Below, piece after piece: positions 1 to 64,000 of a DNA stretch of 64,000 nt; the first letter of the stretch is position 1; every line of letters starts with the position of its first letter. Both the position numbers and the translations under genes were made by a program. The stretch comes from Atribacterota bacterium (GTDB lineage Bacteria; Atribacterota; Phoenicimicrobiia; Phoenicimicrobiales; Stramentimicrobiaceae): assembly GCA_040767965.1 (NCBI GenBank), contig JAXGNR010000007.1, positions 64,001-128,000 of the forward strand, written 5' to 3'. A model generated the notes under the pieces. That model saw nothing but the letters and a program-made list of their open reading frames with translations. It was not told where the DNA came from and did no database searches.

Positions 1-592
1 AAATTACCGGAACTTTCCAGACGCTTGCCATATTTAAAGCTTCATGGAAGTTACCATTATTTGAGGAACCATCTCCAAAAAATACAACACAGACTTTTTT
101 TTCACCAGAATATTTAATTCCAAGGCCAACCCCAGTACCAATTGGGATATGAGCTGATTGCACTCCGGATCTTCCCAGAATACCCAATTCATAACAACCA
201 AGATGAGGGCCGGCTTTTCCCTGGCAATAACCGGTTTTTTTCCCTAGTAATTCAGCAAGAAGATATTTGGGATCCATTCCTTTGCCAATAGCCCAGGCCC
301 ATCCCCTATGATAAGGAAGTATATAATCATCCTGGTTTAAAGCGGTGCAAGCTCCTATTGGGCCTGCTTCCTGCCCTAATGTGGAATGCTCTGAAATGGA
401 ATGTCCTTTATTTAGCATGGATTTTATTTTTTCATCAAACTGCCTTGTTCTTAACATATTTTGATACATCAGAACAAGTTTATCTTGTGGAATTTCTTTT
501 AACAATTCCTGTCTACTTATTTTCTTTTTTTCAATCTTTTCTTTTATTCTATATATTTCAACCTGATTTTCGTCATGAAAAGATACTTTCAT
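1..592 (-). CDS. Thiamine-diphosphate-dependent 2-oxoacid/acetoin dehydrogenase E1 alpha subunit (3' end runs off the window)
   Basis: Not in the ORF track; my translation from ATG 592 (SD GGGGTGA upstream) gives MKVSFHDEN...MLRTRQFDE...GQEA...YHRG...FFGDGSSNNGNFHEALNMASVWKVPVI, containing the GDG ThDP motif typical of E1 alpha. Confidence 0.9.
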   Translation of the reverse strand, partial: MKVSFHDENQVEIYRIKEKIEKKKISRQELLKEIPQDKLVLMYQNMLRTRQFDEKIKSMLNKGHSISEHSTLGQEAGPIGACTALNQDDYILPYHRGWAWAIGKGMDPKYLLAELLGKKTGYCQGKAGPHLGCYELGILGRSGVQSAHIPIGTGVGLGIKYSGEKKVCVVFFGDGSSNNGNFHEALNMASVWKVPVI

Positions 593-650
593 TTAACTTC
601 ACCCCTTAAGATTTTTAAATATAATTCCTTAAACCGTTTATTGGTTACAA

Positions 651-1358
651 TTAATTTTTTATCTTTTTTGTTTTTAATACTTTTTCAATATTTTGCAGAT
701 GATAATTTGTTTTTTCACGGGCAAGAAAAATATCTCGCTTCTTTATAGCATTTAAAATATCTTCATGTTCCTTTATTATCTCTGCTTTTCTTCCGGGAAC
801 CACAGAAGATTTCTGCCTAATAATTTCATACATGTATATTAACAACTCTTCAATTGCTGCAAAAAAAGTATTGTGACAAGCCTTGGATAAATTTATATGA
901 AATTGAAAATCGGCTTTTTTATCATTGGGATCTTCTCTAAGGCATTCGATATTTTCTTCGAGGCTAGAAATATCTTTTTCTGTTGCACGCTCACAAGCTA
1001 AACTGACTATAGCTATATCCATAATTCGTCTAAACTCCAGCAAATCACTGATTATATCTTGCTTATAAGATAGTTTTATGAGGTTGAGGAGTTTTTTTAT
1101 TTTATTAGCATCCCTGGCAAGGGTTTTTTTCCGACCCTGGGAGACTATTACTCCTAAAAATTCTAATATTGCCAGCCCTTCTCTCAAAGAACCTCTGCTA
1201 ACACCAAGCATTTCAGCCATTTTTATTTCTGCAGGTAACTCTTGGCCAATCTTAATATTGCCACAGGTAATTTCTCGAGACAAAGAATCTATTATTTTTT
1301 CAGGAATTTTAGGGTTATCTTCTATTTTTTTTAAAATTTTAGATTCTACCTTTCTCAT
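651..1358 (-). CDS. GntR/FadR-family transcriptional regulator
   Basis: N-terminal wHTH (LPAEIKMAEMLGVSRGSLREGL) and FCD domain (DFQFH...EHEDILNAI...HL). Confidence 0.93.
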   Translation of the reverse strand: MRKVESKILKKIEDNPKIPEKIIDSLSREITCGNIKIGQELPAEIKMAEMLGVSRGSLREGLAILEFLGVIVSQGRKKTLARDANKIKKLLNLIKLSYKQDIISDLLEFRRIMDIAIVSLACERATEKDISSLEENIECLREDPNDKKADFQFHINLSKACHNTFFAAIEELLIYMYEIIRQKSSVVPGRKAEIIKEHEDILNAIKKRDIFLAREKTNYHLQNIEKVLKTKKIKN

Positions 1359-1360
1359 TG

Positions 1361-1389
1361 TCAGATTGTTTGATTGTCTAACAATCTGA
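1361..1389. promoter_or_regulatory. Putative FadR-type operator (inverted repeat) directly upstream of the regulator start codon
   Basis: TCAGATTGTT-N9-AACAATCTGA perfect inverted repeat; contains TTGTCTAACAA, matching the TNGT-N(0-3)-ACNA FadR-subfamily pattern. Confidence 0.6.
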
Positions 1390-1482
1390 TTACATTTTTA
1401 ATATAATACACAATTCTTTATTTTGCAAATTTTTTACTATTATAAGTTTTATTGCTTTTGGTAAGATATAAGAATAATTGTA

Positions 1483-3144
1483 TTATTTAAAAACTGCCCC
1501 AGTACTGGCTGAGCTAACCTGTTTAGAATAAGTATTCAAAAAACTATTTTTTGACACTTTTAACTCTTTAGGTATCCATCTCTTTTTTCTTCTACTTAGT
1601 TCTTCTGCAGATACTTTTAACTCTAAAGTCCTATTTGGAATATTTATCTCAACAATGTCTCCTTCTTCTATTAGAGCAATAGTACCGCCCGCTGCGGCTT
1701 CTGGTGAAACATGTCCAATACAAGGTCCTCTGGTAGCACCGGAATAACGTCCATCAGTAATCATAGCTACCGAATCACCTAATCCTGAGCCTACTAAAAT
1801 AGCAGCAGGTATAGAGAGCTCCCTCATTCCTGGTCCTCCCTTTGGTCCTTCATATCTTATTATCAGCACATCACCTGGCTGCACTTTTCCAGCAAGCAGC
1901 AAATCTTTTACTTCCTCCTCGGAATTGGCTATTTTGGCAGGACCCGAATGTATCTGCATTTTTGGTACAACTCCACTTTGTTTTACTACAGCGCCCTCAG
2001 GTGCTAAATTACCAAACAGGACCGCTATTCCGCCTTGTGGTGCTAAAGGGTTTTCTAATGAATTAATAACATCTCCTGTTTCTAGTTTTATTTTAGCTAA
2101 ATTTTCTGCTAAGCTTTTCCCCGTAATAGTTATTCCTTCAGTATACAATAGCGGCTCCATGGCTTTTAGAAGCATTTGAACCCCACCAGCATCATCAAAA
2201 TCAGAAATGTTGTATTGGGAGGCTGGTTTAAATTTTGCCAGCAAAGGTGTTTCTTTACTGATTTTATCAAATAATTCAAGAGATAAATTATAATCTATCT
2301 GATCAGCAATTGCCAACAAATGCAAAATGGCATTAGTAGAGCCTCCTAAGGCCATTGTTACTTTAATTGCGTTATTAATTGCATCTCTGGAGATAATATC
2401 TGCTGCATTAATATTATCTCTTATTAATTGCACTATTTTTTCACCCGTTTCCTGGGCAACCTGAAACCTTCTGGAATCAACAGTTAGCATGGTAGCACTT
2501 CCAGGCAAAGAAAGGCCTATTGCTTCAACAATAGAACTCATAGTAAAGGCAGTTCCCATCATAGAACATGTGCCTCTTGTTGCACAGGTTGTTGCTTCTA
2601 TTTCATAAAATTCATCTTCTGATATAAAGCCAGCCTTGTATCTGCCCATGGCTTCTTTGATATCACATGTAACCAGATTATCATTGCCAATTTTTCTTGG
2701 AAGCATAGCACCGCCTGTCATAAAAATAGCAGGTAATTTCAAACGGGCTGCAGCCATTAGCATCCCGGGTACAATTTTGTCACAAGAACAAAGCATAACC
2801 ATCCCATCGAATTGATGAGCTTCGATCATCAGCTCCACAGAGGCTGCAATAATATCCCTGGAAGGCAGAATATAATGCATGCCTTCCCCTTGAGCTATTG
2901 CATCGCAAGGAGCAATAGTATTAAACTCAACCGGCATTCCTCCCCCAATATAGACACCTTCTCTTACATATCTGGCCAATTCTCTTAAAGGGTAATGAGC
3001 CGGATTTGTTTCACTAAAGGAATTAACAATAGCTACTTTTGGTTTAGACAAGCTTTTTTCACTGTAACCTACTGCCCTGTACATCGCCCTGGGGTAAGCA
3101 CCGGTAAGCCCTTCCATTAAATTTTCACTTCTTAATTTAGTCAT
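1483..3144 (-). CDS. ilvD: Dihydroxy-acid dehydratase (IlvD/Edd family)
   Basis: Motifs [46 protein letters not shown]; substrate may not be the branched-chain intermediate. Confidence 0.88.
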
Positions 3145-3235
3145 AATTCCTTTTCTCTCTTTTCTTGATATGTCTTTAATTTTTTAATAACATACAATCA
3201 TAATTTCACACAAAACAAAAACAGACAACAGTAAT

Positions 3236-4126
3236 CTAACAATTGTTTTCTCTAAATTTTACATCAAGCAATTCTTCGAATATTTTTATCATGGAACTTT
3301 TATCTGCATTCTCATAACCTTTTAATAGTGCCATTTGATAGGTAGATGTTGCCGCATGCAGGATCGGGAGAGGAATACAGTGTTCAGCAGATATTTCTGC
3401 TCCGCTCACTAAATCTTTATAGGCATTTCCCATTGTATATGCTCCTTTAAACTCATTGCCAAGAATCCGTGAAATAAAAAATTCTGATGCGTAACTCCTT
3501 CCTGATCCGTTATTAACCACCTTGCCCACTTTTGCAGGTTCAAGTCCTAACTTGATTGCCATTGGTAGAATTTCTGCTAATGCAGCTACATTTATATCAT
3601 ATAATAATTGATTAATAAGCTTTGTTAGCTGCCCCTTACCTGATTCTCCCATATATAATATTTCATTTCCTATATCTTTAAGAAGAGGATTGATTTTTTC
3701 AAATACATTCTTATCTCCTCCTCCCATTATTGTCAAGGTAGCATTAATAGCCCCTGCCTCTCCTCCAGATACCGGGGCATCAATAAATGATATACCCTCT
3801 TTTCCTAACCTTTCAGCAATTTCTATGGTACCGTTATAAGTAATTGTACTCAAATCTACAATTATCTTTGCTTTTATAGAGCATTCTAAAAGACCTTTGT
3901 TTCCAAAAATTACTTCTTTTACTATTTTAGTATTTGGTAAACTTAAAAAAATGATATCAACTTGCGCAATATCAAAAAAATTGGTAGTAGTTTGTATTCC
4001 CTTTTTAGAAAATTCATTAAAGTTATCAGTGCACACATCACAAACTATTAATTTTTCATTTCTTTTTGAAAGATTCATCGCTATATGTTTTCCCATTTGG
4101 CCTAATCCAATGAATCCTATTTTCAT
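3236..4126 (-). CDS. NAD(P)-dependent beta-hydroxyacid dehydrogenase (GarR/3-hydroxyisobutyrate dehydrogenase family)
   Basis: IGFIGLGQMG Rossmann motif, DAPVSGG substrate motif, catalytic KLINQ. Confidence 0.9.
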   Translation of the reverse strand: MKIGFIGLGQMGKHIAMNLSKRNEKLIVCDVCTDNFNEFSKKGIQTTTNFFDIAQVDIIFLSLPNTKIVKEVIFGNKGLLECSIKAKIIVDLSTITYNGTIEIAERLGKEGISFIDAPVSGGEAGAINATLTIMGGGDKNVFEKINPLLKDIGNEILYMGESGKGQLTKLINQLLYDINVAALAEILPMAIKLGLEPAKVGKVVNNGSGRSYASEFFISRILGNEFKGAYTMGNAYKDLVSGAEISAEHCIPLPILHAATSTYQMALLKGYENADKSSMIKIFEELLDVKFRENNC

Positions 4127-4158
4127 ATATAAACCCTCCCTTTATTTAAAAATATTGT

Positions 4159-4188
4159 TTATTTACAATTATTTACAATTATTTACAA
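4159..4188. repeat. Three tandem 10-bp direct repeats (TTATTTACAA) in a divergent promoter region
   Basis: TTATTTACAA x3 read directly, about 30 bp upstream of the start at 4126. Confidence 0.75.
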
Positions 4189-4506
4189 AAAAGTTATTTT
4201 TTCTATAAAACTATAATTTTAAATTTTTAATTTTTTCAATTTATTTATAATAAAATCTAATCAGAATTATCCAGGCGAACTGAAATATTTATAATGAAAA
4301 AACAAATTATTTTTATTATAGGCTAATCTTTTTTAGATTGGAAGAAAAGAAATGCTCTTTTTATTTTTTATTTATAATCATTTTTATAAAAATACCTAAA
4401 AAATAGAATTAAAAATTTGCTAATGTGATTCTATTTATTATAATAAGTAGAGAGACTGTATGTATTTTAGTAAAATAAGCTTTTATAAAAATAGGAGGAA
4501 TTAATT

Positions 4507-5403
4507 TTGCAGAAAATAAAATTAAATGGTATTTACCCACCAATAGTTACCCCTTTTATAAACGAAAAAGTGGAGTATAACTATTTATCTGAAAATATGG
4601 ATAAACTAAACAAAAGTGGGATTTCCGGGGTAGTCGTACTTGGCTCTAATGGAGAAAATGTTTATCTTTCAGAAAAGGAAAAAATTGAGGTTGTAAAAAA
4701 AGTCATTGAAAAAGCAGCAAAAAATATGAAAATAATTGTTGGCTCCGGCTGTGAATCAACTCAGGAGACAATTAGCCTGACAAATAATCTGGCAGAATTA
4801 GGCGCTCATGCAGCTTTAATAGTAACTCCTTTTTACTACAAGAACAAAATGAATGATGAAGCATTAATTAATTATTATACTACAGTAGCAGATAAATCTA
4901 TTATTCCAATTATGCTTTATAATGTACCGAAGTTTACAGGAGTTAATATAAGTGAAAAAGTTGTATCCGTTTTATCAAAACATCCTAATGTTGTCGGGAT
5001 AAAAGATAGTACTGGAAATGTAAATCAGCTTGGGCAATATCTAAATCAGGTTGATGATGATTTCAACGTTTTGGTAGGAACTGCCGGTTCTTTGCTAGGA
5101 GCATTGGTTCTGGGATGTCAGGGTGGTATATTGGCTCTGGCTAATATTGTCCCTGAAATATGCGTTCAGATTGAAAAGCTTGTTCGGGAAGGTAATATTA
5201 ACGAGGCTAAAGAATTACAATTACGAATGATTCCTGTTAATGGAGCTGTAACTGCAAAATATGGCATAAGCGGATTAAAATATGCAATGGATTTATTGGG
5301 ATACAAAGGTGGAGATGTTAGATCACCATTGCTTCCATTAAAAGAAGATGAAAAACAAGGCCTTATAAATATTCTGAAAAAAGCAAATTTAAAAATCGGA
5401 TAA
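4507..5403 (+). CDS. DHDPS/NAL-family aldolase, 4-hydroxy-2-oxoglutarate aldolase-like
   Basis: PPIVTPF, GSNGE (not GTTGE), YNVP, Schiff-base GIKDS; TTG start with AGGAGG SD. Confidence 0.85.
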   Translation: MQKIKLNGIYPPIVTPFINEKVEYNYLSENMDKLNKSGISGVVVLGSNGENVYLSEKEKIEVVKKVIEKAAKNMKIIVGSGCESTQETISLTNNLAELGAHAALIVTPFYYKNKMNDEALINYYTTVADKSIIPIMLYNVPKFTGVNISEKVVSVLSKHPNVVGIKDSTGNVNQLGQYLNQVDDDFNVLVGTAGSLLGALVLGCQGGILALANIVPEICVQIEKLVREGNINEAKELQLRMIPVNGAVTAKYGISGLKYAMDLLGYKGGDVRSPLLPLKEDEKQGLINILKKANLKIG

Positions 5404-5470
5404 TTACTAATTAGGATAATTATTAAATAATTATTTTATGATAAAAAATTAAATTTAAAAGAGGAAATAA

Positions 5471-7447
5471 TCAATACTTAATAAAATCTGTATTTTTTAT
5501 TTCCTCTTTTCTTATAGTCAGCTCTTCCCATTTTTCAACCAGATTGTCTAGTTTATTAGTTATCTTGTGTAATTCTATTTTAGATTGCTTTATTTTTTCA
5601 GGATTTTTAAATATTTCTATTTGGCACAATTTTTTTTCAAGATTAATTTTCTTCTCTTCTAGTGAAGTTATCTGTTCTTCAATAGGGGTTAGCTCTTTTT
5701 CTATAACTGTCATAAGTTGATATTTTTTATTTCTCTGTTCAGCTTCAAATTTTCTTTGTTTTTTATCCAATATGCTCTTTTTTGTATCAGTATTCTTTTT
5801 AGAGTCCCTGTCAATCATTTGATGGGATTCAGCTAGAAAAGACTTTCTTTTTTGAACAAAATAAGAATAATTACCATGATAAATATTTATTTTTCCTTCT
5901 TTTATTTCTACCACTTTATCGGCAAGCTGATCGAGAAAAAATCGATCATGAGAAACAATTAAAATAGTACCATTGTATTTTTTTAAAGCTTGATGGAAAA
6001 TATTTTTTGTATTAATGTCAAGATGATTTCCAGGCTCATCCAAAATAAGCAAGTTTGACTCTTCTAATAATAGTTTAGCTAATGATAATCTGGATTTTTC
6101 TCCCCCGGACAATTGCTTTACTAGCTTGTATATTTCATCACCTGAAAATAAAAAAGACCCTAAAAGATCTCTTTTTTCTTGATCTGTTAATTTATGGCCA
6201 TTGTTACTGATTTCATCCCAAACGGTATTTTCATAATTAAGATTTTGGGAACTCTCCTGAGAAAAATAGGCTATTTTAACATTATGTCCCCATTTTATCT
6301 TTCCTTTCAATGGAGCTTCTGTTCCACTGATAATTCTTAACAAGGTTGATTTGCCTGCCCCATTAACCCCGGTTAAGGCTACTTTCTCTCCTCTGTTAAT
6401 TACCAAATCAATATTTTTCAAAACAGTAATATTTTCATATCCGTGATTAATATTCTCTAAATTAACTACTTCTCTTCCACTTCTAGGAATATTAATAAAT
6501 CTTATATTAATATTTTTTGAAATATTTTTTAAATCCTGTGTATTTTGAGGACTTAATTTCTCCAAAGTTTTTACCCTACTTTGTACCTGTGTTGCCTTAG
6601 TTGCTTTATATCGAAAACGTTCAATAAATTTTTCTAAATGCTCTTTTTCTTCAATTAAATGCTTTTGCTGTTTTAGTTTAATTTCCTTTTGTTTTTCCCT
6701 TTCAGTTAAATAAAAACTATAATTACCTTTGTAAATTGTAATATTTTGCCCGGCTACCTCAACAGTTTCTTCAACTACTTTGTCTAGAAAATAATGGTCA
6801 TGAGAAATCACTATCAAATTTCCTTTATAATTTAATAGCCAATCCTCCAGCCATTCCAGACTTTCGCTATCCAGATGATTTGTTGGCTCATCAAGTAACA
6901 ATATATCAGGTAAACTTAGCAATAAGCCTGCCAAAACCACCCTCATTTTCCAGCCACCAGAAAAAGATGAGCATGGCTGTAGCCAATCTTTTTCTTTGAA
7001 TCCTAACCCTAGAATAATACTTTTTGCTCTTGACTCAAAACTGTATCCGCCTTTAATTTCAAATTCGTGAAAATATTTTTCATATTTTTCGGCAATTTTA
7101 TGGAAATGGGCATTTTCAACATTTGTTTTGGTTAACATTTCCTGGTATTTTTCTATTTTCTTTTTTAGCTGGACAATTCCTGATTTTTCTTCAAGATATT
7201 CTTTTAAAAGATAATCAGAAAGATCTGTTAGGTCTTGAGAAAGATATCCAAAGCTGTGTTTTTTCGGTAAAATAACATGACCTTCGTCTGGTTCATGCTG
7301 TCCTATGATAATTTTTAATAAAGTAGTTTTGCCTACTCCATTATAACCAACCAGCCCAATTCTTTTACCTAAGGGAATTTCCCAGTTTAAATCCTGAAAT
7401 AATGTTTTTTCAGGAAAGGAAACTTTAATATTTTCTAATTTAATCAT
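5471..7447 (-). CDS. ABC-F family ATP-binding protein
   Basis: Two NBDs (GYNGVGKTT, FSGGW, LLDEPTNHLD; GVNGAGKST, LSGGE), interdomain linker, C-terminal coiled coil, no TM segments. Confidence 0.93.
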   Translation of the reverse strand: MIKLENIKVSFPEKTLFQDLNWEIPLGKRIGLVGYNGVGKTTLLKIIIGQHEPDEGHVILPKKHSFGYLSQDLTDLSDYLLKEYLEEKSGIVQLKKKIEKYQEMLTKTNVENAHFHKIAEKYEKYFHEFEIKGGYSFESRAKSIILGLGFKEKDWLQPCSSFSGGWKMRVVLAGLLLSLPDILLLDEPTNHLDSESLEWLEDWLLNYKGNLIVISHDHYFLDKVVEETVEVAGQNITIYKGNYSFYLTEREKQKEIKLKQQKHLIEEKEHLEKFIERFRYKATKATQVQSRVKTLEKLSPQNTQDLKNISKNINIRFINIPRSGREVVNLENINHGYENITVLKNIDLVINRGEKVALTGVNGAGKSTLLRIISGTEAPLKGKIKWGHNVKIAYFSQESSQNLNYENTVWDEISNNGHKLTDQEKRDLLGSFLFSGDEIYKLVKQLSGGEKSRLSLAKLLLEESNLLILDEPGNHLDINTKNIFHQALKKYNGTILIVSHDRFFLDQLADKVVEIKEGKINIYHGNYSYFVQKRKSFLAESHQMIDRDSKKNTDTKKSILDKKQRKFEAEQRNKKYQLMTVIEKELTPIEEQITSLEEKKINLEKKLCQIEIFKNPEKIKQSKIELHKITNKLDNLVEKWEELTIRKEEIKNTDFIKY

Positions 7448-7669
7448 AATTTAATAACAATCTATATATTTGTCTCGTATTTTTCTTTGCAGGTTACTGT
7501 TTGAAATTTCTTTTTTTATGGTTATTCCAATATATAATTAGTGATTAATAGTTTTTATATTCATTAATAATATATTAATGACTGGTAAAAATCTAATAAA
7601 ACTAAAATGAATTCATTAATTATTTAAATATTTTTTGACTTTTTAATATTAAAATTAAATTTGTCAACA

Positions 7670-7726
7670 ATAAAACAAACTGAGAAGAAAATTTCTAATT
7701 AGAAAATATTTCTCAGTTTGTTTTAT
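7670..7726 (-). terminator. Intrinsic terminator after tctA (cluster 1)
   Basis: ATAAAACAAACTGAGAA...TTCTCAGTTTGTTTTAT inverted repeat about 40 bp downstream of the stop. Confidence 0.7.
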
Positions 7727-7764
7727 CTATTGCTATAATGTCTAGATATATATAACAATTTAAG

Positions 7765-9258
7765 TTATTTACTTTTTTTTCTTACAGTGAAGTCCTTATA
7801 AAGAGCAGAACCAATCGATAAAAGAGCTATTAAAAAAAGAATTACAGAAAGAGGATTTTTAAAAAACCCCAATACATTACCTCTATTTATTAATAATGTC
7901 TGCCTCATTCCCAACTCTGCCATCTTTGCTAGTATTAATGCTATAACCATAGGCGCAACCGGAAATTTATATCTAATCATTAAATATCCAATCAATCCAA
8001 AAACAAACATCAACATAACATCGAACATGCTTTGGTCAATTGCATATGCACCAATCGTGCTTAATACAACTATAAATGGTGCAATAATTTGTCTTTTTAT
8101 TCTTGTAATATAAACTCCCGCTTTGGAAAAAAGATAACCGAAAAATAACATGAATACATTTGCAACAAATATAGAAAATATTATTGTGTAAGTAAGACCA
8201 CCAAACTCAGTAATAAATCTAGGACCAGGCCTTAATCCATGAAAAATCAACCCACTTAACAGTATTGCAGTAACCGAACTACCGGGAATTCCTAATACTA
8301 ATGTCGGAATTAAAGCTGAGCCTGTAACTGCATTATTTGCAGCTTCTGCAGCAATAACTCCTTCGGGTATGCCAGTTCCAAACAACTCAGGCGTTTTAGA
8401 AGCTCTCTTGGCCTCATTATACCCTACCCAACAGGCAATACCACCACCTGTTCCAGGAATTGCTCCTATTATCGAGCCAATTATTGAAGATCTGATTAAA
8501 GTAGTTTTATATTTTAACAATTCAGATATTTTAGGGAATAACCTTCCTGAAATTATTGAGCTAGAAGTAGAATTATCCTCTTCATTCTGCTCTAATAGTT
8601 TTAAAGCTTGCGATATAGAAAAAACACCAATCAGAATTACTACTAACGGGATCCCGTCCAGTAAGCTCATACTGCCAAAAGTAAACCTAGAAATACCTGT
8701 CATAAAATCCATCCCCACTGTGGCTAGAAAAAGTCCAATACTGCCTGAAATTAAACCTTTGACCCATTCATCTGAGGCAAGAGTTGCAATGAGCGTTAAT
8801 CCTAATAAAGCCAGAATAAAATATTCTGCAGGCCCAAAAAGGTAGCTAATATTTGCCAAAAGAGGAGCAACAAAAAGTAAAACAATTGCACTAAATATTC
8901 CTCCAACAAAAGAAGAGGTAACAGAATATCCCAGGGCTATCCCTGCTTCACCTTTCAAAGTCATCGGATATCCGTCTTCACAAGTGGCAGCTGCTGCTGG
9001 AGTTCCTGGGGTATGAATTAAAATTGCCGATATTGACCCTCCATACATTCCGCCACAATAAAGAGCTATTAGCATCGGAATCCCAACACCTGGATCCATA
9101 CCGAAAGTCAAGGGGAGCAATAGGGCAACCCCCATCGTTGCAGACAAGCCAGGTAGAGCACCGATAAATATACCAATAACCATACCAAATGCAATGGTTA
9201 GCAAGCTCATTAAGTCAAATACATTTCTAATTCCTTCCAACATTAATTCAAAGTTCAT
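7765..9258 (-). CDS. tctA: Tripartite tricarboxylate transporter large membrane subunit TctA
   Basis: GALPGL, YGGSISAILIHTPGTPAA...DGYPM, EAANNA, LGIPG motifs; about 12 TM helices. Confidence 0.93.
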   Translation of the reverse strand: MNFELMLEGIRNVFDLMSLLTIAFGMVIGIFIGALPGLSATMGVALLLPLTFGMDPGVGIPMLIALYCGGMYGGSISAILIHTPGTPAAAATCEDGYPMTLKGEAGIALGYSVTSSFVGGIFSAIVLLFVAPLLANISYLFGPAEYFILALLGLTLIATLASDEWVKGLISGSIGLFLATVGMDFMTGISRFTFGSMSLLDGIPLVVILIGVFSISQALKLLEQNEEDNSTSSSIISGRLFPKISELLKYKTTLIRSSIIGSIIGAIPGTGGGIACWVGYNEAKRASKTPELFGTGIPEGVIAAEAANNAVTGSALIPTLVLGIPGSSVTAILLSGLIFHGLRPGPRFITEFGGLTYTIIFSIFVANVFMLFFGYLFSKAGVYITRIKRQIIAPFIVVLSTIGAYAIDQSMFDVMLMFVFGLIGYLMIRYKFPVAPMVIALILAKMAELGMRQTLLINRGNVLGFFKNPLSVILFLIALLSIGSALYKDFTVRKKSK

Positions 9259-9277
9259 CAGATTATCTCCTTATATA

Positions 9278-9718
9278 TTAGCTAAAAAAAATACCCATAG
9301 GAACCTTTAACCTTAAAAATACACTAAATGTAAAATACAAAAAAACAACAAAAAGAATCGGGACTCCTAATATAACTACCTTATCCTTTACTCCAATATA
9401 TAGTAATACTACTATTATAAATAATAAGCTACTTACATATAGTCCCAGGAAATTGATTGACAATATATAACCAGTTATCATTAAAATAAAAATAATAACT
9501 CTCAATAAAGATTCTTTGGATAAGGACTGAATACTAACACTCTTCTTTTCTTTGGTAAACCTGTCCTTTATAACCATAAAAATACTAAAAATTATTATCA
9601 GACTTAGTGAAAATCTTGGTAATGCAGCTGGGCTGGGATCCCATCTTAATGTTTGGTTATAGAAAAAAATGGACAATAATATAAAACAAGTTGCAAATAT
9701 CAAATTTGCCTTTTTCAA
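9278..9718 (-). CDS. tctB: Tripartite tricarboxylate transporter small subunit TctB
   Basis: 4-TM protein between tctC and tctA; C-terminal F..FL...P.G pattern. Confidence 0.85.
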   Translation of the reverse strand: MKKANLIFATCFILLSIFFYNQTLRWDPSPAALPRFSLSLIIIFSIFMVIKDRFTKEKKSVSIQSLSKESLLRVIIFILMITGYILSINFLGLYVSSLLFIIVVLLYIGVKDKVVILGVPILFVVFLYFTFSVFLRLKVPMGIFFS

Positions 9719-9737
9719 AATTATTTTCTCCTTTTCC

Positions 9738-9782
9738 TAACCAGGGCAGTAAAGGGGTTTAAACCCTTTACTGCCCTGGTTA
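9738..9782 (-). other. Strong GC-rich intercistronic stem-loop between tctC and tctB
   Basis: TAACCAGGGCAGTAAAGGG...CCCTTTACTGCCCTGGTTA perfect 19-bp stem; no U-tract follows on the coding strand; sits just before the tctB SD. Confidence 0.8.
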
Positions 9783-9848
9783 TTTATATATTTAATTCAC
9801 TAAAATCATTATAAAATTCAAGTTATGATTAAAATTAAATATTAAAAT

Positions 9849-10820
9849 TTATAAAATTTCGTCTAATAATACTCCCTTTATATCTTCAAAAGAAGAATTC
9901 CAGTATTCTGTATACTTTTCTCTGTTCATAGGTACTACATTTATTCCAAGCTCTTTTGCTTTTTCTAAAAACTCAGGATCGTGAACTGCTTGGTCTATTG
10001 CCTTTTCCATAGTATCTATTATTTCTTCTGGGGTTCCTTTTAAGAAGGACCATCCTCTTGAAGAACCACCAACAACATTATATCCAAGTTCAACTGTGGT
10101 AGGTACATCGGGAACAAAAGGACATCTTTCATCAGATAGAACAGCTAAAGCCTTTAATCTTCCATCCTGCAGCTGAGTCATAACTCCCCCAACATTTAAT
10201 ATTGAAGATTCTATATGTTTACCAATAAGGGATTGAATTACAAATCCATCTGACTCAAAAGCTACTAAAATATTGTCAATTCCAGTTGCTTTCTGCAGTA
10301 ATTTAGCAGCAATCCAATCATCTCCGCCTACGCCGGTACTACTTAAAGTTACCATTCCGGGGTTTTCTTTGCAATATTCGATATACTCTTCAAGGGTATT
10401 GATGGGGCTGTCTCCTCTTACAAGAAGAATATTAGGGTCTACAACTATATTGTATACAGGAACAATATCTTCCCATTCGTGTTTTTTTTCATCTTTCCTC
10501 ATAATTTCTGTTGCCGCTAAATGTGGAACTTTTGATAAACCTAAAGTGTATCCATCAGGCTTAGTACTATTTGCAATATAAGCCCAAGCTACGGTCATTC
10601 CAGCTCCAATCTTATAATCACAAACTGTCCTCACACCTAAATACTTTTCCAGGTAAGGCTTGAACGTTTGAGCAATTAAATCGTCTCCGCCTCCAGCAGA
10701 TGAGGCCATTAGAAGTGTTACTTCTCTTTCTGGATATGCAGCTAAGCTAAAATTACAAATTGATATAAGTAACAAAATAGTAATAGAAATTAATATAACC
10801 ATTCTTTCTTTTCTAAACAT
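9849..10820 (-). CDS. tctC: Tripartite tricarboxylate transporter substrate-binding protein TctC (Bug family)
   Basis: Signal peptide, AYPEREV...AGGGDDLIA, KPDGYTL, PDVPT motifs. Confidence 0.92.
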   Translation of the reverse strand: MFRKERMVILISITILLLISICNFSLAAYPEREVTLLMASSAGGGDDLIAQTFKPYLEKYLGVRTVCDYKIGAGMTVAWAYIANSTKPDGYTLGLSKVPHLAATEIMRKDEKKHEWEDIVPVYNIVVDPNILLVRGDSPINTLEEYIEYCKENPGMVTLSSTGVGGDDWIAAKLLQKATGIDNILVAFESDGFVIQSLIGKHIESSILNVGGVMTQLQDGRLKALAVLSDERCPFVPDVPTTVELGYNVVGGSSRGWSFLKGTPEEIIDTMEKAIDQAVHDPEFLEKAKELGINVVPMNREKYTEYWNSSFEDIKGVLLDEIL

Positions 10821-10902
10821 TTAAATACCTCCAAATAAATTATGTTTCTTCTCATTTTTATATTTTATTTAAAACAAAAAATTAATATAATAAAATAATT
10901 TA

Positions 10903-11586
10903 TTATATTAATTCACATCCCTTTTTATTCAAGGTTTCATCAACCCAGGATCTATCCTGGGTACCTTCTTCAATATCTTTAGTGCTTTTTTCCTCTTTTA
11001 TAAATATAGTTTGCAGTTTTTCTAAAACAGATTCAGCTTCTGCTAAAGGAATTACAGCAACACCATCTCTATCTCCAACGATAATATCCCCAGGCATTAT
11101 TACGACCCCACCACACGAAATGGGAACATTGATTTCTCCTGGACCATCTTTGTATGGACCTCTAGGGTTAGCTCCGATTGCAAAAACAGGAAATTTTGAC
11201 TTTTCAATGTCTTCGGCATCTCTAATACATCCATCTACAACATAACCAGCACATTTTCTGTTTATAGCCATATGTACCATGTGATCACCAAAAATAGCAG
11301 CATTTGTACTTCCTTCTGCATCAATAACAATTACATCTCCTGGCTTTACCATATCCAATGCCTTATGAACCATTAAATTATCTGCAATTCTTGTTTTAAC
11401 GGTAAAAGCACTCCCAACCATTTTGATGCTGCTGTCTTTATTGATCATTTTAATCTTGGAATCTAGACAATAAAACCTATTAACGCAATCTCCAATGAAG
11501 GCAGTTTGTGTATTTTTAAATTTTTCTAATAATTCATTTCCTGGTCTTTGTATATCCCTAATAATTCTAAATCCTAAATTTGACAT
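10903..11586 (-). CDS. RraA/HMG-CHA aldolase family protein
   Basis: DNLMVHKALDM, PGDVIVID, DGCIRD, PGDIIVGDRDGVAVIP. Confidence 0.9.
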   Translation of the reverse strand: MSNLGFRIIRDIQRPGNELLEKFKNTQTAFIGDCVNRFYCLDSKIKMINKDSSIKMVGSAFTVKTRIADNLMVHKALDMVKPGDVIVIDAEGSTNAAIFGDHMVHMAINRKCAGYVVDGCIRDAEDIEKSKFPVFAIGANPRGPYKDGPGEINVPISCGGVVIMPGDIIVGDRDGVAVIPLAEAESVLEKLQTIFIKEEKSTKDIEEGTQDRSWVDETLNKKGCELI

Positions 11587-12131
11587 TTTTTATCTCCTAT
11601 TGCAGTTGTTATTTTTATAAAATATAGCAATTAAAATTATTTACCTCCTTCCTTTTTATATATTTATATAGCTTATCTTTTTCTGAAATTATTTTTTATC
11701 CAACAACTCGTATAAGATTAGCTATAAAGAACAAAGTATAATTTAATTTTTTAAATAATTAAACTCTGCGAGATTAATTATTTATAGGGTTTTACACAGA
11801 TAAAACTCTAGATTGCTTGGAAAGTGTATGCAAAAAAATTGTTACAATAGGCTAGATGTAATTAAAGATATTTTCATTTAAAAATATTATAGTTTTATTC
11901 TAAGATAAAACCGTATTGATATAAAAACTGCTGGTTAAATTTAATATATTAATACTTTTGTAATACCTTTAATATTTGATAGGATTAAAATTATATTTTT
12001 TCAATAACAATTTTTATATAAATGTTTTAACATTATAAAATATACATATTTTTTTTGCAATATTTGTGTTAAATAAATATTTGAAAATATATAATATTAA
12101 TTTTCAGTTGTAAAAACTTGTAAATATTATA

Positions 12132-12977
12132 CTAAAAAATATTTTTTACAAAAGCAGGTAGCATAAAAGCAGCTTCATGGATTCCTGAGTGGTAATACTT
12201 TAGATCGATTAAGCTTTCTGCCCTTTCAGAAATAAAATTATTAATAGGATGATATTTTTTAGAACAGAAACTAAATCCTATCATGCCACTGGGATAAGTT
12301 GGCACCATAGTATAATAATAATAAGGTATGGGAAAAATATTTTTGATGAATTGAAAAATATTTTTGATGAAATTTGCATGCCAAAAAAGAGATTCCATTT
12401 GGGTCACAGCAATTCCATCATCTTTTAGTGAATTATAAAGTGATTGATAAAATTTTTCAGTAAACAGGGTAGTGCCTGGCCCAATAGGGTCAGATGAATC
12501 TACTATTATTACATCATACTGCTTTTCTTTTCTTTCTAAAAATTTAGAGCCATCTTCATAGTAGACTTCAACTTTTGGATTATTAAAACTGCTGGCTAAT
12601 GCCGGGAAGAATTCCTGACATATATCAATAACCTTTTTGTCTATCTCGCAAACATCAATTTTTTTAACAGACTTATGTTTTAATATTTCTCTAACAGTTC
12701 CGCCATCTCCTCCACCAATAACCAATACTTTTTCAGGAGATGAGTGAACACATAGGGGGACATGTGCAATCATTTCATGATAGTTCATTTCATCTGCTTC
12801 AGTTAGCATAATAATACCATCATTTATCAGCACTTTACCAAAAGCTGGTGTTTCAACTACAGATATTTCCTGAAAAGGAGATGTTATTTTTTTAAGGACG
12901 TTATCGCCTTTTATTTGCAAATAACGTCCTTTTTCTCTCTCATATTGATCGCCAAACCATAATTCTAATCTATTCAA
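12132..12977 (-). CDS. speE: Polyamine aminopropyltransferase (spermidine synthase)
   Basis: YHEMIAH, VLVIGGGDGGTVRE, VDSSDP, VPTYPSG motifs. Confidence 0.93.
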   Translation of the reverse strand: MNRLELWFGDQYEREKGRYLQIKGDNVLKKITSPFQEISVVETPAFGKVLINDGIIMLTEADEMNYHEMIAHVPLCVHSSPEKVLVIGGGDGGTVREILKHKSVKKIDVCEIDKKVIDICQEFFPALASSFNNPKVEVYYEDGSKFLERKEKQYDVIIVDSSDPIGPGTTLFTEKFYQSLYNSLKDDGIAVTQMESLFWHANFIKNIFQFIKNIFPIPYYYYTMVPTYPSGMIGFSFCSKKYHPINNFISERAESLIDLKYYHSGIHEAAFMLPAFVKNIF

Positions 12978-12982
12978 GACAC

Positions 12983-13375
12983 TTACTTCCTTAATATATA
13001 ATGAATATTTACATCTTTTGCTTGAAAATATTTTTGGGTAAAATCTGCAGCAATTTGAGGATCATAATATTTGCAGCTAAAAATATCAATATAAGCACTG
13101 TTTGTTAAATTAGCAAAATGACCTGATATTAAAGATGTTTCTATTAATTGAGTCATTGAAAAACCAGCAACTCTTTCATCTTCACCAAAATTAACAACCA
13201 GAGTTTCGCCGAACTTTTTCATTTCTATAAGCTCGCATAGCTGATTTACATATTCTTTTATTGCTTGGGCATCCCTAATCATTTCCCCATTACAATGGTG
13301 CAAGTCAAGACTTGTTAATAATCCCCAAACATCTTCTTTAAAATATTTTTCTTTTAATTCAGATAAATTTTTCAT
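12983..13375 (-). CDS. Divergent pyruvoyl-dependent AdoMetDC/SpeD-fold decarboxylase proenzyme, probably ornithine (or arginine) decarboxylase
   Basis: WGLLTSLDLHHC...QLIETSLISGHF...IDIFSCK aligns with the SpeD fold but lacks the canonical ESH/HTWPE motifs; second paralog in the operon. Confidence 0.75.
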   Translation of the reverse strand: MKNLSELKEKYFKEDVWGLLTSLDLHHCNGEMIRDAQAIKEYVNQLCELIEMKKFGETLVVNFGEDERVAGFSMTQLIETSLISGHFANLTNSAYIDIFSCKYYDPQIAADFTQKYFQAKDVNIHYILRK

Positions 13376-13376
13376 T

Positions 13377-13775
13377 TTAATATACCCCCACTTTTGGAGA
13401 TGATTTTTTATTTATTTTTATTGGAAAACGAATATTTCCTCTTCTCATTTCTGTGACTGAGATAGTTTTAACATCTAACTCTTTTTCAATAAAATCTAAA
13501 GCTTTCTGGCTGTCAACATCTTTCCCGCAAGTAAATATATCTAGTGCAGCATAACCATACTCAGGCCAAGTATGTATGGTAAAGTGAGACTCTGCAATAA
13601 TCACCACTCCACTGACACCTTGAGGTGCAAATTGATGAAAAGACGATTTTAAAGCGGTAGCACCAGACACGTAAACTGCTTCTTCTAGTACTGCTTCCAG
13701 CCTATTAAGATCATTCAGTTTTTCTGCATCACATTCATATAATTCTACTAACAAATGATTTCCCAAATAATCCAT
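13377..13775 (-). CDS. speD: S-adenosylmethionine decarboxylase proenzyme (class 1B)
   Basis: LGNHLLVELY, PQGVSGVVIIAESHFTIHTWPEYGYAALDIFTCG with canonical E-S cleavage site. Confidence 0.93.
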   Translation of the reverse strand: MDYLGNHLLVELYECDAEKLNDLNRLEAVLEEAVYVSGATALKSSFHQFAPQGVSGVVIIAESHFTIHTWPEYGYAALDIFTCGKDVDSQKALDFIEKELDVKTISVTEMRRGNIRFPIKINKKSSPKVGVY

Positions 13776-13938
13776 TTTTTAGACCCTCTTATTTACATTA
13801 AAATTATCTGTGACCTAGACTAGAATAAAATAACAGAAATATTTCTAAAAATCAATCTTTTTTTAAAATAATTCTAATTATTTTTATTTTTTGCCTTTAA
13901 ATCCTTTTTTAAATACTTAAAATCATTTTTTCTAATAT

Positions 13939-14637
13939 TTAAGCAGTTTCAATTGCCAATTCAGCCATTTCAGTAAAGGTTTTTTCTCTCTCTTCTGCAG
14001 TTGTTTTTTCACCCGTTACAAGGCTATCACTGACTGTTAAAATAGAGAGGGCATTGACTTTAAACTTTGCAGCAATAGTATATAGTGCAGCTGTTTCCAT
14101 TTCTATTGCCAATGAACCATAATCAGCCCATATTTTCCAATGATTTTCATTATCATGATAAAACATGTCTGTAGTGAATACGCTTCCTATTTTTACCTGA
14201 ATTCTCTTTTGCAGTGCCAGAAGTTCTGTTTTTTTCAATAGATAATAAGAAGCTGTAGGGGCATAATCCATGTTATTAAACTGAAGCTTATTAAAGCTGG
14301 AATCAGTAGAAGCACTTATAGCCAGGATTATATCCCTTACTTTTATATCTGACTGCAAAGAACCACAGCTGCCTATCCTGATTAAATTTTCTACATTATA
14401 CCGGTTGATTAACTCATAAGCATAAATTGAAATTGAAGGTATTCCAATTCCGGTTCCCTGGACCGAAATAAGTTTGCCTTTATACCTGCCGGTATAACCA
14501 TACATTCCTCTTGTATTATTGTAACAATAAGATTCTTCTAAATAAGTCTCTGCAATAAATTTAGCCCTTAAAGGATCTCCAGGCAATAATACAGTAGAGG
14601 CAATATCTCCTTTTTCAGCATCAATATGTAAACTCAT
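13939..14637 (-). CDS. deoD: Purine nucleoside phosphorylase, DeoD type
   Basis: [40 protein letters not shown]. Confidence 0.95.
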
Positions 14638-14843
14638 ATTACCGCCTCCTTTTACTGTTTTATTTTTATTTAATATATATTTGTGTTTATACCATTTGTT
14701 AACATTTTTAGAATACAGTTTTTAAGCTAATAAATATAGTAGTTAGTAGTAGTTTAAAATTATTATTTTCATTATTATATTTCAATATAGTTATTAAGTT
14801 ATTATTTTTTGTTTTTTATTTTCCTCTATTTGCATTATATAAT

Positions 14844-16574
14844 GTTAGTGTAAAATTTACTGGGGTACTTAAAGATACTTTAAACTTGCTTACTAACATA
14901 AAAAAGGTGTAGACTTACCTAAAAATACCCATCAAAGTATCCTTTAAATAAAGGAGGTAAGACTACACCTATGGATATTGATATGATAACCATAACTTTT
15001 CCCCAGGTCAAGGTAGAAATTCCAATAAAGGATCTCACCTTTGACACTCTGGAGAACCTGATCTTTGACATGATGCAAAAAATTGCCCAGATGGTCTTTA
15101 CCAAAGTGCTCTCTGATATTGATGACTACCTGCGCAAGAACAGAAGACGTGGAAAACTGAAAAATACCGGTAAAAGAAGCAAAACCTTCTTAACCCGTTT
15201 TGGTGATGTCTCCTTTTCCCGCACCCGTTACCTTGAGAAGACCGGTAAAGCCCAATACCTGTTGGATGAGGCTCTTTCTACCATCAAAAACCAGCGGATC
15301 AGCCTTTCCCGTGCCATGACCGAGTGTTTACTTGCCAGCTTATCTTCCTACCGGGAAGTGGTAGGCCAAACCAAGCTTTTACTGGGTCATACCCGCAGCC
15401 ATGAGTCTATACGCAAAAACGTACTATCTGAGGCTAGGCTGATCATCGAACATGAAAAAAAGAGACTACAGCAGCTGGAGAATCTGGATATTTCCGCAAA
15501 AGAAGCACCGGATGTTGTCTATACCGAAGCTGATGCCACCTATCTCAAACTACAGAAACCGGAAAAAGACAAAAAGCTGGAAGTCAAAATCGGGATCGGT
15601 TATTGTGGTAAGGAAAATCGTTATTCCAGCGGTAATTCCCAAAGACTGAAAGAAAAGTTCCTCTACCTGGGTACCGGCAAGAATTTTATGTATAACTTTA
15701 GCCTAAGAGCAGAAGAAGAACTAAACATCTCCCAATCTAAAAAGCAGTACTTCGGGGCAGACGGAGACAAGTGGATCACCTCCGGAATCCGTGACTACTT
15801 CCCTTCTGCCACTTATCTACTTTGCCGTTTTCACCTGAACAAACGCCTCAAGGAAGCTCTTCCGGGCAATAAGACCCAGCAGAAGCTGATCAGAAGCTTA
15901 CTTTTATCCGACCGGATTGATGAAGCCCTAGCCAGGATTGACAATCTCTTGGTAGTCTCTTCTGAGCCAAAACAGAAAAAGCTTTTGGCAGACTTTTACT
16001 CCTATATAGCGAACAACCGCCAGGGGATCAGTAATCAGGCAACTCTAAAGGACAAGGACATCGCCAAAACAGGAGCGATTGAGTCCAATGTCAAACTGGC
16101 CATTGCTAACCGCTTTAAAAAGCAGGGCAGAAGCTGGAGCAAAAAAGGAGCATTCTCTTTACTGAAGGTAAAAGAAACCATTCTAAATGGCAAGTGGGAT
16201 TCCTGGTGGGGCAAAGAAAGGAACCATCCTATCAAGATAACACCACTTAAACCACCCTTATCAGCATCTTCTTTTACCAAAGAAGTTTCTTCTTCCCCGG
16301 TAATCCAGGCTAAGATCCCGGCCTTGGATGGACCGAATCAGGATAAACCCTGGGTAGGTGTTTTAAGAAAATTATCTCAATTAGAGCTTGTGTAATTAAA
16401 TAGAAAAAATTTAAAAAAGCATATTTCGTATTTATGACTGTAAATTAAATAAAAGAAGGGTATTTGATGTGTATTAAAACTAATATAGTCTTTTCAAATC
16501 TGTAAGGTAGCTCTGCCTTAAACCATAAACATTTTGGCAGTGGAAAAAAGTACCTACAAAAATTTGACACAGAC
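14844..16574 (+). mobile_element. Complete insertion sequence, ISLre2 family (mutator superfamily), 1731 bp
   Basis: Imperfect 26-bp terminal IRs (GTTAGTGTAAAATTTACTGGGGTACT at 14844-14869 vs GTCTGTGTCAAATTTTTGTAGGTACT, reverse complement of 16549-16574); 9-bp direct repeat TTATATAAT at 14835-14843 and 16575-16583; visibly higher GC than flanks. Confidence 0.9.
14971..16395 (+). CDS. ISLre2-family (UPF0236) DDE transposase
   Basis: TRFGDV, EADAT (D1), GADGDKWI (D2), LCRFHL (C/DxxH), GAIES (E), RFKKQGRSWS; AGGAGG SD. Confidence 0.92.
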   Translation: MDIDMITITFPQVKVEIPIKDLTFDTLENLIFDMMQKIAQMVFTKVLSDIDDYLRKNRRRGKLKNTGKRSKTFLTRFGDVSFSRTRYLEKTGKAQYLLDEALSTIKNQRISLSRAMTECLLASLSSYREVVGQTKLLLGHTRSHESIRKNVLSEARLIIEHEKKRLQQLENLDISAKEAPDVVYTEADATYLKLQKPEKDKKLEVKIGIGYCGKENRYSSGNSQRLKEKFLYLGTGKNFMYNFSLRAEEELNISQSKKQYFGADGDKWITSGIRDYFPSATYLLCRFHLNKRLKEALPGNKTQQKLIRSLLLSDRIDEALARIDNLLVVSSEPKQKKLLADFYSYIANNRQGISNQATLKDKDIAKTGAIESNVKLAIANRFKKQGRSWSKKGAFSLLKVKETILNGKWDSWWGKERNHPIKITPLKPPLSASSFTKEVSSSPVIQAKIPALDGPNQDKPWVGVLRKLSQLELV

Positions 16575-16682
16575 TTATATAATATATTTCTTTAAATACC
16601 ATCAAAATTAAGCTATAATTAAAAATAAATAAAATATTTCCTTAAACTATTCAAATTGTGTAACAAAAGAAAGGTTTTTAGA

Positions 16683-17423
16683 ATGGCTGATAATATTATT
16701 TTAATAGCTGCTGGATTTTTACTTGCAACTATTTCTTTTATAATTTTGTGGTGGTTTTTTTTCAGAACAAAAAAACCTGTTAAGCAAATAAAAATATATT
16801 CCTCTATCGAACAACTCCGTTCTGTCGGTGAATTGGTAGCCTTTAAAATGGTTACAAAAGAAATAGTAACTGCCTCTCAACACTGGTTTGGAGAATCTGG
16901 TAAGAAATATTTTCAATGGTTAATCTCAACAAAGAAAATGGCTATGATCTTTGAATTTGATATAGACTTTAGATATGATTTACGCAGCCCTGATTTTAAA
17001 ATCGAGCAGCAAAGCGAAGGTCAATATACACTTAAAATGCCCCCATGCATATATCAGGTTCATATAAGAGATATTAGTTTCTATGATGAACAAAGCTCGA
17101 AATTTTTACCATGGCTGCTCCCTGATTTATTAAACAGGGCATTTGGTTCTGTTTTTAGCGAAGAAGATAAAAACCAATTAAAGGAAGAGGCAAAAAACCA
17201 GGCTGCCCAGCTAGCCGAAGGAGTTGTCAATAAATTACAATCTGAAGTAGAGAATTCTGCAAGACAAACTTTACAAACTTTAACAAAAGGTTTTGATATA
17301 AAACAGGTCAGAATTGATTTTAGCCAATCGAAAATAATACCCAGCAAGATTAATGCTACTGAATTAGAAGTTAATATGGAGAAAACTAATATTAACAGGA
17401 ATCAATTAATTAATAAAAAATAA
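16683..17423 (+). CDS. Single-TM membrane-anchored protein, DUF4230-like
   Basis: N-terminal TM helix, then IEQLRSVGELV...IDFRYDL...LKMPP...VENSARQTL pattern; ATG 16683 with AAAGGT SD preferred over TTG 16656. Confidence 0.6.
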   Translation: MADNIILIAAGFLLATISFIILWWFFFRTKKPVKQIKIYSSIEQLRSVGELVAFKMVTKEIVTASQHWFGESGKKYFQWLISTKKMAMIFEFDIDFRYDLRSPDFKIEQQSEGQYTLKMPPCIYQVHIRDISFYDEQSSKFLPWLLPDLLNRAFGSVFSEEDKNQLKEEAKNQAAQLAEGVVNKLQSEVENSARQTLQTLTKGFDIKQVRIDFSQSKIIPSKINATELEVNMEKTNINRNQLINKK

Positions 17424-17436
17424 AGTTAATTATAAT

Positions 17437-18153
17437 TTATCTTTTTCTGCCTTGCTGGAAACCTCGCCCAATTCTGATTTCAGCTGCTGAAAATTTTTCT
17501 TCGGAAACTTTGTTACCAATTATTTTTATATTCAATCCTTCTGTCAAAGAAATATTTCCTCTAATTCTAGCTTTACTATAGTCTATATACCACTCATTTT
17601 CAAAATAATCTTTTAGCCAGATTGATTTATTTTGCACATCCATTTTGGCAATCATGCCTGTAATCAATCCTTTTTCAGGATGCATCCATTGGTTTTCTCC
17701 AGTAAAGACTAGTCTGTGGTAACCAGGAATTCTGCTTTTAATATGTTTTTCTACCACTTCTGTCAAACCATATTGATAGAAAATAACTCCCAGGAAAATA
17801 CTGATGCTCAAACTGATGACAAATATCAATATGAAGCGATATCGGTACCCAGTCCGGGTATGTACAAAATTATAGTATGTCACAAAAATAAAGAACAACA
17901 AAATTATAATCCAAAGGTATGGTATGCTTGTAATTAAAGCTTTTGGCAGGCTCATTCCCAGGTAGTTAAATATATCCCAATCCAGGTTAGTAATTGTTAA
18001 TAAAATCATACCAAAAGCAATACCACCGAAAATAGTATTAATAATAAACATTATCCAAAAAAAATAATTTCTAGTTAGAAAATACCATTTTGGTTTAGGT
18101 GATACTTTTTCATTTTTTATTTTTTCTAATATTTCCTTACTAATATCATTCAT
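17437..18153 (-). CDS. Membrane protein translationally coupled to an ECF sigma factor; putative anti-sigma factor
   Basis: Three TM segments plus C-terminal beta-rich domain; ATGA overlap with the sigma stop codon. Confidence 0.65.
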   Translation of the reverse strand: MNDISKEILEKIKNEKVSPKPKWYFLTRNYFFWIMFIINTIFGGIAFGMILLTITNLDWDIFNYLGMSLPKALITSIPYLWIIILLFFIFVTYYNFVHTRTGYRYRFILIFVISLSISIFLGVIFYQYGLTEVVEKHIKSRIPGYHRLVFTGENQWMHPEKGLITGMIAKMDVQNKSIWLKDYFENEWYIDYSKARIRGNISLTEGLNIKIIGNKVSEEKFSAAEIRIGRGFQQGRKR

Positions 18154-18737
18154 AAATTAATACCTGACCTATTTTCATCTATTTTTGCAAGTAGAATTTT
18201 TTTAGCTCGATTAATTAATGTTCCGATGGTTCCAACCGGCTTTTTTAAAATATCACCAATTTCCTGATAATCCATTCCTTCAACAAATTTTAACAGTAAA
18301 ACCTCTTTATACTTTAAAGGAAGTAAGTCAATAACACTGAGCAAGTTATTATAATCTATTTTATTAAAAATGCCTTGTTCTAAATCAAAATCTGATTTTA
18401 CAATTTGATCCAGGTCGTGCTCATCCCAGGATAAGTCTTGAATATTTTTTGTTCTTTTTCTTAACATGCTTATGGTTTGATTATGGGCAATCCTGTAAAC
18501 CCAGCTTGAAAATTTAAATCTTTGATCATAATCATTAAGGTTTTTATAAGCAAGAATAAACACTTCCTGTAATATATCTTCAACTGTAGCCTGATCTACG
18601 CCTGACAATTTTCGTATATATTTCATTAAAGGAACTTCATATCTTTTCATCAGACAATAGTAATATTCCTGGCTTTTCAGGCTTAGAATTACTAATTGAA
18701 GATCAGTTTTTAGCTCACATTCAATAATATTGATCAT
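18150..18737 (-). CDS. ECF RNA polymerase sigma-70 factor
   Basis: Region 2 (EDILQEVFILAYKNL...FSSWVYRIAHN) and region 4 (LP...EGMDYQEIGDIL...GTIGTLINRAK). Confidence 0.93.
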   Translation of the reverse strand: MINIIECELKTDLQLVILSLKSQEYYYCLMKRYEVPLMKYIRKLSGVDQATVEDILQEVFILAYKNLNDYDQRFKFSSWVYRIAHNQTISMLRKRTKNIQDLSWDEHDLDQIVKSDFDLEQGIFNKIDYNNLLSVIDLLPLKYKEVLLLKFVEGMDYQEIGDILKKPVGTIGTLINRAKKILLAKIDENRSGINL

Positions 18738-19121
18738 AATCTTTGCTTTCTTTTTTATACTACACTATTTTATTACATTGTTACTAAAAATAAAACCAAA
18801 ACATCTCTGTAATAAAAAATACAACAGACATATTTAAAATATCAGAATAATAAAATCTAATCTTTTTTTGTCTTTTAAATGATATTGTAAATTAGGAAAT
18901 AGTTTATTTTACAGAACAGCTGAAGTTCAATAAACTATTATTTTAATTTATTTTATCTATAAAAATGGCTTAAACTGATAATAAAACAGGAATTAAATCT
19001 TTGAAATGTTAACAGGCGATATTATGTATTTAAAGAATTGGATTTTTTAAATAATTCAATATTAAAGGCAATTTTCAGGAAATAAAAATATTATTAAAAA
19101 CTTAAAAATAAATTATAATAA

Positions 19122-19163
19122 AAAAATAATACCATATTTATTAAGCAACATGGTATTATTTTT
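19122..19163 (-). terminator. Intrinsic terminator after tctA (cluster 2)
   Basis: AAAAATAATACCAT...ATGGTATTATTTTT inverted repeat just downstream of the stop at 19185. Confidence 0.6.
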
Positions 19164-19184
19164 ATGTCAGTATAATTTTTATAT

Positions 19185-20687
19185 TTATGCCACTGCCATT
19201 TTTCTTCTTTTCAAATAATCAGAAATGTAAGGCCAGATTACCAGAATTACAGAAAAGATTACAATAGCCAGTGCTACCGGTCTTCCTGTTATTGCCATCA
19301 CATTGCCTCTGGCGGTATACATAGCCGTCCGGAAGTTTTTCTCAATCATCGGACCCAGGATATAACCCAGTACAATAGGAGGTACCGGTACATCACATTC
19401 AATCAGGAAATATCCGATTACACCGATTGCTACCAGCATCCATACATCAAAGACCCGGTTATTGGTACTGAAGGTACCGAAGATACAGCTAAGCAGGATT
19501 ACCGGGAACAGTAAAGATAATGGTACCCGGGATATTTTAACAAAAATGCGCATAAAGCCCAGCTCCATGATCATCATAAAGACATTGGCTAAAAAATAAG
19601 CTACCATAACTGCTCCTACCATTCTGGGGTAAGCAGTGAAAAACATGGGGCCAGGCTGAATGCCCTGGATCATCAGCCCACCGATTAAGACAGCTGTAAC
19701 GGTATCTCCAGGAACTCCAAGAGTTAAAAGAGGAATCAAAGCTCCACCGCAAACAGCATTATTGGATGTCTCAGAAGCTACTAAACCTTCTGGAGCTCCT
19801 GTGCCAAATTTTTCAGGCTGCTTGGATAACTGTCTGGCTCCATTGTAGGCTAACATAGTAGCTGTTCCCTGCCCTACTCCTGGCAGTATTCCCATTAAAG
19901 TTCCGTATAAGCATCCCAGAATAAAAGCAGGACCGGTCCCTTTTAAGACTTCTTTCGGTGGAATAAGTCTAATTTTATCCTTAATCTCCGTTGTCTCTCC
20001 GGTAGATCCGCTTTGCAGTCCGGAGTTAACCTGGGCAAGGATTTCTCTTACTGCAAAGATACCCATGGTTAAAGCAATGATGTGAATTCCTCCCTGCAGC
20101 TGCCAGGCACCAAAGGTCAGTCTGGTAACACCGGAAACTACATCAAAACCAACTGTCCCCAATATGATACCAATACAGGAGGCAGCAAGTCCTTTTACCG
20201 GGTTATTGCTGGTCATCATAACCACAACGCTCATACCCAGGATCATGATGGCAAAATATTCCCAGCTGCCGAACTTCAGAGCTACCTTGGATAACTGAGG
20301 AGCAATAAAGATCAGGGCAAAGGCTGAAAACATTCCTCCTACTCCTGAAGAGAACACTCCCAGTGATAAAGCAGTGCCGGGTAAACCCTTTTTAGTCATG
20401 GGATATCCGTCCCAGCAGGTTACAAAGGAAGAAGGTGTTCCGGGGATATTTAATAGCATGGCTGTAATAAGCCCTCCGCTGATACCTCCTACATAAATAC
20501 CAATCAGAATAGAAATACCCAGCTCCGGGGCCATTCCAAAAGTGAAGGGAATAATTAAAATTACTCCCAGTGTTGCTGTCAGCCCGGGAATACAGCCAAA
20601 GATGATGCCGAAAAGGACACCACTGGCTAATCCTATTAAAGGAATGGGGTCTGAAAAAAACTTCAAACCAAGAAGTATAATATCCAT
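19185..20687 (-). CDS. tctA: Tripartite tricarboxylate transporter TctA
   Basis: GCIPGL, NIPGTPSS...DGYPM, ETSNNA, LGVPGD motifs. Confidence 0.93.
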   Translation of the reverse strand: MDIILLGLKFFSDPIPLIGLASGVLFGIIFGCIPGLTATLGVILIIPFTFGMAPELGISILIGIYVGGISGGLITAMLLNIPGTPSSFVTCWDGYPMTKKGLPGTALSLGVFSSGVGGMFSAFALIFIAPQLSKVALKFGSWEYFAIMILGMSVVVMMTSNNPVKGLAASCIGIILGTVGFDVVSGVTRLTFGAWQLQGGIHIIALTMGIFAVREILAQVNSGLQSGSTGETTEIKDKIRLIPPKEVLKGTGPAFILGCLYGTLMGILPGVGQGTATMLAYNGARQLSKQPEKFGTGAPEGLVASETSNNAVCGGALIPLLTLGVPGDTVTAVLIGGLMIQGIQPGPMFFTAYPRMVGAVMVAYFLANVFMMIMELGFMRIFVKISRVPLSLLFPVILLSCIFGTFSTNNRVFDVWMLVAIGVIGYFLIECDVPVPPIVLGYILGPMIEKNFRTAMYTARGNVMAITGRPVALAIVIFSVILVIWPYISDYLKRRKMAVA

Positions 20688-20774
20688 ATCTAGTACTTTC
20701 CTCCAATTTTAATTAAAAATATTTAGCATAATTACTCTTCAAACCAATAAGCATGTCATTACAGTACAGGCAAA

Positions 20775-21296
20775 TCAGAAGCCGAAAAAGCCCATGGGTA
20801 AAGTCACATTCAGTAAATTTACAAATACCACGTTGAGGAATATCAAAGAAGAAATGGAGATGATAAAGGCTTTTAAGAGAATATTGTTAAATTTCTTCTT
20901 ATCTTTGGTGGTGACTCTTTCTTCGTGCATTTGTAAATAAGTGATAAAGAACATCAGTAGCAGGAAACTGCTGACATTAAATCCTACTGTTCTTAAAATT
21001 GCTATGTAGATGAGCAAGGCTACCATCAAAAAGAATACTTCTTTTGAGATGAGCTTATGCGGAACAGCTTGTTCTTCTGCCTTCTTTTTTGCCGGCCTAA
21101 AAGAGCTGATGAGAAGTAAAACAGAAAAGAACAATAAGGCATAAATAAAGATTGTTATAAAGCCTCTCGGGCTGGCGGCTCCCCCGACCATCCTGTCAAG
21201 AGGGCCGTCTGGAATTCTGTTGGTTTCAAATAATAATATGACACTGGAAACTAATAGGATAATACCTAATATTAAATCACGTCTTTTAATCTTCAC
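20775..21296 (-). CDS. tctB: Tripartite tricarboxylate transporter TctB
   Basis: 4-TM protein between tctC and tctA; C-terminal FVNLLNVTLPMG; GTG start with GGAGGA SD. Confidence 0.85.
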   Translation of the reverse strand: MKIKRRDLILGIILLVSSVILLFETNRIPDGPLDRMVGGAASPRGFITIFIYALLFFSVLLLISSFRPAKKKAEEQAVPHKLISKEVFFLMVALLIYIAILRTVGFNVSSFLLLMFFITYLQMHEERVTTKDKKKFNNILLKAFIISISSLIFLNVVFVNLLNVTLPMGFFGF

Positions 21297-21347
21297 TCAG
21301 TTCATCCTCCCTATATTGGAAACTGCCTTTTGTGTTGGTAATAGAGA

Positions 21348-21394
21348 TAGTATCAGATACCTGGCAACTTTTTATTGTCAGGTATCTGATACTA
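21348..21394 (-). other. Intercistronic stem-loop between tctC and tctB (cluster 2)
   Basis: TAGTATCAGATACCTGGCAA...TTGTCAGGTATCTGATACTA near-perfect 20-bp stem. Confidence 0.8.
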
Positions 21395-21473
21395 AGTTAA
21401 TTCTTAATTTGATGATTAACAAGTTTGTTTACATTACAGCATTTTTCTTATAATATCTTTATAAAATATTATT

Positions 21474-22439
21474 TTATTCAAAATATTTTTTATATGCTGC
21501 TTCTAGTCTACTGGCAACTTCTTTTGCCTGAGCAGTTGCTTCTTCAGGACCCATAAAATCAACACCATAGTTGACAGCAGCCATATCAGCGATGAAATCT
21601 TCGTTATTGGCTACTTCTTCAAATTTGGATGCCAGATAATCAACTATTTCTTTGGGGGTTCCTGGGGGAGCAAAGTATGCTCTTTGAGCTCCTGGAGTAA
21701 TACCAAATTCTGGAATTCCTGCTTCAGTAGGAGTTAATACGCCTTCCTGAATAAATGGAGATTTTCTATCACTTGTATATAAAACTGGAATTGCATCTCC
21801 GGAACGCAGCAGTTCGCGCATGTCAGAAACACTGCCGCTGGCTAATTCAATATGTCCTCCTAATAAAGATACACGGGCATTGGCTCCACCGTCATAAGGA
21901 ACAATCTGGAAATCAAAGCCATACAGGTCATTTAAGGTCATAATAGCAGCTACAGATGGTGTTCTTAATCCTTCAGTACCCCAGGATACTTTACCAGGAT
22001 TTGCTTTGGCAAATTCTGCTACATCTTCCCAGTTTTTCCAGCCGGTTCCTGGATGGGTAATTACTACTGCATTGTCCAGTACCATATTGCAAATTATTTC
22101 AAATTCTTCCCATAATCTTATATTTGTTCCACCAGATAAGAATTGACCGATTAAGTTATCGGTGTTGTGGCCTAAGATGGTATATCCGTCTGGTGTTTCT
22201 CTATATGTTTCCATTGCTCCGATTTGACCGGAGGCACCAGGAATGTAGACAGGAACAAGAGGTTGGCCGTCAAGATCTAGATATTTTTCTATAGTTCTGG
22301 TCAATAAGTCAGTTCCGCCGCCTGGATTAAAGGGAACAACAGATCTGATAGGGCGTTCCGGGTATGCTGCCATAGATGTTGCGGCAAAAGAAAACACCAT
22401 TATCATTATTAAACTTAAAACAATTAAATATTTCTTCAT
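21474..22439 (-). CDS. tctC: TctC substrate-binding protein
   Basis: Signal peptide; YPERPI...PFNPGGGTDLLTR, PDGYT, VPYDGG, LLGGHI. Confidence 0.93.
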   Translation of the reverse strand: MKKYLIVLSLIMIMVFSFAATSMAAYPERPIRSVVPFNPGGGTDLLTRTIEKYLDLDGQPLVPVYIPGASGQIGAMETYRETPDGYTILGHNTDNLIGQFLSGGTNIRLWEEFEIICNMVLDNAVVITHPGTGWKNWEDVAEFAKANPGKVSWGTEGLRTPSVAAIMTLNDLYGFDFQIVPYDGGANARVSLLGGHIELASGSVSDMRELLRSGDAIPVLYTSDRKSPFIQEGVLTPTEAGIPEFGITPGAQRAYFAPPGTPKEIVDYLASKFEEVANNEDFIADMAAVNYGVDFMGPEEATAQAKEVASRLEAAYKKYFE

Positions 22440-22618
22440 TTTATTCTGCTCTCCTTAATACCTTTTATAAATTATTGTGACTTAAATTACTTATTTGACA
22501 AATTATGAAAATTAAAATTAGTATTAACTAACAATATTTTATAATTTACTTTCACCCCCCCTCTTGCATCTATTATTACCAGCTGCAATCTGCAGGCAGA
22601 ATATCTTTTAAGTCTTTG

Positions 22619-23341
22619 TTATTTCTTAGCTCCATATGATTTACCGCCAAAGATAGCTCTTATTTCAGCAGCTGTTTTGGCTTTGGAGAGGGCGGACATG
22701 CGTTCTGTTTCTTCTTTCTGGAGTAATTCCAGGTTTTTGACCACCTGCTCTAATTTGTCTGCAGGGAATTTGCAGGCACCGTTTTCATCCATGTGGATGA
22801 TTTCTCCCGGGGCTACATCCATACCGCCTACAGAAACCGGAACATTAACAGCATGAACTGCCATATCACCATGGCCTGCAGTTACTCCTGTTAACATGTA
22901 CTGGAAGCCCATGGGACGGATTTCATCGATATCACGGGATGGGCCATCAGAGACTACTCCCAAACAACCGATAGATTTTAAGGCAGTGGTCATGTTTCCG
23001 CCAGAGAGACCTACTTTACCGGCTATTTCAGGCGGGAAGGCTTGTTTGAGTATTAAAATGGTTGGTTGGGGGGATTGTTCTAAGGCATCAATGACATCCA
23101 TGAAGGACAATTTGGAGTAGTTGGGATCTGGCAGACCAAAGACACAGGTGACTGCATAACCGGCCAGGCGTCCTAATTCAGGGTACATGCAGCGGATGGT
23201 CTGATCAGTGTACCAGTTCTGGTTCCAGGGATTGTACAGACCCAGGCATAAGGGGTTTTTCGGGTAAGTGGCAACTACGTTAGTGACTGAAGGGGTGTCA
23301 TGATTTTTCAGCTTTTCCAATAATTCTCTTTCTTTTGACAT
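22619..23341 (-). CDS. RraA/HMG-CHA aldolase family protein (divergent subfamily)
   Basis: DTPSVTN, GYAVT, GGNM, SDGPSRDIDE, VAPGEIIHMDENG. Confidence 0.85.
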   Translation of the reverse strand: MSKERELLEKLKNHDTPSVTNVVATYPKNPLCLGLYNPWNQNWYTDQTIRCMYPELGRLAGYAVTCVFGLPDPNYSKLSFMDVIDALEQSPQPTILILKQAFPPEIAGKVGLSGGNMTTALKSIGCLGVVSDGPSRDIDEIRPMGFQYMLTGVTAGHGDMAVHAVNVPVSVGGMDVAPGEIIHMDENGACKFPADKLEQVVKNLELLQKEETERMSALSKAKTAAEIRAIFGGKSYGAKK

Positions 23342-23380
23342 TTCTTTTTTCTCTCCTTTTGTTTTTGTTGGTTTTAGGTG

Positions 23381-23422
23381 AAATCAGACTAATATTTTTT
23401 GATATGGATATTAGTCTGATTT
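23381..23422. other. Intercistronic hairpin between the Ldh_2 gene and the RraA-family gene
   Basis: AAATCAGACTAATAT...ATATTAGTCTGATTT inverted repeat. Confidence 0.6.
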
Positions 23423-23460
23423 TTATTTTTATAATTATCTCTTATTTTTTATACTATCAG

Positions 23461-24519
23461 CTATAATGCTGCATCAAACTCTACATCAAATTCTTCAGAA
23501 AGCTCTTCCAGAGATTCAATAACAGCTACATCTAAAGGAATACCGTTTGCTGTTCTTTCTTTTTCAATTTCTTCTTCGAAACCACCGGCAGCATATACTT
23601 TTTTGTTGCCTGGTAGTGGTTCTAAGTTTTCTATAGAATCAATCAGTTCATCCATTTGTTGTTTAAATTCAGCAACCGGGCGGAAACCATTTATATCGAT
23701 AGCTGCAAAGAAATGATTTGCAGTGGAGTTAATAGGAGCACCAGAAATTAATGTACACAAAATATCAGTGAAAACTGATAACCCAAAGCCCTTAAATCCA
23801 CCGGTATGAGGTAATCCACCAAGAGGAAGTATACCTCCTTTAAAATTGCTATCTTTAGGATTAATTTTTGCAGTATCGGTAATTGGCTTGCCATTTTCAT
23901 CTACAACCCAACCTTCTGGAATGGACTTTCCCTGTCTTTTGGCAATTTCGATTTTACCAAAGGCAACAACACTGGTGGACATATCAAGGACAAAAGGATG
24001 TCTTTCATTGGCAGGAACAGCTATAGATACCGGGTTTAAGCCACCTGCTCTTCCCTTACTGCCAGGTGCCATCATTATTCTTCCTCCGGCGGTCATTGAA
24101 ATACCAATCATATCGTGCTCAAGGGCCATCATGGCATAATAAGCTGCTGCTCCAAAATGAGAACTATTGTTAACTGAAACAAATCCTGCACCTGATTCTT
24201 TTGCTCTTTTTATAGCTTCTTCCATAGCATTATAGCCTGCAACAAAACCAAGACCAGAACCACCATCAAGAATAGCTGATGTTGCTGAATTGCTAGACCA
24301 TTTCAACTCTGGTTTAGGAGTAACTTTTCCTTCTTTAATCCAGGTGACATAAAATGGATTTAAGTGAGCTACACCGTGGGATTCAACTCCTCTTATATCA
24401 GTATGAACTAGTATTTTTGCAGTAATATCAGCATCTTTTTGGGGAACACCTAATTTTTGCAGGACTTCTGATGAAAATACTTCCAATTTTTTCGGATCAA
24501 AACGCTTTCTATTATCCAT
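23461..24519 (-). CDS. Ldh_2-family oxidoreductase (malate/L-lactate/ureidoglycolate/sulfolactate dehydrogenase family)
   Basis: DIRGVESHG, NSSHFGAAAYY, NP.SIAVP, LDMSTS, LPLGG...KGFGL; ATG 24519 fits the SD better than TTG 24528. Confidence 0.9.
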   Translation of the reverse strand: MDNRKRFDPKKLEVFSSEVLQKLGVPQKDADITAKILVHTDIRGVESHGVAHLNPFYVTWIKEGKVTPKPELKWSSNSATSAILDGGSGLGFVAGYNAMEEAIKRAKESGAGFVSVNNSSHFGAAAYYAMMALEHDMIGISMTAGGRIMMAPGSKGRAGGLNPVSIAVPANERHPFVLDMSTSVVAFGKIEIAKRQGKSIPEGWVVDENGKPITDTAKINPKDSNFKGGILPLGGLPHTGGFKGFGLSVFTDILCTLISGAPINSTANHFFAAIDINGFRPVAEFKQQMDELIDSIENLEPLPGNKKVYAAGGFEEEIEKERTANGIPLDVAVIESLEELSEEFDVEFDAAL

Positions 24520-24914
24520 ATGTAACAAATCTCCTTATATTATTGTTTTTTATATTTACTATATTTTTGTATTATAATATAGTATATTGATTAACACTTT
24601 AAAACAAAATTGGAATAAATTTTTCTTAGTTTTTATTGCTTTTTAGATCATGGGTTATCGCATATCTTACTATAAATTGTTTTATAAAATGATAAATTTT
24701 TTATTGAAATATTTTGGAATATATCAAGCTTTATAGCCAGGATTAATTAGGAGCTATTGCAGATATTTCAAAAATTTCTATTTCCAAATACATCCAAAAG
24801 CATAGTATCATAACTAAAAAAAGTAGTCAAATTAATTGGGCTAGACCAGTTAAAAATTATGAACTACAACTACAATAAAAACAATTTATTATTTTTCTTT
24901 TTTTCTTGAAATTA

Positions 24915-25661
24915 TTAATCCATAGACAGTCCACCATTAATACTGATGCTTTCTCCGGTGATATAATCAGATAGATTAGAGGCTAAAAATAATGCAAGAT
25001 GAGCAACCTCTTCTGGCTTCCCAAAACGTCCCAAAGGAATTCTTTCGATGGATTTTTGTCTTCGTTCTACAGGCCATTCTTCTGTTAAATCAGTTTCAAT
25101 CGGGCCTGGACAAATTGCATTAACATTAATTCCATAAGATCCTAGCTCTGTTGCTAAATGCCTTGTTAAATACACTACTCCAGCCTTTGAGGCTCCATAG
25201 CTGGGAGAAGCTCCCAGATGAGCATTTTTAGCCGCCCCTGAAGCAATGCTTATTATCTTACCAGACTGTTGTTTTTTTAATATAGGCATGGCTAGCTTAC
25301 ATAAATATAATGTACCATTCAAGTTAACATCAAGCACTCTTTGCCAATCCTGTAAACTCATTACTTCAGTTGTTTCTCTTCTTACTATTCCTGCATTGTT
25401 CACTATTATGTCAATTTTGTTATTCAAATTTAAAGCGGCTTCTATCAATTTTTCAGCTGTTTCTGGAATAGAGATATCTCCAATCACTACTGAATGTTTT
25501 ACATTTGCATAGCTTAAGTCTTCTTTTACTTTATTCAACAATTCGCTTTTGGTTCCTCCTAAAACTAATGAAGCACCATTTTTTGCAAATTCTTCTGCTA
25601 TAGCCTTTCCTATTCCTTTTGTTGCTCCTGTAATTATAGCAACCTTGTCTCTTAATAGCAT
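24915..25661 (-). CDS. Short-chain dehydrogenase/reductase (FabG-like)
   Basis: TGATKGIG, NNAG, YGASK, ICPGPIET. Confidence 0.92.
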   Translation of the reverse strand: MLLRDKVAIITGATKGIGKAIAEEFAKNGASLVLGGTKSELLNKVKEDLSYANVKHSVVIGDISIPETAEKLIEAALNLNNKIDIIVNNAGIVRRETTEVMSLQDWQRVLDVNLNGTLYLCKLAMPILKKQQSGKIISIASGAAKNAHLGASPSYGASKAGVVYLTRHLATELGSYGINVNAICPGPIETDLTEEWPVERRQKSIERIPLGRFGKPEEVAHLALFLASNLSDYITGESISINGGLSMD

Positions 25662-25746
25662 ATTTTAACTCCTTTTGATTATATTATTTTTATTAGATTT
25701 AGAATAATATTCAATTCATATCACAAAATTTTTTTAATTTAAAAAA

Positions 25747-25775
25747 ATTGTAACAATGTTTATTCTGGAAGTCAA
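25747..25775 (-). promoter_or_regulatory. Sigma-70 promoter for the SDR gene
   Basis: TTGACT-N17-TACAAT with extended TGn on the minus strand. Confidence 0.65.
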
Positions 25776-25812
25776 TTTACAAAACAAACAGCAATAAAGC
25801 TATTCTATTAAT

Positions 25813-25842
25813 TTGACAATTTAAGGTTTTAAGTTGTATAAA
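25813..25842 (+). promoter_or_regulatory. Sigma-70 promoter for the amidohydrolase
   Basis: TTGACA-N18-TATAAA. Confidence 0.55.
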
Positions 25843-26003
25843 TTATTATAAAATTTCAATTATAATTAATTATTACTTTATTCTGAAAATATAAAAAATT
25901 TAGAGCGTTTTTTATATTTTATGTAAAATTAAATATAGTAATTTAAAATAATAACTTGAGGTTCTGATATTTAAATATAATTAAATTAAAGGCAGGTAAT
26001 AAA

Positions 26004-27416
26004 ATGACCAATAAGAATAGTATTTATCAGTGGATCGATAAGCAGGAAAGTTTTTTGGTTGATATGGCTAAAAGAATTTGGGAAAAACCAGAGGCAGGAT
26101 TAGAAGAAAAATTTGCTACCACATTACAGGTCAATGTTTTAAAAGAAGCAGGATTTAAAATAAAAGAAAATATCGGTGGTATGCCAACTGCTTTTGTAGC
26201 TGAATATGGAAATGGCAATCCAATTTTAGGCATATTGGGAGAATATGACGCTTTACCTGGATTATCACAAAAAATTATCAGCAAACAAGAACCTGTTCAT
26301 GAAGGAGATCCGGGACATGGGTGTGGACATAATTTATTGGGAACTGCTGGAATCGGAGCTGTTCTGGCAATAAAGAAATTAATTGATGAAAATAAAATAA
26401 AAGGCACTATTCGTTATTACGGATGTCCGGCAGAAGAAACCTTAGTTGGTAAAGTATTTATGGCTAGAGATGGTGTTTTTGATGACCTGGATTCTTGTTT
26501 AACATGGCATCCTGGTCGATTAAACCAGGTTTGGGCTTCCAGCTCTCTGGCTATGAATTCCATAAGCTTCATTTTTAGGGGAAAAGCCGCTCATGCAGCA
26601 GCCCAGCCAGATATGGGTAGAAGCGCATTAGATGCAGTGGAATTGATGGATATCGGAGCAAATTATCTTAGAGAACATATAAGTGATTCAGCAAGAATAC
26701 ATTATTCAATAACTAATGGCGGGGGAGAGCCCAATATAGTTCCTGATAAGGCCTCAGTTTGGTACTATATAAGAGCACCAAAAAGAGCTGAAGTTGAAGA
26801 AATCACGGAACGGATAAAAAAGATTGCTGAAGGGGCAACTCTGATGACAGAAACTACTGTGGATTGGACTTTTTTATCTGCCTGTTATGAAGTTTTACCA
26901 AATGATATATTAGGAGATGTTATATTTAAAAATATGAAAGCAATTCAACCTCCTAAATTTTCAAAAGAAGACCATGATCTTGCTCAGCAATTAGAAAAAA
27001 CCTTTCTGAAAGGTCAAAAAGAGAAAATTAACCAAAAAGTCCCTTCTGCTATTCTAAAGCATGTTTTACATGAAGATGTTGTAGAAACATATGATAATGA
27101 TTCTGTTTTAGCAGGATCTACTGATGTAGGAGATGTAAGTCAAATAACCCCAACTGCCCAATTTAATACAGCAACCTGGCCTATAGGCACTGCAGGACAT
27201 TCGTGGCAGGCAACTGTAGCAAGTGGATCAGAAATAGGCTATAAAGCTATGTTATATGCCACAAAAATTCTTGCAGGCTCTATGGTAGATCTCTATTTAA
27301 ATGAAAAAATAATTCAAGACGCTAAAAAAGAATTTATCCAGAAAACTGAAGGTAATAAATATATTTTCCCATTGCCTGAAGATGCAAAACCACCATTTGA
27401 TCAATTCAAACATTAA
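26004..27416 (+). CDS. M20-family amidohydrolase, AbgB-like (p-aminobenzoyl-glutamate hydrolase subunit B family)
   Basis: GEYDALPGLSQ, GHGCGHNLLG, GCPAEE, WHP, GRSALDAVELM, GSTDVGDVS, HSWQ. Confidence 0.9.
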   Translation: MTNKNSIYQWIDKQESFLVDMAKRIWEKPEAGLEEKFATTLQVNVLKEAGFKIKENIGGMPTAFVAEYGNGNPILGILGEYDALPGLSQKIISKQEPVHEGDPGHGCGHNLLGTAGIGAVLAIKKLIDENKIKGTIRYYGCPAEETLVGKVFMARDGVFDDLDSCLTWHPGRLNQVWASSSLAMNSISFIFRGKAAHAAAQPDMGRSALDAVELMDIGANYLREHISDSARIHYSITNGGGEPNIVPDKASVWYYIRAPKRAEVEEITERIKKIAEGATLMTETTVDWTFLSACYEVLPNDILGDVIFKNMKAIQPPKFSKEDHDLAQQLEKTFLKGQKEKINQKVPSAILKHVLHEDVVETYDNDSVLAGSTDVGDVSQITPTAQFNTATWPIGTAGHSWQATVASGSEIGYKAMLYATKILAGSMVDLYLNEKIIQDAKKEFIQKTEGNKYIFPLPEDAKPPFDQFKH

Positions 27417-27430
27417 TATACAGGTAAAAT

Positions 27431-27476
27431 TATAAAAAAAGACGGTCTCCTCAATAAGGAGCCGTCTTTTTTTATA
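27431..27476. terminator. Bidirectional intrinsic terminator between convergent genes
   Basis: AAAAAAAGACGG-TCTCCT...AGGAG-CCGTCTTTTTTT hairpin flanked by A and T tracts. Confidence 0.8.
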
Positions 27477-27509
27477 AAATAATCCTGATAAATGAAACGA
27501 TTTAGTTAA

Positions 27510-29036
27510 TTAACTTATTGCCTTTTTCCCAAAAAATCTATTTTTTATAATAGAAATATATGGCATTAAGGTTAAAAAAACTGCTAGCAATAAAATTGCA
27601 ATTGCTACCGGGCGATTAAAGATATCTTTTATATCTCCATAAGAGGCATACATAGCTGTTCTAAACGTTCTTTCAATCATTTGACCTAATACATATCCTA
27701 AAATCAAAGGAGGCATAGGGACATTAACTTCAGTTAGCAAATATCCTATTATACCAAATATTGCTAATATCCAGAGATCAAAAACTCTATTATTAAGAGC
27801 ATATACCCCCAAGACACATGTAATTAAGATTATTGGGAAAAGGATTGATAAAGGCGCTTTGGATATTTTTACAAATATTCTCATAAAACCAAGTTCTAAA
27901 ATAAACATTATTATATTTGATAATAAATATGCAACCATGATAGTGCCAACTACTCCCGGGTTATCCCGAAAGAGTAATGGACCAGGCTTTATGCCCTGGA
28001 TCATCAAACCGCCAATTAAGACTGCTGTTACCATATCCCCAGGAATACCCAGAGTTAGCAATGGTATCAGGGCACCGCCATTTACAGCATTATTAGCAGT
28101 CTCAGAGGCAACAATTCCTTCCGATATTCCTGTCCCATATTTTTCCGGGTGTTTTGAAAACTGTCTCGAACTGTTATAAGCCAGCATACCTGCTGTAGTC
28201 TGGCCAACCCCGGGTAGCATACCGATAATTGTGCCATAAATTGATCCAAGGATAAAAGCAATACTGGTACCTTTTAGTGCTTCAAGTGGTGGGAAAATAG
28301 GTATTTTATCTTTAACATCTCCTTTTTTCATGACAGGATCACTTTTACCAAAACCTTTTACTTGGGTGAAAATTTCCCTAACTGCAAAAAAGGCCATGGA
28401 AATTGCCACTACATTCATTCCTGCCTGAAGCTGCCAAAAACCAAAAGTTAATCTGGACACTCCGGAAATAACATCTATCCCTATTGCTCCAATCCCAATG
28501 CCAATTAAGGCAGCTATTAATCCTTTTAAAGGATTATCACTGGTCATCATCACAACTACACTCATTCCCAGTACCATAATAGCTAAATATTCCCAGCTGC
28601 CAAAACTTAGAGCAATTTTTGATAGAGGCGGTGCAATAAATATCAGTGCAAGTGCTGAAAAACTACCTCCTAGAGCTGAAGAAAAAACACCTATAGATAA
28701 TGCCTGGCCAGGCAATCCTCGTTTAGAAGCCATTGGATAACCATCCCAGCAGGTAACCATTGAAGAGGGAGTACCTGGTATATTCAGTAAAATAGCGGTA
28801 ATCAACCCTCCGCTTATTCCTCCTACATATATTCCGATTAAGAGAGCTAATCCCAATTCTGCCGCCATGACATAAGTAAAGGGAATTAGCAAAACTATGC
28901 CAAGAGTAGCTGTAAGACCCGGAATACAACCAAATATTATGCCAAACAATACTCCAAAAACCAGGAGTGGCAAAGTTGCCGGCTCTGTAATAAAAAATCT
29001 AAATCCTTGTATTAAAACTTCCAAAAATATCACCAT
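27510..29036 (-). CDS. tctA: Tripartite tricarboxylate transporter TctA
   Basis: GCIPGL, NIPGTPSS...DGYPM, ETANNA, LGIPGD; close paralog of 19185-20687. Confidence 0.93.
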   Translation of the reverse strand: MVIFLEVLIQGFRFFITEPATLPLLVFGVLFGIIFGCIPGLTATLGIVLLIPFTYVMAAELGLALLIGIYVGGISGGLITAILLNIPGTPSSMVTCWDGYPMASKRGLPGQALSIGVFSSALGGSFSALALIFIAPPLSKIALSFGSWEYLAIMVLGMSVVVMMTSDNPLKGLIAALIGIGIGAIGIDVISGVSRLTFGFWQLQAGMNVVAISMAFFAVREIFTQVKGFGKSDPVMKKGDVKDKIPIFPPLEALKGTSIAFILGSIYGTIIGMLPGVGQTTAGMLAYNSSRQFSKHPEKYGTGISEGIVASETANNAVNGGALIPLLTLGIPGDMVTAVLIGGLMIQGIKPGPLLFRDNPGVVGTIMVAYLLSNIIMFILELGFMRIFVKISKAPLSILFPIILITCVLGVYALNNRVFDLWILAIFGIIGYLLTEVNVPMPPLILGYVLGQMIERTFRTAMYASYGDIKDIFNRPVAIAILLLAVFLTLMPYISIIKNRFFGKKAIS

Positions 29037-29049
29037 CCCTTACAAAATA

Positions 29050-29601
29050 TTAAAATCCAAATATGCCCTTAGGAAGACTTACTCCTAGTAGTCTTACAAA
29101 TATTTGCTGTAATACAAATAAACTGATTACAGAGATAATAATCATATTTAAAACTATTTTTCGGACTTTTTCTTTATCTTTGATATTTATACTTTTTTCT
29201 TTAGCATAATACATGGTCATAAATGTGACTAATAAAATAAAACTATTAATAAAAAAGCCAAATGTCTCCATAGTAGCCACATATGCAACAAATACCACCA
29301 TAGATATCAAAACTTCTTTAGGCAGCATAACTTTTTCTTTATCAATCTGCTCTTTTTCTTCACTGATTTCACTTTTAAGAGGTCTGAAAAATCTTACAAT
29401 AGATTGTATTATGAGCATTCCAGACAAAATCATAAGACCAGATCCAATAATAGTAATAAAGCCTTTGGGACTTGCAATAAACCCTATTTGCTGGTCCAGT
29501 ATGCCTACCTGGATATTTCTAGTATCAAACATTATAAAAATACTTATAATTAATACTATAATGCCTAATATTAAATCATATAGGTTATTCCTTTTTAACA
29601 C
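29050..29601 (-). CDS. tctB: Tripartite tricarboxylate transporter TctB
   Basis: 4-TM protein, C-terminal FVRLLGVSLPKGIFGF; GTG 29601 follows a GGAGG SD (ORF track starts at 29637). Confidence 0.83.
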   Translation of the reverse strand: MLKRNNLYDLILGIIVLIISIFIMFDTRNIQVGILDQQIGFIASPKGFITIIGSGLMILSGMLIIQSIVRFFRPLKSEISEEKEQIDKEKVMLPKEVLISMVVFVAYVATMETFGFFINSFILLVTFMTMYYAKEKSINIKDKEKVRKIVLNMIIISVISLFVLQQIFVRLLGVSLPKGIFGF

Positions 29602-29730
29602 TTCGGCCTCCAATGTCTTTAACGATATATTTAACAATTCAAATTTAAATTTATATTACCTGTTAATTCCTTAACTAGATTGTTTATATTATTTTGAATA
29701 AAATATTATTTTATAAAAACTATCAATCAC

Positions 29731-29772
29731 AAAAATAAGAGCGTTACTTTAAAAAGTAACGCTCTTATTTTT
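29731..29772 (-). terminator. Intercistronic hairpin/partial terminator between tctC and tctB (cluster 3)
   Basis: AAAAATAAGAGCGTTACTTT...AAAGTAACGCTCTTATTTTT perfect inverted repeat. Confidence 0.75.
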
Positions 29773-29780
29773 TTCATTTT

Positions 29781-30728
29781 TTATTGGAAATATTCATCAA
29801 ATATTGGTTTCCAATCTTCATACATTTTTTCAGCAGTATTAAATGATTCTTCCGGCCCTCTGAAATTAACAACTAAATACAACTCTTTCATTTCCTGGAT
29901 AAATTCTTCATTGTTGGCTACTTCTTCGAATTTAGAAGCCAGATAATCAACTATTTCTTTGGGGGTTCCAGGAGGAGCATAATAAGATCTGGGCTGGAAA
30001 GCAATAACATCTACTCCAACCTCTCTTAAAGTCGGAACATCTGGTAAATAAGGAGATCTGGTGTCATCAAGAACTGCCAAAGGAATAGCATCACCGCTCT
30101 CAATAACTCCTCGAGCATCAGAAACAGAAGTTGTTTCAACATCTATATGTCCACCCAGCAAAGCAGCACGGGTTGCAGCACCACCATCATATGGAACCAT
30201 TTGATATTGAGCACCAGTTGCTTCCTGAACCATTAACATATTTACAGCTGATAAACCTCTTGCACCAGTTACTCCCCATCTTAACTGTCTGGGGTTCGCT
30301 TTAGCGTATTCCAGCACTTCTTCAAATGAAGTCCAGCCGGTTCCTGGATGAGTAGTAAGAACAGTATGATCCTGGACTAAGTCACAGATTGTTTCCATTT
30401 CTCTCCACAACATAACATCTGTGGCTTTTGATAAATATTGAGAAACAACATTATTAGCATTATGGGCTAAAATAATATACCCATCAGGTTTTTCTCTGTA
30501 AAGTTCCATTGCACCTATTAAACCAGATGCACCAGGGACATATATCAAAACCAGAGGTTGTTCTATTTGCATATGTTTTGCAACTGCTCTTGTTAATATG
30601 TCAGATCCACCACCAGGATTAAATGGAATAATAACTCTGATTGGTTCTTCCGGATATGCCGCTAAACCACTGATAGAAACTATCATTAACAATACAGCAA
30701 TCATTAAAATAGTAAATATTTTTTTCAT
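29781..30728 (-). CDS. tctC: TctC substrate-binding protein
   Basis: Signal peptide; YPEEPI...PFNPGGGSD, KPDGY, VPYDGG, PDVPT. Confidence 0.93.
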   Translation of the reverse strand: MKKIFTILMIAVLLMIVSISGLAAYPEEPIRVIIPFNPGGGSDILTRAVAKHMQIEQPLVLIYVPGASGLIGAMELYREKPDGYIILAHNANNVVSQYLSKATDVMLWREMETICDLVQDHTVLTTHPGTGWTSFEEVLEYAKANPRQLRWGVTGARGLSAVNMLMVQEATGAQYQMVPYDGGAATRAALLGGHIDVETTSVSDARGVIESGDAIPLAVLDDTRSPYLPDVPTLREVGVDVIAFQPRSYYAPPGTPKEIVDYLASKFEEVANNEEFIQEMKELYLVVNFRGPEESFNTAEKMYEDWKPIFDEYFQ

Positions 30729-31066
30729 TATTACTTATTAAACTCCTTTTTCAATTTTATTTTGTAATTTTTTGTATTTTATATTTAATTTCTTATTTTT
30801 AGTATTTAACACCTCCCTATTTTTTTGTTAGAAACATTTTCTCATTAATAATTCTATTATTATTTTAATAAAATATCATAAAGTATGCAAAGTTGTCTAA
30901 TGTTAAAATTAACAATCAGGAAGATAAAAATACTTAAAAATCAGCTTTTAATAATTTTACCTTCCTGATATATTTTTAATTGTTTAAAATAATCGACTCA
31001 TCATCCTCTATTAAAGATAATATTAAATTTATTTAATATCTTTTTATATTCAAGTGATTTTAATGT

Positions 31067-32032
31067 CTATTCAAAATATTTTGCATAAGCAGCTTCTAAT
31101 CTGCTGGCAACTCCATCAGCCCATTCTTTAGCTTCTTCAGGACCCATAAAGTCAACACCATAGTTGACAGCAGCCATATCAGCAATAAAGTCTTCATTCT
31201 TAGCTACTGCTTCGAATCTGGAAGCCAGATAATCAATTACTTCTTTAGGAGTTCCTGGAGGGGCAAAATATGCTCTTAATGATCCTGGAGTAATACCAAA
31301 TTCAGGAATGCCCATTTCTGTGGGGGTTGGAACTCCTTCTTTTACAAAAGGAGACTTTCTGTCACTGCTGTACAGAACCGGGATTGCATCTCCGGAACGC
31401 AGCAGTTCACGCATGTCAGAAACACTACCACTGGCTAATTCAATATGTCCTCCTAATAAAGATACACGGGCATTGGCTCCACCGTCATAAGGAACGATCT
31501 GAAAATCAAAACCATAAACATCATTTAAGGTCATGATGGCTGCTACTGCTGCTGTCCTCAATCCTTCAGTACCCCAGGAAACTTTACCAGGATTTGCTTT
31601 GGCAAATTCTGCCACATCTTCCCAGGAAGTCCAGCCGGTACCAGGATGGGTAATAACCACATTGTTATCTAATACCATATTACAGATAAATTCAAATTCT
31701 TCCCATAATTTAATATCTGTTCCGCCTGATAAATATTGACCAATTAAGTTATCAGTGTTGTGACCTAAAATAGTGTAACCATCTGGTGTTTCTCTATATA
31801 ATTCCATTGCCCCGATTTGGCCGGAGGCACCAGGAATGTAGACAGGAACTAATGGCTGGCCGTCTAAATCTAAATATTTTTCTATAGTTCTGGTCAATAA
31901 GTCAGTTCCGCCGCCTGGATTAAAAGGAACAATAGACCTGATAGGGCGTTCTGGGTATGCTGCCATAGACATTGAGGCAAAAGAAAAAACCATTATCATT
32001 ATTAAACTTAAAATAACTAAATATTTTTTCAT
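31067..32032 (-). CDS. tctC: TctC substrate-binding protein (close paralog of 21474-22439)
   Basis: Same motifs; long stretches of identical amino acids with 21474-22439. Confidence 0.93.
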   Translation of the reverse strand: MKKYLVILSLIMIMVFSFASMSMAAYPERPIRSIVPFNPGGGTDLLTRTIEKYLDLDGQPLVPVYIPGASGQIGAMELYRETPDGYTILGHNTDNLIGQYLSGGTDIKLWEEFEFICNMVLDNNVVITHPGTGWTSWEDVAEFAKANPGKVSWGTEGLRTAAVAAIMTLNDVYGFDFQIVPYDGGANARVSLLGGHIELASGSVSDMRELLRSGDAIPVLYSSDRKSPFVKEGVPTPTEMGIPEFGITPGSLRAYFAPPGTPKEVIDYLASRFEAVAKNEDFIADMAAVNYGVDFMGPEEAKEWADGVASRLEAAYAKYFE

Positions 32033-32356
32033 TTTAAAATTCCTTTCTTATCTTATATTTTTTCTTTTAAAAAAACTATTTTTATTTTTTAATCACCCCT
32101 TTTTTTAAACATTTATGGCAGAATGTAATATGGTAAGTTAATTAATATTATATACAATCCTATTCATTATGTAAAATATATCCATCGATTGATATCTGCT
32201 TACTTTATGATAATTTTTTATCTGTGAAATCAATTGTCAGTATTATAAATAACTTATCTTAGTCAATGTTAACTTTTCTTGAAAACAAGAAGCTTTGTTG
32301 ACCTAGATTTAATAAATTACATATAGACATTTTTTATATTAATGGATATTAATATA

Positions 32357-32405
32357 AAAAATGACGAAAAATTCATTCTATAATTCTGAATTTTTCGTCA
32401 TTTTT
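32357..32405 (-). terminator. Intrinsic terminator after the tctC at 32469
   Basis: AAAAATGACGAAAAATTCA...TGAATTTTTCGTCATTTTT inverted repeat. Confidence 0.7.
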
Positions 32406-32468
32406 GCTTTCTTTTTATTAATCTATAAAGTTGTTTTTAACTATATTATTAACTTATATTATTGGTTT

Positions 32469-33430
32469 TTATTCAAAATATTTCTCGTAAGCTGCCTGTA
32501 ATTTTTCAGCTAATTCCATGGCTTGAGCTTTTGCTTCTTCTGGACCTATAAAGTCAACACCATAGTTGACAGCAGCCATGTCAGCAATAAAGTCTTCATT
32601 GTTAGCAACTTCTTCGAATTTAGAAGCCAGATAATCAACTACTTCTTTAGGAGTCCCTGGAGGGGCAAAATATGCTCTTTGAGCTCCTGGAGCTAAACCA
32701 AATTCTGGAATGCCAGCTTCTTCTGGAGTCAGGACTCCTTCAACAAAAGGTGACTTTCTATTACTATAAAATAATAAAGGTATTGCATCTCCTGAACGCA
32801 GCAGTTCACGCATGTCAGAAACACTGCCGCTGGTTAATTCAATATGCCCACCCAATAAAGATATACGGGCATTTGCTCCGCCGTCATAAGGAACGATCTG
32901 GAAGTCAAAACCGTAAACATCATTAAGAGTCATGATAGCTGCAGCCTGTGGAGTTCTTAATCCTTCAGTACCCCATGCTATTTTCCCAGGATTCGCTTTG
33001 GCATATTCAACTACATCTTCCCATGAAGTCCAGCCGGTCCCGGGATGAGTAATTACTACTCCATTATCTAATACCATATTACAGATAAATTCAAATTCTT
33101 CCCATAATTTTACATCAGTTCCACCTGACAGATACTGGCCAATTAAGTTGTCAGTATTATGGCCTAAAATTGTGTAACCGTCTGGTGTTTCTCTATATAC
33201 TTCCATTGCTCCAATTTGACCGGATGCCCCTGGAATATAGACCGGGACCAATGGTTGACCATCCAAGTCAATATAGCTCTGAATGGTTCTGGTCAACAAG
33301 TCAGTTCCGCCACCTGGATTAAAAGGAACAATAGACCTGATAGGACGTTCTGGGTATGCTGCCATAGACATTGAGGCAAAAGACATTAGCAGTACAGCTA
33401 TTAAAGTTAAAGTGATTATATTTTTTTCAT
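32469..33430 (-). pseudogene. tctC: TctC substrate-binding protein gene with a 1-nt frameshift in the signal-peptide region (real lesion or sequencing error)
   Basis: SD AAGGAG + ATG at 33430 reads ATG AAA AAA ATA TAA; adding one base restores MKK(N/Y)IITLTLIAVLLMSFASMSMAAYP, collinear with paralogs; the intact frame only starts at 33386. Confidence 0.75.
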
Positions 33431-33554
33431 TTTGTTACTCCTTCTCTTGTATAATTTTTTTCTTCTTCGTTGATGCTAATTTGCTTTTTCTATTTATAAA
33501 CAATTTACGATATTTTTTATCACCTCCATTACTTATTTAATAGATATGTTTACT

Positions 33555-33583
33555 ATTATAAATGATTATGCTTTTTATATCAA
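33555..33583 (-). promoter_or_regulatory. Sigma-70 promoter for the tctC at 33430
   Basis: TTGATA-N17-TATAAT on the minus strand. Confidence 0.65.
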
Positions 33584-33603
33584 ATGCTCTGTCTTTCAAT
33601 AGT

Positions 33604-34824
33604 TTACTCGTATCTTAAAGCATCTACCGGATTCATCCTGGCAGCTTTCATAGCCGGATATAAACCAAAAAATATTCCAATAAAAAGAGCAAAGCCAAAG
33701 GCCAGGTATATTGATAGATGTGAAACAACCAAAGGCCATTTTCCGTATTGAGCTAAAAAATAAGCCACAGTCCAACCAAAACCAATTCCTATCAAACCAC
33801 CAGCGCTGCTCAAGCTTAAAGATTCCATTAAAAACTGAAATAATATATTCTTATTCTTGGCTCCTAATGCTTTACGAATACCAATTTCTCTTGTTCTTTC
33901 GGTAACCGATACCAGCATGATATTCATAATACCAATGCCTCCTACTAATAAAGAAATTGCCGCTATTCCACCCAACATAAGACTCATTGTATTGGTAACC
34001 GAGCTAACTGTGTCCAATATTTCATCCTGACTCATAATACGAAATCGCTCTTTATTCTCATCTTCTAAATACTTAACCATAAAAAATTCCATTTCTTTTA
34101 CAGCACTTGCTGCTTTTTCAGAGGAAACAGCCTGGGCAATAAATGAATCTGCATATCTTTGTGCCAGTATTCTGTCCATGGCTACAGATAAGGGTATGTA
34201 AACCCTTTCATCTAGATTTCCAGCCATTGATCCTCCTTTTTCCTGCATAATTCCAATGACTGTAAAAGTAAATGTTCTTCCGTTATAATTTATCTTAATA
34301 TCTTTTCCAAGAGGATCTTCAGTTTCAAAAAGGTCTGCTGCTAAAGCGGATCCAATTACAATTACTGGATTTCTTTCAGTATTATCTCTGGCACTTATAA
34401 AAACTCCTTTTGCGACTTCATAATTATTTACATTCATATAATCATATTCAGTTCCAATAACAGTTGTGTTTATGTTGACATCACTGGAAATAACCCTGGC
34501 ACTAAACTGCTTAACAGGGGTAACTGAAAGAAGAGAAGGGCAAAATTCTACCAGGTAATCGGCCAATTCTATTGTAAATTTCTCTTGAGAATTACCAGTG
34601 CTGATTGTTCCCCACTGACCCCTTGGTGTTCTTGGATATAAAGTAATCATATTTGAGCCAAGATTAGCAATTCGAGAGGTAACCTGCTCAGTGGAGCCGG
34701 TCCCCACTGACACAATAGCAATAACCGCACCAACCCCAATAACAATCCCGAGCATAGACAGGAAACTGCGCATTTTATTAGACCATAAACTCTCCAAGGC
34801 AATTTTTATACTTTGTAAAATCAT
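33604..34824 (-). CDS. MacB/FtsX-type ABC transporter permease
   Basis: [48 protein letters not shown]. Confidence 0.93.
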
Positions 34825-35507
34825 TCTAATACCTCATCTTTTTCAATTAACCCATCTTTTAAGCGAATAATTCGCTTAGCATAGTTAGCTATGTCAATCT
34901 CATGTGTAACCAGAATAATTGTATTACCTGCCTGATTTAAATCTTTAAATATTTCCATAATATCCAAACCGGTTTTAGAGTCTAAATTACCAGTTGGTTC
35001 ATCAGCCAGAATAATTGATGGATTGTTGATTAAAGCTCTGGCAATAGCAACTCTCTGTTTTTGTCCTCCGGAAATTTCATTGGGGCGATGGTTAATCCTA
35101 TCACCTAATCCTACTTTTTCTAAAGCTGCAATCGCTAGCTTTCTTCTTTCCTTTGGATGAACACATGAATATATCAAAGGCAATTCCACATTTCTCAGAT
35201 TGGTGATCTTGGGCAGCAGATTAAATTGCTGAAACACAAAACCTATTTTTTTGCTTCTGAATACCGCTAACTGATTATCATTTAATTGAGAAACATCCTG
35301 CTCTGATAGGATATATTCACCACTGGTAGCATAATCCAGACAACCAATTATATGCATCAAAGTGGATTTTCCTGAACCTGAAGGTCCCATAATAGATACA
35401 AACTCTCCTTCTCTGACCCCAAATGTAATACCTCGCAATGCTTCGACTAAAACTTTTTCAAGTTTATAAGTTTTAATTATCTTCTCCATTTTAATTACAA
35501 ATTCCAT
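34821..35507 (-). CDS. MacB/LolD-type ABC transporter ATP-binding protein
   Basis: [37 protein letters not shown]. Confidence 0.95.
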
Positions 35508-35518
35508 CAATTAACTCC

Positions 35519-36583
35519 TTAAGGCCTTATTCTGGGCATAGGTATTCCTCCAAGAGGATTTCTGGAATTTTGAGGTGGATTGTTTCTTTGATAATTGTTA
35601 ACAATAATTTTATCCCCTGTGTTCAATCCAGCTGTCACTTCCTGATAAAAACTGTCACTTATTCCTACTTTCACAGGGGTAGGAAGAATTTGGTTTTGTT
35701 CTACTTTTAGGACTACAATATCCGAATCTGTTTGTGAGATTGCTGTAATAGGTATTATCATTACATCTTCAGCTGAATCTATAATAATTTCTGCAGTAGC
35801 AGAAAAACCCGGTTTAAAATAATGAGAAACTTCATCAATCAGCAAAGTTACTGGAACAGTGACTACCCCGCTTTCTATTTTCGCATATTCAGCAACCTCT
35901 GCTACCGTACCGGTAAATTTTTGCCCTTTTAAAATATCCAATTCAATTTCTACTTTTTGTCCAACTGCAACGCTAAGGCAATCTACTTCACTAACCGATA
36001 CCTTTACCTCATAAGATGAATCATCAATAATATAAACTACATCACTGCTGCCTTCAATAAAATCTCCTTCTTCTATAAAAATATCAACAATTTTCCCAGA
36101 AAAAGGAGCTTTTAATGTTTTTGATTCATATTTATCTAATGCTACTTCCATTGTCAGTTTTGCTTCTTCAATCTGGCTGGGAGATCCGGTTATCTTTGCT
36201 AATTCATAATCATTTTTAGCTTTCAGATAATTGAGATGTTCCTGTTTGTCTTCCAGTTTAACCAATTGCTGCCCTCTTTCTACCAGCTCTCCTCTTTGTG
36301 AAAATATTCTCTCTACTGTACCGCCAGTAGTTCCAGTAGTAGCAAAGCTTAAATAGGCCTCATTCTCTGGTTTTATGTAGCCGCTTGTCGATACAGTTTT
36401 TTTTATATTGCCAGTTTTTACCTCAATAATTGCCCCTGGATCTATTTTTTCAGCATAAGCATTTTCTCTTAATCTGGATGAATTATAAATAGGTAAAACA
36501 TCTAATATTTTATCTTTATAAAAATAAATACCAGTAATTATTAATATTATTGTAAAAATAAAAATAACAGTTTTTTTTCTCAT
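35519..36583 (-). CDS. Efflux periplasmic adaptor (MacA/HlyD family)
   Basis: N-terminal TM, lipoyl-like halves (GELVERGQ...LKAPFSGKI), KPGFSATAEI, IPITAI. Confidence 0.88.
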   Translation of the reverse strand: MRKKTVIFIFTIILIITGIYFYKDKILDVLPIYNSSRLRENAYAEKIDPGAIIEVKTGNIKKTVSTSGYIKPENEAYLSFATTGTTGGTVERIFSQRGELVERGQQLVKLEDKQEHLNYLKAKNDYELAKITGSPSQIEEAKLTMEVALDKYESKTLKAPFSGKIVDIFIEEGDFIEGSSDVVYIIDDSSYEVKVSVSEVDCLSVAVGQKVEIELDILKGQKFTGTVAEVAEYAKIESGVVTVPVTLLIDEVSHYFKPGFSATAEIIIDSAEDVMIIPITAISQTDSDIVVLKVEQNQILPTPVKVGISDSFYQEVTAGLNTGDKIIVNNYQRNNPPQNSRNPLGGIPMPRIRP

Positions 36584-36868
36584 TTTTCGTTCTTCTTCTC
36601 CTCTTCTGAAAGATTAGCAATTTTGTCAATTAGTTATTTGTTTAAATAAATCGTTTCTTAAAAATAAAATAAAATGATAACAAAATAATAAATATCAGCT
36701 GTTAATTTTTTTATATATTATTTATAAGCGTTTTGCTCTTTTTTTTAAAAGTTAATTCAGTCTATTATTAAACATTTACTCACAAATAATTATAGACACA
36801 AAATATTAAAACTACTTAAAAATAATCTTAAATTTTTATAAAATTAAGATATTTTTCATTATCTCATA

Positions 36869-36915
36869 TTGACAGATGAAAATTCTCTTCTATAATTTAT
36901 TTAGTTAGCTAAATA
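36869..36915 (+). promoter_or_regulatory. Consensus sigma-70 promoter with adjacent MarR-type palindromic operator
   Basis: TTGACA(36869-74)-N16-TATAAT(36891-96), then TATTTAG-TTAG-CTAAATA (36898-36915) over the likely start site. Confidence 0.75.
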
Positions 36916-36927
36916 TCAGGTATTAGT

Positions 36928-37362
36928 ATGAGAAAAAACACAAAAAATATCCCTCGGCTTATTATGCAAATCGGACATCATTTAAAGATGCGTTTAAACT
37001 ATAATCTAAGTGAAAATAATCTTACAATTTCCCAGTTTAAAGTATTGGCTTATTTATGGGAACATGATCAACAAAAAATAAACCAAAAACAGATTTACGA
37101 TTTTATAGAAATTAAACCTTCATCTATGACTAAATTAATTAAACTATTAGAAACAAAAAATTTAATCAAAAAAGATATTGATCCGGATGATTCTAGAAAT
37201 ACTGTTATCAGTTTAACAAAAAAAGGAATGGAAATTAAGCAAATCTGTTTAGAAAACATTAAGGAATCAGAGAAAAATTTGCTAAAAGATTTTTCTCAAC
37301 AGGAAATATATACCCTTCTTTCTTTATTATTAAAGATAAAAGATAAAATAGTAATTTTCTAG
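36928..37362 (+). CDS. MarR-family transcriptional regulator
   Basis: LTISQFKVL, QKQI, SMTKLIKLLETKNLI, DPDDSR...LTKKG. Confidence 0.92.
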   Translation: MRKNTKNIPRLIMQIGHHLKMRLNYNLSENNLTISQFKVLAYLWEHDQQKINQKQIYDFIEIKPSSMTKLIKLLETKNLIKKDIDPDDSRNTVISLTKKGMEIKQICLENIKESEKNLLKDFSQQEIYTLLSLLLKIKDKIVIF

Positions 37363-37405
37363 ATATTTATTTAGTGAAAATTTATAGAAGAACAGGAATA
37401 ATCAA

Positions 37406-38806
37406 ATGGATGATAAAAGAATCAAAATTTTACGTGATGAACCACCTGTCAAGGCTATTATTTATTTAGCCTTTCCGACAATACTGGGTATGATTGTACA
37501 GGTCTTTTACAATCTCACAGATACTTTTTTTATTGGGAAACTTAATGATCCACTTCAGGTAGCAGCTATTTCTATAGCCTTTCCTATTTTTATGATGTTG
37601 ATGTCTGTCAGCGGAATGTTTGGTTTCGGAGCATCATCCTATATTTCAAGATTATTGGGTAATAAAGACTATGTTATGGCTAAAAAGACCAGCTCTACGG
37701 CCTTTTATTCTTGTTTATTTGCCAGTGTGTTCACAGCAATAATAGGTTTATTTTTTATATCTCCTATTCTAGTTTTTATCGGAGTTACCAGGGAAACATA
37801 CAATTATGCTTACGATTACCTGTTTGTTATATTCATCAGCAGCAGCGTATTGATGCTAAAATTCTTTTTTGGTAATTTGCTGAGATCCGAGGGTGCTGCA
37901 AAAATATCCATGTTTGGAATGTTTATTGGTACCGGACTTAATATTATTTTAGATCCAATTTTTATATTTGTTTTTAATTATGGAGTTACTGGTGCCGCTA
38001 TTGCCACAGTAATCGGGCAATTAGTATCCCTCATTTATTATCTTTCTTTTTATTGGCAGAAAAAAAGCATAGTTTCAATTAAATGGAAATATTTTACTCC
38101 TAAAAAGGATTTGTATCTGGAAATATTCAGAATAGGCATACCAGCATCCTTAAATAATTTTATGATAAGCATTGCTCAAACTTTAGGAAATTATGTAGCA
38201 GCAGGATATAATGATATGGTAGTAGCTGCTTTTGGAATTAACCATCGAGTTTTTTCTATGGCTATAATGATACTTATAGGACTTTCTGAAGGCACACAAC
38301 CTTTGATTGGATATAGCTATGGTGCTAAAAAAATTCCAAGACTTAATAGTATCATTAAAACAGCAGGTATTATGGCTACCTCCATTTCAATTTTCTTTTT
38401 AATTTTCTTTTATTTTTTTGCAGGAGAAATGATAAAAATTTTCATTAATAATGAACAGGTTGTTGATTACGGGATAAGAATTATGAGAGCCTTGATGATA
38501 TCATTGCCTTTTGCAGGTATTCAATTTCTTATACGGGTCAGCTTTCAATCATTAGGAAAAGGAAGACCAGCTTTGATACTGGCATTATCAAGACAGGGTC
38601 TTTTTTACATTCCTATTTTATTTCTCTTAAATTATTTCTTCGGATTTTCTGGATTCATTTATGCTCAGCCAATTGCAAATATTTTAACATTTATTCTAGC
38701 AACAGTTCTGTTTAAACAAATTAAACTGCAAATAGAAAATGAACATCAGAACTCAACTGTTGAAGCAGTTTCCCCCAAATTGGATGAATCTTTTTCTGAA
38801 GCTTAA
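37406..38806 (+). CDS. MATE-family efflux transporter (MepA-like)
   Basis: YNLTDTFFIG, NIILDPIFIF, GVTGAAIAT, QPLIGYSYGA, RQG; about 12 TMs. Confidence 0.92.
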   Translation: MDDKRIKILRDEPPVKAIIYLAFPTILGMIVQVFYNLTDTFFIGKLNDPLQVAAISIAFPIFMMLMSVSGMFGFGASSYISRLLGNKDYVMAKKTSSTAFYSCLFASVFTAIIGLFFISPILVFIGVTRETYNYAYDYLFVIFISSSVLMLKFFFGNLLRSEGAAKISMFGMFIGTGLNIILDPIFIFVFNYGVTGAAIATVIGQLVSLIYYLSFYWQKKSIVSIKWKYFTPKKDLYLEIFRIGIPASLNNFMISIAQTLGNYVAAGYNDMVVAAFGINHRVFSMAIMILIGLSEGTQPLIGYSYGAKKIPRLNSIIKTAGIMATSISIFFLIFFYFFAGEMIKIFINNEQVVDYGIRIMRALMISLPFAGIQFLIRVSFQSLGKGRPALILALSRQGLFYIPILFLLNYFFGFSGFIYAQPIANILTFILATVLFKQIKLQIENEHQNSTVEAVSPKLDESFSEA

Positions 38807-38835
38807 TATTCTTTTTCTTCTATGAATAAATACAT

Positions 38836-38882
38836 AAACAAATAAAGCACTTACATTATAAATGTAAGTGCTTTATTTGTTT
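38836..38882. terminator. Bidirectional intrinsic terminator
   Basis: AAACAAATAAAGCACTTACATT...AATGTAAGTGCTTTATTTGTTT perfect inverted repeat between convergent MATE and gdh genes. Confidence 0.8.
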
Positions 38883-38917
38883 TTTATGTCTGTATTTCAG
38901 TTTAGTAGTTTTTATCT

Positions 38918-40174
38918 TTAAGGCCAAATCCCTCTAAATCTCATTGCTTCGGCAACTTTTCCGACAGCACTAATATATGCAGCAGTACGGTTATCAATAT
39001 TTTCCTTTTGTGCAATATTTAAAACTTCATTAAAAGCTCTTTCTATTCTTTTTTTCAACCTGCGGGCAACCTTTTCTTCACTCCAGAAATAACCATTAAG
39101 ATTCTGAACCCACTCAAAATATGAAACTACAACACCACCTGAGTTGGCCAAAATATCTGGTATTACAAAAGTTCCTTTTTCTTTTAATATTTCATCTGCT
39201 TCAGGAGTTGTGGGCCCATTTGCTGCTTCAGCAATAATTCTTGCCTTAACATCATGAGCATTATTCTCATCAATAACTTCCTCCAGTGCTGCAGGAACAA
39301 GAATATCACACTCCAATTTCAATAGTTCTTCATTTGTTATCTGCTCAGTACCGTTACTGGAAAAGTCACTTACGGTCCCTGTTTCTTGTTTATGTTTAAG
39401 CAGGGCTACTGGATCCAATCCTTTTTCATTATAAACTCCACCTTTTGAATCACTGACAGCAATTACCTTTAATCCTTTTTCATGCAAAAATTTACCGACA
39501 AAAGATCCTGCATTGCCAAAACCCTGGATTACCACTGTGGCTTTTTCAGGAGAAATGCTTAACCGATCCAGAGATAATAGTATAGTTTGAACTACACTGG
39601 AAGCTGTGGCAGTTACCCTACCTTGAGAACCCCATAACTGGATAGGTTTACCGGTAACTACTGAGAAAGTCGCTTCTCCGCTTAACATATTATAGGTATC
39701 AACATACCAACTCATAACTTTTGAGTTAGTGTAAACGTCGGGAGCAGGCACATCTTTATTAGGACCAATTATAGGGGATATTTCATAAATATATCTTCTG
39801 GATAATCTTTCTAATTCCCCCTCTGACATTTCTTTAGGATTGCAGATAATTCCACCTTTTGCACCACCATAAGGTAAATCTACCACAGCACATTTCCAGG
39901 TCATCCAGGCTGATAAAGCCTTTATTTCATCAAAGCAAACCTGGGGATGATATCTTACTCCACCTTTAGCAGGACCTCGAGCAGTATTATATTGTGCTCT
40001 AAATCCCGTAAAAACCTCTATTTCTCCATTATCCATTTTAACTGGAATTGAGACAGTAAGTACTTTTTCAGTTTTACGCAATTGTTTTTTAAGGTTCTCA
40101 TCGATATTCATTCTGGATAAAGCTTTTTCTAACTGTAAATTAGCTACATCTAATGCACTTTTCTTTTTTTCCAT
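38918..40174 (-). CDS. gdhA: Glutamate dehydrogenase (Glu/Leu/Phe/Val dehydrogenase family)
   Basis: GPAKGGVRYHP, MTWKCAV, GGAKGG, DVPAPDV, VTGKP, QGFGNAG, EAANGP, NSGGVVVSYFEWVQN; ATG 40174 follows an AGGAG SD. Confidence 0.93.
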   Translation of the reverse strand: MEKKKSALDVANLQLEKALSRMNIDENLKKQLRKTEKVLTVSIPVKMDNGEIEVFTGFRAQYNTARGPAKGGVRYHPQVCFDEIKALSAWMTWKCAVVDLPYGGAKGGIICNPKEMSEGELERLSRRYIYEISPIIGPNKDVPAPDVYTNSKVMSWYVDTYNMLSGEATFSVVTGKPIQLWGSQGRVTATASSVVQTILLSLDRLSISPEKATVVIQGFGNAGSFVGKFLHEKGLKVIAVSDSKGGVYNEKGLDPVALLKHKQETGTVSDFSSNGTEQITNEELLKLECDILVPAALEEVIDENNAHDVKARIIAEAANGPTTPEADEILKEKGTFVIPDILANSGGVVVSYFEWVQNLNGYFWSEEKVARRLKKRIERAFNEVLNIAQKENIDNRTAAYISAVGKVAEAMRFRGIWP

Positions 40175-40279
40175 ACTATTCTCCTTTCTTCTGAGTGACA
40201 ATAAATTATTAATTATCATTAAGTTTATTTACAACTATCATTTTTGTAGTAGTAATTTTGTATTACTTATTACACATAC

Positions 40280-40329
40280 AAAAAGCCCGAGAGATAAATT
40301 CTTTAACAGAACCTATCTCTCGGGCTTTT
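40280..40329 (-). terminator. Riboswitch expression-platform terminator overlapping the aptamer 3' end
   Basis: Minus strand AAAAGCCCGAGAGATAGGTTCT-GTTAA-AGAATTTATCTCTCGGGCTTTTT hairpin with U-tract. Confidence 0.88.
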
Positions 40330-40455
40330 ATCCCAAAAGTGTAGCAATTAGTTATTTTGCTTGCACCGCTCGGTCCAGACTTAAACTTTTCCTTATAAGT
40401 TGTTCTATTATTATGATAAATCAAACACTAAAACGGAACCCTAGGTGCACTCCTG
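40307..40455 (-). ncRNA. ykkC-yxkD motif riboswitch aptamer, subtype 2 (ppGpp/PRPP-like), in the gdh leader
   Basis: Minus strand CAGGAGUGCACCUAGGGUUCC...GUCUGGACCGAGCGGUGCA...ACAC...GGGAUAAAAGCCCGAGAGAUAGGUUCUG carries all hallmark ykkC blocks plus a P0 pairing CAGGA/UUCUG. Confidence 0.88.
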
Positions 40456-40483
40456 CTTAAAAACTATATTATCATATCAAAAT

Positions 40484-40512
40484 AGTATATAAAACTAAAT
40501 GTTTTTTGTCAA
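40484..40512 (-). promoter_or_regulatory. Sigma-70 promoter for the riboswitch-gdh transcript
   Basis: TTGACA-N17-TATACT on the minus strand, about 30 nt upstream of the aptamer. Confidence 0.8.
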
Positions 40513-40593
40513 TATTACTTCTTTAACTGCAAAATAGCTTTTTTAGGTTTTTATTTTACACATCATAATAATAATGAATTATTATTGATATTT

Positions 40594-41694
40594 CTAAAAT
40601 AGAAAAACACCATTTTTATAGATCAACTGATTGTCTGCATATATTTCGCCACCATTTTTCATATCAGAAATCAGGTCCCAATGAATGGCAGACAAATTTT
40701 TCCCCCCTGCTTCAGGAAGAGACCTGCCTAAAGCGATATGAACAGTTCCACCTATTTTTTCATCAAAAAGGATATTTTTAGTAAATTTTTGAATGTTATA
40801 ATTAGTTCCAACGGCTATTTCACCAAGAAAACTTGACCCCTCATCTGTAGTTAGTATTTCTTTTAAAAATTCTTCTCCCTTCACCGCAGAAACTTCTACC
40901 ACTTTCCCTTTCTTTAAAGTTAATCTTATATCTTCAACTTCTCTTCCATCATAAATAGCAGGAAAGTTAAAACGAATATTGCCTTCTGCTGAGTCTTCAA
41001 TCGGGCTGGTGAAAACTTCTCCATCAGGAAAATTTTCTTTTCCTGAACAATTTATCCATTTTCTACCTTTGATAGATACCTTTAAGTCAGTACTATGAGA
41101 TATAATTCTAAGTTCTTTTTTTTGGTTAAGAAAATTACAAATACTCTCCTGTTTTCGGTTAATTTCCTGCCAGGCAGTAATTGGATCTATGTCATTTAAA
41201 AGGCAGGCATTGTAAACAAATTCTTCATATTCAGAGAAAGACATATTGGCCTCTTGCGCCACTGCCGGAGTAGGTGAAAGAGTCCCACACCAACGGGCTT
41301 CACCTTTAGCTAAACGCTGAAAAAGTAAATCAATAATTGGTCTTCTCCCCTGTGAATAAGTTTTCATTTTTACAGGCTCAATATTTGCAAAAATCCTGGT
41401 ATTGGAGCTTCCCCAAATAGTTAATATAGTATCTGCAGTTTCATAGCTCTTCTTTAGACTGGCCGGTAAATATTTAATCTGCTCTTCATTTCCAGTTTTT
41501 AATGTTATTTCCTGCAGTTCCTCTTCCAGAAAATGACATTCTGGAAAAGCTTCCATTTTAACAGCTTGCCTGAATATTTCTTTCATTAGTGGATAAGTAG
41601 CTGATTGGCCAAGTATTGTTAATTTATCTCCTCTTTTTAATTCTACTGAATAATTAAGTAAAATATGAGCATGTTTTTCTATAAATTTATCCAT
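40594..41694 (-). CDS. Aminopeptidase, peptidase M29 (AmpS/AmpT) family
   Basis: NFPDGEVFTSP, LGEIAVGTN, LFDEKIGGTVHIALG, SAIHWDL. Confidence 0.93.
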   Translation of the reverse strand: MDKFIEKHAHILLNYSVELKRGDKLTILGQSATYPLMKEIFRQAVKMEAFPECHFLEEELQEITLKTGNEEQIKYLPASLKKSYETADTILTIWGSSNTRIFANIEPVKMKTYSQGRRPIIDLLFQRLAKGEARWCGTLSPTPAVAQEANMSFSEYEEFVYNACLLNDIDPITAWQEINRKQESICNFLNQKKELRIISHSTDLKVSIKGRKWINCSGKENFPDGEVFTSPIEDSAEGNIRFNFPAIYDGREVEDIRLTLKKGKVVEVSAVKGEEFLKEILTTDEGSSFLGEIAVGTNYNIQKFTKNILFDEKIGGTVHIALGRSLPEAGGKNLSAIHWDLISDMKNGGEIYADNQLIYKNGVFLF

Positions 41695-41728
41695 TTTGCC
41701 CCTCTACAGTAAATATTTTTATGGTATT

Positions 41729-42883
41729 TTATATTTTTTTCAACATACCATAAATTTGCTCTGCCCTGGCAGGACAACCGTTAATATTTTCTACTGCATA
41801 GTCCTGCACAATTTTGCATCCACATTGTCCTATACCCACAATGGGAATCCCTTGATTTTTCGCATTTAGCAATTTTTCATTTTCACCTGCCAATAGTTGT
41901 CCCATGGCAATCACGCATTCAGGTGAATATCCTTCACTGGAAAGACGGCGCATAGCAGCTACCATTGCCCCTTTGCAGGAACTGCAAGTACCCTTTTCAA
42001 TAATCTGCATATTGGGTAAATTATATTTGGGTATCCTTGAATTGGATGCATCAATTACCATTTTCTTAATATTTCCTTCAATTGGATTAAGAATTTCAAT
42101 CTCTTCCATATCCGAAGGACCTATTCCTGTTTTACTGGCTATTTCAATATGTTTTACCTCTTTAATGCTATAGCCCAATAGAGAAGCGGAAACCATGTCA
42201 GCGGCTAAAACATTTTCCCCGATTATGATGGTGTCTAGCTGTAGAGGATTTCCTCCAAGCTCCCATTGTAAAGAGCAAATGGTAGCATCAACTATGGTTA
42301 AATCAGGAATAATTAATGTATTTAAATCAACTATACACTGATGTAAATTTAAACGATGAAAGCGATGTTTTTCCTGATCATGAATACATCCTTTAAGGTT
42401 TTTCATCCCAATCGTTACAGTGGTTTCACCGTGAATTTTTAAAATAGGGACATTTATAAAATAATCATACTCAAATATTGGCTGGTATATTTTTACATTT
42501 TTTATCTCTTTGCCCATAGGAATATTCTTATTTACAGTAGGTGTTTTTTTAAAATCAATAATTTTTACTCCATATTTTTGCGCTATTTTATCCATTCCGG
42601 TAACCTGGAAAGCTATCATGGTATTATCACCTGCAGTTGAACTTTCTCCAAGGGCAATTTCAGAGGGGTTAGTTTTTAACACCTGTTTTATTATTTCTTC
42701 AATGACCTGGGGATTAGTTGTTGCACCCGTATCGTTTGTTTTAGCAATCACTAAATTAGGTTTTATTAAAACTTTTTTATTTGGCGGAATAAGATACTTA
42801 ATCCCGCCTAAGTCATCTAATGCAGTTTGAATCATTTCACTTACAGTTTTGTCATGCTGGATAGACACCTTATAGGACTTCAT
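41729..42883 (-). CDS. DUF362 domain protein with C-terminal Cys-rich putative Fe-S domain
   Basis: VLIKPNLV, TTNP, NVPILKIH...TIGMKNLKG; C-terminal CSSC...GQC...GCP. Confidence 0.82.
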   Translation of the reverse strand: MKSYKVSIQHDKTVSEMIQTALDDLGGIKYLIPPNKKVLIKPNLVIAKTNDTGATTNPQVIEEIIKQVLKTNPSEIALGESSTAGDNTMIAFQVTGMDKIAQKYGVKIIDFKKTPTVNKNIPMGKEIKNVKIYQPIFEYDYFINVPILKIHGETTVTIGMKNLKGCIHDQEKHRFHRLNLHQCIVDLNTLIIPDLTIVDATICSLQWELGGNPLQLDTIIIGENVLAADMVSASLLGYSIKEVKHIEIASKTGIGPSDMEEIEILNPIEGNIKKMVIDASNSRIPKYNLPNMQIIEKGTCSSCKGAMVAAMRRLSSEGYSPECVIAMGQLLAGENEKLLNAKNQGIPIVGIGQCGCKIVQDYAVENINGCPARAEQIYGMLKKI

Positions 42884-42940
42884 ATCTAAAATATCTCCTG
42901 TCTCTTTTTTTAAAAAGTATTTTTTAGTATTAATTCATTC

Positions 42941-43675
42941 TTATTTAACCAAAAACTGAGCGTGAACAGTTACTTTAATTTCTTTCTTTCTAGATGATGT
43001 ATTATACATGCCATAGCTTTGCACCTCTGTAGAATATGGTTCAATAATTTGGAAGACTCCAGCCTGAGACCAGATCATTTTTCCGGGCTCATGGCCACTT
43101 TCCTGTAATATCTTTCCTGCTCTTTCCCGAGCATTCTGAGTTGCAAAGGCGAGCAGGTCTTTTTTTAAATTATCTATTTCTGAATAAAAATATTCTAAAG
43201 ATGAAATCTGGAAAAAAATCTCCTGATCTAAAAGCTCATCAGGGTTAAGAGCCATGTTTTCTATTTCTTCTATCTTTGATGAGATGATAAAAAGTGATTG
43301 GTTTAAAGAATAACCAACCACCTCGCCATTTCTATCCCATCTCTTCTGAATGTTAATCGGGTTGATATTTATATCATCTTCTGAAACCCCATTATCTTTT
43401 AAAATATAGATTAAACGATCTCTTTTTTCTTGTATATTACGATAACCTTCTCGTATATTAATCAAATCAGTATTTTCTTCAAAGGTAATATTCCATTTAA
43501 CAATATCAGACTCAAATCCTCTGGTTGCCGCCCCCACAACTTGCACATAATCACGGGTAGCCCTAGACTGATAAAAAAAGTATCCAAAGATAAAAGAGGC
43601 AACTATTATTGAGAGGCCTAAAAGCAAAAAAGGTATTTTAAAATCCCTGTTTGCCAATTCTTCTTTACTGTTCAT
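42941..43675 (-). CDS. SIMPL (DUF541) domain protein
   Basis: N-terminal TM, VQVVGAA...SD...W, ATQNARERA, QAGVFQI, K...VTV. Confidence 0.8.
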   Translation of the reverse strand: MNSKEELANRDFKIPFLLLGLSIIVASFIFGYFFYQSRATRDYVQVVGAATRGFESDIVKWNITFEENTDLINIREGYRNIQEKRDRLIYILKDNGVSEDDININPINIQKRWDRNGEVVGYSLNQSLFIISSKIEEIENMALNPDELLDQEIFFQISSLEYFYSEIDNLKKDLLAFATQNARERAGKILQESGHEPGKMIWSQAGVFQIIEPYSTEVQSYGMYNTSSRKKEIKVTVHAQFLVK

Positions 43676-44241
43676 TATCTTTCTCTCCTTTCGCTGTCTT
43701 TCTTTATGCAGTACTGGAATTTATTTTTAAATTTATCAATTTTAGGCAATACTACAAACTGGCAATAATTATTTGCAGGGTTATTCTGGAAATAATTCAT
43801 ATGATATTCTTCAGCTGGATAGAATTGACCAGAAGGGACAATCTCTGTTACAACAGGCCGGGTCCAGATATTAGAATTTTGTAAATCCTGCTTTGATTTT
43901 TCTGCAATTCTTCTTTGTTCTTCGTTATGATAAAAAATAACTGAACGGTATTGAGAACCTATATCATGCCCCTGTCGATCCAGGGTTGTAGGGTTATGAA
44001 TCTCCCAGAATATTTTTAATATTTCAGCATAAGAAATACTATCAGGATCAAAGGTAATCTGGACTACCTCAGCATGTCCGGTAGTACCCGAACAAACTTG
44101 TTCATAAGTGGGATTATTTAATTTACCTCCCATATAACCTGGGACTACTTCATTCACTCCAATAACTTTTTTATAAATGGCTTCTAAACACCAAAAACAT
44201 CCTCCTGCCAATGTTGCGGTTTCTTTTTTCAGTGTATTCAT
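43675..44241 (-). CDS. msrA: Peptide-methionine (S)-S-oxide reductase
   Basis: AGGCFWC, TGHAEVV, QYRS, FYPAEEYH. Confidence 0.96.
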   Translation of the reverse strand: MNTLKKETATLAGGCFWCLEAIYKKVIGVNEVVPGYMGGKLNNPTYEQVCSGTTGHAEVVQITFDPDSISYAEILKIFWEIHNPTTLDRQGHDIGSQYRSVIFYHNEEQRRIAEKSKQDLQNSNIWTRPVVTEIVPSGQFYPAEEYHMNYFQNNPANNYCQFVVLPKIDKFKNKFQYCIKKDSERRER

Positions 44242-44326
44242 AAAACCTCCTTTGTTGAAAAAATAATCGGGGTTAAATTTTAATTTTAGAATTATTTATC
44301 GATTTTGCCTGCTAAAAATCAGCAGA

Positions 44327-45157
44327 TTATTTTTCTAATTTTGATTTACAATTACACGCCAATAAGTGTTCAATAAAGACAGCCAGGCCATCTTTACTAT
44401 TACTTTCAGTAATAAAGTTAGCAATATTTTTTACCTTTTGAGGGGCATTCCCCATAGCAACACCCAGTCCAGCCAACTGCAGCATTTCTAGATCATTTTC
44501 ATAATCCCCAACTGCAATAATATTCTTTAAAGAAATATTCATAATATCAGCTAATTCAATTAAAGCAGTGCCTTTAGAGATATTCGGAGCAGCAATTTCT
44601 AAAAGGTTAGGATGGCTAAATTGTATGGAAACAGATTCTTTAAAGTATTCTTTTACCATATCTCTTAAAATCAAGACATCTTCATTATTACCCAAAAACG
44701 CAAACTGATAAATTTCTTTTTCTAAATTCTTCAAGATATCTTCAACACAAAACACTTTTGGATTGCCTGGAGAATATTTAACATATTGATGATGCCAAAA
44801 AGTTATTTCTTCAACAAGTAATGAATCTTTCAGGTATAATTGAAAAGTTGTCTTTTTTTTATGGGCAAAATTAATCAATTCCCTTATAATTTCATGTGAT
44901 AAGGGAATTCCTCTGATAACTTTACCATCTGGAGACTGAATGATTGCGCCATGTAACAATATCATAGGTTGAAATATCTTCAGGATATCAGCATAATAAC
45001 GAGCATCAGGGAAAAGCCGACCTGTTGCAAAGGTCGGTTCAATCCCGTGTTCTTTTACTTTTTTTATTGAATTAGTAGTATTGATAGAAATTTTACTATC
45101 ATTGTCCAACAATGTGCCATCAATATCAAGAACGATTAATTTAAACTTCTTCACCAT
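44327..45157 (-). CDS. Cof-type HAD-IIB hydrolase
   Basis: DIDGTLL, ATGR, SKG, GDYENDLEML, AMGNA. Confidence 0.93.
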   Translation of the reverse strand: MVKKFKLIVLDIDGTLLDNDSKISINTTNSIKKVKEHGIEPTFATGRLFPDARYYADILKIFQPMILLHGAIIQSPDGKVIRGIPLSHEIIRELINFAHKKKTTFQLYLKDSLLVEEITFWHHQYVKYSPGNPKVFCVEDILKNLEKEIYQFAFLGNNEDVLILRDMVKEYFKESVSIQFSHPNLLEIAAPNISKGTALIELADIMNISLKNIIAVGDYENDLEMLQLAGLGVAMGNAPQKVKNIANFITESNSKDGLAVFIEHLLACNCKSKLEK

Positions 45158-45170
45158 TTTGTCTCAATTT

Positions 45171-45428
45171 TTACCCTCCGCCTATGGGCGGATACAACTT
45201 AACAGTATCCCCGTCATTGAGCTTTTGATCCAGTTCTTGAAAAGGAACCAGTTTATCATTCAAAAGTAAAGTATTGGTAGCATTTACAGCTTGTTTGTGT
45301 TCAATATGTTTTGTTAAGAATTCTCTTATGGTTGCTGGTTCATTTACCTCTATAACAACTCCGTTTTTATCATCATAGTTCTTAACATTATTTTTCAGAT
45401 TGGAGTATATTAATAATTTTACTTTCAT
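45171..45428 (-). CDS. MoaD/ThiS-family sulfur carrier (beta-grasp) protein
   Basis: 85 aa, C-terminal LNDGDTVKLYPPIGGG. Confidence 0.88.
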   Translation of the reverse strand: MKVKLLIYSNLKNNVKNYDDKNGVVIEVNEPATIREFLTKHIEHKQAVNATNTLLLNDKLVPFQELDQKLNDGDTVKLYPPIGGG

Positions 45429-45486
45429 AAAATAATTCTCCCATACAGTTTTATTTTATTAGATTATACATCAGTAATTCTTTATA

Positions 45487-47040
45487 TTAAGAAAAAACAT
45501 CAGTTATTTCGTTTAATTTTTTATAAATTCCACCTTTGTTTAAATGATAATATATTGCATTGTGCAGCTCAAATAATTCCTGATACTTTTTTGTATTATT
45601 AATATTTGGCTTTTTTCTACTTTCCTGATCGATTTTCACCATTTTCTTTACAGCAAAATTTAAATCAGGGTAAGTATTTACTGCTACCGAAGCTAAAATT
45701 GCTGCGCCTAATGATGAGGCCTCATTACAGATAGTTTTGACAACTTCTTTTCCGTAAATATCTGCTTGTATTTGATTGAATATATTAGAATTAGAAGCAC
45801 CACCACTTATTCTAACTTCGTTAATCTCAGCAGTATTTTTTTCAATTAACAGAATATTTTTTTGTACCTCAAAAGAAATTCCTTCTAAAATAGCTCTGGC
45901 AACTGAAGCCTTGGAATGGCTCAGGGTAAGACCAAACAAAACTCCTCTTGCTTCAGGATTCCAATACGGTGCTGCAGAAGCAGCAAAATGAGGTATTAAC
46001 AGTAAACCATTGGCACCTGGGGGTTCTTTTTCAGCTTCCAAATCTAAAATTTGATAGGCATCCTGGCCGGTTTGTTGCTCAATTTTTAATTCCTCTTTAC
46101 CGAAATTATTCCTGAACCATCGATATATGCCACCAGTGGTAAAAATACCTGCCTCTAAAACCCAGCTTCCTGGAATAGCCGAAGCACTGCAAAGTATTCT
46201 TTTCTTTTTATCTTTTACAAACCTGCTGCTATTGGCAAGAACAAAAGAACCTGATCCGGTATTTACCTCAATCAGGCCTTCTTCTACCACACCTAATCCT
46301 ACTGCAGCACACTGCTGATCTCCTCCGGCTACAATTACCGGTATGCCTTCAATAAGTCCAAAATGTTTTTTTGCCAGTTTATTAGTTTTTCCAACAATAG
46401 TACCAGGTTTTAAAGCCGGGGGTATTTTATGATAATCAATATCAAATTTCTCAATAATAGTTTCATCCCATGAAAAATTTTCAATATTGAAAAACATTGT
46501 TCTGGATGCTTGAGTCCAATCTGTGGCAAATTTCCCGGTCAAATGATAGATAATAAAATCCTGGACCATTAAAAAGCAATATGTTTTTTGGTATATTTCT
46601 GGTTTATTCTTTTTTAGCCAAATTAGTTTTGGCAAAGTAAAATAAGGATCAACCCTGAGTCCGGTCCTGTCGTATATATCATCCTGCCCAAACTTCTCTA
46701 TTATTTCATTACTTTCTGTTATAGCTCTTTTGTCCTGCCATAGAATGGCATTTTCCAGGGCTTGACCATTTTTATCTACAGAAATAAAGGTAGCCCGTTG
46801 GCTGGTTATAGAGATAGCTGCAAGCTGTTCTTGGGGATATTCCCCGGTAGAAATGATTTCCATGACTGTTTTTTGAGCAGCCTGTAGCCAGGTGGAAGGG
46901 TCATGATCAATCCATCTGGCGGAAAGATAGATGCTTTGATATTCCCGGTATGTCTTTTTTAATAATTGACCCTCTTTATTAAAAAGAATAGCCTTGCACC
47001 CGGTTGTTCCAATATCTATGCTTAAAAATATTTTTTCCAT
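45487..47040 (-). CDS. FGGY-family carbohydrate kinase (xylulokinase/glycerol kinase-like)
   Basis: IDIGTTGCK, ITSQR, WQDKR, ASRT, GGDQQ, ARAILEG, SGGA. Confidence 0.92.
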   Translation of the reverse strand: MEKIFLSIDIGTTGCKAILFNKEGQLLKKTYREYQSIYLSARWIDHDPSTWLQAAQKTVMEIISTGEYPQEQLAAISITSQRATFISVDKNGQALENAILWQDKRAITESNEIIEKFGQDDIYDRTGLRVDPYFTLPKLIWLKKNKPEIYQKTYCFLMVQDFIIYHLTGKFATDWTQASRTMFFNIENFSWDETIIEKFDIDYHKIPPALKPGTIVGKTNKLAKKHFGLIEGIPVIVAGGDQQCAAVGLGVVEEGLIEVNTGSGSFVLANSSRFVKDKKKRILCSASAIPGSWVLEAGIFTTGGIYRWFRNNFGKEELKIEQQTGQDAYQILDLEAEKEPPGANGLLLIPHFAASAAPYWNPEARGVLFGLTLSHSKASVARAILEGISFEVQKNILLIEKNTAEINEVRISGGASNSNIFNQIQADIYGKEVVKTICNEASSLGAAILASVAVNTYPDLNFAVKKMVKIDQESRKKPNINNTKKYQELFELHNAIYYHLNKGGIYKKLNEITDVFS

Positions 47041-47148
47041 TTTTATTTTAACCAGAATTTTTATTCCATTAATAGTAAGATTTATTGAATAATTATTTTT
47101 TATTTATATTATTTTAGTATTTAGAGGAGTATTATTATTTATTTTGGT

Positions 47149-48240
47149 TTAAATTACTCCTTCTCTAATTTCTTCCAGCCATTTTAAGGTATCTGTGTTT
47201 TTCAACACTTCCAGGTTGACAATAAATTGAGGATTATTATCATTAAGCAATTTATTAATATCCTCAATTAAAAGATGAGGAGATTTTGTTAAAGCTTCCC
47301 GGGTAGTTCCTGCAATATGGGGAGTTAGTGTAACATTATCGAGAGTGAGCCAACGGCTATTATCTCCAATAGGCTCTTGCCAAAAAACATCAAGAGCAGC
47401 ACCGGCAATTTTTTTATTTTTTAAAGCTTCAAACAAACTGTTTTCATCAATTAATCCAGCCCTGGCAGTATTGATAATGTAGGCAGAATCTTTCATTAAA
47501 GATAGTTCCTTTGTGCCAATCAAATTTTCAGTTTCTCTGCTTAATCTGGCATGTAAAGAAATAAAATCAGATTCTTTCATTAAAGCAGGCAAATCCACTT
47601 GCTTGGCATTATATTTTTTAATAATTTCTTCTGATACAAAAGGATCGTATGTAAGAATGTTCACCTGGAAACCTGTTAATTTTCGAGCTACCAGCTGCCC
47701 TATGTAACCAAAACCGATTAAACCAATTGTTTTCCCTTGTAATTCGGGTATCATTTCAGAGTTAACATATTTTTTTTGCCAGATACCGTCTTTCATTGCC
47801 TTAAAACCACGAGCTATATTTCTAGCTTCAGAAAGCATTAAACCTACAGCAAAATCGGAAACAGCATGAGCATTTCTTCCTTTAATATTATGGACAATTA
47901 TACCTTTTCGGGTAGCAAAATCAACATTGATATTTTCTAAACCTGCCCTACAGGCACCGATTAATTTAAGGTTTGGCAATTCTCTTATAGCATTTTCAGA
48001 CACTGGACAAAACAAAACCAGCAACATCTCTGTATCTTTATTGGCTTTCAATATTTGGGGTACAACTGCTTCTGCTGCAGGCCCTTCTTTTTCAATAATA
48101 AGACGACGGTCCTGGAGTTTGGTCCAGTCAGTTTCCCAATCGTCAACATTAATATTGTTATTCTTAATATTTAAATCTTGTGCAGCTTTAGCAATATCTT
48201 TACCTGGTATCATTACATCACCGATACATAGAATCTCCAT
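47149..48240 (-). CDS. D-isomer-specific 2-hydroxyacid dehydrogenase
   Basis: GLIGFGYIG, SLHARL, INTARAGL, ALDVFWQEP, TPHIAG. Confidence 0.92.
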   Translation of the reverse strand: MEILCIGDVMIPGKDIAKAAQDLNIKNNNINVDDWETDWTKLQDRRLIIEKEGPAAEAVVPQILKANKDTEMLLVLFCPVSENAIRELPNLKLIGACRAGLENINVDFATRKGIIVHNIKGRNAHAVSDFAVGLMLSEARNIARGFKAMKDGIWQKKYVNSEMIPELQGKTIGLIGFGYIGQLVARKLTGFQVNILTYDPFVSEEIIKKYNAKQVDLPALMKESDFISLHARLSRETENLIGTKELSLMKDSAYIINTARAGLIDENSLFEALKNKKIAGAALDVFWQEPIGDNSRWLTLDNVTLTPHIAGTTREALTKSPHLLIEDINKLLNDNNPQFIVNLEVLKNTDTLKWLEEIREGVI

Positions 48241-48295
48241 ATAAAACCTCTTTTATTCTAATAATTATTTTTATAATAATTTATTTAAATAGATA

Positions 48296-50320
48296 TTACT
48301 TTTTACTTATTAATTCTTTTGCCTTGGCAGCTATATTCTCTGCAGTCAGATTAAATACTTTTAATAATTCCCATGGGGCCCCAGATAACCCAAACTCATC
48401 ATTAACTCCTATCATGTCAAACAAGAAAGATGTTTTGTATTCTTTTTCAGTAGCAATCACTCCGGCAACAATGTTTCCAAATCCACCTTTTTGATGTTCT
48501 TCCACAGTTAGCAAAACACTGACTTCCAGAACAGATTTCTTAATCGCATCCCTATCTATTGGTTTTACTGTATGTATATTAATAACTCTGGTTTCTAATC
48601 CATATTCTGTTTTCAGGATATAAGCAGCCCTCATCGCTTCTGGAACCATAGGGCCACAGGCAATAATTGCAATATCTTCATTCTCTGAAATATATTCTGT
48701 ACTAAGAGATGTTTCAAAAGCATCTACAAAATTATCTTTTTCACCTCTAAATCGAATAATATTTGCTATGCCATATTTAAAAGGAGTATTTTCTCTGGAA
48801 ATAACAGGCGTAGCTTCTCTGGCGTATCGTATCACCACAGGACCATTTATTTTGGTACTTTGCTTTGTTGCTTTTTCAGTCTCCATAGAATCACTGGGTA
48901 CAAAAATATGCATATTAGGCAAATAATACATATTACTTATCTCTTCTAATGCTTGATGGGTTGCCCCGTCTGGTCCAACAGACAAACCACCATGGGCACT
49001 GGCAATTTTTACATTGTAATTGTTGTAGCATACGGTCGTTCTGATTTGATCCCAGTTTCTGCCAGTGACAAAAACTCCATATGACCCAATAAAAGCAGAT
49101 TTTCCTTCTTTGGCCATTCCAGCAGCTGCTAAGGTCATATTCTGTTCAGCTACTCCCATTTGGAAAAAACGATTTAATCTCTCCGGATGATTTTTAAAAA
49201 ATTGATCCATTTTTATAGAGCTGGTAATATCAGCACCAAAAGCAACAACTTTTTCAGATGATCCTAAATCTTCAAGGGCATTACCAAAACCGCTTCTAGT
49301 AGGAACCATTTTGACTTTCATTTTTTCTCCACTATTCCACCAATAATCTTTGCTGAACTTTGGAACTATTTCCTCTACTTTTTTATCTACTTCTGCCTGA
49401 TAATCGCAAGCCTTTTTATATAAACTATTAACTTTTATTTCATTAAATTCAGTAGATTTAATATCACTTAACGCTTTTTCCAGAGATTCATCACCCACCA
49501 GACCATCCTTTGGGCATATACCATGATATTCAACAACATTTTCAGCAAAAGATACATCTTTGCCTTTAACAGTGTGGGCAATAATAACTGTTGGCTTTCC
49601 CTGGATCTGGTTGGACTTACCCAGAGCATCCAGTATTTCCTGCATATCATGCCCGTCTATTTCCAAAACATGCCACCCAAAGGCTTTCCATTTTTCAGGT
49701 AAATTCTCTAATCGCATAATTTTTTCAGTTGGTCCATCAATTTGTAAGTTATTCCTGTCAACTATGGCAATTAGATTATCAAGATTATAATGAGCTGCTG
49801 ACATTATGGCTTCCCAAACTGATCCCTCGTTAAGCTCTCCGTCTCCTAAAATACAATAAGTTTTGTAGCTTTTATTTTCTAGTTTTGCATTCAAGGCACA
49901 GCCAACTGCAACTCCCAAACCCTGTCCCAAAGATCCGCTAGACAGTTCAACACCGGGAACTTTTAAACGGTTTGGATGGCCTTCAAATCCAGACCACAAT
50001 TTTCTCAATTTTACTATTTCTTCAGGTGGATAATATCCTGCTACCCCTAAAACAGAATAGATAGCAGGAGCTTTATGGCCAGCAGACCAGAAAACGCGAT
50101 CACGTTCTTCCCATTCCGGATTTTTTGGATCATGTTTAATGTGTTTTAAATATAAGGCAGCATTGACATCCATTATTGATAGACTTCCTCCGGTATGCCC
50201 GGAGCCAGCGGCTGTTATTGCTATCATACAGTAAGATCTTATTTCTTTTGCTTTTTCTGTTAGTTCAGATAAGGAATAATCTTTTTCAATTTTTCCTGTT
50301 TTTGAATTGATAATTGGCAT
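48296..50320 (-). CDS. Transketolase (N- and C-terminal halves of the split/archaeal type fused in one ORF)
   Basis: SGHTGGSLS, SAGHKAP, GSLGQGL, GDGELNEG, GVAEQN, GPDGATHQ, VEEH. Confidence 0.9.
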   Translation of the reverse strand: MPIINSKTGKIEKDYSLSELTEKAKEIRSYCMIAITAAGSGHTGGSLSIMDVNAALYLKHIKHDPKNPEWEERDRVFWSAGHKAPAIYSVLGVAGYYPPEEIVKLRKLWSGFEGHPNRLKVPGVELSSGSLGQGLGVAVGCALNAKLENKSYKTYCILGDGELNEGSVWEAIMSAAHYNLDNLIAIVDRNNLQIDGPTEKIMRLENLPEKWKAFGWHVLEIDGHDMQEILDALGKSNQIQGKPTVIIAHTVKGKDVSFAENVVEYHGICPKDGLVGDESLEKALSDIKSTEFNEIKVNSLYKKACDYQAEVDKKVEEIVPKFSKDYWWNSGEKMKVKMVPTRSGFGNALEDLGSSEKVVAFGADITSSIKMDQFFKNHPERLNRFFQMGVAEQNMTLAAAGMAKEGKSAFIGSYGVFVTGRNWDQIRTTVCYNNYNVKIASAHGGLSVGPDGATHQALEEISNMYYLPNMHIFVPSDSMETEKATKQSTKINGPVVIRYAREATPVISRENTPFKYGIANIIRFRGEKDNFVDAFETSLSTEYISENEDIAIIACGPMVPEAMRAAYILKTEYGLETRVINIHTVKPIDRDAIKKSVLEVSVLLTVEEHQKGGFGNIVAGVIATEKEYKTSFLFDMIGVNDEFGLSGAPWELLKVFNLTAENIAAKAKELISKK

Positions 50321-50674
50321 GATTTCTCCCTCATTTCTTTACAATTATTTATACTTACTATTTTTATTAAACTTTATCAGCTGTAAGATATAATCTTTTT
50401 CTCAATAATTTGTAATCTTTTCATGACACCAGTTTTTTATTGATACCAAACAGCTATTTTCATTATGTTAATTTAAATGAGCAGATTAAATTTATTATAT
50501 TTATTATAAACAGAATATTTTATACTTATTTTTTTGCAATAGTGTTATTTTAAATATCTTCAGGTATTATTTGCTCATTATAATAATAGCATAGCTTGAA
50601 CATTTTAAGCAATAAATATAATATTCTGTTTTATTTTAATATACTGTCTTTTAATTTAAATTTGATAAAATATT

Positions 50675-51658
50675 CTAAAATAGCTCTACTACATGTAAAA
50701 TTATTGGCAATACCAATAAAACTGAAAATGTGGTGATGATCCAGCAGGAATTAACCAGATCTACATTTAAATCATAAACATTTGCTGCAACTACAGAATT
50801 AAAAGCTACTGGCATAGCTGATAAGATCAAAGCCACTTTTAATGGTAAACCCTGGTTTAATGATTGGTAACCCAACAATACCACAATTGCAAGAGTTAAT
50901 GCTGGTACAATAAAAAATTTTATAATTGAAATATAGATTATTTCTTTTGTATATTTAAAAACCTGGCCTAATTTTAAAGTAAGACCTATAGAGAATAAAG
51001 AAATAAAAGTAGATAAAGGAATTAGTATTTCATTTACCTTTCCATAAACAGGGGGTCTTTTAAAAGGGCTTAGGTTTAATAATAAACCAATTAAAACAGT
51101 AGTTATCCCCATGTAAAAAAAAGGATCTTTTATTACTTCCAACAATCTTTTTTTAAGTTCTTTTTCTTGTGCAAATTCATCATTATACATATGCGCTACA
51201 GGATAACCGACACCATAATACATAAAATGCATAAATAACGAAAAAATTGGTACTAAGGCATAACCTGGTTCTCCCAGAAAGAAAAAACAAATTAAGGCTC
51301 CCAAATTTGCACGGTTAGAAAAATATCCACAGCTAAACATGGAACCGGTATCTTTATGGGTATAATTTAAATATTTTGAAAGAAATACAGCCAAAATCCC
51401 ACCTGTAACAGTAAAGAATATTCCTACAAAAGGCATTGTTATGGCTTTCATAATATTTTCTATGTTAAATATCCATAAACTGCCAATATAAGTTATCGAT
51501 ATAAGTCCGATCATGGAAATTTTCTGCAATGTGATGCTTATTTTTTTCCTTTTTTCATAAGTGAAGGCCTGATTTTTTGCTAAAATTTTTTGCAGGAAAT
51601 ATCCACTAAATGTACCGGCTACTAAAATAAAAAATGTTTTCATTAATCCAACTATCAT
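50675..51658 (-). CDS. AEC (auxin efflux carrier/malate permease) family transporter
   Basis: About 10 TMs; KFFIVP, SAMPVAFN, N...ITT motifs; ATG 51658 after a GAGG SD. Confidence 0.8.
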   Translation of the reverse strand: MIVGLMKTFFILVAGTFSGYFLQKILAKNQAFTYEKRKKISITLQKISMIGLISITYIGSLWIFNIENIMKAITMPFVGIFFTVTGGILAVFLSKYLNYTHKDTGSMFSCGYFSNRANLGALICFFFLGEPGYALVPIFSLFMHFMYYGVGYPVAHMYNDEFAQEKELKKRLLEVIKDPFFYMGITTVLIGLLLNLSPFKRPPVYGKVNEILIPLSTFISLFSIGLTLKLGQVFKYTKEIIYISIIKFFIVPALTLAIVVLLGYQSLNQGLPLKVALILSAMPVAFNSVVAANVYDLNVDLVNSCWIITTFSVLLVLPIILHVVELF

Positions 51659-51804
51659 AAATCTTAACCTCAAATTTTTTTTATTTTGAAACACAATTAT
51701 AACATTTTAACAACAAAAACCTAATAAAGTAAATAAGTATTTATGAAATTTGCATCATACTCTTATAATTGATAATATAATACACAACTATAGGAGGTTA
51801 TCAA

Positions 51805-52665
51805 TTGAGTCAACTGATTATTAGAAAAAATCCAAAATTAAAAGATGTCCAGATGATAACAAGTTTCAGTGGATGGATGAATGGAGGAGAGGTTTCAACC
51901 GGAACTGTTGATTATATTAAAAACAAGCTAAAAGCAAAAAAATTTGCTGAAATAGCACCAGATCCATTTTATATTTTTAATTTCCCCGGATCCATGGAAC
52001 TGGTAGATGTGTTTCGGCCTTTTGTTAAAGTAGAAAATGGTATATTGCAGGATTTTTCTTTCCCAAAAAATGATTTTTTCTTCCATGAAAATAGTAATTT
52101 GATTCTTTTTAAAGGTAAAGAGCCAAATATGCATTGGAAAGATTATGCTGATTGCATTTTTGAGTTGGGCAAAAAATATAATTTAAAGAGAATATATTTT
52201 ATAGGAAGTGTAGCTGCTGCTACTCCCCATACCAGAGGGATTAGATTATCATGCTCCTGTTCTGAGGAAAAATTAAAGAAGGAAGTAAAAAATCACGGAA
52301 TCAAATTTTCTTTTTATGAAGGTCCAGCCAGTATTACTACCTATCTGACTTATTTAGCCAAACAAAAAGGAATTGAAATGATTAATTTTGTAGCTGAAAT
52401 CCCGATCTATATTCAATCTGAAAACCCCAAAGCTATTAAGACAATAGTCGAAAAGTTAGCTAAACTACTAAACTTAGATATAGATACCACCGATTTAACC
52501 AGGAAAAATTTAGCTTTTGAGAAAAAAATTAACCAATTATTAGAAACCCAGCCACAACTTTCAGAAGAAATTAAAAAATTAGAAGAAAATTACGATCAGG
52601 AATTTTTCGATGGCAAGGGAGGTTTTGAAGAGTGGTTAAAAAGAAAAGGGATTGATAAATTATAA
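51805..52665 (+). CDS. PAC2 (proteasome assembly chaperone-like) family protein
   Basis: FSGWMNGGE, PDPFY, GKEPNMHW, ATPHTR, YEGPASI, AEIPIY...NPKA, LEENYD. Confidence 0.85.
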   Translation: MSQLIIRKNPKLKDVQMITSFSGWMNGGEVSTGTVDYIKNKLKAKKFAEIAPDPFYIFNFPGSMELVDVFRPFVKVENGILQDFSFPKNDFFFHENSNLILFKGKEPNMHWKDYADCIFELGKKYNLKRIYFIGSVAAATPHTRGIRLSCSCSEEKLKKEVKNHGIKFSFYEGPASITTYLTYLAKQKGIEMINFVAEIPIYIQSENPKAIKTIVEKLAKLLNLDIDTTDLTRKNLAFEKKINQLLETQPQLSEEIKKLEENYDQEFFDGKGGFEEWLKRKGIDKL

Positions 52666-52706
52666 AATACCAACCCCTCCTTTATTATATCCAGCTAAGA
52701 CAGTAA

Positions 52707-53795
52707 TTATTTTTTGTTTAAACGAGAATACTCCTGTAGTATTTTTATTAATATATCTACAGCCTTCTGCATATCTACTAATTTGATATGTTCATCCTTA
52801 CTGTGTGGCAGTTTTACACCAGTTCCAAGAATAGCTGCTGTAATTCCATTTTTCACTAAGTTACTTGCGTCAGTCCCTCCACAAATTATTTTAGTTTTCG
52901 GTAACAGACCAACCGACTTAATCGCTCCTTCAGCTATTTTAACAGGCTCAGAGTTTTCGGGAATTTGAAAAGATTTTAATTCAAGACTTCTGGTAATTTC
53001 TACCCTGGCTCCTTTTGCTTTTGCTACTGTCTTAAATGTATCTTCTATTATCTTACTTTGTGTTAAGCATTTTTTATGTTTTTGACTGCGGCATTCTATT
53101 TGTATGAAGGTATTTTCAGGAACTGCATTTAATACCTGCCCTCCTTCAATCAATCCAATATTGACAGTTGTTTCATTATCAATCCAGCCGGTTTTTAATA
53201 AGGATATTCCATGTGCAGCAATTTCAATTGCAGAAATACCGTTTTCCGGTTCAACTGCATGAGCAGCTTTCCCGATTATTTTTATTTTTATCTCAGCCCG
53301 GGAAGGTCCACCAATGATGATCTCATCTAATAATTCAGAATCAAGAACATAACCATTTTTTGATTTTATTAAATTAAAATCTAAAAAAGCAGAACCGGAT
53401 AATCCCACCTCTTCCTGGCGTGTAATTATAATTTCAACAGGCGGATAAGAAGGTGCTTCTTCAAGTGCAACTAATATCTCAGCAATACCTGCTTTATCAT
53501 CAGCCCCCAAAATAGTATCACTTTTTGAGCGGATTATTCCTTTTTCTAAAACAGGTTCTATTCCCTTGCCTGGTTTAACTGTGTCTCCATGACAACAAAA
53601 TAATAAAGGGTTTTTGCTATTACAATTTTTTGAGTTTACTTTTATTATCAAATTTCCAAAATCATCAAATTTATTTTCACTATTCAGTTTGTTTTTAAAT
53701 AATTCAGAAAGAAAATTTAAAAACTCCTTTTCTTCGCCTGATTCACTATCAATTTTCACCATTTCATAAAAGTATTTACAAAGATCAGTCTTCAT
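52707..53795 (-). CDS. M20 metallopeptidase, peptidase T-like (YqjE type)
   Basis: HGDTVKPG, ILGADDKAG, QEEVGL, GKAAHA, GGTDA, PHSKDE. Confidence 0.9.
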   Translation of the reverse strand: MKTDLCKYFYEMVKIDSESGEEKEFLNFLSELFKNKLNSENKFDDFGNLIIKVNSKNCNSKNPLLFCCHGDTVKPGKGIEPVLEKGIIRSKSDTILGADDKAGIAEILVALEEAPSYPPVEIIITRQEEVGLSGSAFLDFNLIKSKNGYVLDSELLDEIIIGGPSRAEIKIKIIGKAAHAVEPENGISAIEIAAHGISLLKTGWIDNETTVNIGLIEGGQVLNAVPENTFIQIECRSQKHKKCLTQSKIIEDTFKTVAKAKGARVEITRSLELKSFQIPENSEPVKIAEGAIKSVGLLPKTKIICGGTDASNLVKNGITAAILGTGVKLPHSKDEHIKLVDMQKAVDILIKILQEYSRLNKK

Positions 53796-53903
53796 CCTCT
53801 ACTCCTTATTAACGACTTATTTGTTTTAAATTTTTCATTTTATAAATTTTATTATTTTATTAATACATTTATTCTCCAGAATATAAAAAAATTCTTTCCA
53901 TTT

Positions 53904-55004
53904 TTACACTACAGTATCCTCTTTTTCTTTATCAAAAATATGTGTTTTTATCATCTCTATTACCAGTTCAATTTCTTCTCCCACCTTGACTGTTGTTCGG
54001 CTATCCAGTTTAGCTACCAGCTGATTCTGCCCGACAATTACATAAAATAAAACTTCATCCCCAAGAGGTTCAATTACCTCCACCTTTGCTTTAATAGTAT
54101 TTTCAGGTGAAGTTCCAGAGTAATATTTTTTATCATGAAAATCTTCTGGTCGGATTCCAAACAATATTTCTTTTTCCAGATAATTAATAATCTTTTCTTG
54201 AAATTCTACAGGTATTTTTAATTGAAAGTTATCTCCGGCAATCAGAAATGAAGATTCTTCTTTGACTATTTTAGCGCGCATAAAATTCATTGCAGGTGAA
54301 CCTATAAAACCAGCCACAAATTGATTGGATGGAGTTTTATATACTTCTAAGGGAGGACCAGACTGCTGCAATTTTCCTTCATTCATAATAAAAATACGAG
54401 TAGCCATAGTCATAGCTTCAATTTGGTCATGAGTAACATAAATAATAGTTGCTTCTAATCGTTGATGAAGTTTGGATATTTCTGCTCTCATCGCAACTCG
54501 CAATTTGGCATCTAAATTAGAGAGAGGTTCATCAAACAGAAATACTTTTGGCTTACGAACAATAGCCCTTCCCAGGGCAACGCGCTGCCTTTGTCCCCCA
54601 GAAAGCTCTTTCGGTTTACGTTTAAGTAGCTTTCTGATATCTAATATATCAGCTGCTTCGTGAACACGTTTCTCTATTTCCTCTCTGGTAAATTTGCGTA
54701 ATTTTAAACCAAAAGCCATATTATTATAAACATCCATATGTGGATACAGGGCATAACTTTGAAAAACCATAGCAATATCGCGATCTTTTGGAGGGATATC
54801 GTTAACCAGCTTCTCTCCGATATATATCTCACCAGAGGTAACCTCCTCCAATCCTGCTATTGCACGCAGGGTTGTGCTTTTGCCACAACCGGAAGGACCT
54901 ACCAAAACTGCAAATTCCTTATCTTTAATATCTAAAGATACATTATCAACAGCCATGACCTCTTTAAATTTTTTAGTAACATTTTTCAAGACAACTCTGG
55001 CCAT
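53904..55004 (-). CDS. Sugar ABC transporter ATP-binding protein (MalK/MsmX type)
   Basis: GPSGCGKST, VFQSYALYPH, LSGGQRQR, DEPLSNLD, YVTHDQ, FIGSPAMN; ATG 55004 follows a GAGGAGG SD. Confidence 0.95.
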   Translation of the reverse strand: MARVVLKNVTKKFKEVMAVDNVSLDIKDKEFAVLVGPSGCGKSTTLRAIAGLEEVTSGEIYIGEKLVNDIPPKDRDIAMVFQSYALYPHMDVYNNMAFGLKLRKFTREEIEKRVHEAADILDIRKLLKRKPKELSGGQRQRVALGRAIVRKPKVFLFDEPLSNLDAKLRVAMRAEISKLHQRLEATIIYVTHDQIEAMTMATRIFIMNEGKLQQSGPPLEVYKTPSNQFVAGFIGSPAMNFMRAKIVKEESSFLIAGDNFQLKIPVEFQEKIINYLEKEILFGIRPEDFHDKKYYSGTSPENTIKAKVEVIEPLGDEVLFYVIVGQNQLVAKLDSRTTVKVGEEIELVIEMIKTHIFDKEKEDTVV

Positions 55005-55056
55005 AAAAGACCTCCTCAATAAATAATAATATTTTAGAATGAAATAATTTTTGTTA

Positions 55057-56055
55057 TTATTTTTCAGCATCCCAAAATAAAGCAGCCGATCCTATAACTC
55101 CAGCAAAATCACCTAAACTACCCAAAACAAGCTTGAAATCTTCTAAATGAGAGCTCATTGCTCTTTGAAAAACAATTTTTTTTATTGGTTTCAATAAATT
55201 ATCACCTTCATTGGCAATTCCGCCTGCCAAAACAATCATTTCTGGATTTAACAAATTTACCAGACTGGTAATCCCCATTCCCAGATATTCAATTGCTTCA
55301 TTCACTATCTCATGAAAGACAGGATGCCCTTCTCTGGCTTGTTGGAATATTTTTGCTAACCCTATATTAAAATCAATTTCTGCAATTGCTCTTGAAATGG
55401 TTTCATTTTTTTTGCTTTCCTCTATCTTAAGAAATATCCGATTTCTTATACCGGTTGCCGAAGAGTAAACTTCTAAACAGCCATATCCTCCACAATTACA
55501 TTGAGGACCTTCTTTGTTTACTACCATATGTCCTATCTCTCCTGCATAAAAGTTTTTGCCATGATAAATTTTTCCATCCAGAATCAATCCTCCGCCAACT
55601 CCCGTACCTAGTGTGATACAAATTAAATCATTCACACCTTGTGCAACTCCATAAATTTTTTCTCCCCAGGCGGCGGCATTAGCATCATTTTCTATTTTAA
55701 CCGGGATATTTAATTCTTTTTCTAGAATATTTTTAATGGGCACATTGTCCCATCCGGGTAAATTGGGGGCGAAATTAACAATTCCCAACTTTGAATTAAC
55801 AGGACCTGGTATACCTATTCCTATTCCCGATATTTCATTATCATTTTCTCTGGATTTATTAATCATATGGCAAATATTTTGTAGCAATCTACCAACTACT
55901 TTTTCTCTCCCCTGCTCTGCCAAAGTAGATGTTTTTAAATAATCTTTTATTTGGCCATTTCTATTTACTAAAGCTATGCCAATTTTTGTTCCACCCAAAT
56001 CTATGCCAATTATTAATTTATCTTTCTCTGGCTTGGGAATATCATTATGTTTCAT
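55057..56055 (-). CDS. ROK-family sugar kinase (glucokinase-like)
   Basis: GIDLGGTKI, ENDANAAA, LGTGVGGG, GEIGH, CNCGGYGCLE; no N-terminal HTH. Confidence 0.92.
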   Translation of the reverse strand: MKHNDIPKPEKDKLIIGIDLGGTKIGIALVNRNGQIKDYLKTSTLAEQGREKVVGRLLQNICHMINKSRENDNEISGIGIGIPGPVNSKLGIVNFAPNLPGWDNVPIKNILEKELNIPVKIENDANAAAWGEKIYGVAQGVNDLICITLGTGVGGGLILDGKIYHGKNFYAGEIGHMVVNKEGPQCNCGGYGCLEVYSSATGIRNRIFLKIEESKKNETISRAIAEIDFNIGLAKIFQQAREGHPVFHEIVNEAIEYLGMGITSLVNLLNPEMIVLAGGIANEGDNLLKPIKKIVFQRAMSSHLEDFKLVLGSLGDFAGVIGSAALFWDAEK

Positions 56056-56099
56056 CTTTTTCTCTTTTCATTTTTGATCCCTGTAAACAATAATTAGGA

Positions 56100-56960
56100 C
56101 TATCCTTTTACTGATCCTGCTAGAATCCCTCTGACAAAATAACGCTGCAGACTTAAAAAGATTACTAGAGGTAAGGCCATTGAAACAAAAGCGGCAGCAG
56201 TTAATAATTCCCAATTTTGCCCGTATGAACCTACCAGAGCGCTTATTCTAACAGTCAAAGGTGCCACATCAGGGGTTCCGCCCAAATATACAAGTGCTAC
56301 CAAGAGATCATTCCAGACCCAGATGAATTGAAAAATGGTAATAGAAGCAATAGCTGGAATAGATAGTGGTATAACGATATTTTTAAATATCTGGAAAGTT
56401 GTCGCTCCATCAATGGTAGCTGATTCAAAGATTTCACTTGGTAAACCGGAAATGTAGTTATACATTAAATATATAACTAAAGGAAGTCCGTATCCTGCAT
56501 GGGCAAACCAGATCCCAACAAATGAACCAGATAGTCCCAGCTGATTAAAAATTCTTAAGATAGGGATTAGGGTCATTTGCAATGGAACAACCAATAAACC
56601 CACAAATAAAATAAAGAAAAATCTTCTTCCCCAAAATTCCATCCATGCAAAAGCATATGCTGCAAAAGAAGCAATAATAATTGGTAATGTGCAAGCAGGA
56701 ATTGTAATAATCAGCGTGTTAACAAAAGCTCTTCCTATACCAATATTATTTATTACATCTCTATAGTTTGCCAGAGTATACTGGGTAAAATTAAATGGGT
56801 GTGCAAAAACCGTCCACCATCCGGAAGAGGCAACAGCTGCGGATGGACGAAAAGATGTGATTAATAGCCCTACTGTTGGGAAAATCCAGATTATTGCCAC
56901 AATAATTACAAACATGTGCATGGGGGCATTTAATAAAAAACTGTTGTGTTTTAGTTTCAT
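56100..56960 (-). CDS. Carbohydrate ABC transporter permease (AglG-like)
   Basis: EAA loop (ESATIDGAT), WVWNDLLVAL, QRYFVRGILAGSVKG. Confidence 0.92.
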   Translation of the reverse strand: MKLKHNSFLLNAPMHMFVIIVAIIWIFPTVGLLITSFRPSAAVASSGWWTVFAHPFNFTQYTLANYRDVINNIGIGRAFVNTLIITIPACTLPIIIASFAAYAFAWMEFWGRRFFFILFVGLLVVPLQMTLIPILRIFNQLGLSGSFVGIWFAHAGYGLPLVIYLMYNYISGLPSEIFESATIDGATTFQIFKNIVIPLSIPAIASITIFQFIWVWNDLLVALVYLGGTPDVAPLTVRISALVGSYGQNWELLTAAAFVSMALPLVIFLSLQRYFVRGILAGSVKG

Positions 56961-57826
56961 CTAATTGCCTCCTGTTCTCTGAATCTTTGAACATTTATCA
57001 CAATCATCGGTATAATAAATAAAAGAAGCAAAATTGCAATAGAGCTTGCTCTTCCGTAATTTCGGAAGATAAACATCTCCTTGTACATTCTGTTAGCAAT
57101 AACTTCAGTTGAAAATGAACCATTTGTCATGACATAGACAATATCAAATACCTTGAGCACATTAATGAACATGGTGGTAGATACTACTGCAATCGTAGGC
57201 TTCATTAAAGGCAAAATTATTTTCCAAAAAATTCGCAACTCACCAGCACCATCAACTCGTGCTGCTTCTAGTAATTCTTTTGGAATTCCTTTATAGCTTG
57301 CAGATAGAATTACCAGACAAAAGCCAGTCCATATCCAGATTCCTACTATAATTAGGCAAACATTATTTATCCAGGGTCTTTCTATCAACCAGGGAATCGG
57401 CTGTGCACCTAAAAAAGACAAAAAGGCATTTAAAATACCAATCTGTTCACTTCCAACTGGCCTATAGGAATAAACAAACTTCCAGATAACACCAGCACCA
57501 ACAAACGAGATTGCCATAGGCATAAATATGATCGATTTTATTATTGGTTCATAGCGAACTCTATCAAGAATTACTGCCATAATTAAGCCCAGGAATACAG
57601 TTACAGGAACAAAGAGAGCCACCCAAAGCAAATTATTACGAAAAGCAGTCAGCATAATGTCATTTGATAAAGAGTATATATAATTGGAAAAACCGACAAA
57701 TTCCTTAGATTGAGGCCCAAAAAAGGAAATAATAAATGTATTTATAGAAGGATATACCAAAAAGAACATTAATACAAAAAGAGCAGGAATTACATATAGC
57801 CATGGGGTGTACCATTTTGTTCGCAT
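56957..57826 (-). CDS. Carbohydrate ABC transporter permease (AglF-like)
   Basis: PMAISFVGAGVIWKF, EAARVDGA, LKVFDIV. Confidence 0.92.
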   Translation of the reverse strand: MRTKWYTPWLYVIPALFVLMFFLVYPSINTFIISFFGPQSKEFVGFSNYIYSLSNDIMLTAFRNNLLWVALFVPVTVFLGLIMAVILDRVRYEPIIKSIIFMPMAISFVGAGVIWKFVYSYRPVGSEQIGILNAFLSFLGAQPIPWLIERPWINNVCLIIVGIWIWTGFCLVILSASYKGIPKELLEAARVDGAGELRIFWKIILPLMKPTIAVVSTTMFINVLKVFDIVYVMTNGSFSTEVIANRMYKEMFIFRNYGRASSIAILLLLFIIPMIVINVQRFREQEAIR

Positions 57827-57867
57827 AATAGTTTAACTCCTTAATAATTTCGTTTCAATAAAAGACA

Positions 57868-57900
57868 GTAGATAGCTGAATACAAAAATCAGCTATCTAC
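57868..57900 (-). other. Intercistronic stem-loop after the binding-protein gene
   Basis: GTAGATAGCTGA-N9-TCAGCTATCTAC perfect inverted repeat. Confidence 0.75.
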
Positions 57901-57935
57901 CAGTTTTGCTATTAATACAAAGCTATATAATTAAA

Positions 57936-59210
57936 TTAATCTCTATAAGCATCCAATGCACTTGCCTCTATCTGCATTAATACATTTGCCAAATTCTCTC
58001 CGCTGACATAATCCAAAATTCCGGTCCAGAAAGATCCGGATCCAACAGCGGCTGGCATAAGGTCAGAGCCGTCAAAGCGGAAAACAGAGGCTTCACCCAG
58101 AAAATCGGCAGCTTTGCGGGTAATGTCATCAGGATAAACACCGGGATCAACATTCTGGTTAGGCGCTAATTTCCCTAATTCTCCAACCCAAATTTCCTGA
58201 GCCTGAGCAGAAGCAATGTATTCCATAAAAGCTCTTGCTTCCGGGGTATCATTGAACATGGCAAGCATATCAGCAGCACCCAAAGCTGGGGTACCATATT
58301 CTTCTTTTATTGATGGGAATGGGAAAAAATCAAAGTCCTCTCCGGGAATTAAATCAGGAAAATGCTCAAGCATAAAACCTTTAATAAAGGTAGCCTGTCG
58401 ATGCATGTAAGCATTTGGAGGATCTGTAAATAAAGCATCAGCAGAATCTCCAAATGGGATAGTCAGAACTGCATTGGGTCCACCATAGACGTAATTGTTA
58501 CTGCGGGCAATTTCACCAAATATTTCAAAAGCTTCCATCACAACTTCATTAGTCCAGGCAATCTCATGGTTAACCCAGGCATCATATGTTTCAGGAGAAG
58601 CAATTCTTAGCATAATATCTTCAATCCAGTCAGTTCCAGGCCAACCACTGGCTGCTCCTGATTCCAGGCCAATAGCCCATGGTGTATTTCCATCAGCGAC
58701 CATTTGATCCGACAAGGCTATTAGCTCATCCCAGGTGCCAGGTACTTCATATCCGGCAGCAGCAAATTTTTTCGGACTGTACCAGACCATACTTTTTAAG
58801 TCTGCCGAAATAAATATTGAATAAAGTTGCCCATCATATGAACCAAGCTCAAGCCAGGCATTCGAATAATTATCCAATAATGTTCCTCTATCCATAAAAG
58901 TAGCTAAAGGAACCAGCCTGCCTTCTTTGGCAAATTCAACCATCTGCCCGGGATTAGGCATTGCAGAAACATCCGGAGGATTACCGGCTTCTACTCTTGT
59001 AGTTAGTATTGCAGGCAAATCTCTGGTCCCGGTAAACTCTACTTTGATACCGGTTTCTTCTTCAAACGGTGCTACCATCTTTTCAAATGCATCAGCCTCA
59101 GCTCCAGTCCAAACCCCCATTACGGTAACGCTTCCTTGGGCATTTACAGAAATAATAAGCAAACAAAACATTCCAGTAATAGCAAACAATAAACCTAATT
59201 TCTTTAACAT
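57936..59210 (-). CDS. Carbohydrate ABC substrate-binding protein (AglE/alpha-glucoside type)
   Basis: Signal peptide; GNPPD, KSMVWY, GWPGTDWIED, RFDGSDLMPAAVG; ATG 59210 after AGGAGG. Confidence 0.88.
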   Translation of the reverse strand: MLKKLGLLFAITGMFCLLIISVNAQGSVTVMGVWTGAEADAFEKMVAPFEEETGIKVEFTGTRDLPAILTTRVEAGNPPDVSAMPNPGQMVEFAKEGRLVPLATFMDRGTLLDNYSNAWLELGSYDGQLYSIFISADLKSMVWYSPKKFAAAGYEVPGTWDELIALSDQMVADGNTPWAIGLESGAASGWPGTDWIEDIMLRIASPETYDAWVNHEIAWTNEVVMEAFEIFGEIARSNNYVYGGPNAVLTIPFGDSADALFTDPPNAYMHRQATFIKGFMLEHFPDLIPGEDFDFFPFPSIKEEYGTPALGAADMLAMFNDTPEARAFMEYIASAQAQEIWVGELGKLAPNQNVDPGVYPDDITRKAADFLGEASVFRFDGSDLMPAAVGSGSFWTGILDYVSGENLANVLMQIEASALDAYRD

Positions 59211-59655
59211 AAAGAACCTCCTATTTTTTATTGTTACCAAAATTGAGTTAACAATAATTAAAATTGAATTGAGCTATTTAACACCTCCTAATATTAAATA
59301 TTTCTTAGTAAATTAAATTTAAAATTAAATAACAAATAAGTGATATTTAAAATAGATATCTAATTGATAATTATTTATATATATTATAAAATGTTTCCCT
59401 ATTTAAATGCAAATTTTAATCTTAATAATAACCTTCCTTTTTTAACAATTTCTAATTTCTTTCTACCCTTAATAATAGATGCAAATAGAATTATTTTTTT
59501 ACATCTATTATTAAAGTATTAAAGCTATAAATTTTAATCAACAAAAAAATATGTTAATATATAATTAAGTAAAAATTTTTCTTATTTTGTTTTTTTACTG
59601 ACGATACTTCCTTTTTGTCAATAAAGCTTTAATAAAATTGTTAAGGAGGTTTTGC

Positions 59656-61842
59656 ATGTCACGTATAGTTGTTGTTTCAAATCGACTCCCGGTAACTGTA
59701 AAAAAAACGGGCAATAAGTTTTCATTTCAGCAAAGTGTTGGTGGCTTAGCTACTGGAATGTCTTCTTTTCAAGAAGACTACCAATGCTTATGGGTGGGAT
59801 GGCCGGGATTATCGACAGAACTGATTAATAATAATGAGAAACAGGAATTAATTGAAAAAATGGATCAATTGGGAAGTTATCCTGTTTTTTTATCCCAATC
59901 ACATATAGAAGATTATTATAATGGTTTTTGCAATAGGACTATCTGGCCTCTTTTTCATTGCTTTAATCAGCTTACTGAATATGATAACCATCTTTGGGAA
60001 TCATATAAAAAAGTAAACAATATTTTCTGTCAAACAATTCTGGATGTAGCACAGCCTGGGGATTTAATCTGGGTTCATGATTATCACCTTCTATTACTTC
60101 CTCAATTGTTACGCAAAAGAAGACCTGACTTAACAATAGGATTTTTCCTGCATATTCCTTTTCCTCCAACTGAAATCTTTCGCCTTATCCCATGGAGAAG
60201 AGAGATATTAGAAGGTTTGATGGGTTCTGATTTAATTGGTTTTCATACCTATGACTATGTTCGCAATTTCCTTGATTCTATTTTAAGATTAAGAGGATAT
60301 GAAAATAGTCTGGGAAATATTAATTATCAAAACCGAATGATAAAAGTTGATTCTTTCCCTATGGGGATAGATTTTGATCTATTCCATAATTCATCTGAAC
60401 AAAAACAAACTAAACAAGAAATAGAAAAAATTAAAAATAATGTTAATACTGATAAAATAATTATCTCGGTTGATAGGCTAGATTATTCAAAAGGCATACT
60501 TGAAAGATTAGAAGCCTTTGCTACTTTTTTAGAAGAAAACCCTGAGTACTGGGAAAAAGTTACTATGATACTGGTTGCGGTCCCTTCCCGCACCGGTGTT
60601 CCCCAGTATCAAAAATTAAAACATCAGGTTGATGAAAAGATTGGTCATATCAATGGTAAATTCGGAAAATTAGGGTGGACCCCTATTTCATATCTTTATC
60701 GTGCTTTACCTTTCCACGAATTAACTGCTTTATACTATTTAGCAGATGTTGCTTTAATAACTCCTTTAAAAGATGGCATGAATCTTATTGCAAAAGAGTA
60801 TATTGCTACAAAAAAAGATAATACAGGAGTATTGATTTTAAGCGAAATGGCAGGAGCAGGCAATGAGATGGGAGAGGCTTTAATCGTAAATCCTAATAAC
60901 CGTACTCAAATTTCATGGGCAATAAAGTACGCTTTAAATATGAATAAAAATGAGCAGGAAAAAAGAATTACAGTTTTACAGAAAAGATTAAAAGAATATG
61001 ATGTAAAAAAATGGGCTGAAGATTTTAAAGAGAACCTGTTAAAAATAAAAAACCTGCAAAGAAAGCTATCAGCAAGGTTCTTATCTCCTCAAAGCAGATT
61101 AAATATAATAAAAAAATACAAACAAAGCAAACAAAGATTATTTTTAATTGATTATGACGGCACACTTGTTCCAGGCCATTTTCGATTCAAGCAAATAAAC
61201 CCTTCACAGGATGTTATTAATACTGTGAAAATGTTGAATAAAGATCCAAAAAATAAAATTGTTATTGTAAGTGGAAGAGAAAAGCATTTTTTGGAAGAAT
61301 GGTTTCAAAATGTAAATGTAGATTTTATAGCTGAACATGGAGCCTGGCTAAAAAAAGATAATTCAAGCTGGCAAACAGCTGAGCCTTTAAGAAAAGAATG
61401 GAAAGAGGAAATTAAACCAATTTTAGAACTATACACTAATCGTACTCCTAATTCTTTCGTGCAAGAAAAAGAATTTTCTTTAGTCTGGCACTATATCAAT
61501 ACAGATCCGGCTTTTGGAAGAATTCGAGCAATGGAGCTGATGGATTCATTAACATATCTTACCTCAAATCTCAGTTTAGAAATATATCATGGCGAAAAAG
61601 TAATAGAAATTAAACCAACAGGAATTAACAAAGGACTTAGTGCTTGTAGATGGGTTTCAGAAAAAAAATGGGATTTTATTTTAGCAATTGGTGATGACTG
61701 GTCTGATGAAATTACTTTTTCATGTTTACCTAATTCTGCATACTCAATAAAAGTAGGTTCAGGAATATCCGGATCAAAATATAATATACATTCCTCAACC
61801 GAAGTTCGTGCCTTATTAAAAGAACTGGCCAAGAAATCCTAA
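59656..61842 (+). CDS. Bifunctional trehalose-6-phosphate synthase/phosphatase (OtsA-OtsB fusion)
   Basis: GT20 motifs VSNRLP, GGLA, WVHDYHL, FLHIPFP, DRLDYSKG, DGMNLIAKE; HAD motifs DYDGTL, SGR, NKG, GDDWSDE; ATG 59656 after AAGGAGG. Confidence 0.93.
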   Translation: MSRIVVVSNRLPVTVKKTGNKFSFQQSVGGLATGMSSFQEDYQCLWVGWPGLSTELINNNEKQELIEKMDQLGSYPVFLSQSHIEDYYNGFCNRTIWPLFHCFNQLTEYDNHLWESYKKVNNIFCQTILDVAQPGDLIWVHDYHLLLLPQLLRKRRPDLTIGFFLHIPFPPTEIFRLIPWRREILEGLMGSDLIGFHTYDYVRNFLDSILRLRGYENSLGNINYQNRMIKVDSFPMGIDFDLFHNSSEQKQTKQEIEKIKNNVNTDKIIISVDRLDYSKGILERLEAFATFLEENPEYWEKVTMILVAVPSRTGVPQYQKLKHQVDEKIGHINGKFGKLGWTPISYLYRALPFHELTALYYLADVALITPLKDGMNLIAKEYIATKKDNTGVLILSEMAGAGNEMGEALIVNPNNRTQISWAIKYALNMNKNEQEKRITVLQKRLKEYDVKKWAEDFKENLLKIKNLQRKLSARFLSPQSRLNIIKKYKQSKQRLFLIDYDGTLVPGHFRFKQINPSQDVINTVKMLNKDPKNKIVIVSGREKHFLEEWFQNVNVDFIAEHGAWLKKDNSSWQTAEPLRKEWKEEIKPILELYTNRTPNSFVQEKEFSLVWHYINTDPAFGRIRAMELMDSLTYLTSNLSLEIYHGEKVIEIKPTGINKGLSACRWVSEKKWDFILAIGDDWSDEITFSCLPNSAYSIKVGSGISGSKYNIHSSTEVRALLKELAKKS

Positions 61843-61860
61843 AAGATATTGAAAGTTAAA

Positions 61861-61906
61861 ATTATTAAAGGGAGAGTTTTAATCTTCTATCTCTCCCTTT
61901 AATAAT
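61861..61906. terminator. Bidirectional terminator between convergent genes
   Basis: ATTATTAAAGGGAGAG...CTCTCCCTTTAATAAT perfect inverted repeat. Confidence 0.75.
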
Positions 61907-61942
61907 AATATTTCTTCTTAATTTCGCTACTTTTCTATTTAT

Positions 61943-62998
61943 TTAGGCTATCTCTATTTCCTTACACAGGTATACATCCTGAATAGCATGGAATATTTTA
62001 ATACCTTCATCCATTGGCTTTTGGAAGGTTTTCCTGCCGGAAATAACTCCCATTCCCCCCGCTCTTTTATTGATAATAGATGTTTTTACAGCTTGCTGCA
62101 AATCGTTTTTTCCTGATGACCCACCAGAATTTATTAATCCAATTCTGCCCATAAAACAATTAACTACCTGAAAACGGGTAAGGTCTATGGGGTTGTCTGT
62201 GGTTAATTTTTCATATACCAGAGGGCTTGTTTGGCCAAAATTAAGAGCATTGTAACCACCATTATTAGTGGGTTGTTTTTGTTTTATTAAATCTGCTTCA
62301 ATGGTTGCTCCCAGATAATTTGCCTGTCCGGTCAGATCTGCTGAAGAATGATAATCTATACCGTCTTTTTTGAAAGCAGAATTTCTTAAATAACACCATA
62401 ATACAGTAAACATTCCCAGTTGATGGGCATGCATGAAAGCTGAAGAAACTTCTTCAATCTGTTCTCGGGATTCATCTGAACCAAAATAAATGGTTGCACC
62501 TACTCCGCGTGCCCCCATATCATAAGCCTGTTCTACTGAAGCAAACATTCTTTGATCATAATAGTTAGGATAAGATAATAATTCATTATGGTTCAATTTT
62601 ACAATAAAAGGAATTTTGTCTGCATATTTCTTTGACACCATACCAAGCACCCCTAAAGTGGAGGCTACTGCATTACACCCTCCTTCAATAGCTAGTTTAA
62701 CTATATTTTCCGGATCAAAATAAATAGGGTTCGGTGCAAAAGATGCACCTGCAGAATGCTCTACTCCCTGGTCTACAGGCAGTATAGACAGATAACCTGT
62801 TCCTTTTAATCTACCGGTATTAAAAAGAGCTTCCAGGTTTTGCTTTACTTGAGAAGATCGATCAGAAATTCCAAAAATACGATCTACAAAATCAGGACCA
62901 GGCAGATTTAAATTATTCTTTGGAATTGTGTTACATTTATGCTCTAGTAATAAATTATTATCTTCTCCCAAAATGTTCTTTATTTCATTATAATTCAT
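61943..62998 (-). CDS. fbaB: Class I fructose-bisphosphate aldolase (DhnA/FbaB type)
   Basis: [58 protein letters not shown]. Confidence 0.95.
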
Positions 62999-63089
62999 AT
63001 TTGGCCTCCATTATAATTAAATTATTTTATTTATATAAACACACATAAAAATAATTCATTCCAATTTCTTAAACTAAGATTATTATTTT

Positions 63090-63704
63090 TTATAGAAATT
63101 GAAAGAATCTTATCAGCTGAGCAATATTGGTAATTTCCACAACTTGCCAGTAATTTCCCATATTTACCATATTGATCTCAACCAAAAAATTAACATCATT
63201 TTTTTCATCATAATAGGTCAACCCAACTTCTGCCTGGTCATTCTTTATATTTGTATAATTAATGGTTTGATGATCCCATTTTCCCGGGTCTATTCTTTCT
63301 TTAATAATTTTTATGATAAAAGAGGAAATAGAGTTTTCTTCCTCAGAAGAAGCGTTTTGCCAGTTTCCAGTGGAAACATAATTAATAATTTCGCCTTTTA
63401 TTATTTCTTTAATATTTGGTTTTATTACTGAAAGCAAACTTCCGGTAATTTCATTTCGTATTTTATCCCATGTATTATCATTTTTTTCCTCTGGAGAGGT
63501 GTAATATTGCCATGCTTGAACTATAATACCATCTACAAAATTATCTAAATCAAGATATTTTTGAAAAGACCTTACATCCTGTTCTGAAATAGATTTATCT
63601 AGTTGCTGCAAAGAGTATTGGGGAGAAGAGATTATTCTCCAAAATATAAAAACAGAAATAACCAGTATAAGTAATAAAACAAAAATATAAGGCCATTTTT
63701 TCAT
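63090..63704 (-). CDS. Membrane-anchored hypothetical protein (DUF2939-like)
   Basis: N-terminal TM followed by SPQYSL...D...F.KY.D and C-terminal WQVVEI. Confidence 0.55.
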   Translation of the reverse strand: MKKWPYIFVLLLILVISVFIFWRIISSPQYSLQQLDKSISEQDVRSFQKYLDLDNFVDGIIVQAWQYYTSPEEKNDNTWDKIRNEITGSLLSVIKPNIKEIIKGEIINYVSTGNWQNASSEEENSISSFIIKIIKERIDPGKWDHQTINYTNIKNDQAEVGLTYYDEKNDVNFLVEINMVNMGNYWQVVEITNIAQLIRFFQFL

Positions 63705-63762
63705 TTAGTACTCCTATACACCTTTCTTAAGAAAGAATATTATAAATTTTTAGAATAAACAG

Positions 63763-64000
63763 TTAAGAATTTTTCTCTATGCGGGCTGCACAAATTTTAA
63801 GTTCCGGTATTTTAGCAATTGGATCCAGGGCAGCGTTGGTAAGTATGTTGGCAGCTGCTTCTTCAAAATGAAATGGTACAAATATTAAACCTGGACTAAC
63901 TTTATGTGTTATATGTGCTTTAATACTTATTTCTCCCCTTCTGGTAATAATCTTAACCATTTCTTTATCTTCTATGTTTAGCATTTCTGCATCTTCTTTT
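63763..64000 (-). CDS. C-terminal molybdopterin dinucleotide-binding domain of a formate dehydrogenase alpha-like subunit (5' part outside window)
   Basis: TRRGEI...VSPGLIFVPFHF...ANILT...LDPIAKIPELKICA. Confidence 0.85.
   Translation of the reverse strand, partial: KEDAEMLNIEDKEMVKIITRRGEISIKAHITHKVSPGLIFVPFHFEEAAANILTNAALDPIAKIPELKICAARIEKNS

Follow-up and report, generated by a model that had tools for sequence, protein, structure and literature searches.

Guanidine-I riboswitches are found in the context of guanidine detoxification genes, and Atribacterota, the phylum considered here, is a candidate phylum without genetic tools that is known mostly from metagenome-assembled genomes (MAGs). 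Subtype 2a of the ykkC RNAs is the ppGpp riboswitch (Sherlock, Sudarsan and Breaker, 2018; PMC6003355), with validated examples from T. oceani ilvE, D. hafniense ilvE, P. fermentans glxB and S. acidophilus (PMC6003355; PMC9881157); glutamate synthase is one of its published associations, accounting for 15 of 105 examples. Subtype 2b is the PRPP riboswitch (Sherlock et al., 2018; PMC5912903), the structure of which was described by Knappenberger et al. (2018; PMC6031431). The A-G that precedes P1, the ACAC junction with or without an S-turn G, and the linker are named as the features that discriminate the subtypes (PMC6031431; PMC9881157), and in the ppGpp riboswitch a conserved G and the C next to it (G43/C44), at the P1a/P1b bulge, touch the 3' phosphates.

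We analyzed a stretch of 64,000 nt from an Atribacterota genome (the window) and found, on its minus strand, a leader upstream of a glutamate dehydrogenase gene (gdh) that is very probably a (p)ppGpp-triggered anti-termination ON riboswitch of ykkC subtype 2a. The initial annotation had offered the same reading, and the subtype, the ON switch and the gdh target are supported by sequence, folding, covariation and comparative context, with binding predicted from sequence. From these features we infer both the ligand, (p)ppGpp, and the ON direction in vivo. The locus is laid out as follows.

40484..40512, minus strand: sigma-70-type promoter, -35 TTGACA at 40512-40507, 17-nt spacer, -10 TATACT at 40489-40484 (11 of 12 consensus positions)
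40307..40455, minus strand: whole aptamer, 149 nt, four-way junction of P0, P1-P1a-P1b, P2 and P3 (RF00442 match, minimum free energy (MFE) fold, pair counts on 73 relatives)
40451..40455, minus strand: P0 5' strand CAGGA (invariance and pair changes in 73 sequences)
40362..40449, minus strand: P1-P1a-P1b stem-loop, 88 nt, with conserved blocks CUAGGGUUCCG and CUGGACCGAG (invariant in relatives)
40383-40431, minus strand: distal P1b insertion, lineage-variable, 49 nt (covariance-model alignment; relatives are shorter there)
40343..40361, minus strand: P2 hairpin, 5 bp AGCAA/UUGCU, 9-nt loop (predicted fold)
40339..40342, minus strand: ACAC junction (invariant in 73 sequences)
40317..40338, minus strand: P3, UUUUGGG/CCCGAGA, 7 bp plus C40339:G40317, loop AUAAAAG (fold and pair counts)
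40312..40316, minus strand: single-stranded P3-P0 linker AUAGG (read from sequence)
40307..40311, minus strand: P0 3' strand UUCUG (pair counts, MFE fold)
40280..40329, minus strand: intrinsic terminator, 20-22 bp stem, 5-nt loop, UUUUU run (terminator search and leader fold)
38918..40174, minus strand: gdh (the "gdh-1" paralogue), 418 aa, ribosome binding site GGAG at 40181-40184 (Pfam, NCBIfam, orthologues)

All the elements named in the initial annotation were recovered, at the coordinates it gives. The TTGACA-17-TATACT promoter is present and is the top-scoring of 10 promoter-like sites within 40100-40700 (shuffles: 3.4 +/- 1.9). In a stretch as AT-rich as this one, such sites are frequent. 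Transcription would start a few nucleotides 3' of the -10 element, near 40477, and the 22 nt between this predicted start and P0 leave too little space for a second (tandem guanine) aptamer. Downstream, the proposed gdh is borne out by ELFV_dehydrog (274 bits) and ELFV_dehydrog_N (195 bits) Pfam domains in the open reading frame at 40174..38918; its match to NCBIfam GdhA_Arch reaches 578 bits, under the equivalog cut-off of 750, and the enzyme presumably works biosynthetically. A protein search of other contigs with this GDH returned, among the matches listed, relatives of at most 55% identity from unrelated phyla. In RNA libraries X16 and X18 (the four runs examined are assembled contigs), coverage is limited to 39606-39980, within gdh, and to a 32-nt piece; no contig of either library reaches the leader.

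When the whole 64,000-nt window was scanned with Rfam at gathering thresholds, no family reached its cut-off. An E-value scan identified RF00442 (Guanidine-I), the only ykkC model in Rfam, at 40455..40315 on the minus strand with 50.0 bits (E 5.9e-8) over positions 1-107 of the 107 in the model, and a genome-wide search returned the same match (E 5.6e-8). The covariance search that the initial annotation had proposed as a check on ykkC membership thus yields a full-length match, though one 13 bits under the family's gathering cut-off of 63 bits. Routine annotation would overlook an element with this score, and the aptamer is likely to be unannotated.

Folded alone, the aptamer has exactly the P0/P1/P2/P3 four-way junction as its MFE structure. 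Across 73 related aptamers, 84.7% of cells were paired, as against 77.8 +/- 0.4 in shuffles, and the covariation score was 0.320, as against 0.190 (in each case 0 of 500 shuffles reached the observed value), while slid registers left 29-53% of cells paired; the structure scored had itself been derived from the sequence under study, and the relatives do not count as independent. The P0 pairing CAGGA/UUCUG claimed earlier holds up well: 89% of its cells are paired and both sides change in four of five pairs, for example to CAGAA/UUCUG, UGGAA/UUCCA and GGGA/UCCC. P1 was 98% paired, with four of six pairs covarying, and P1a and P1b were each 100% paired. The count for P2, 42%, was discarded as a test, since the MAFFT alignment on which it was made misaligns this length-variable hairpin.

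The blocks GUGCACCUAGGGUUCC, GGACCGAGCGGUGCA, ACAC, GGGAUAAAAGCCC and AUAGG, listed in the initial annotation, are all present on the minus strand. Invariant across the 73 relatives are the A-G before P1, ACAC, and the ykkC core blocks CUAGGGUUCCG, CUGGNCCGAG and GGGAUAAAAGCCC, and every conserved core nucleotide is intact in the window copy. CUGGACC, which may hold the counterparts of the published G43/C44, is kept as well, its C, G, G, C and C being invariant in the 73 sequences.

The marks of subtype 2a found here are the covarying P0, the A-G before P1, ACAC without a competing S-turn G, and the AUAGG linker, which matches the 5-nt consensus published as (A)NARG as well as its NAGG variant (PMC9881157); determinants of the guanidine-I and PRPP types are absent. 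By analogy with published ppGpp aptamers, the last A of CAGGA and the unpaired G at 40450 would be the counterparts of the A and G that contact the 5' phosphate (PMC9881157), and C40341, the first C of ACAC, is predicted to be the Watson-Crick partner of the ligand guanine, a role described in PMC6031431 and PMC9881157. The 3' end of P1 is GCA, as opposed to the ACA common among published pppGpp binders.

Three details of the earlier subtype argument need qualification. ACAC is present; as a subtype mark it fails, as it also occurs in UACACGG...GCCCGGGAG tails read as guanidine-I among the matches listed. The "A after GCCC-G" is right insofar as the Rfam alignment sets an A against the first C of the ACAC junction, but the G that determines PRPP specificity is absent rather than substituted, because the 8/8 helix P3 runs on uninterrupted by any S-turn bulge. 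Lastly, the P3 3' strand is indeed one nucleotide shorter (8 nt, compared to 9 nt in the 2b elements of the lineage), but this says little in favor of a variant ligand, since similar forms occur in other phyla and every one of the lineage's 31 type B aptamers (defined below) has the short strand.

A terminator that shares its 5' arm with the 3' end of the aptamer had also been described, and it was found at 40328..40282, with 20 pairs (8 of them G-C) followed by a U run (40280-40284); there were two overlapping calls where 0.1 were expected. All of its 5' arm is shared with the aptamer, running from the 3' strand of P3 through the linker into that of P0. In the MFE structure of the full leader (-61.3 kcal/mol, z -5.2) the terminator hairpin forms and P3 and P0 dissolve, so that by predicted folds the terminator and P3/P0 are mutually exclusive. 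This overlap is kept in all direct gdh copies of relatives, and the ppGpp riboswitch of D. hafniense ilvE has been shown by experiment to use the same platform architecture (PMC6003355).

In the mechanism we propose, transcription would begin at the TTGACA/TATACT promoter and, without ligand, the 22-bp terminator would form, stopping transcription about 105 nt before gdh. The four-way junction would take up alarmone as it accumulates from the genome's RelA/SpoT enzyme: the ligand's guanine would pair with the first C of ACAC, and its phosphates would be gripped by the A-G where P0 meets P1, by the bulge between P1a and P1b, and by the AUAGG linker. Binding would stabilize P3 and P0, and because the strands of these helices form the terminator 5' arm, the terminator would be precluded and RNA polymerase would read into gdh. 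Acting with a paralogous switch at gltB, this would raise both glutamate-synthesis routes during amino-acid starvation.

An RSH gene was found in the genome (RelA_SpoT 156 bits, 725-aa frame), and a second, paralogous copy of the aptamer lies 5' of gltB; the P3 strand of that copy reads CCCAAAG, and every pair is kept via G/A changes opposite U. Published carriers of the gltB type of ppGpp riboswitch are described as usually also having aptamers of the branched-chain amino acid (BCAA) type, whereas in this genome none stands on BCAA genes. The leaders of its two ilvB genes look like T-boxes and not like ykkC aptamers.

To place the locus in a wider context we surveyed 41 related Atribacterota genomes, 35 of which had at least one ykkC-type match. 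The survey of ykkC RNAs upstream of gdh that the initial annotation had suggested gave a uniform answer: all 12 evaluable gdh-1 orthologues have a same-strand upstream aptamer, four of them directly after it and eight via an intervening GAF-ANTAR regulator gene (the other three of 15 orthologues are cut by contig ends). In the latter arrangement the riboswitch is followed by GAF-ANTAR, two ANTAR-type hexaloop hairpins and gdh; candidate effectors of the GAF domain are 2-oxoglutarate and glutamine. Of 41 gdh-2 copies, none has an aptamer. Parsing yielded 82 ykkC-like matches, whose tail types and downstream genes divide them neatly; two are incomplete aptamers, and the others fall into three sets.

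Tail type A, 44 matches: ilvB 38, ilvD 4, leuA 1, M20-like 1
Tail type B, 31 matches: GAF-ANTAR 10, gdh 5, livJ-like 5, brnQ 4, gltB 1, DctP 1, class-III aminotransferase 1, M20-like 1, no gene assigned 3
Subtype 2b, 5 matches: all purE

The kinds of genes downstream of types A and B show almost no overlap, M20-like peptidases excepted, and the amino-acid context of gdh and gltB in this genome is extended in relatives by ilvB, ilvD, leuA, brnQ and livJ-like genes. Only four of the 82 parsed matches lie above the Guanidine-I cut-off (63.1-65.2 bits), three before GAF-ANTAR and one before brnQ.

A wider scan with the type B tail pattern found 35 stretches, 32 of them in records labeled or classified as Atribacterota; this pattern is narrow, and its distribution does not imply that bulge-free aptamers are confined to the phylum. 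Two MAGs from other phyla have a bulge-free 8/8 P3 (with one G-G mismatch): in the one from Armatimonadota it lies upstream of a gltB-like gene, and in the one from Ca. Sysuimicrobiota upstream of an ilvB-like gene. A general ykkC pattern ending in TACAC matched at least 120 stretches, whose tails, among the matches listed, are mostly guanidine-I-like, many of them UACACGG...GCCCGGGAG tails read as that type; no gdh-associated case was present among the matches listed.

The coexistence of two aptamer types raises other explanations for the window element. It seems unlikely that type B in Atribacterota is a separate alarmone sensor with its own preference (pGpp, ppGpp, pppGpp or a related guanine nucleotide) and a regulon of gdh, gltB, brnQ, livJ-like and GAF-ANTAR genes parallel to that of type A; in eight relatives this type B sensor would stand in series with a protein antiterminator as a two-input gate on gdh. 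Also quite unlikely, in our estimate, is a reading in which fold and ON mechanism are the same and the bulge-free type B aptamers (gdh, gltB, GAF-ANTAR, brnQ, livJ-like) have shifted in ligand preference, be it for pppGpp, ppGpp, pGpp or another guanine nucleotide, so that two regulons are tuned separately, with BCAA synthesis under type A, and nitrogen assimilation and uptake under type B. Both types are found side by side in single genomes (G007, for example), and the two diverge consistently at P3, at P0 and at the end of P1, as well as in downstream genes, which favors such a shift, and close 2a aptamers can prefer ppGpp, prefer pppGpp or bind neither, as described in PMC9881157; the window aptamer itself combines NAGG, which favors ppGpp, with a long P1 of 88 nt, which favors both. 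However, the two types are identical at every position that the literature names as contacting the ligand, and loss of the S-turn nucleotide is normal variation among natural ppGpp aptamers, in which it is "not always present" (Knappenberger et al., PMC6031431). The bulge-free P3 found outside the phylum, upstream of gltB-like and ilvB-like genes, likewise argues against a shift particular to type B, and the A/B split may merely mirror an old duplication.

A decayed aptamer, with the leader serving as a constitutive or protein-regulated attenuator or terminator, is very unlikely. The 49-nt P1b insertion is unusual, the element has the lowest score among direct gdh copies with short P1b, and eight relatives encode GAF-ANTAR, a protein antiterminator, in the same operon. 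Nonetheless, the core nucleotides are preserved, the overlap of aptamer and terminator is maintained in every direct gdh copy, and the insertion sits in a region that ranges from 41 to 119 nt among published validated binders; a tblastn search of this genome (1e-10) found no GAF-ANTAR homologue. One DNA contig from run X1 has nine other letters in place of 40382-40432.

Recognition of PRPP, as in subtype 2b, is highly improbable. P0, ACAC and the general consensus are held in common, and the 2a and 2b consensus sequences are described as nearly subsets of each other (PMC6031431), but 2b aptamers have a G, more than 97% conserved according to the same source, as the pairing partner of the first ACAC cytosine, and this G has no counterpart in the 8/8 P3 of the window, and the gene context is glutamate synthesis rather than purine synthesis. 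The genome's own 2b aptamer, in the purE leader, is visibly different: it carries CCC-AGA-CGG and lies directly after what reads as a purine-riboswitch-like element, and the five elements that precede purE in relatives keep CCC-AG(G/A)-CGG, including the S-turn G. A guanidine-I riboswitch can be dismissed as exceedingly improbable: RF00442 is the sole ykkC-type Rfam model to match, and the 3' tail GCCCGAGAG is one base from GCCCGGGAG, the tail of rows read as guanidine-I among the matches listed, but the score falls short of the family cut-off, ACUUUU and GAGA replace the ACGG(A/C) and GGGA of those listed rows, a covarying P0 is present where the guanidine aptamer has none (PMC6031431), and gdh and gltB, not guanidine detoxification genes, lie downstream.

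The (p)ppGpp anti-termination reading would extend the regulon of this riboswitch from glutamate synthase to a second glutamate route, GDH, with alarmone control predicted for one of the two GDH paralogues only. In relatives, the arrangement would amount to a riboswitch-plus-protein antiterminator cascade acting on gdh. The survey indicates that this RNA class is in wide use in Atribacterota and exposes an annotation gap: most copies fall below the Guanidine-I cut-off and go unannotated, and the 4 of 82 above it would be labeled guanidine riboswitches. In the literature searched, judged by title, we found no related paper linking the ppGpp riboswitch with glutamate dehydrogenase or gdhA, nor one linking ykkC with ANTAR, and no report of a riboswitch in Atribacter. 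The gene associations given in the main texts of PMC6003355 and PMC9881157 do not include gdh, and their supplementary candidate lists (105 and 101) may hold gdh or Atribacterota cases.

Compared with described systems, the element has the P1/P1a/P1b/P2/P3 scaffold and most conserved blocks of Guanidine-I (RF00442), but lacks its pocket nucleotides ACGR (ACUU here) and GGGA (GAGA here), has an extra P0, and stands in an unrelated gene context. With the PRPP riboswitch it has in common the fold, P0, ACAC, the kind of linker and an ON terminator platform, but not the conserved S-turn G (G96), an adjoining purine aptamer or purine genes. The likeness to the ppGpp riboswitch includes the ykkC core, P0, the A-G before P1, ACAC with a free first C, a 5-nt purine-rich linker, a terminator competing with P3/P0 (ON) and, via the gltB paralogue, a glutamate-synthesis context. 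It differs from that riboswitch in having gdh downstream, in its host, which belongs to Atribacterota and not Firmicutes, in a P3 without the S-turn bulge, and in the long P1 (88 nt). The element belongs to the known ykkC 2a class, and its association with gdh and its Atribacterota host are new relative to the literature searched.

The gdh leader on the minus strand of the window is laid out as follows, and the interval given for it in the initial annotation, 40280-40512, spans promoter through terminator exactly.

Features of the gdh leader, promoter to gene
40512-40484, minus: sigma-70-type promoter, TTGACA-17-TATACT, 11 of 12 consensus positions
about 22 nt, minus: leader between promoter and aptamer
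40455-40307, minus: aptamer, 149 nt
40329-40280, minus: intrinsic terminator, 20 pairs, 8 of them G-C
105 nt, minus: spacer from terminator to gdh, containing a GGAG ribosome-binding site
40174-38918, minus: gdh open reading frame, 418 codons, Pfam Glu/Leu/Phe/Val dehydrogenase (274 and 195 bits)

The promoter ranks best among 10 promoter-like sites of this AT-rich region, where shuffles give 3.4, and two overlapping terminator calls compare with 0.1 expected. In NCBIfam the gdh product comes closest to GdhA of the archaeal type (578 bits, short of the equivalog cut-off), and contigs from public RNA libraries cover part of the coding region, without the leader. Nearby are a MarR-family regulator and a MATE efflux gene (36928-38806, plus), convergent with gdh, and genes for an M29 aminopeptidase and a DUF362 protein (40594-42883, minus), upstream of the gdh unit on the same strand; the gene neighborhood of the window gave no sign that either pair belongs to the riboswitch unit.

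A scan of the whole window at Rfam gathering thresholds returned no family. The covariance-model comparison proposed in the initial annotation gave a significant match in an E-value scan: RF00442 (Guanidine-I, the former ykkC-yxkD model) aligned to 40455-40315 over all 107 model positions (50.0 bits, E 5.9e-8). The alignment has a single insertion, of 49 nt, within the P1b loop, and flags a non-pair at the position of the C:G pair that the first C of CACG makes in the guanidine aptamer. No other ykkC-type family was matched in that scan. Because RF00442 is the sole ykkC-type match and falls below its gathering threshold, routine annotation would overlook the gdh aptamer, or label it guanidine if it scored higher. 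A genome-wide search recovered it again (E 5.6e-8), together with one further match on a different contig (48.6 bits).

The minimum-energy fold of the isolated aptamer is a four-way junction comprising P0, (AG)CAGGA/UUCUG(UU), followed by one unpaired G; P1, UGCACC/GGUGCA, continuing into P1a and P1b; a small P2, then ACAC; and P3, UUUUGGG/CCCGAGA with closing pair C:G, followed by the linker AUAGG. With downstream sequence included, the minimum-energy fold is a 22-bp terminator (-61.3 kcal/mol, z -5.2 against shuffles) that recruits the 3' strands of P3 and P0, together with the linker between them, as its 5' arm. As modelled, the leader can adopt the aptamer fold or the terminator fold but not both, and the ligand-bound aptamer is predicted to serve as anti-terminator.

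RF00442 was run on 41 genomes, 40 relatives and the window's own, with matches in 35; 82 matches were parsed with their surroundings and 73 were aligned, omitting 8 that scored under 45.5 bits and a single purE-associated element. The window-derived structure, itself taken from a member of this alignment, left 84.7% of cells paired across these mutually related sequences, against 77.8 +/- 0.4 when shuffled (reached in 0/500), with a covariation score of 0.320 against 0.190 (0/500); slid registers paired 29-53% of cells. Both-sided changes were found in four of five P0 pairs (CAGAA/UUCUG, UGGAA/UUCCA, GGGA/UCCC), 4/6 in P1, 2/5 in P1b and 3/8 in P3, while P2, 42% paired, was left out as a test since MAFFT misaligns this length-variable hairpin. 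At 40382-40432, the distal P1b, which Rfam counts as insertion, one DNA contig of run X1 (at least 90% likeness) has 9 other letters in place of the 51 nt, so the P1b extension differs among close strains or species.

The subtype was judged by published discriminators and by the lineage's own controls. According to PMC6031431, subtype 2 ykkC RNAs carry an extra P0 helix absent from the guanidine aptamer; PRPP aptamers (2b) have G96, more than 97% conserved, in a P3 S-turn, where it forms a pair with the initial C of ACAC, and in ppGpp aptamers (2a) this position holds A, C or U, or is "not always present", so that without G96 the first C of ACAC is freed to pair with the ligand guanine. Validated ppGpp binders, as described in PMC9881157, carry ACAC, a linker (A)NARG of 4-5 nt and, ahead of P1, an A followed by a G that is left unpaired. 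The A-G and the ACAC are invariant across the 73 sequences and present in the gdh aptamer, which has the linker AUAGG, a P1 of 88 nt, and a P3 of 8 nt per strand without any bulge. With these 2a determinants present and those tested for guanidine and PRPP missing, the gdh aptamer falls within the ppGpp riboswitches by every sequence criterion tested, and is predicted to work in the way they do. The strand that the initial annotation took to be one nucleotide shorter is indeed so relative to 2b, the missing nucleotide being the G96 equivalent; the annotation's by-eye "A at that position" agrees with the Rfam alignment but is better put as an absent S-turn.

A new ligand for bulge-free aptamers is given little weight, because a bulge-free 8/8 P3 is not confined to Atribacterota: among the matches listed in a general scan, it occurs with one G-G mismatch in an Armatimonadota MAG, before a gltB-like gene, and in a Ca. 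Sysuimicrobiota MAG, before an ilvB-like gene. A PRPP identity is contradicted by the missing G96 equivalent and bulge-free P3; relatives retain CCC-AGG-CGG in all five of their purE-associated elements, with P3 strands of 8 nt and 9 nt, and the purE-leader element of the window's own genome keeps CCC-AGA-CGG. Guanidine-I identity was rejected, as P0 is present and the tail, UACACUUUUGGGA..GCCCGAGAG, differs from tails read as guanidine-I type among the matches listed in a wider sample, UACACGG(A/C)GGGA..GCCCGGGAG. We infer that the ligand of the gdh aptamer is (p)ppGpp; features that may indicate a preference between ppGpp and pppGpp conflict, the NAGG linker and a GCA end standing against a long P1.

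Two GDH paralogues are encoded among the relatives. In the survey of ykkC RNAs upstream of gdh that the initial annotation had suggested, gdh-1, the window type (62-100% identity), was present in 15 of 41 genomes, 12 with a same-strand upstream aptamer and the remaining three interrupted by contig ends; in G010, a relative, the missing 5' end of gdh-1 is on another contig, immediately after an aptamer. The distance is 130-162 nt in four of the 12, window included, and 1085-1499 nt in eight, with a GAF+ANTAR gene (233-237 codons) between. No aptamer was found within 3 kb upstream of any of the 41 matches to gdh-2 (39-44% identity, present in the window's own genome too), and a protein-based locus search with GDH gave only distant GDHs among the matches listed. 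We regard the leader as a genuine, well-conserved riboswitch, of (p)ppGpp type by predicted ligand, that would act as an ON switch for one GDH paralogue.

Eight loci (L205-L211 and L213, from relatives G014, G026, G028, G029, G031, G033, G034 and G035) share one order: aptamer, terminator, GAF+ANTAR gene, two small hexaloop hairpins, strong terminator, gdh-1. In both hairpins, UUCUAC-AAGGGA-GUAGAA and GGC-AAAGAA-GCC, the first loop nucleotide is A and the fourth is G, and we take such a pair before gdh-1 to be the ANTAR target motif. The GAF domain most resembles those found in PtsP and NifA. Before gdh-1 in these eight relatives, a riboswitch appears to be followed in series by a protein antiterminator; the window's own genome had no GAF-ANTAR homologue by tblastn (1e-10).

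Grouping the 82 matches by tail and downstream gene, with the genes checked against Pfam, gave the following.

Classes of RF00442 matches and their downstream genes
Type A, tail ACACCGUGGG...CCCCAGCGG, n=44: ilvB 38, ilvD 4, leuA 1, M20-like peptidase 1
Type B, tail ACACUUUYRGG...CCYGRRRG, bulge-free like the gdh aptamer, n=31: GAF-ANTAR regulator 10, gdh 5, Peripla_BP_6 (livJ-like) 5, brnQ 4, gltB 1, DctP 1, class-III aminotransferase 1, M20-like 1, unassigned or contig ends 3
Subtype 2b, n=5: purE 5
Truncated matches, n=2

The narrow type-B tail pattern, searched in a single genome from each species, matched 35 stretches, 32 of them in records labelled or classified as Atribacterota, which assigns the relatives to this phylum and, through its kinship with them, the window's own genome as well. 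Near-identical to Atribacterota type-B aptamers are two on a 7-kb contig labelled Promethearchaeota (L195), one before a livJ-like gene, and one on a 2-kb contig labelled Fusobacteriaceae (L190), before a GAF-ANTAR gene; these short MAG contigs are probably mis-binned Atribacterota DNA. Four type-B aptamers, in GAF-ANTAR leaders of G028, G031 and G035 (L003, L004, L006) and the brnQ leader of G034 (L005), score 63.1-65.2 bits, at or above the RF00442 gathering score, so Rfam-based pipelines would name them guanidine-I despite their 2a marks. Different tuning of types B and A and the candidate riboswitch-ANTAR cascade of the relatives are among the most interesting questions raised.

The window's own genome has only two subtype 2a aptamers, before gdh-1 and gltB. 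The second, also type B (L002 1501-1626, G000:C8:39790-39915, plus, outside the window; 48.6 bits), comes with a separate promoter-like TTGACA and overlaps a terminator, and its P3 3' strand, CCCAAAG, compensates the CCCGAGA of the gdh aptamer; directly after it is the gene for the glutamate synthase large subunit (GATase_2 578 bits, Glu_syn_central 374 bits). The two ilvB-like acetolactate synthase genes, outside the window, have leaders upstream of C5:128968 (minus) and C4:129814 (plus) that look like T-box leaders from their AGAGAG..GGUG.. and GGGUGGUACCACG motifs; most relatives have a type A ppGpp aptamer in this position. The purE leader (C7, about 153800-154220, minus, outside the window) resembles a purine-riboswitch aptamer followed directly by a 2b (PRPP-type) aptamer and terminator, the 2b element being recognised by reading the upstream sequence and not reported by the RF00442 genome search at E <= 0.01. 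Also encoded is an alarmone synthetase gene of the RelA/SpoT family (156 bits, 725-aa frame).

In the mechanism we propose, amino-acid starvation would raise (p)ppGpp, and the alarmone would bind the junction and lock P3 and P0, blocking the terminator so that gdh-1 is transcribed; gltB would likewise be switched on through its own aptamer copy, and together they would increase glutamate supply, with the gdh-1 product in a presumed assimilatory role.

Glutamate dehydrogenase and gdh are absent from the main texts of PMC6003355 and PMC9881157, whose supplementary candidate lists could include it. A full-text search for a published link between a ppGpp riboswitch and glutamate dehydrogenase gave nothing related by title, and no literature joining Atribacter and riboswitch was found, where supplementary candidate lists could again include cases. 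The class is described as predominantly from Firmicutes; both the target gene gdh and the phylum Atribacterota are new for it, allowing that published candidate lists may already contain such cases. In its architecture, the gdh leader is like the D. hafniense ilvE ppGpp riboswitch, in which, according to PMC6003355, the same arrangement, a terminator sharing strands with P3 and P0, was experimentally demonstrated.
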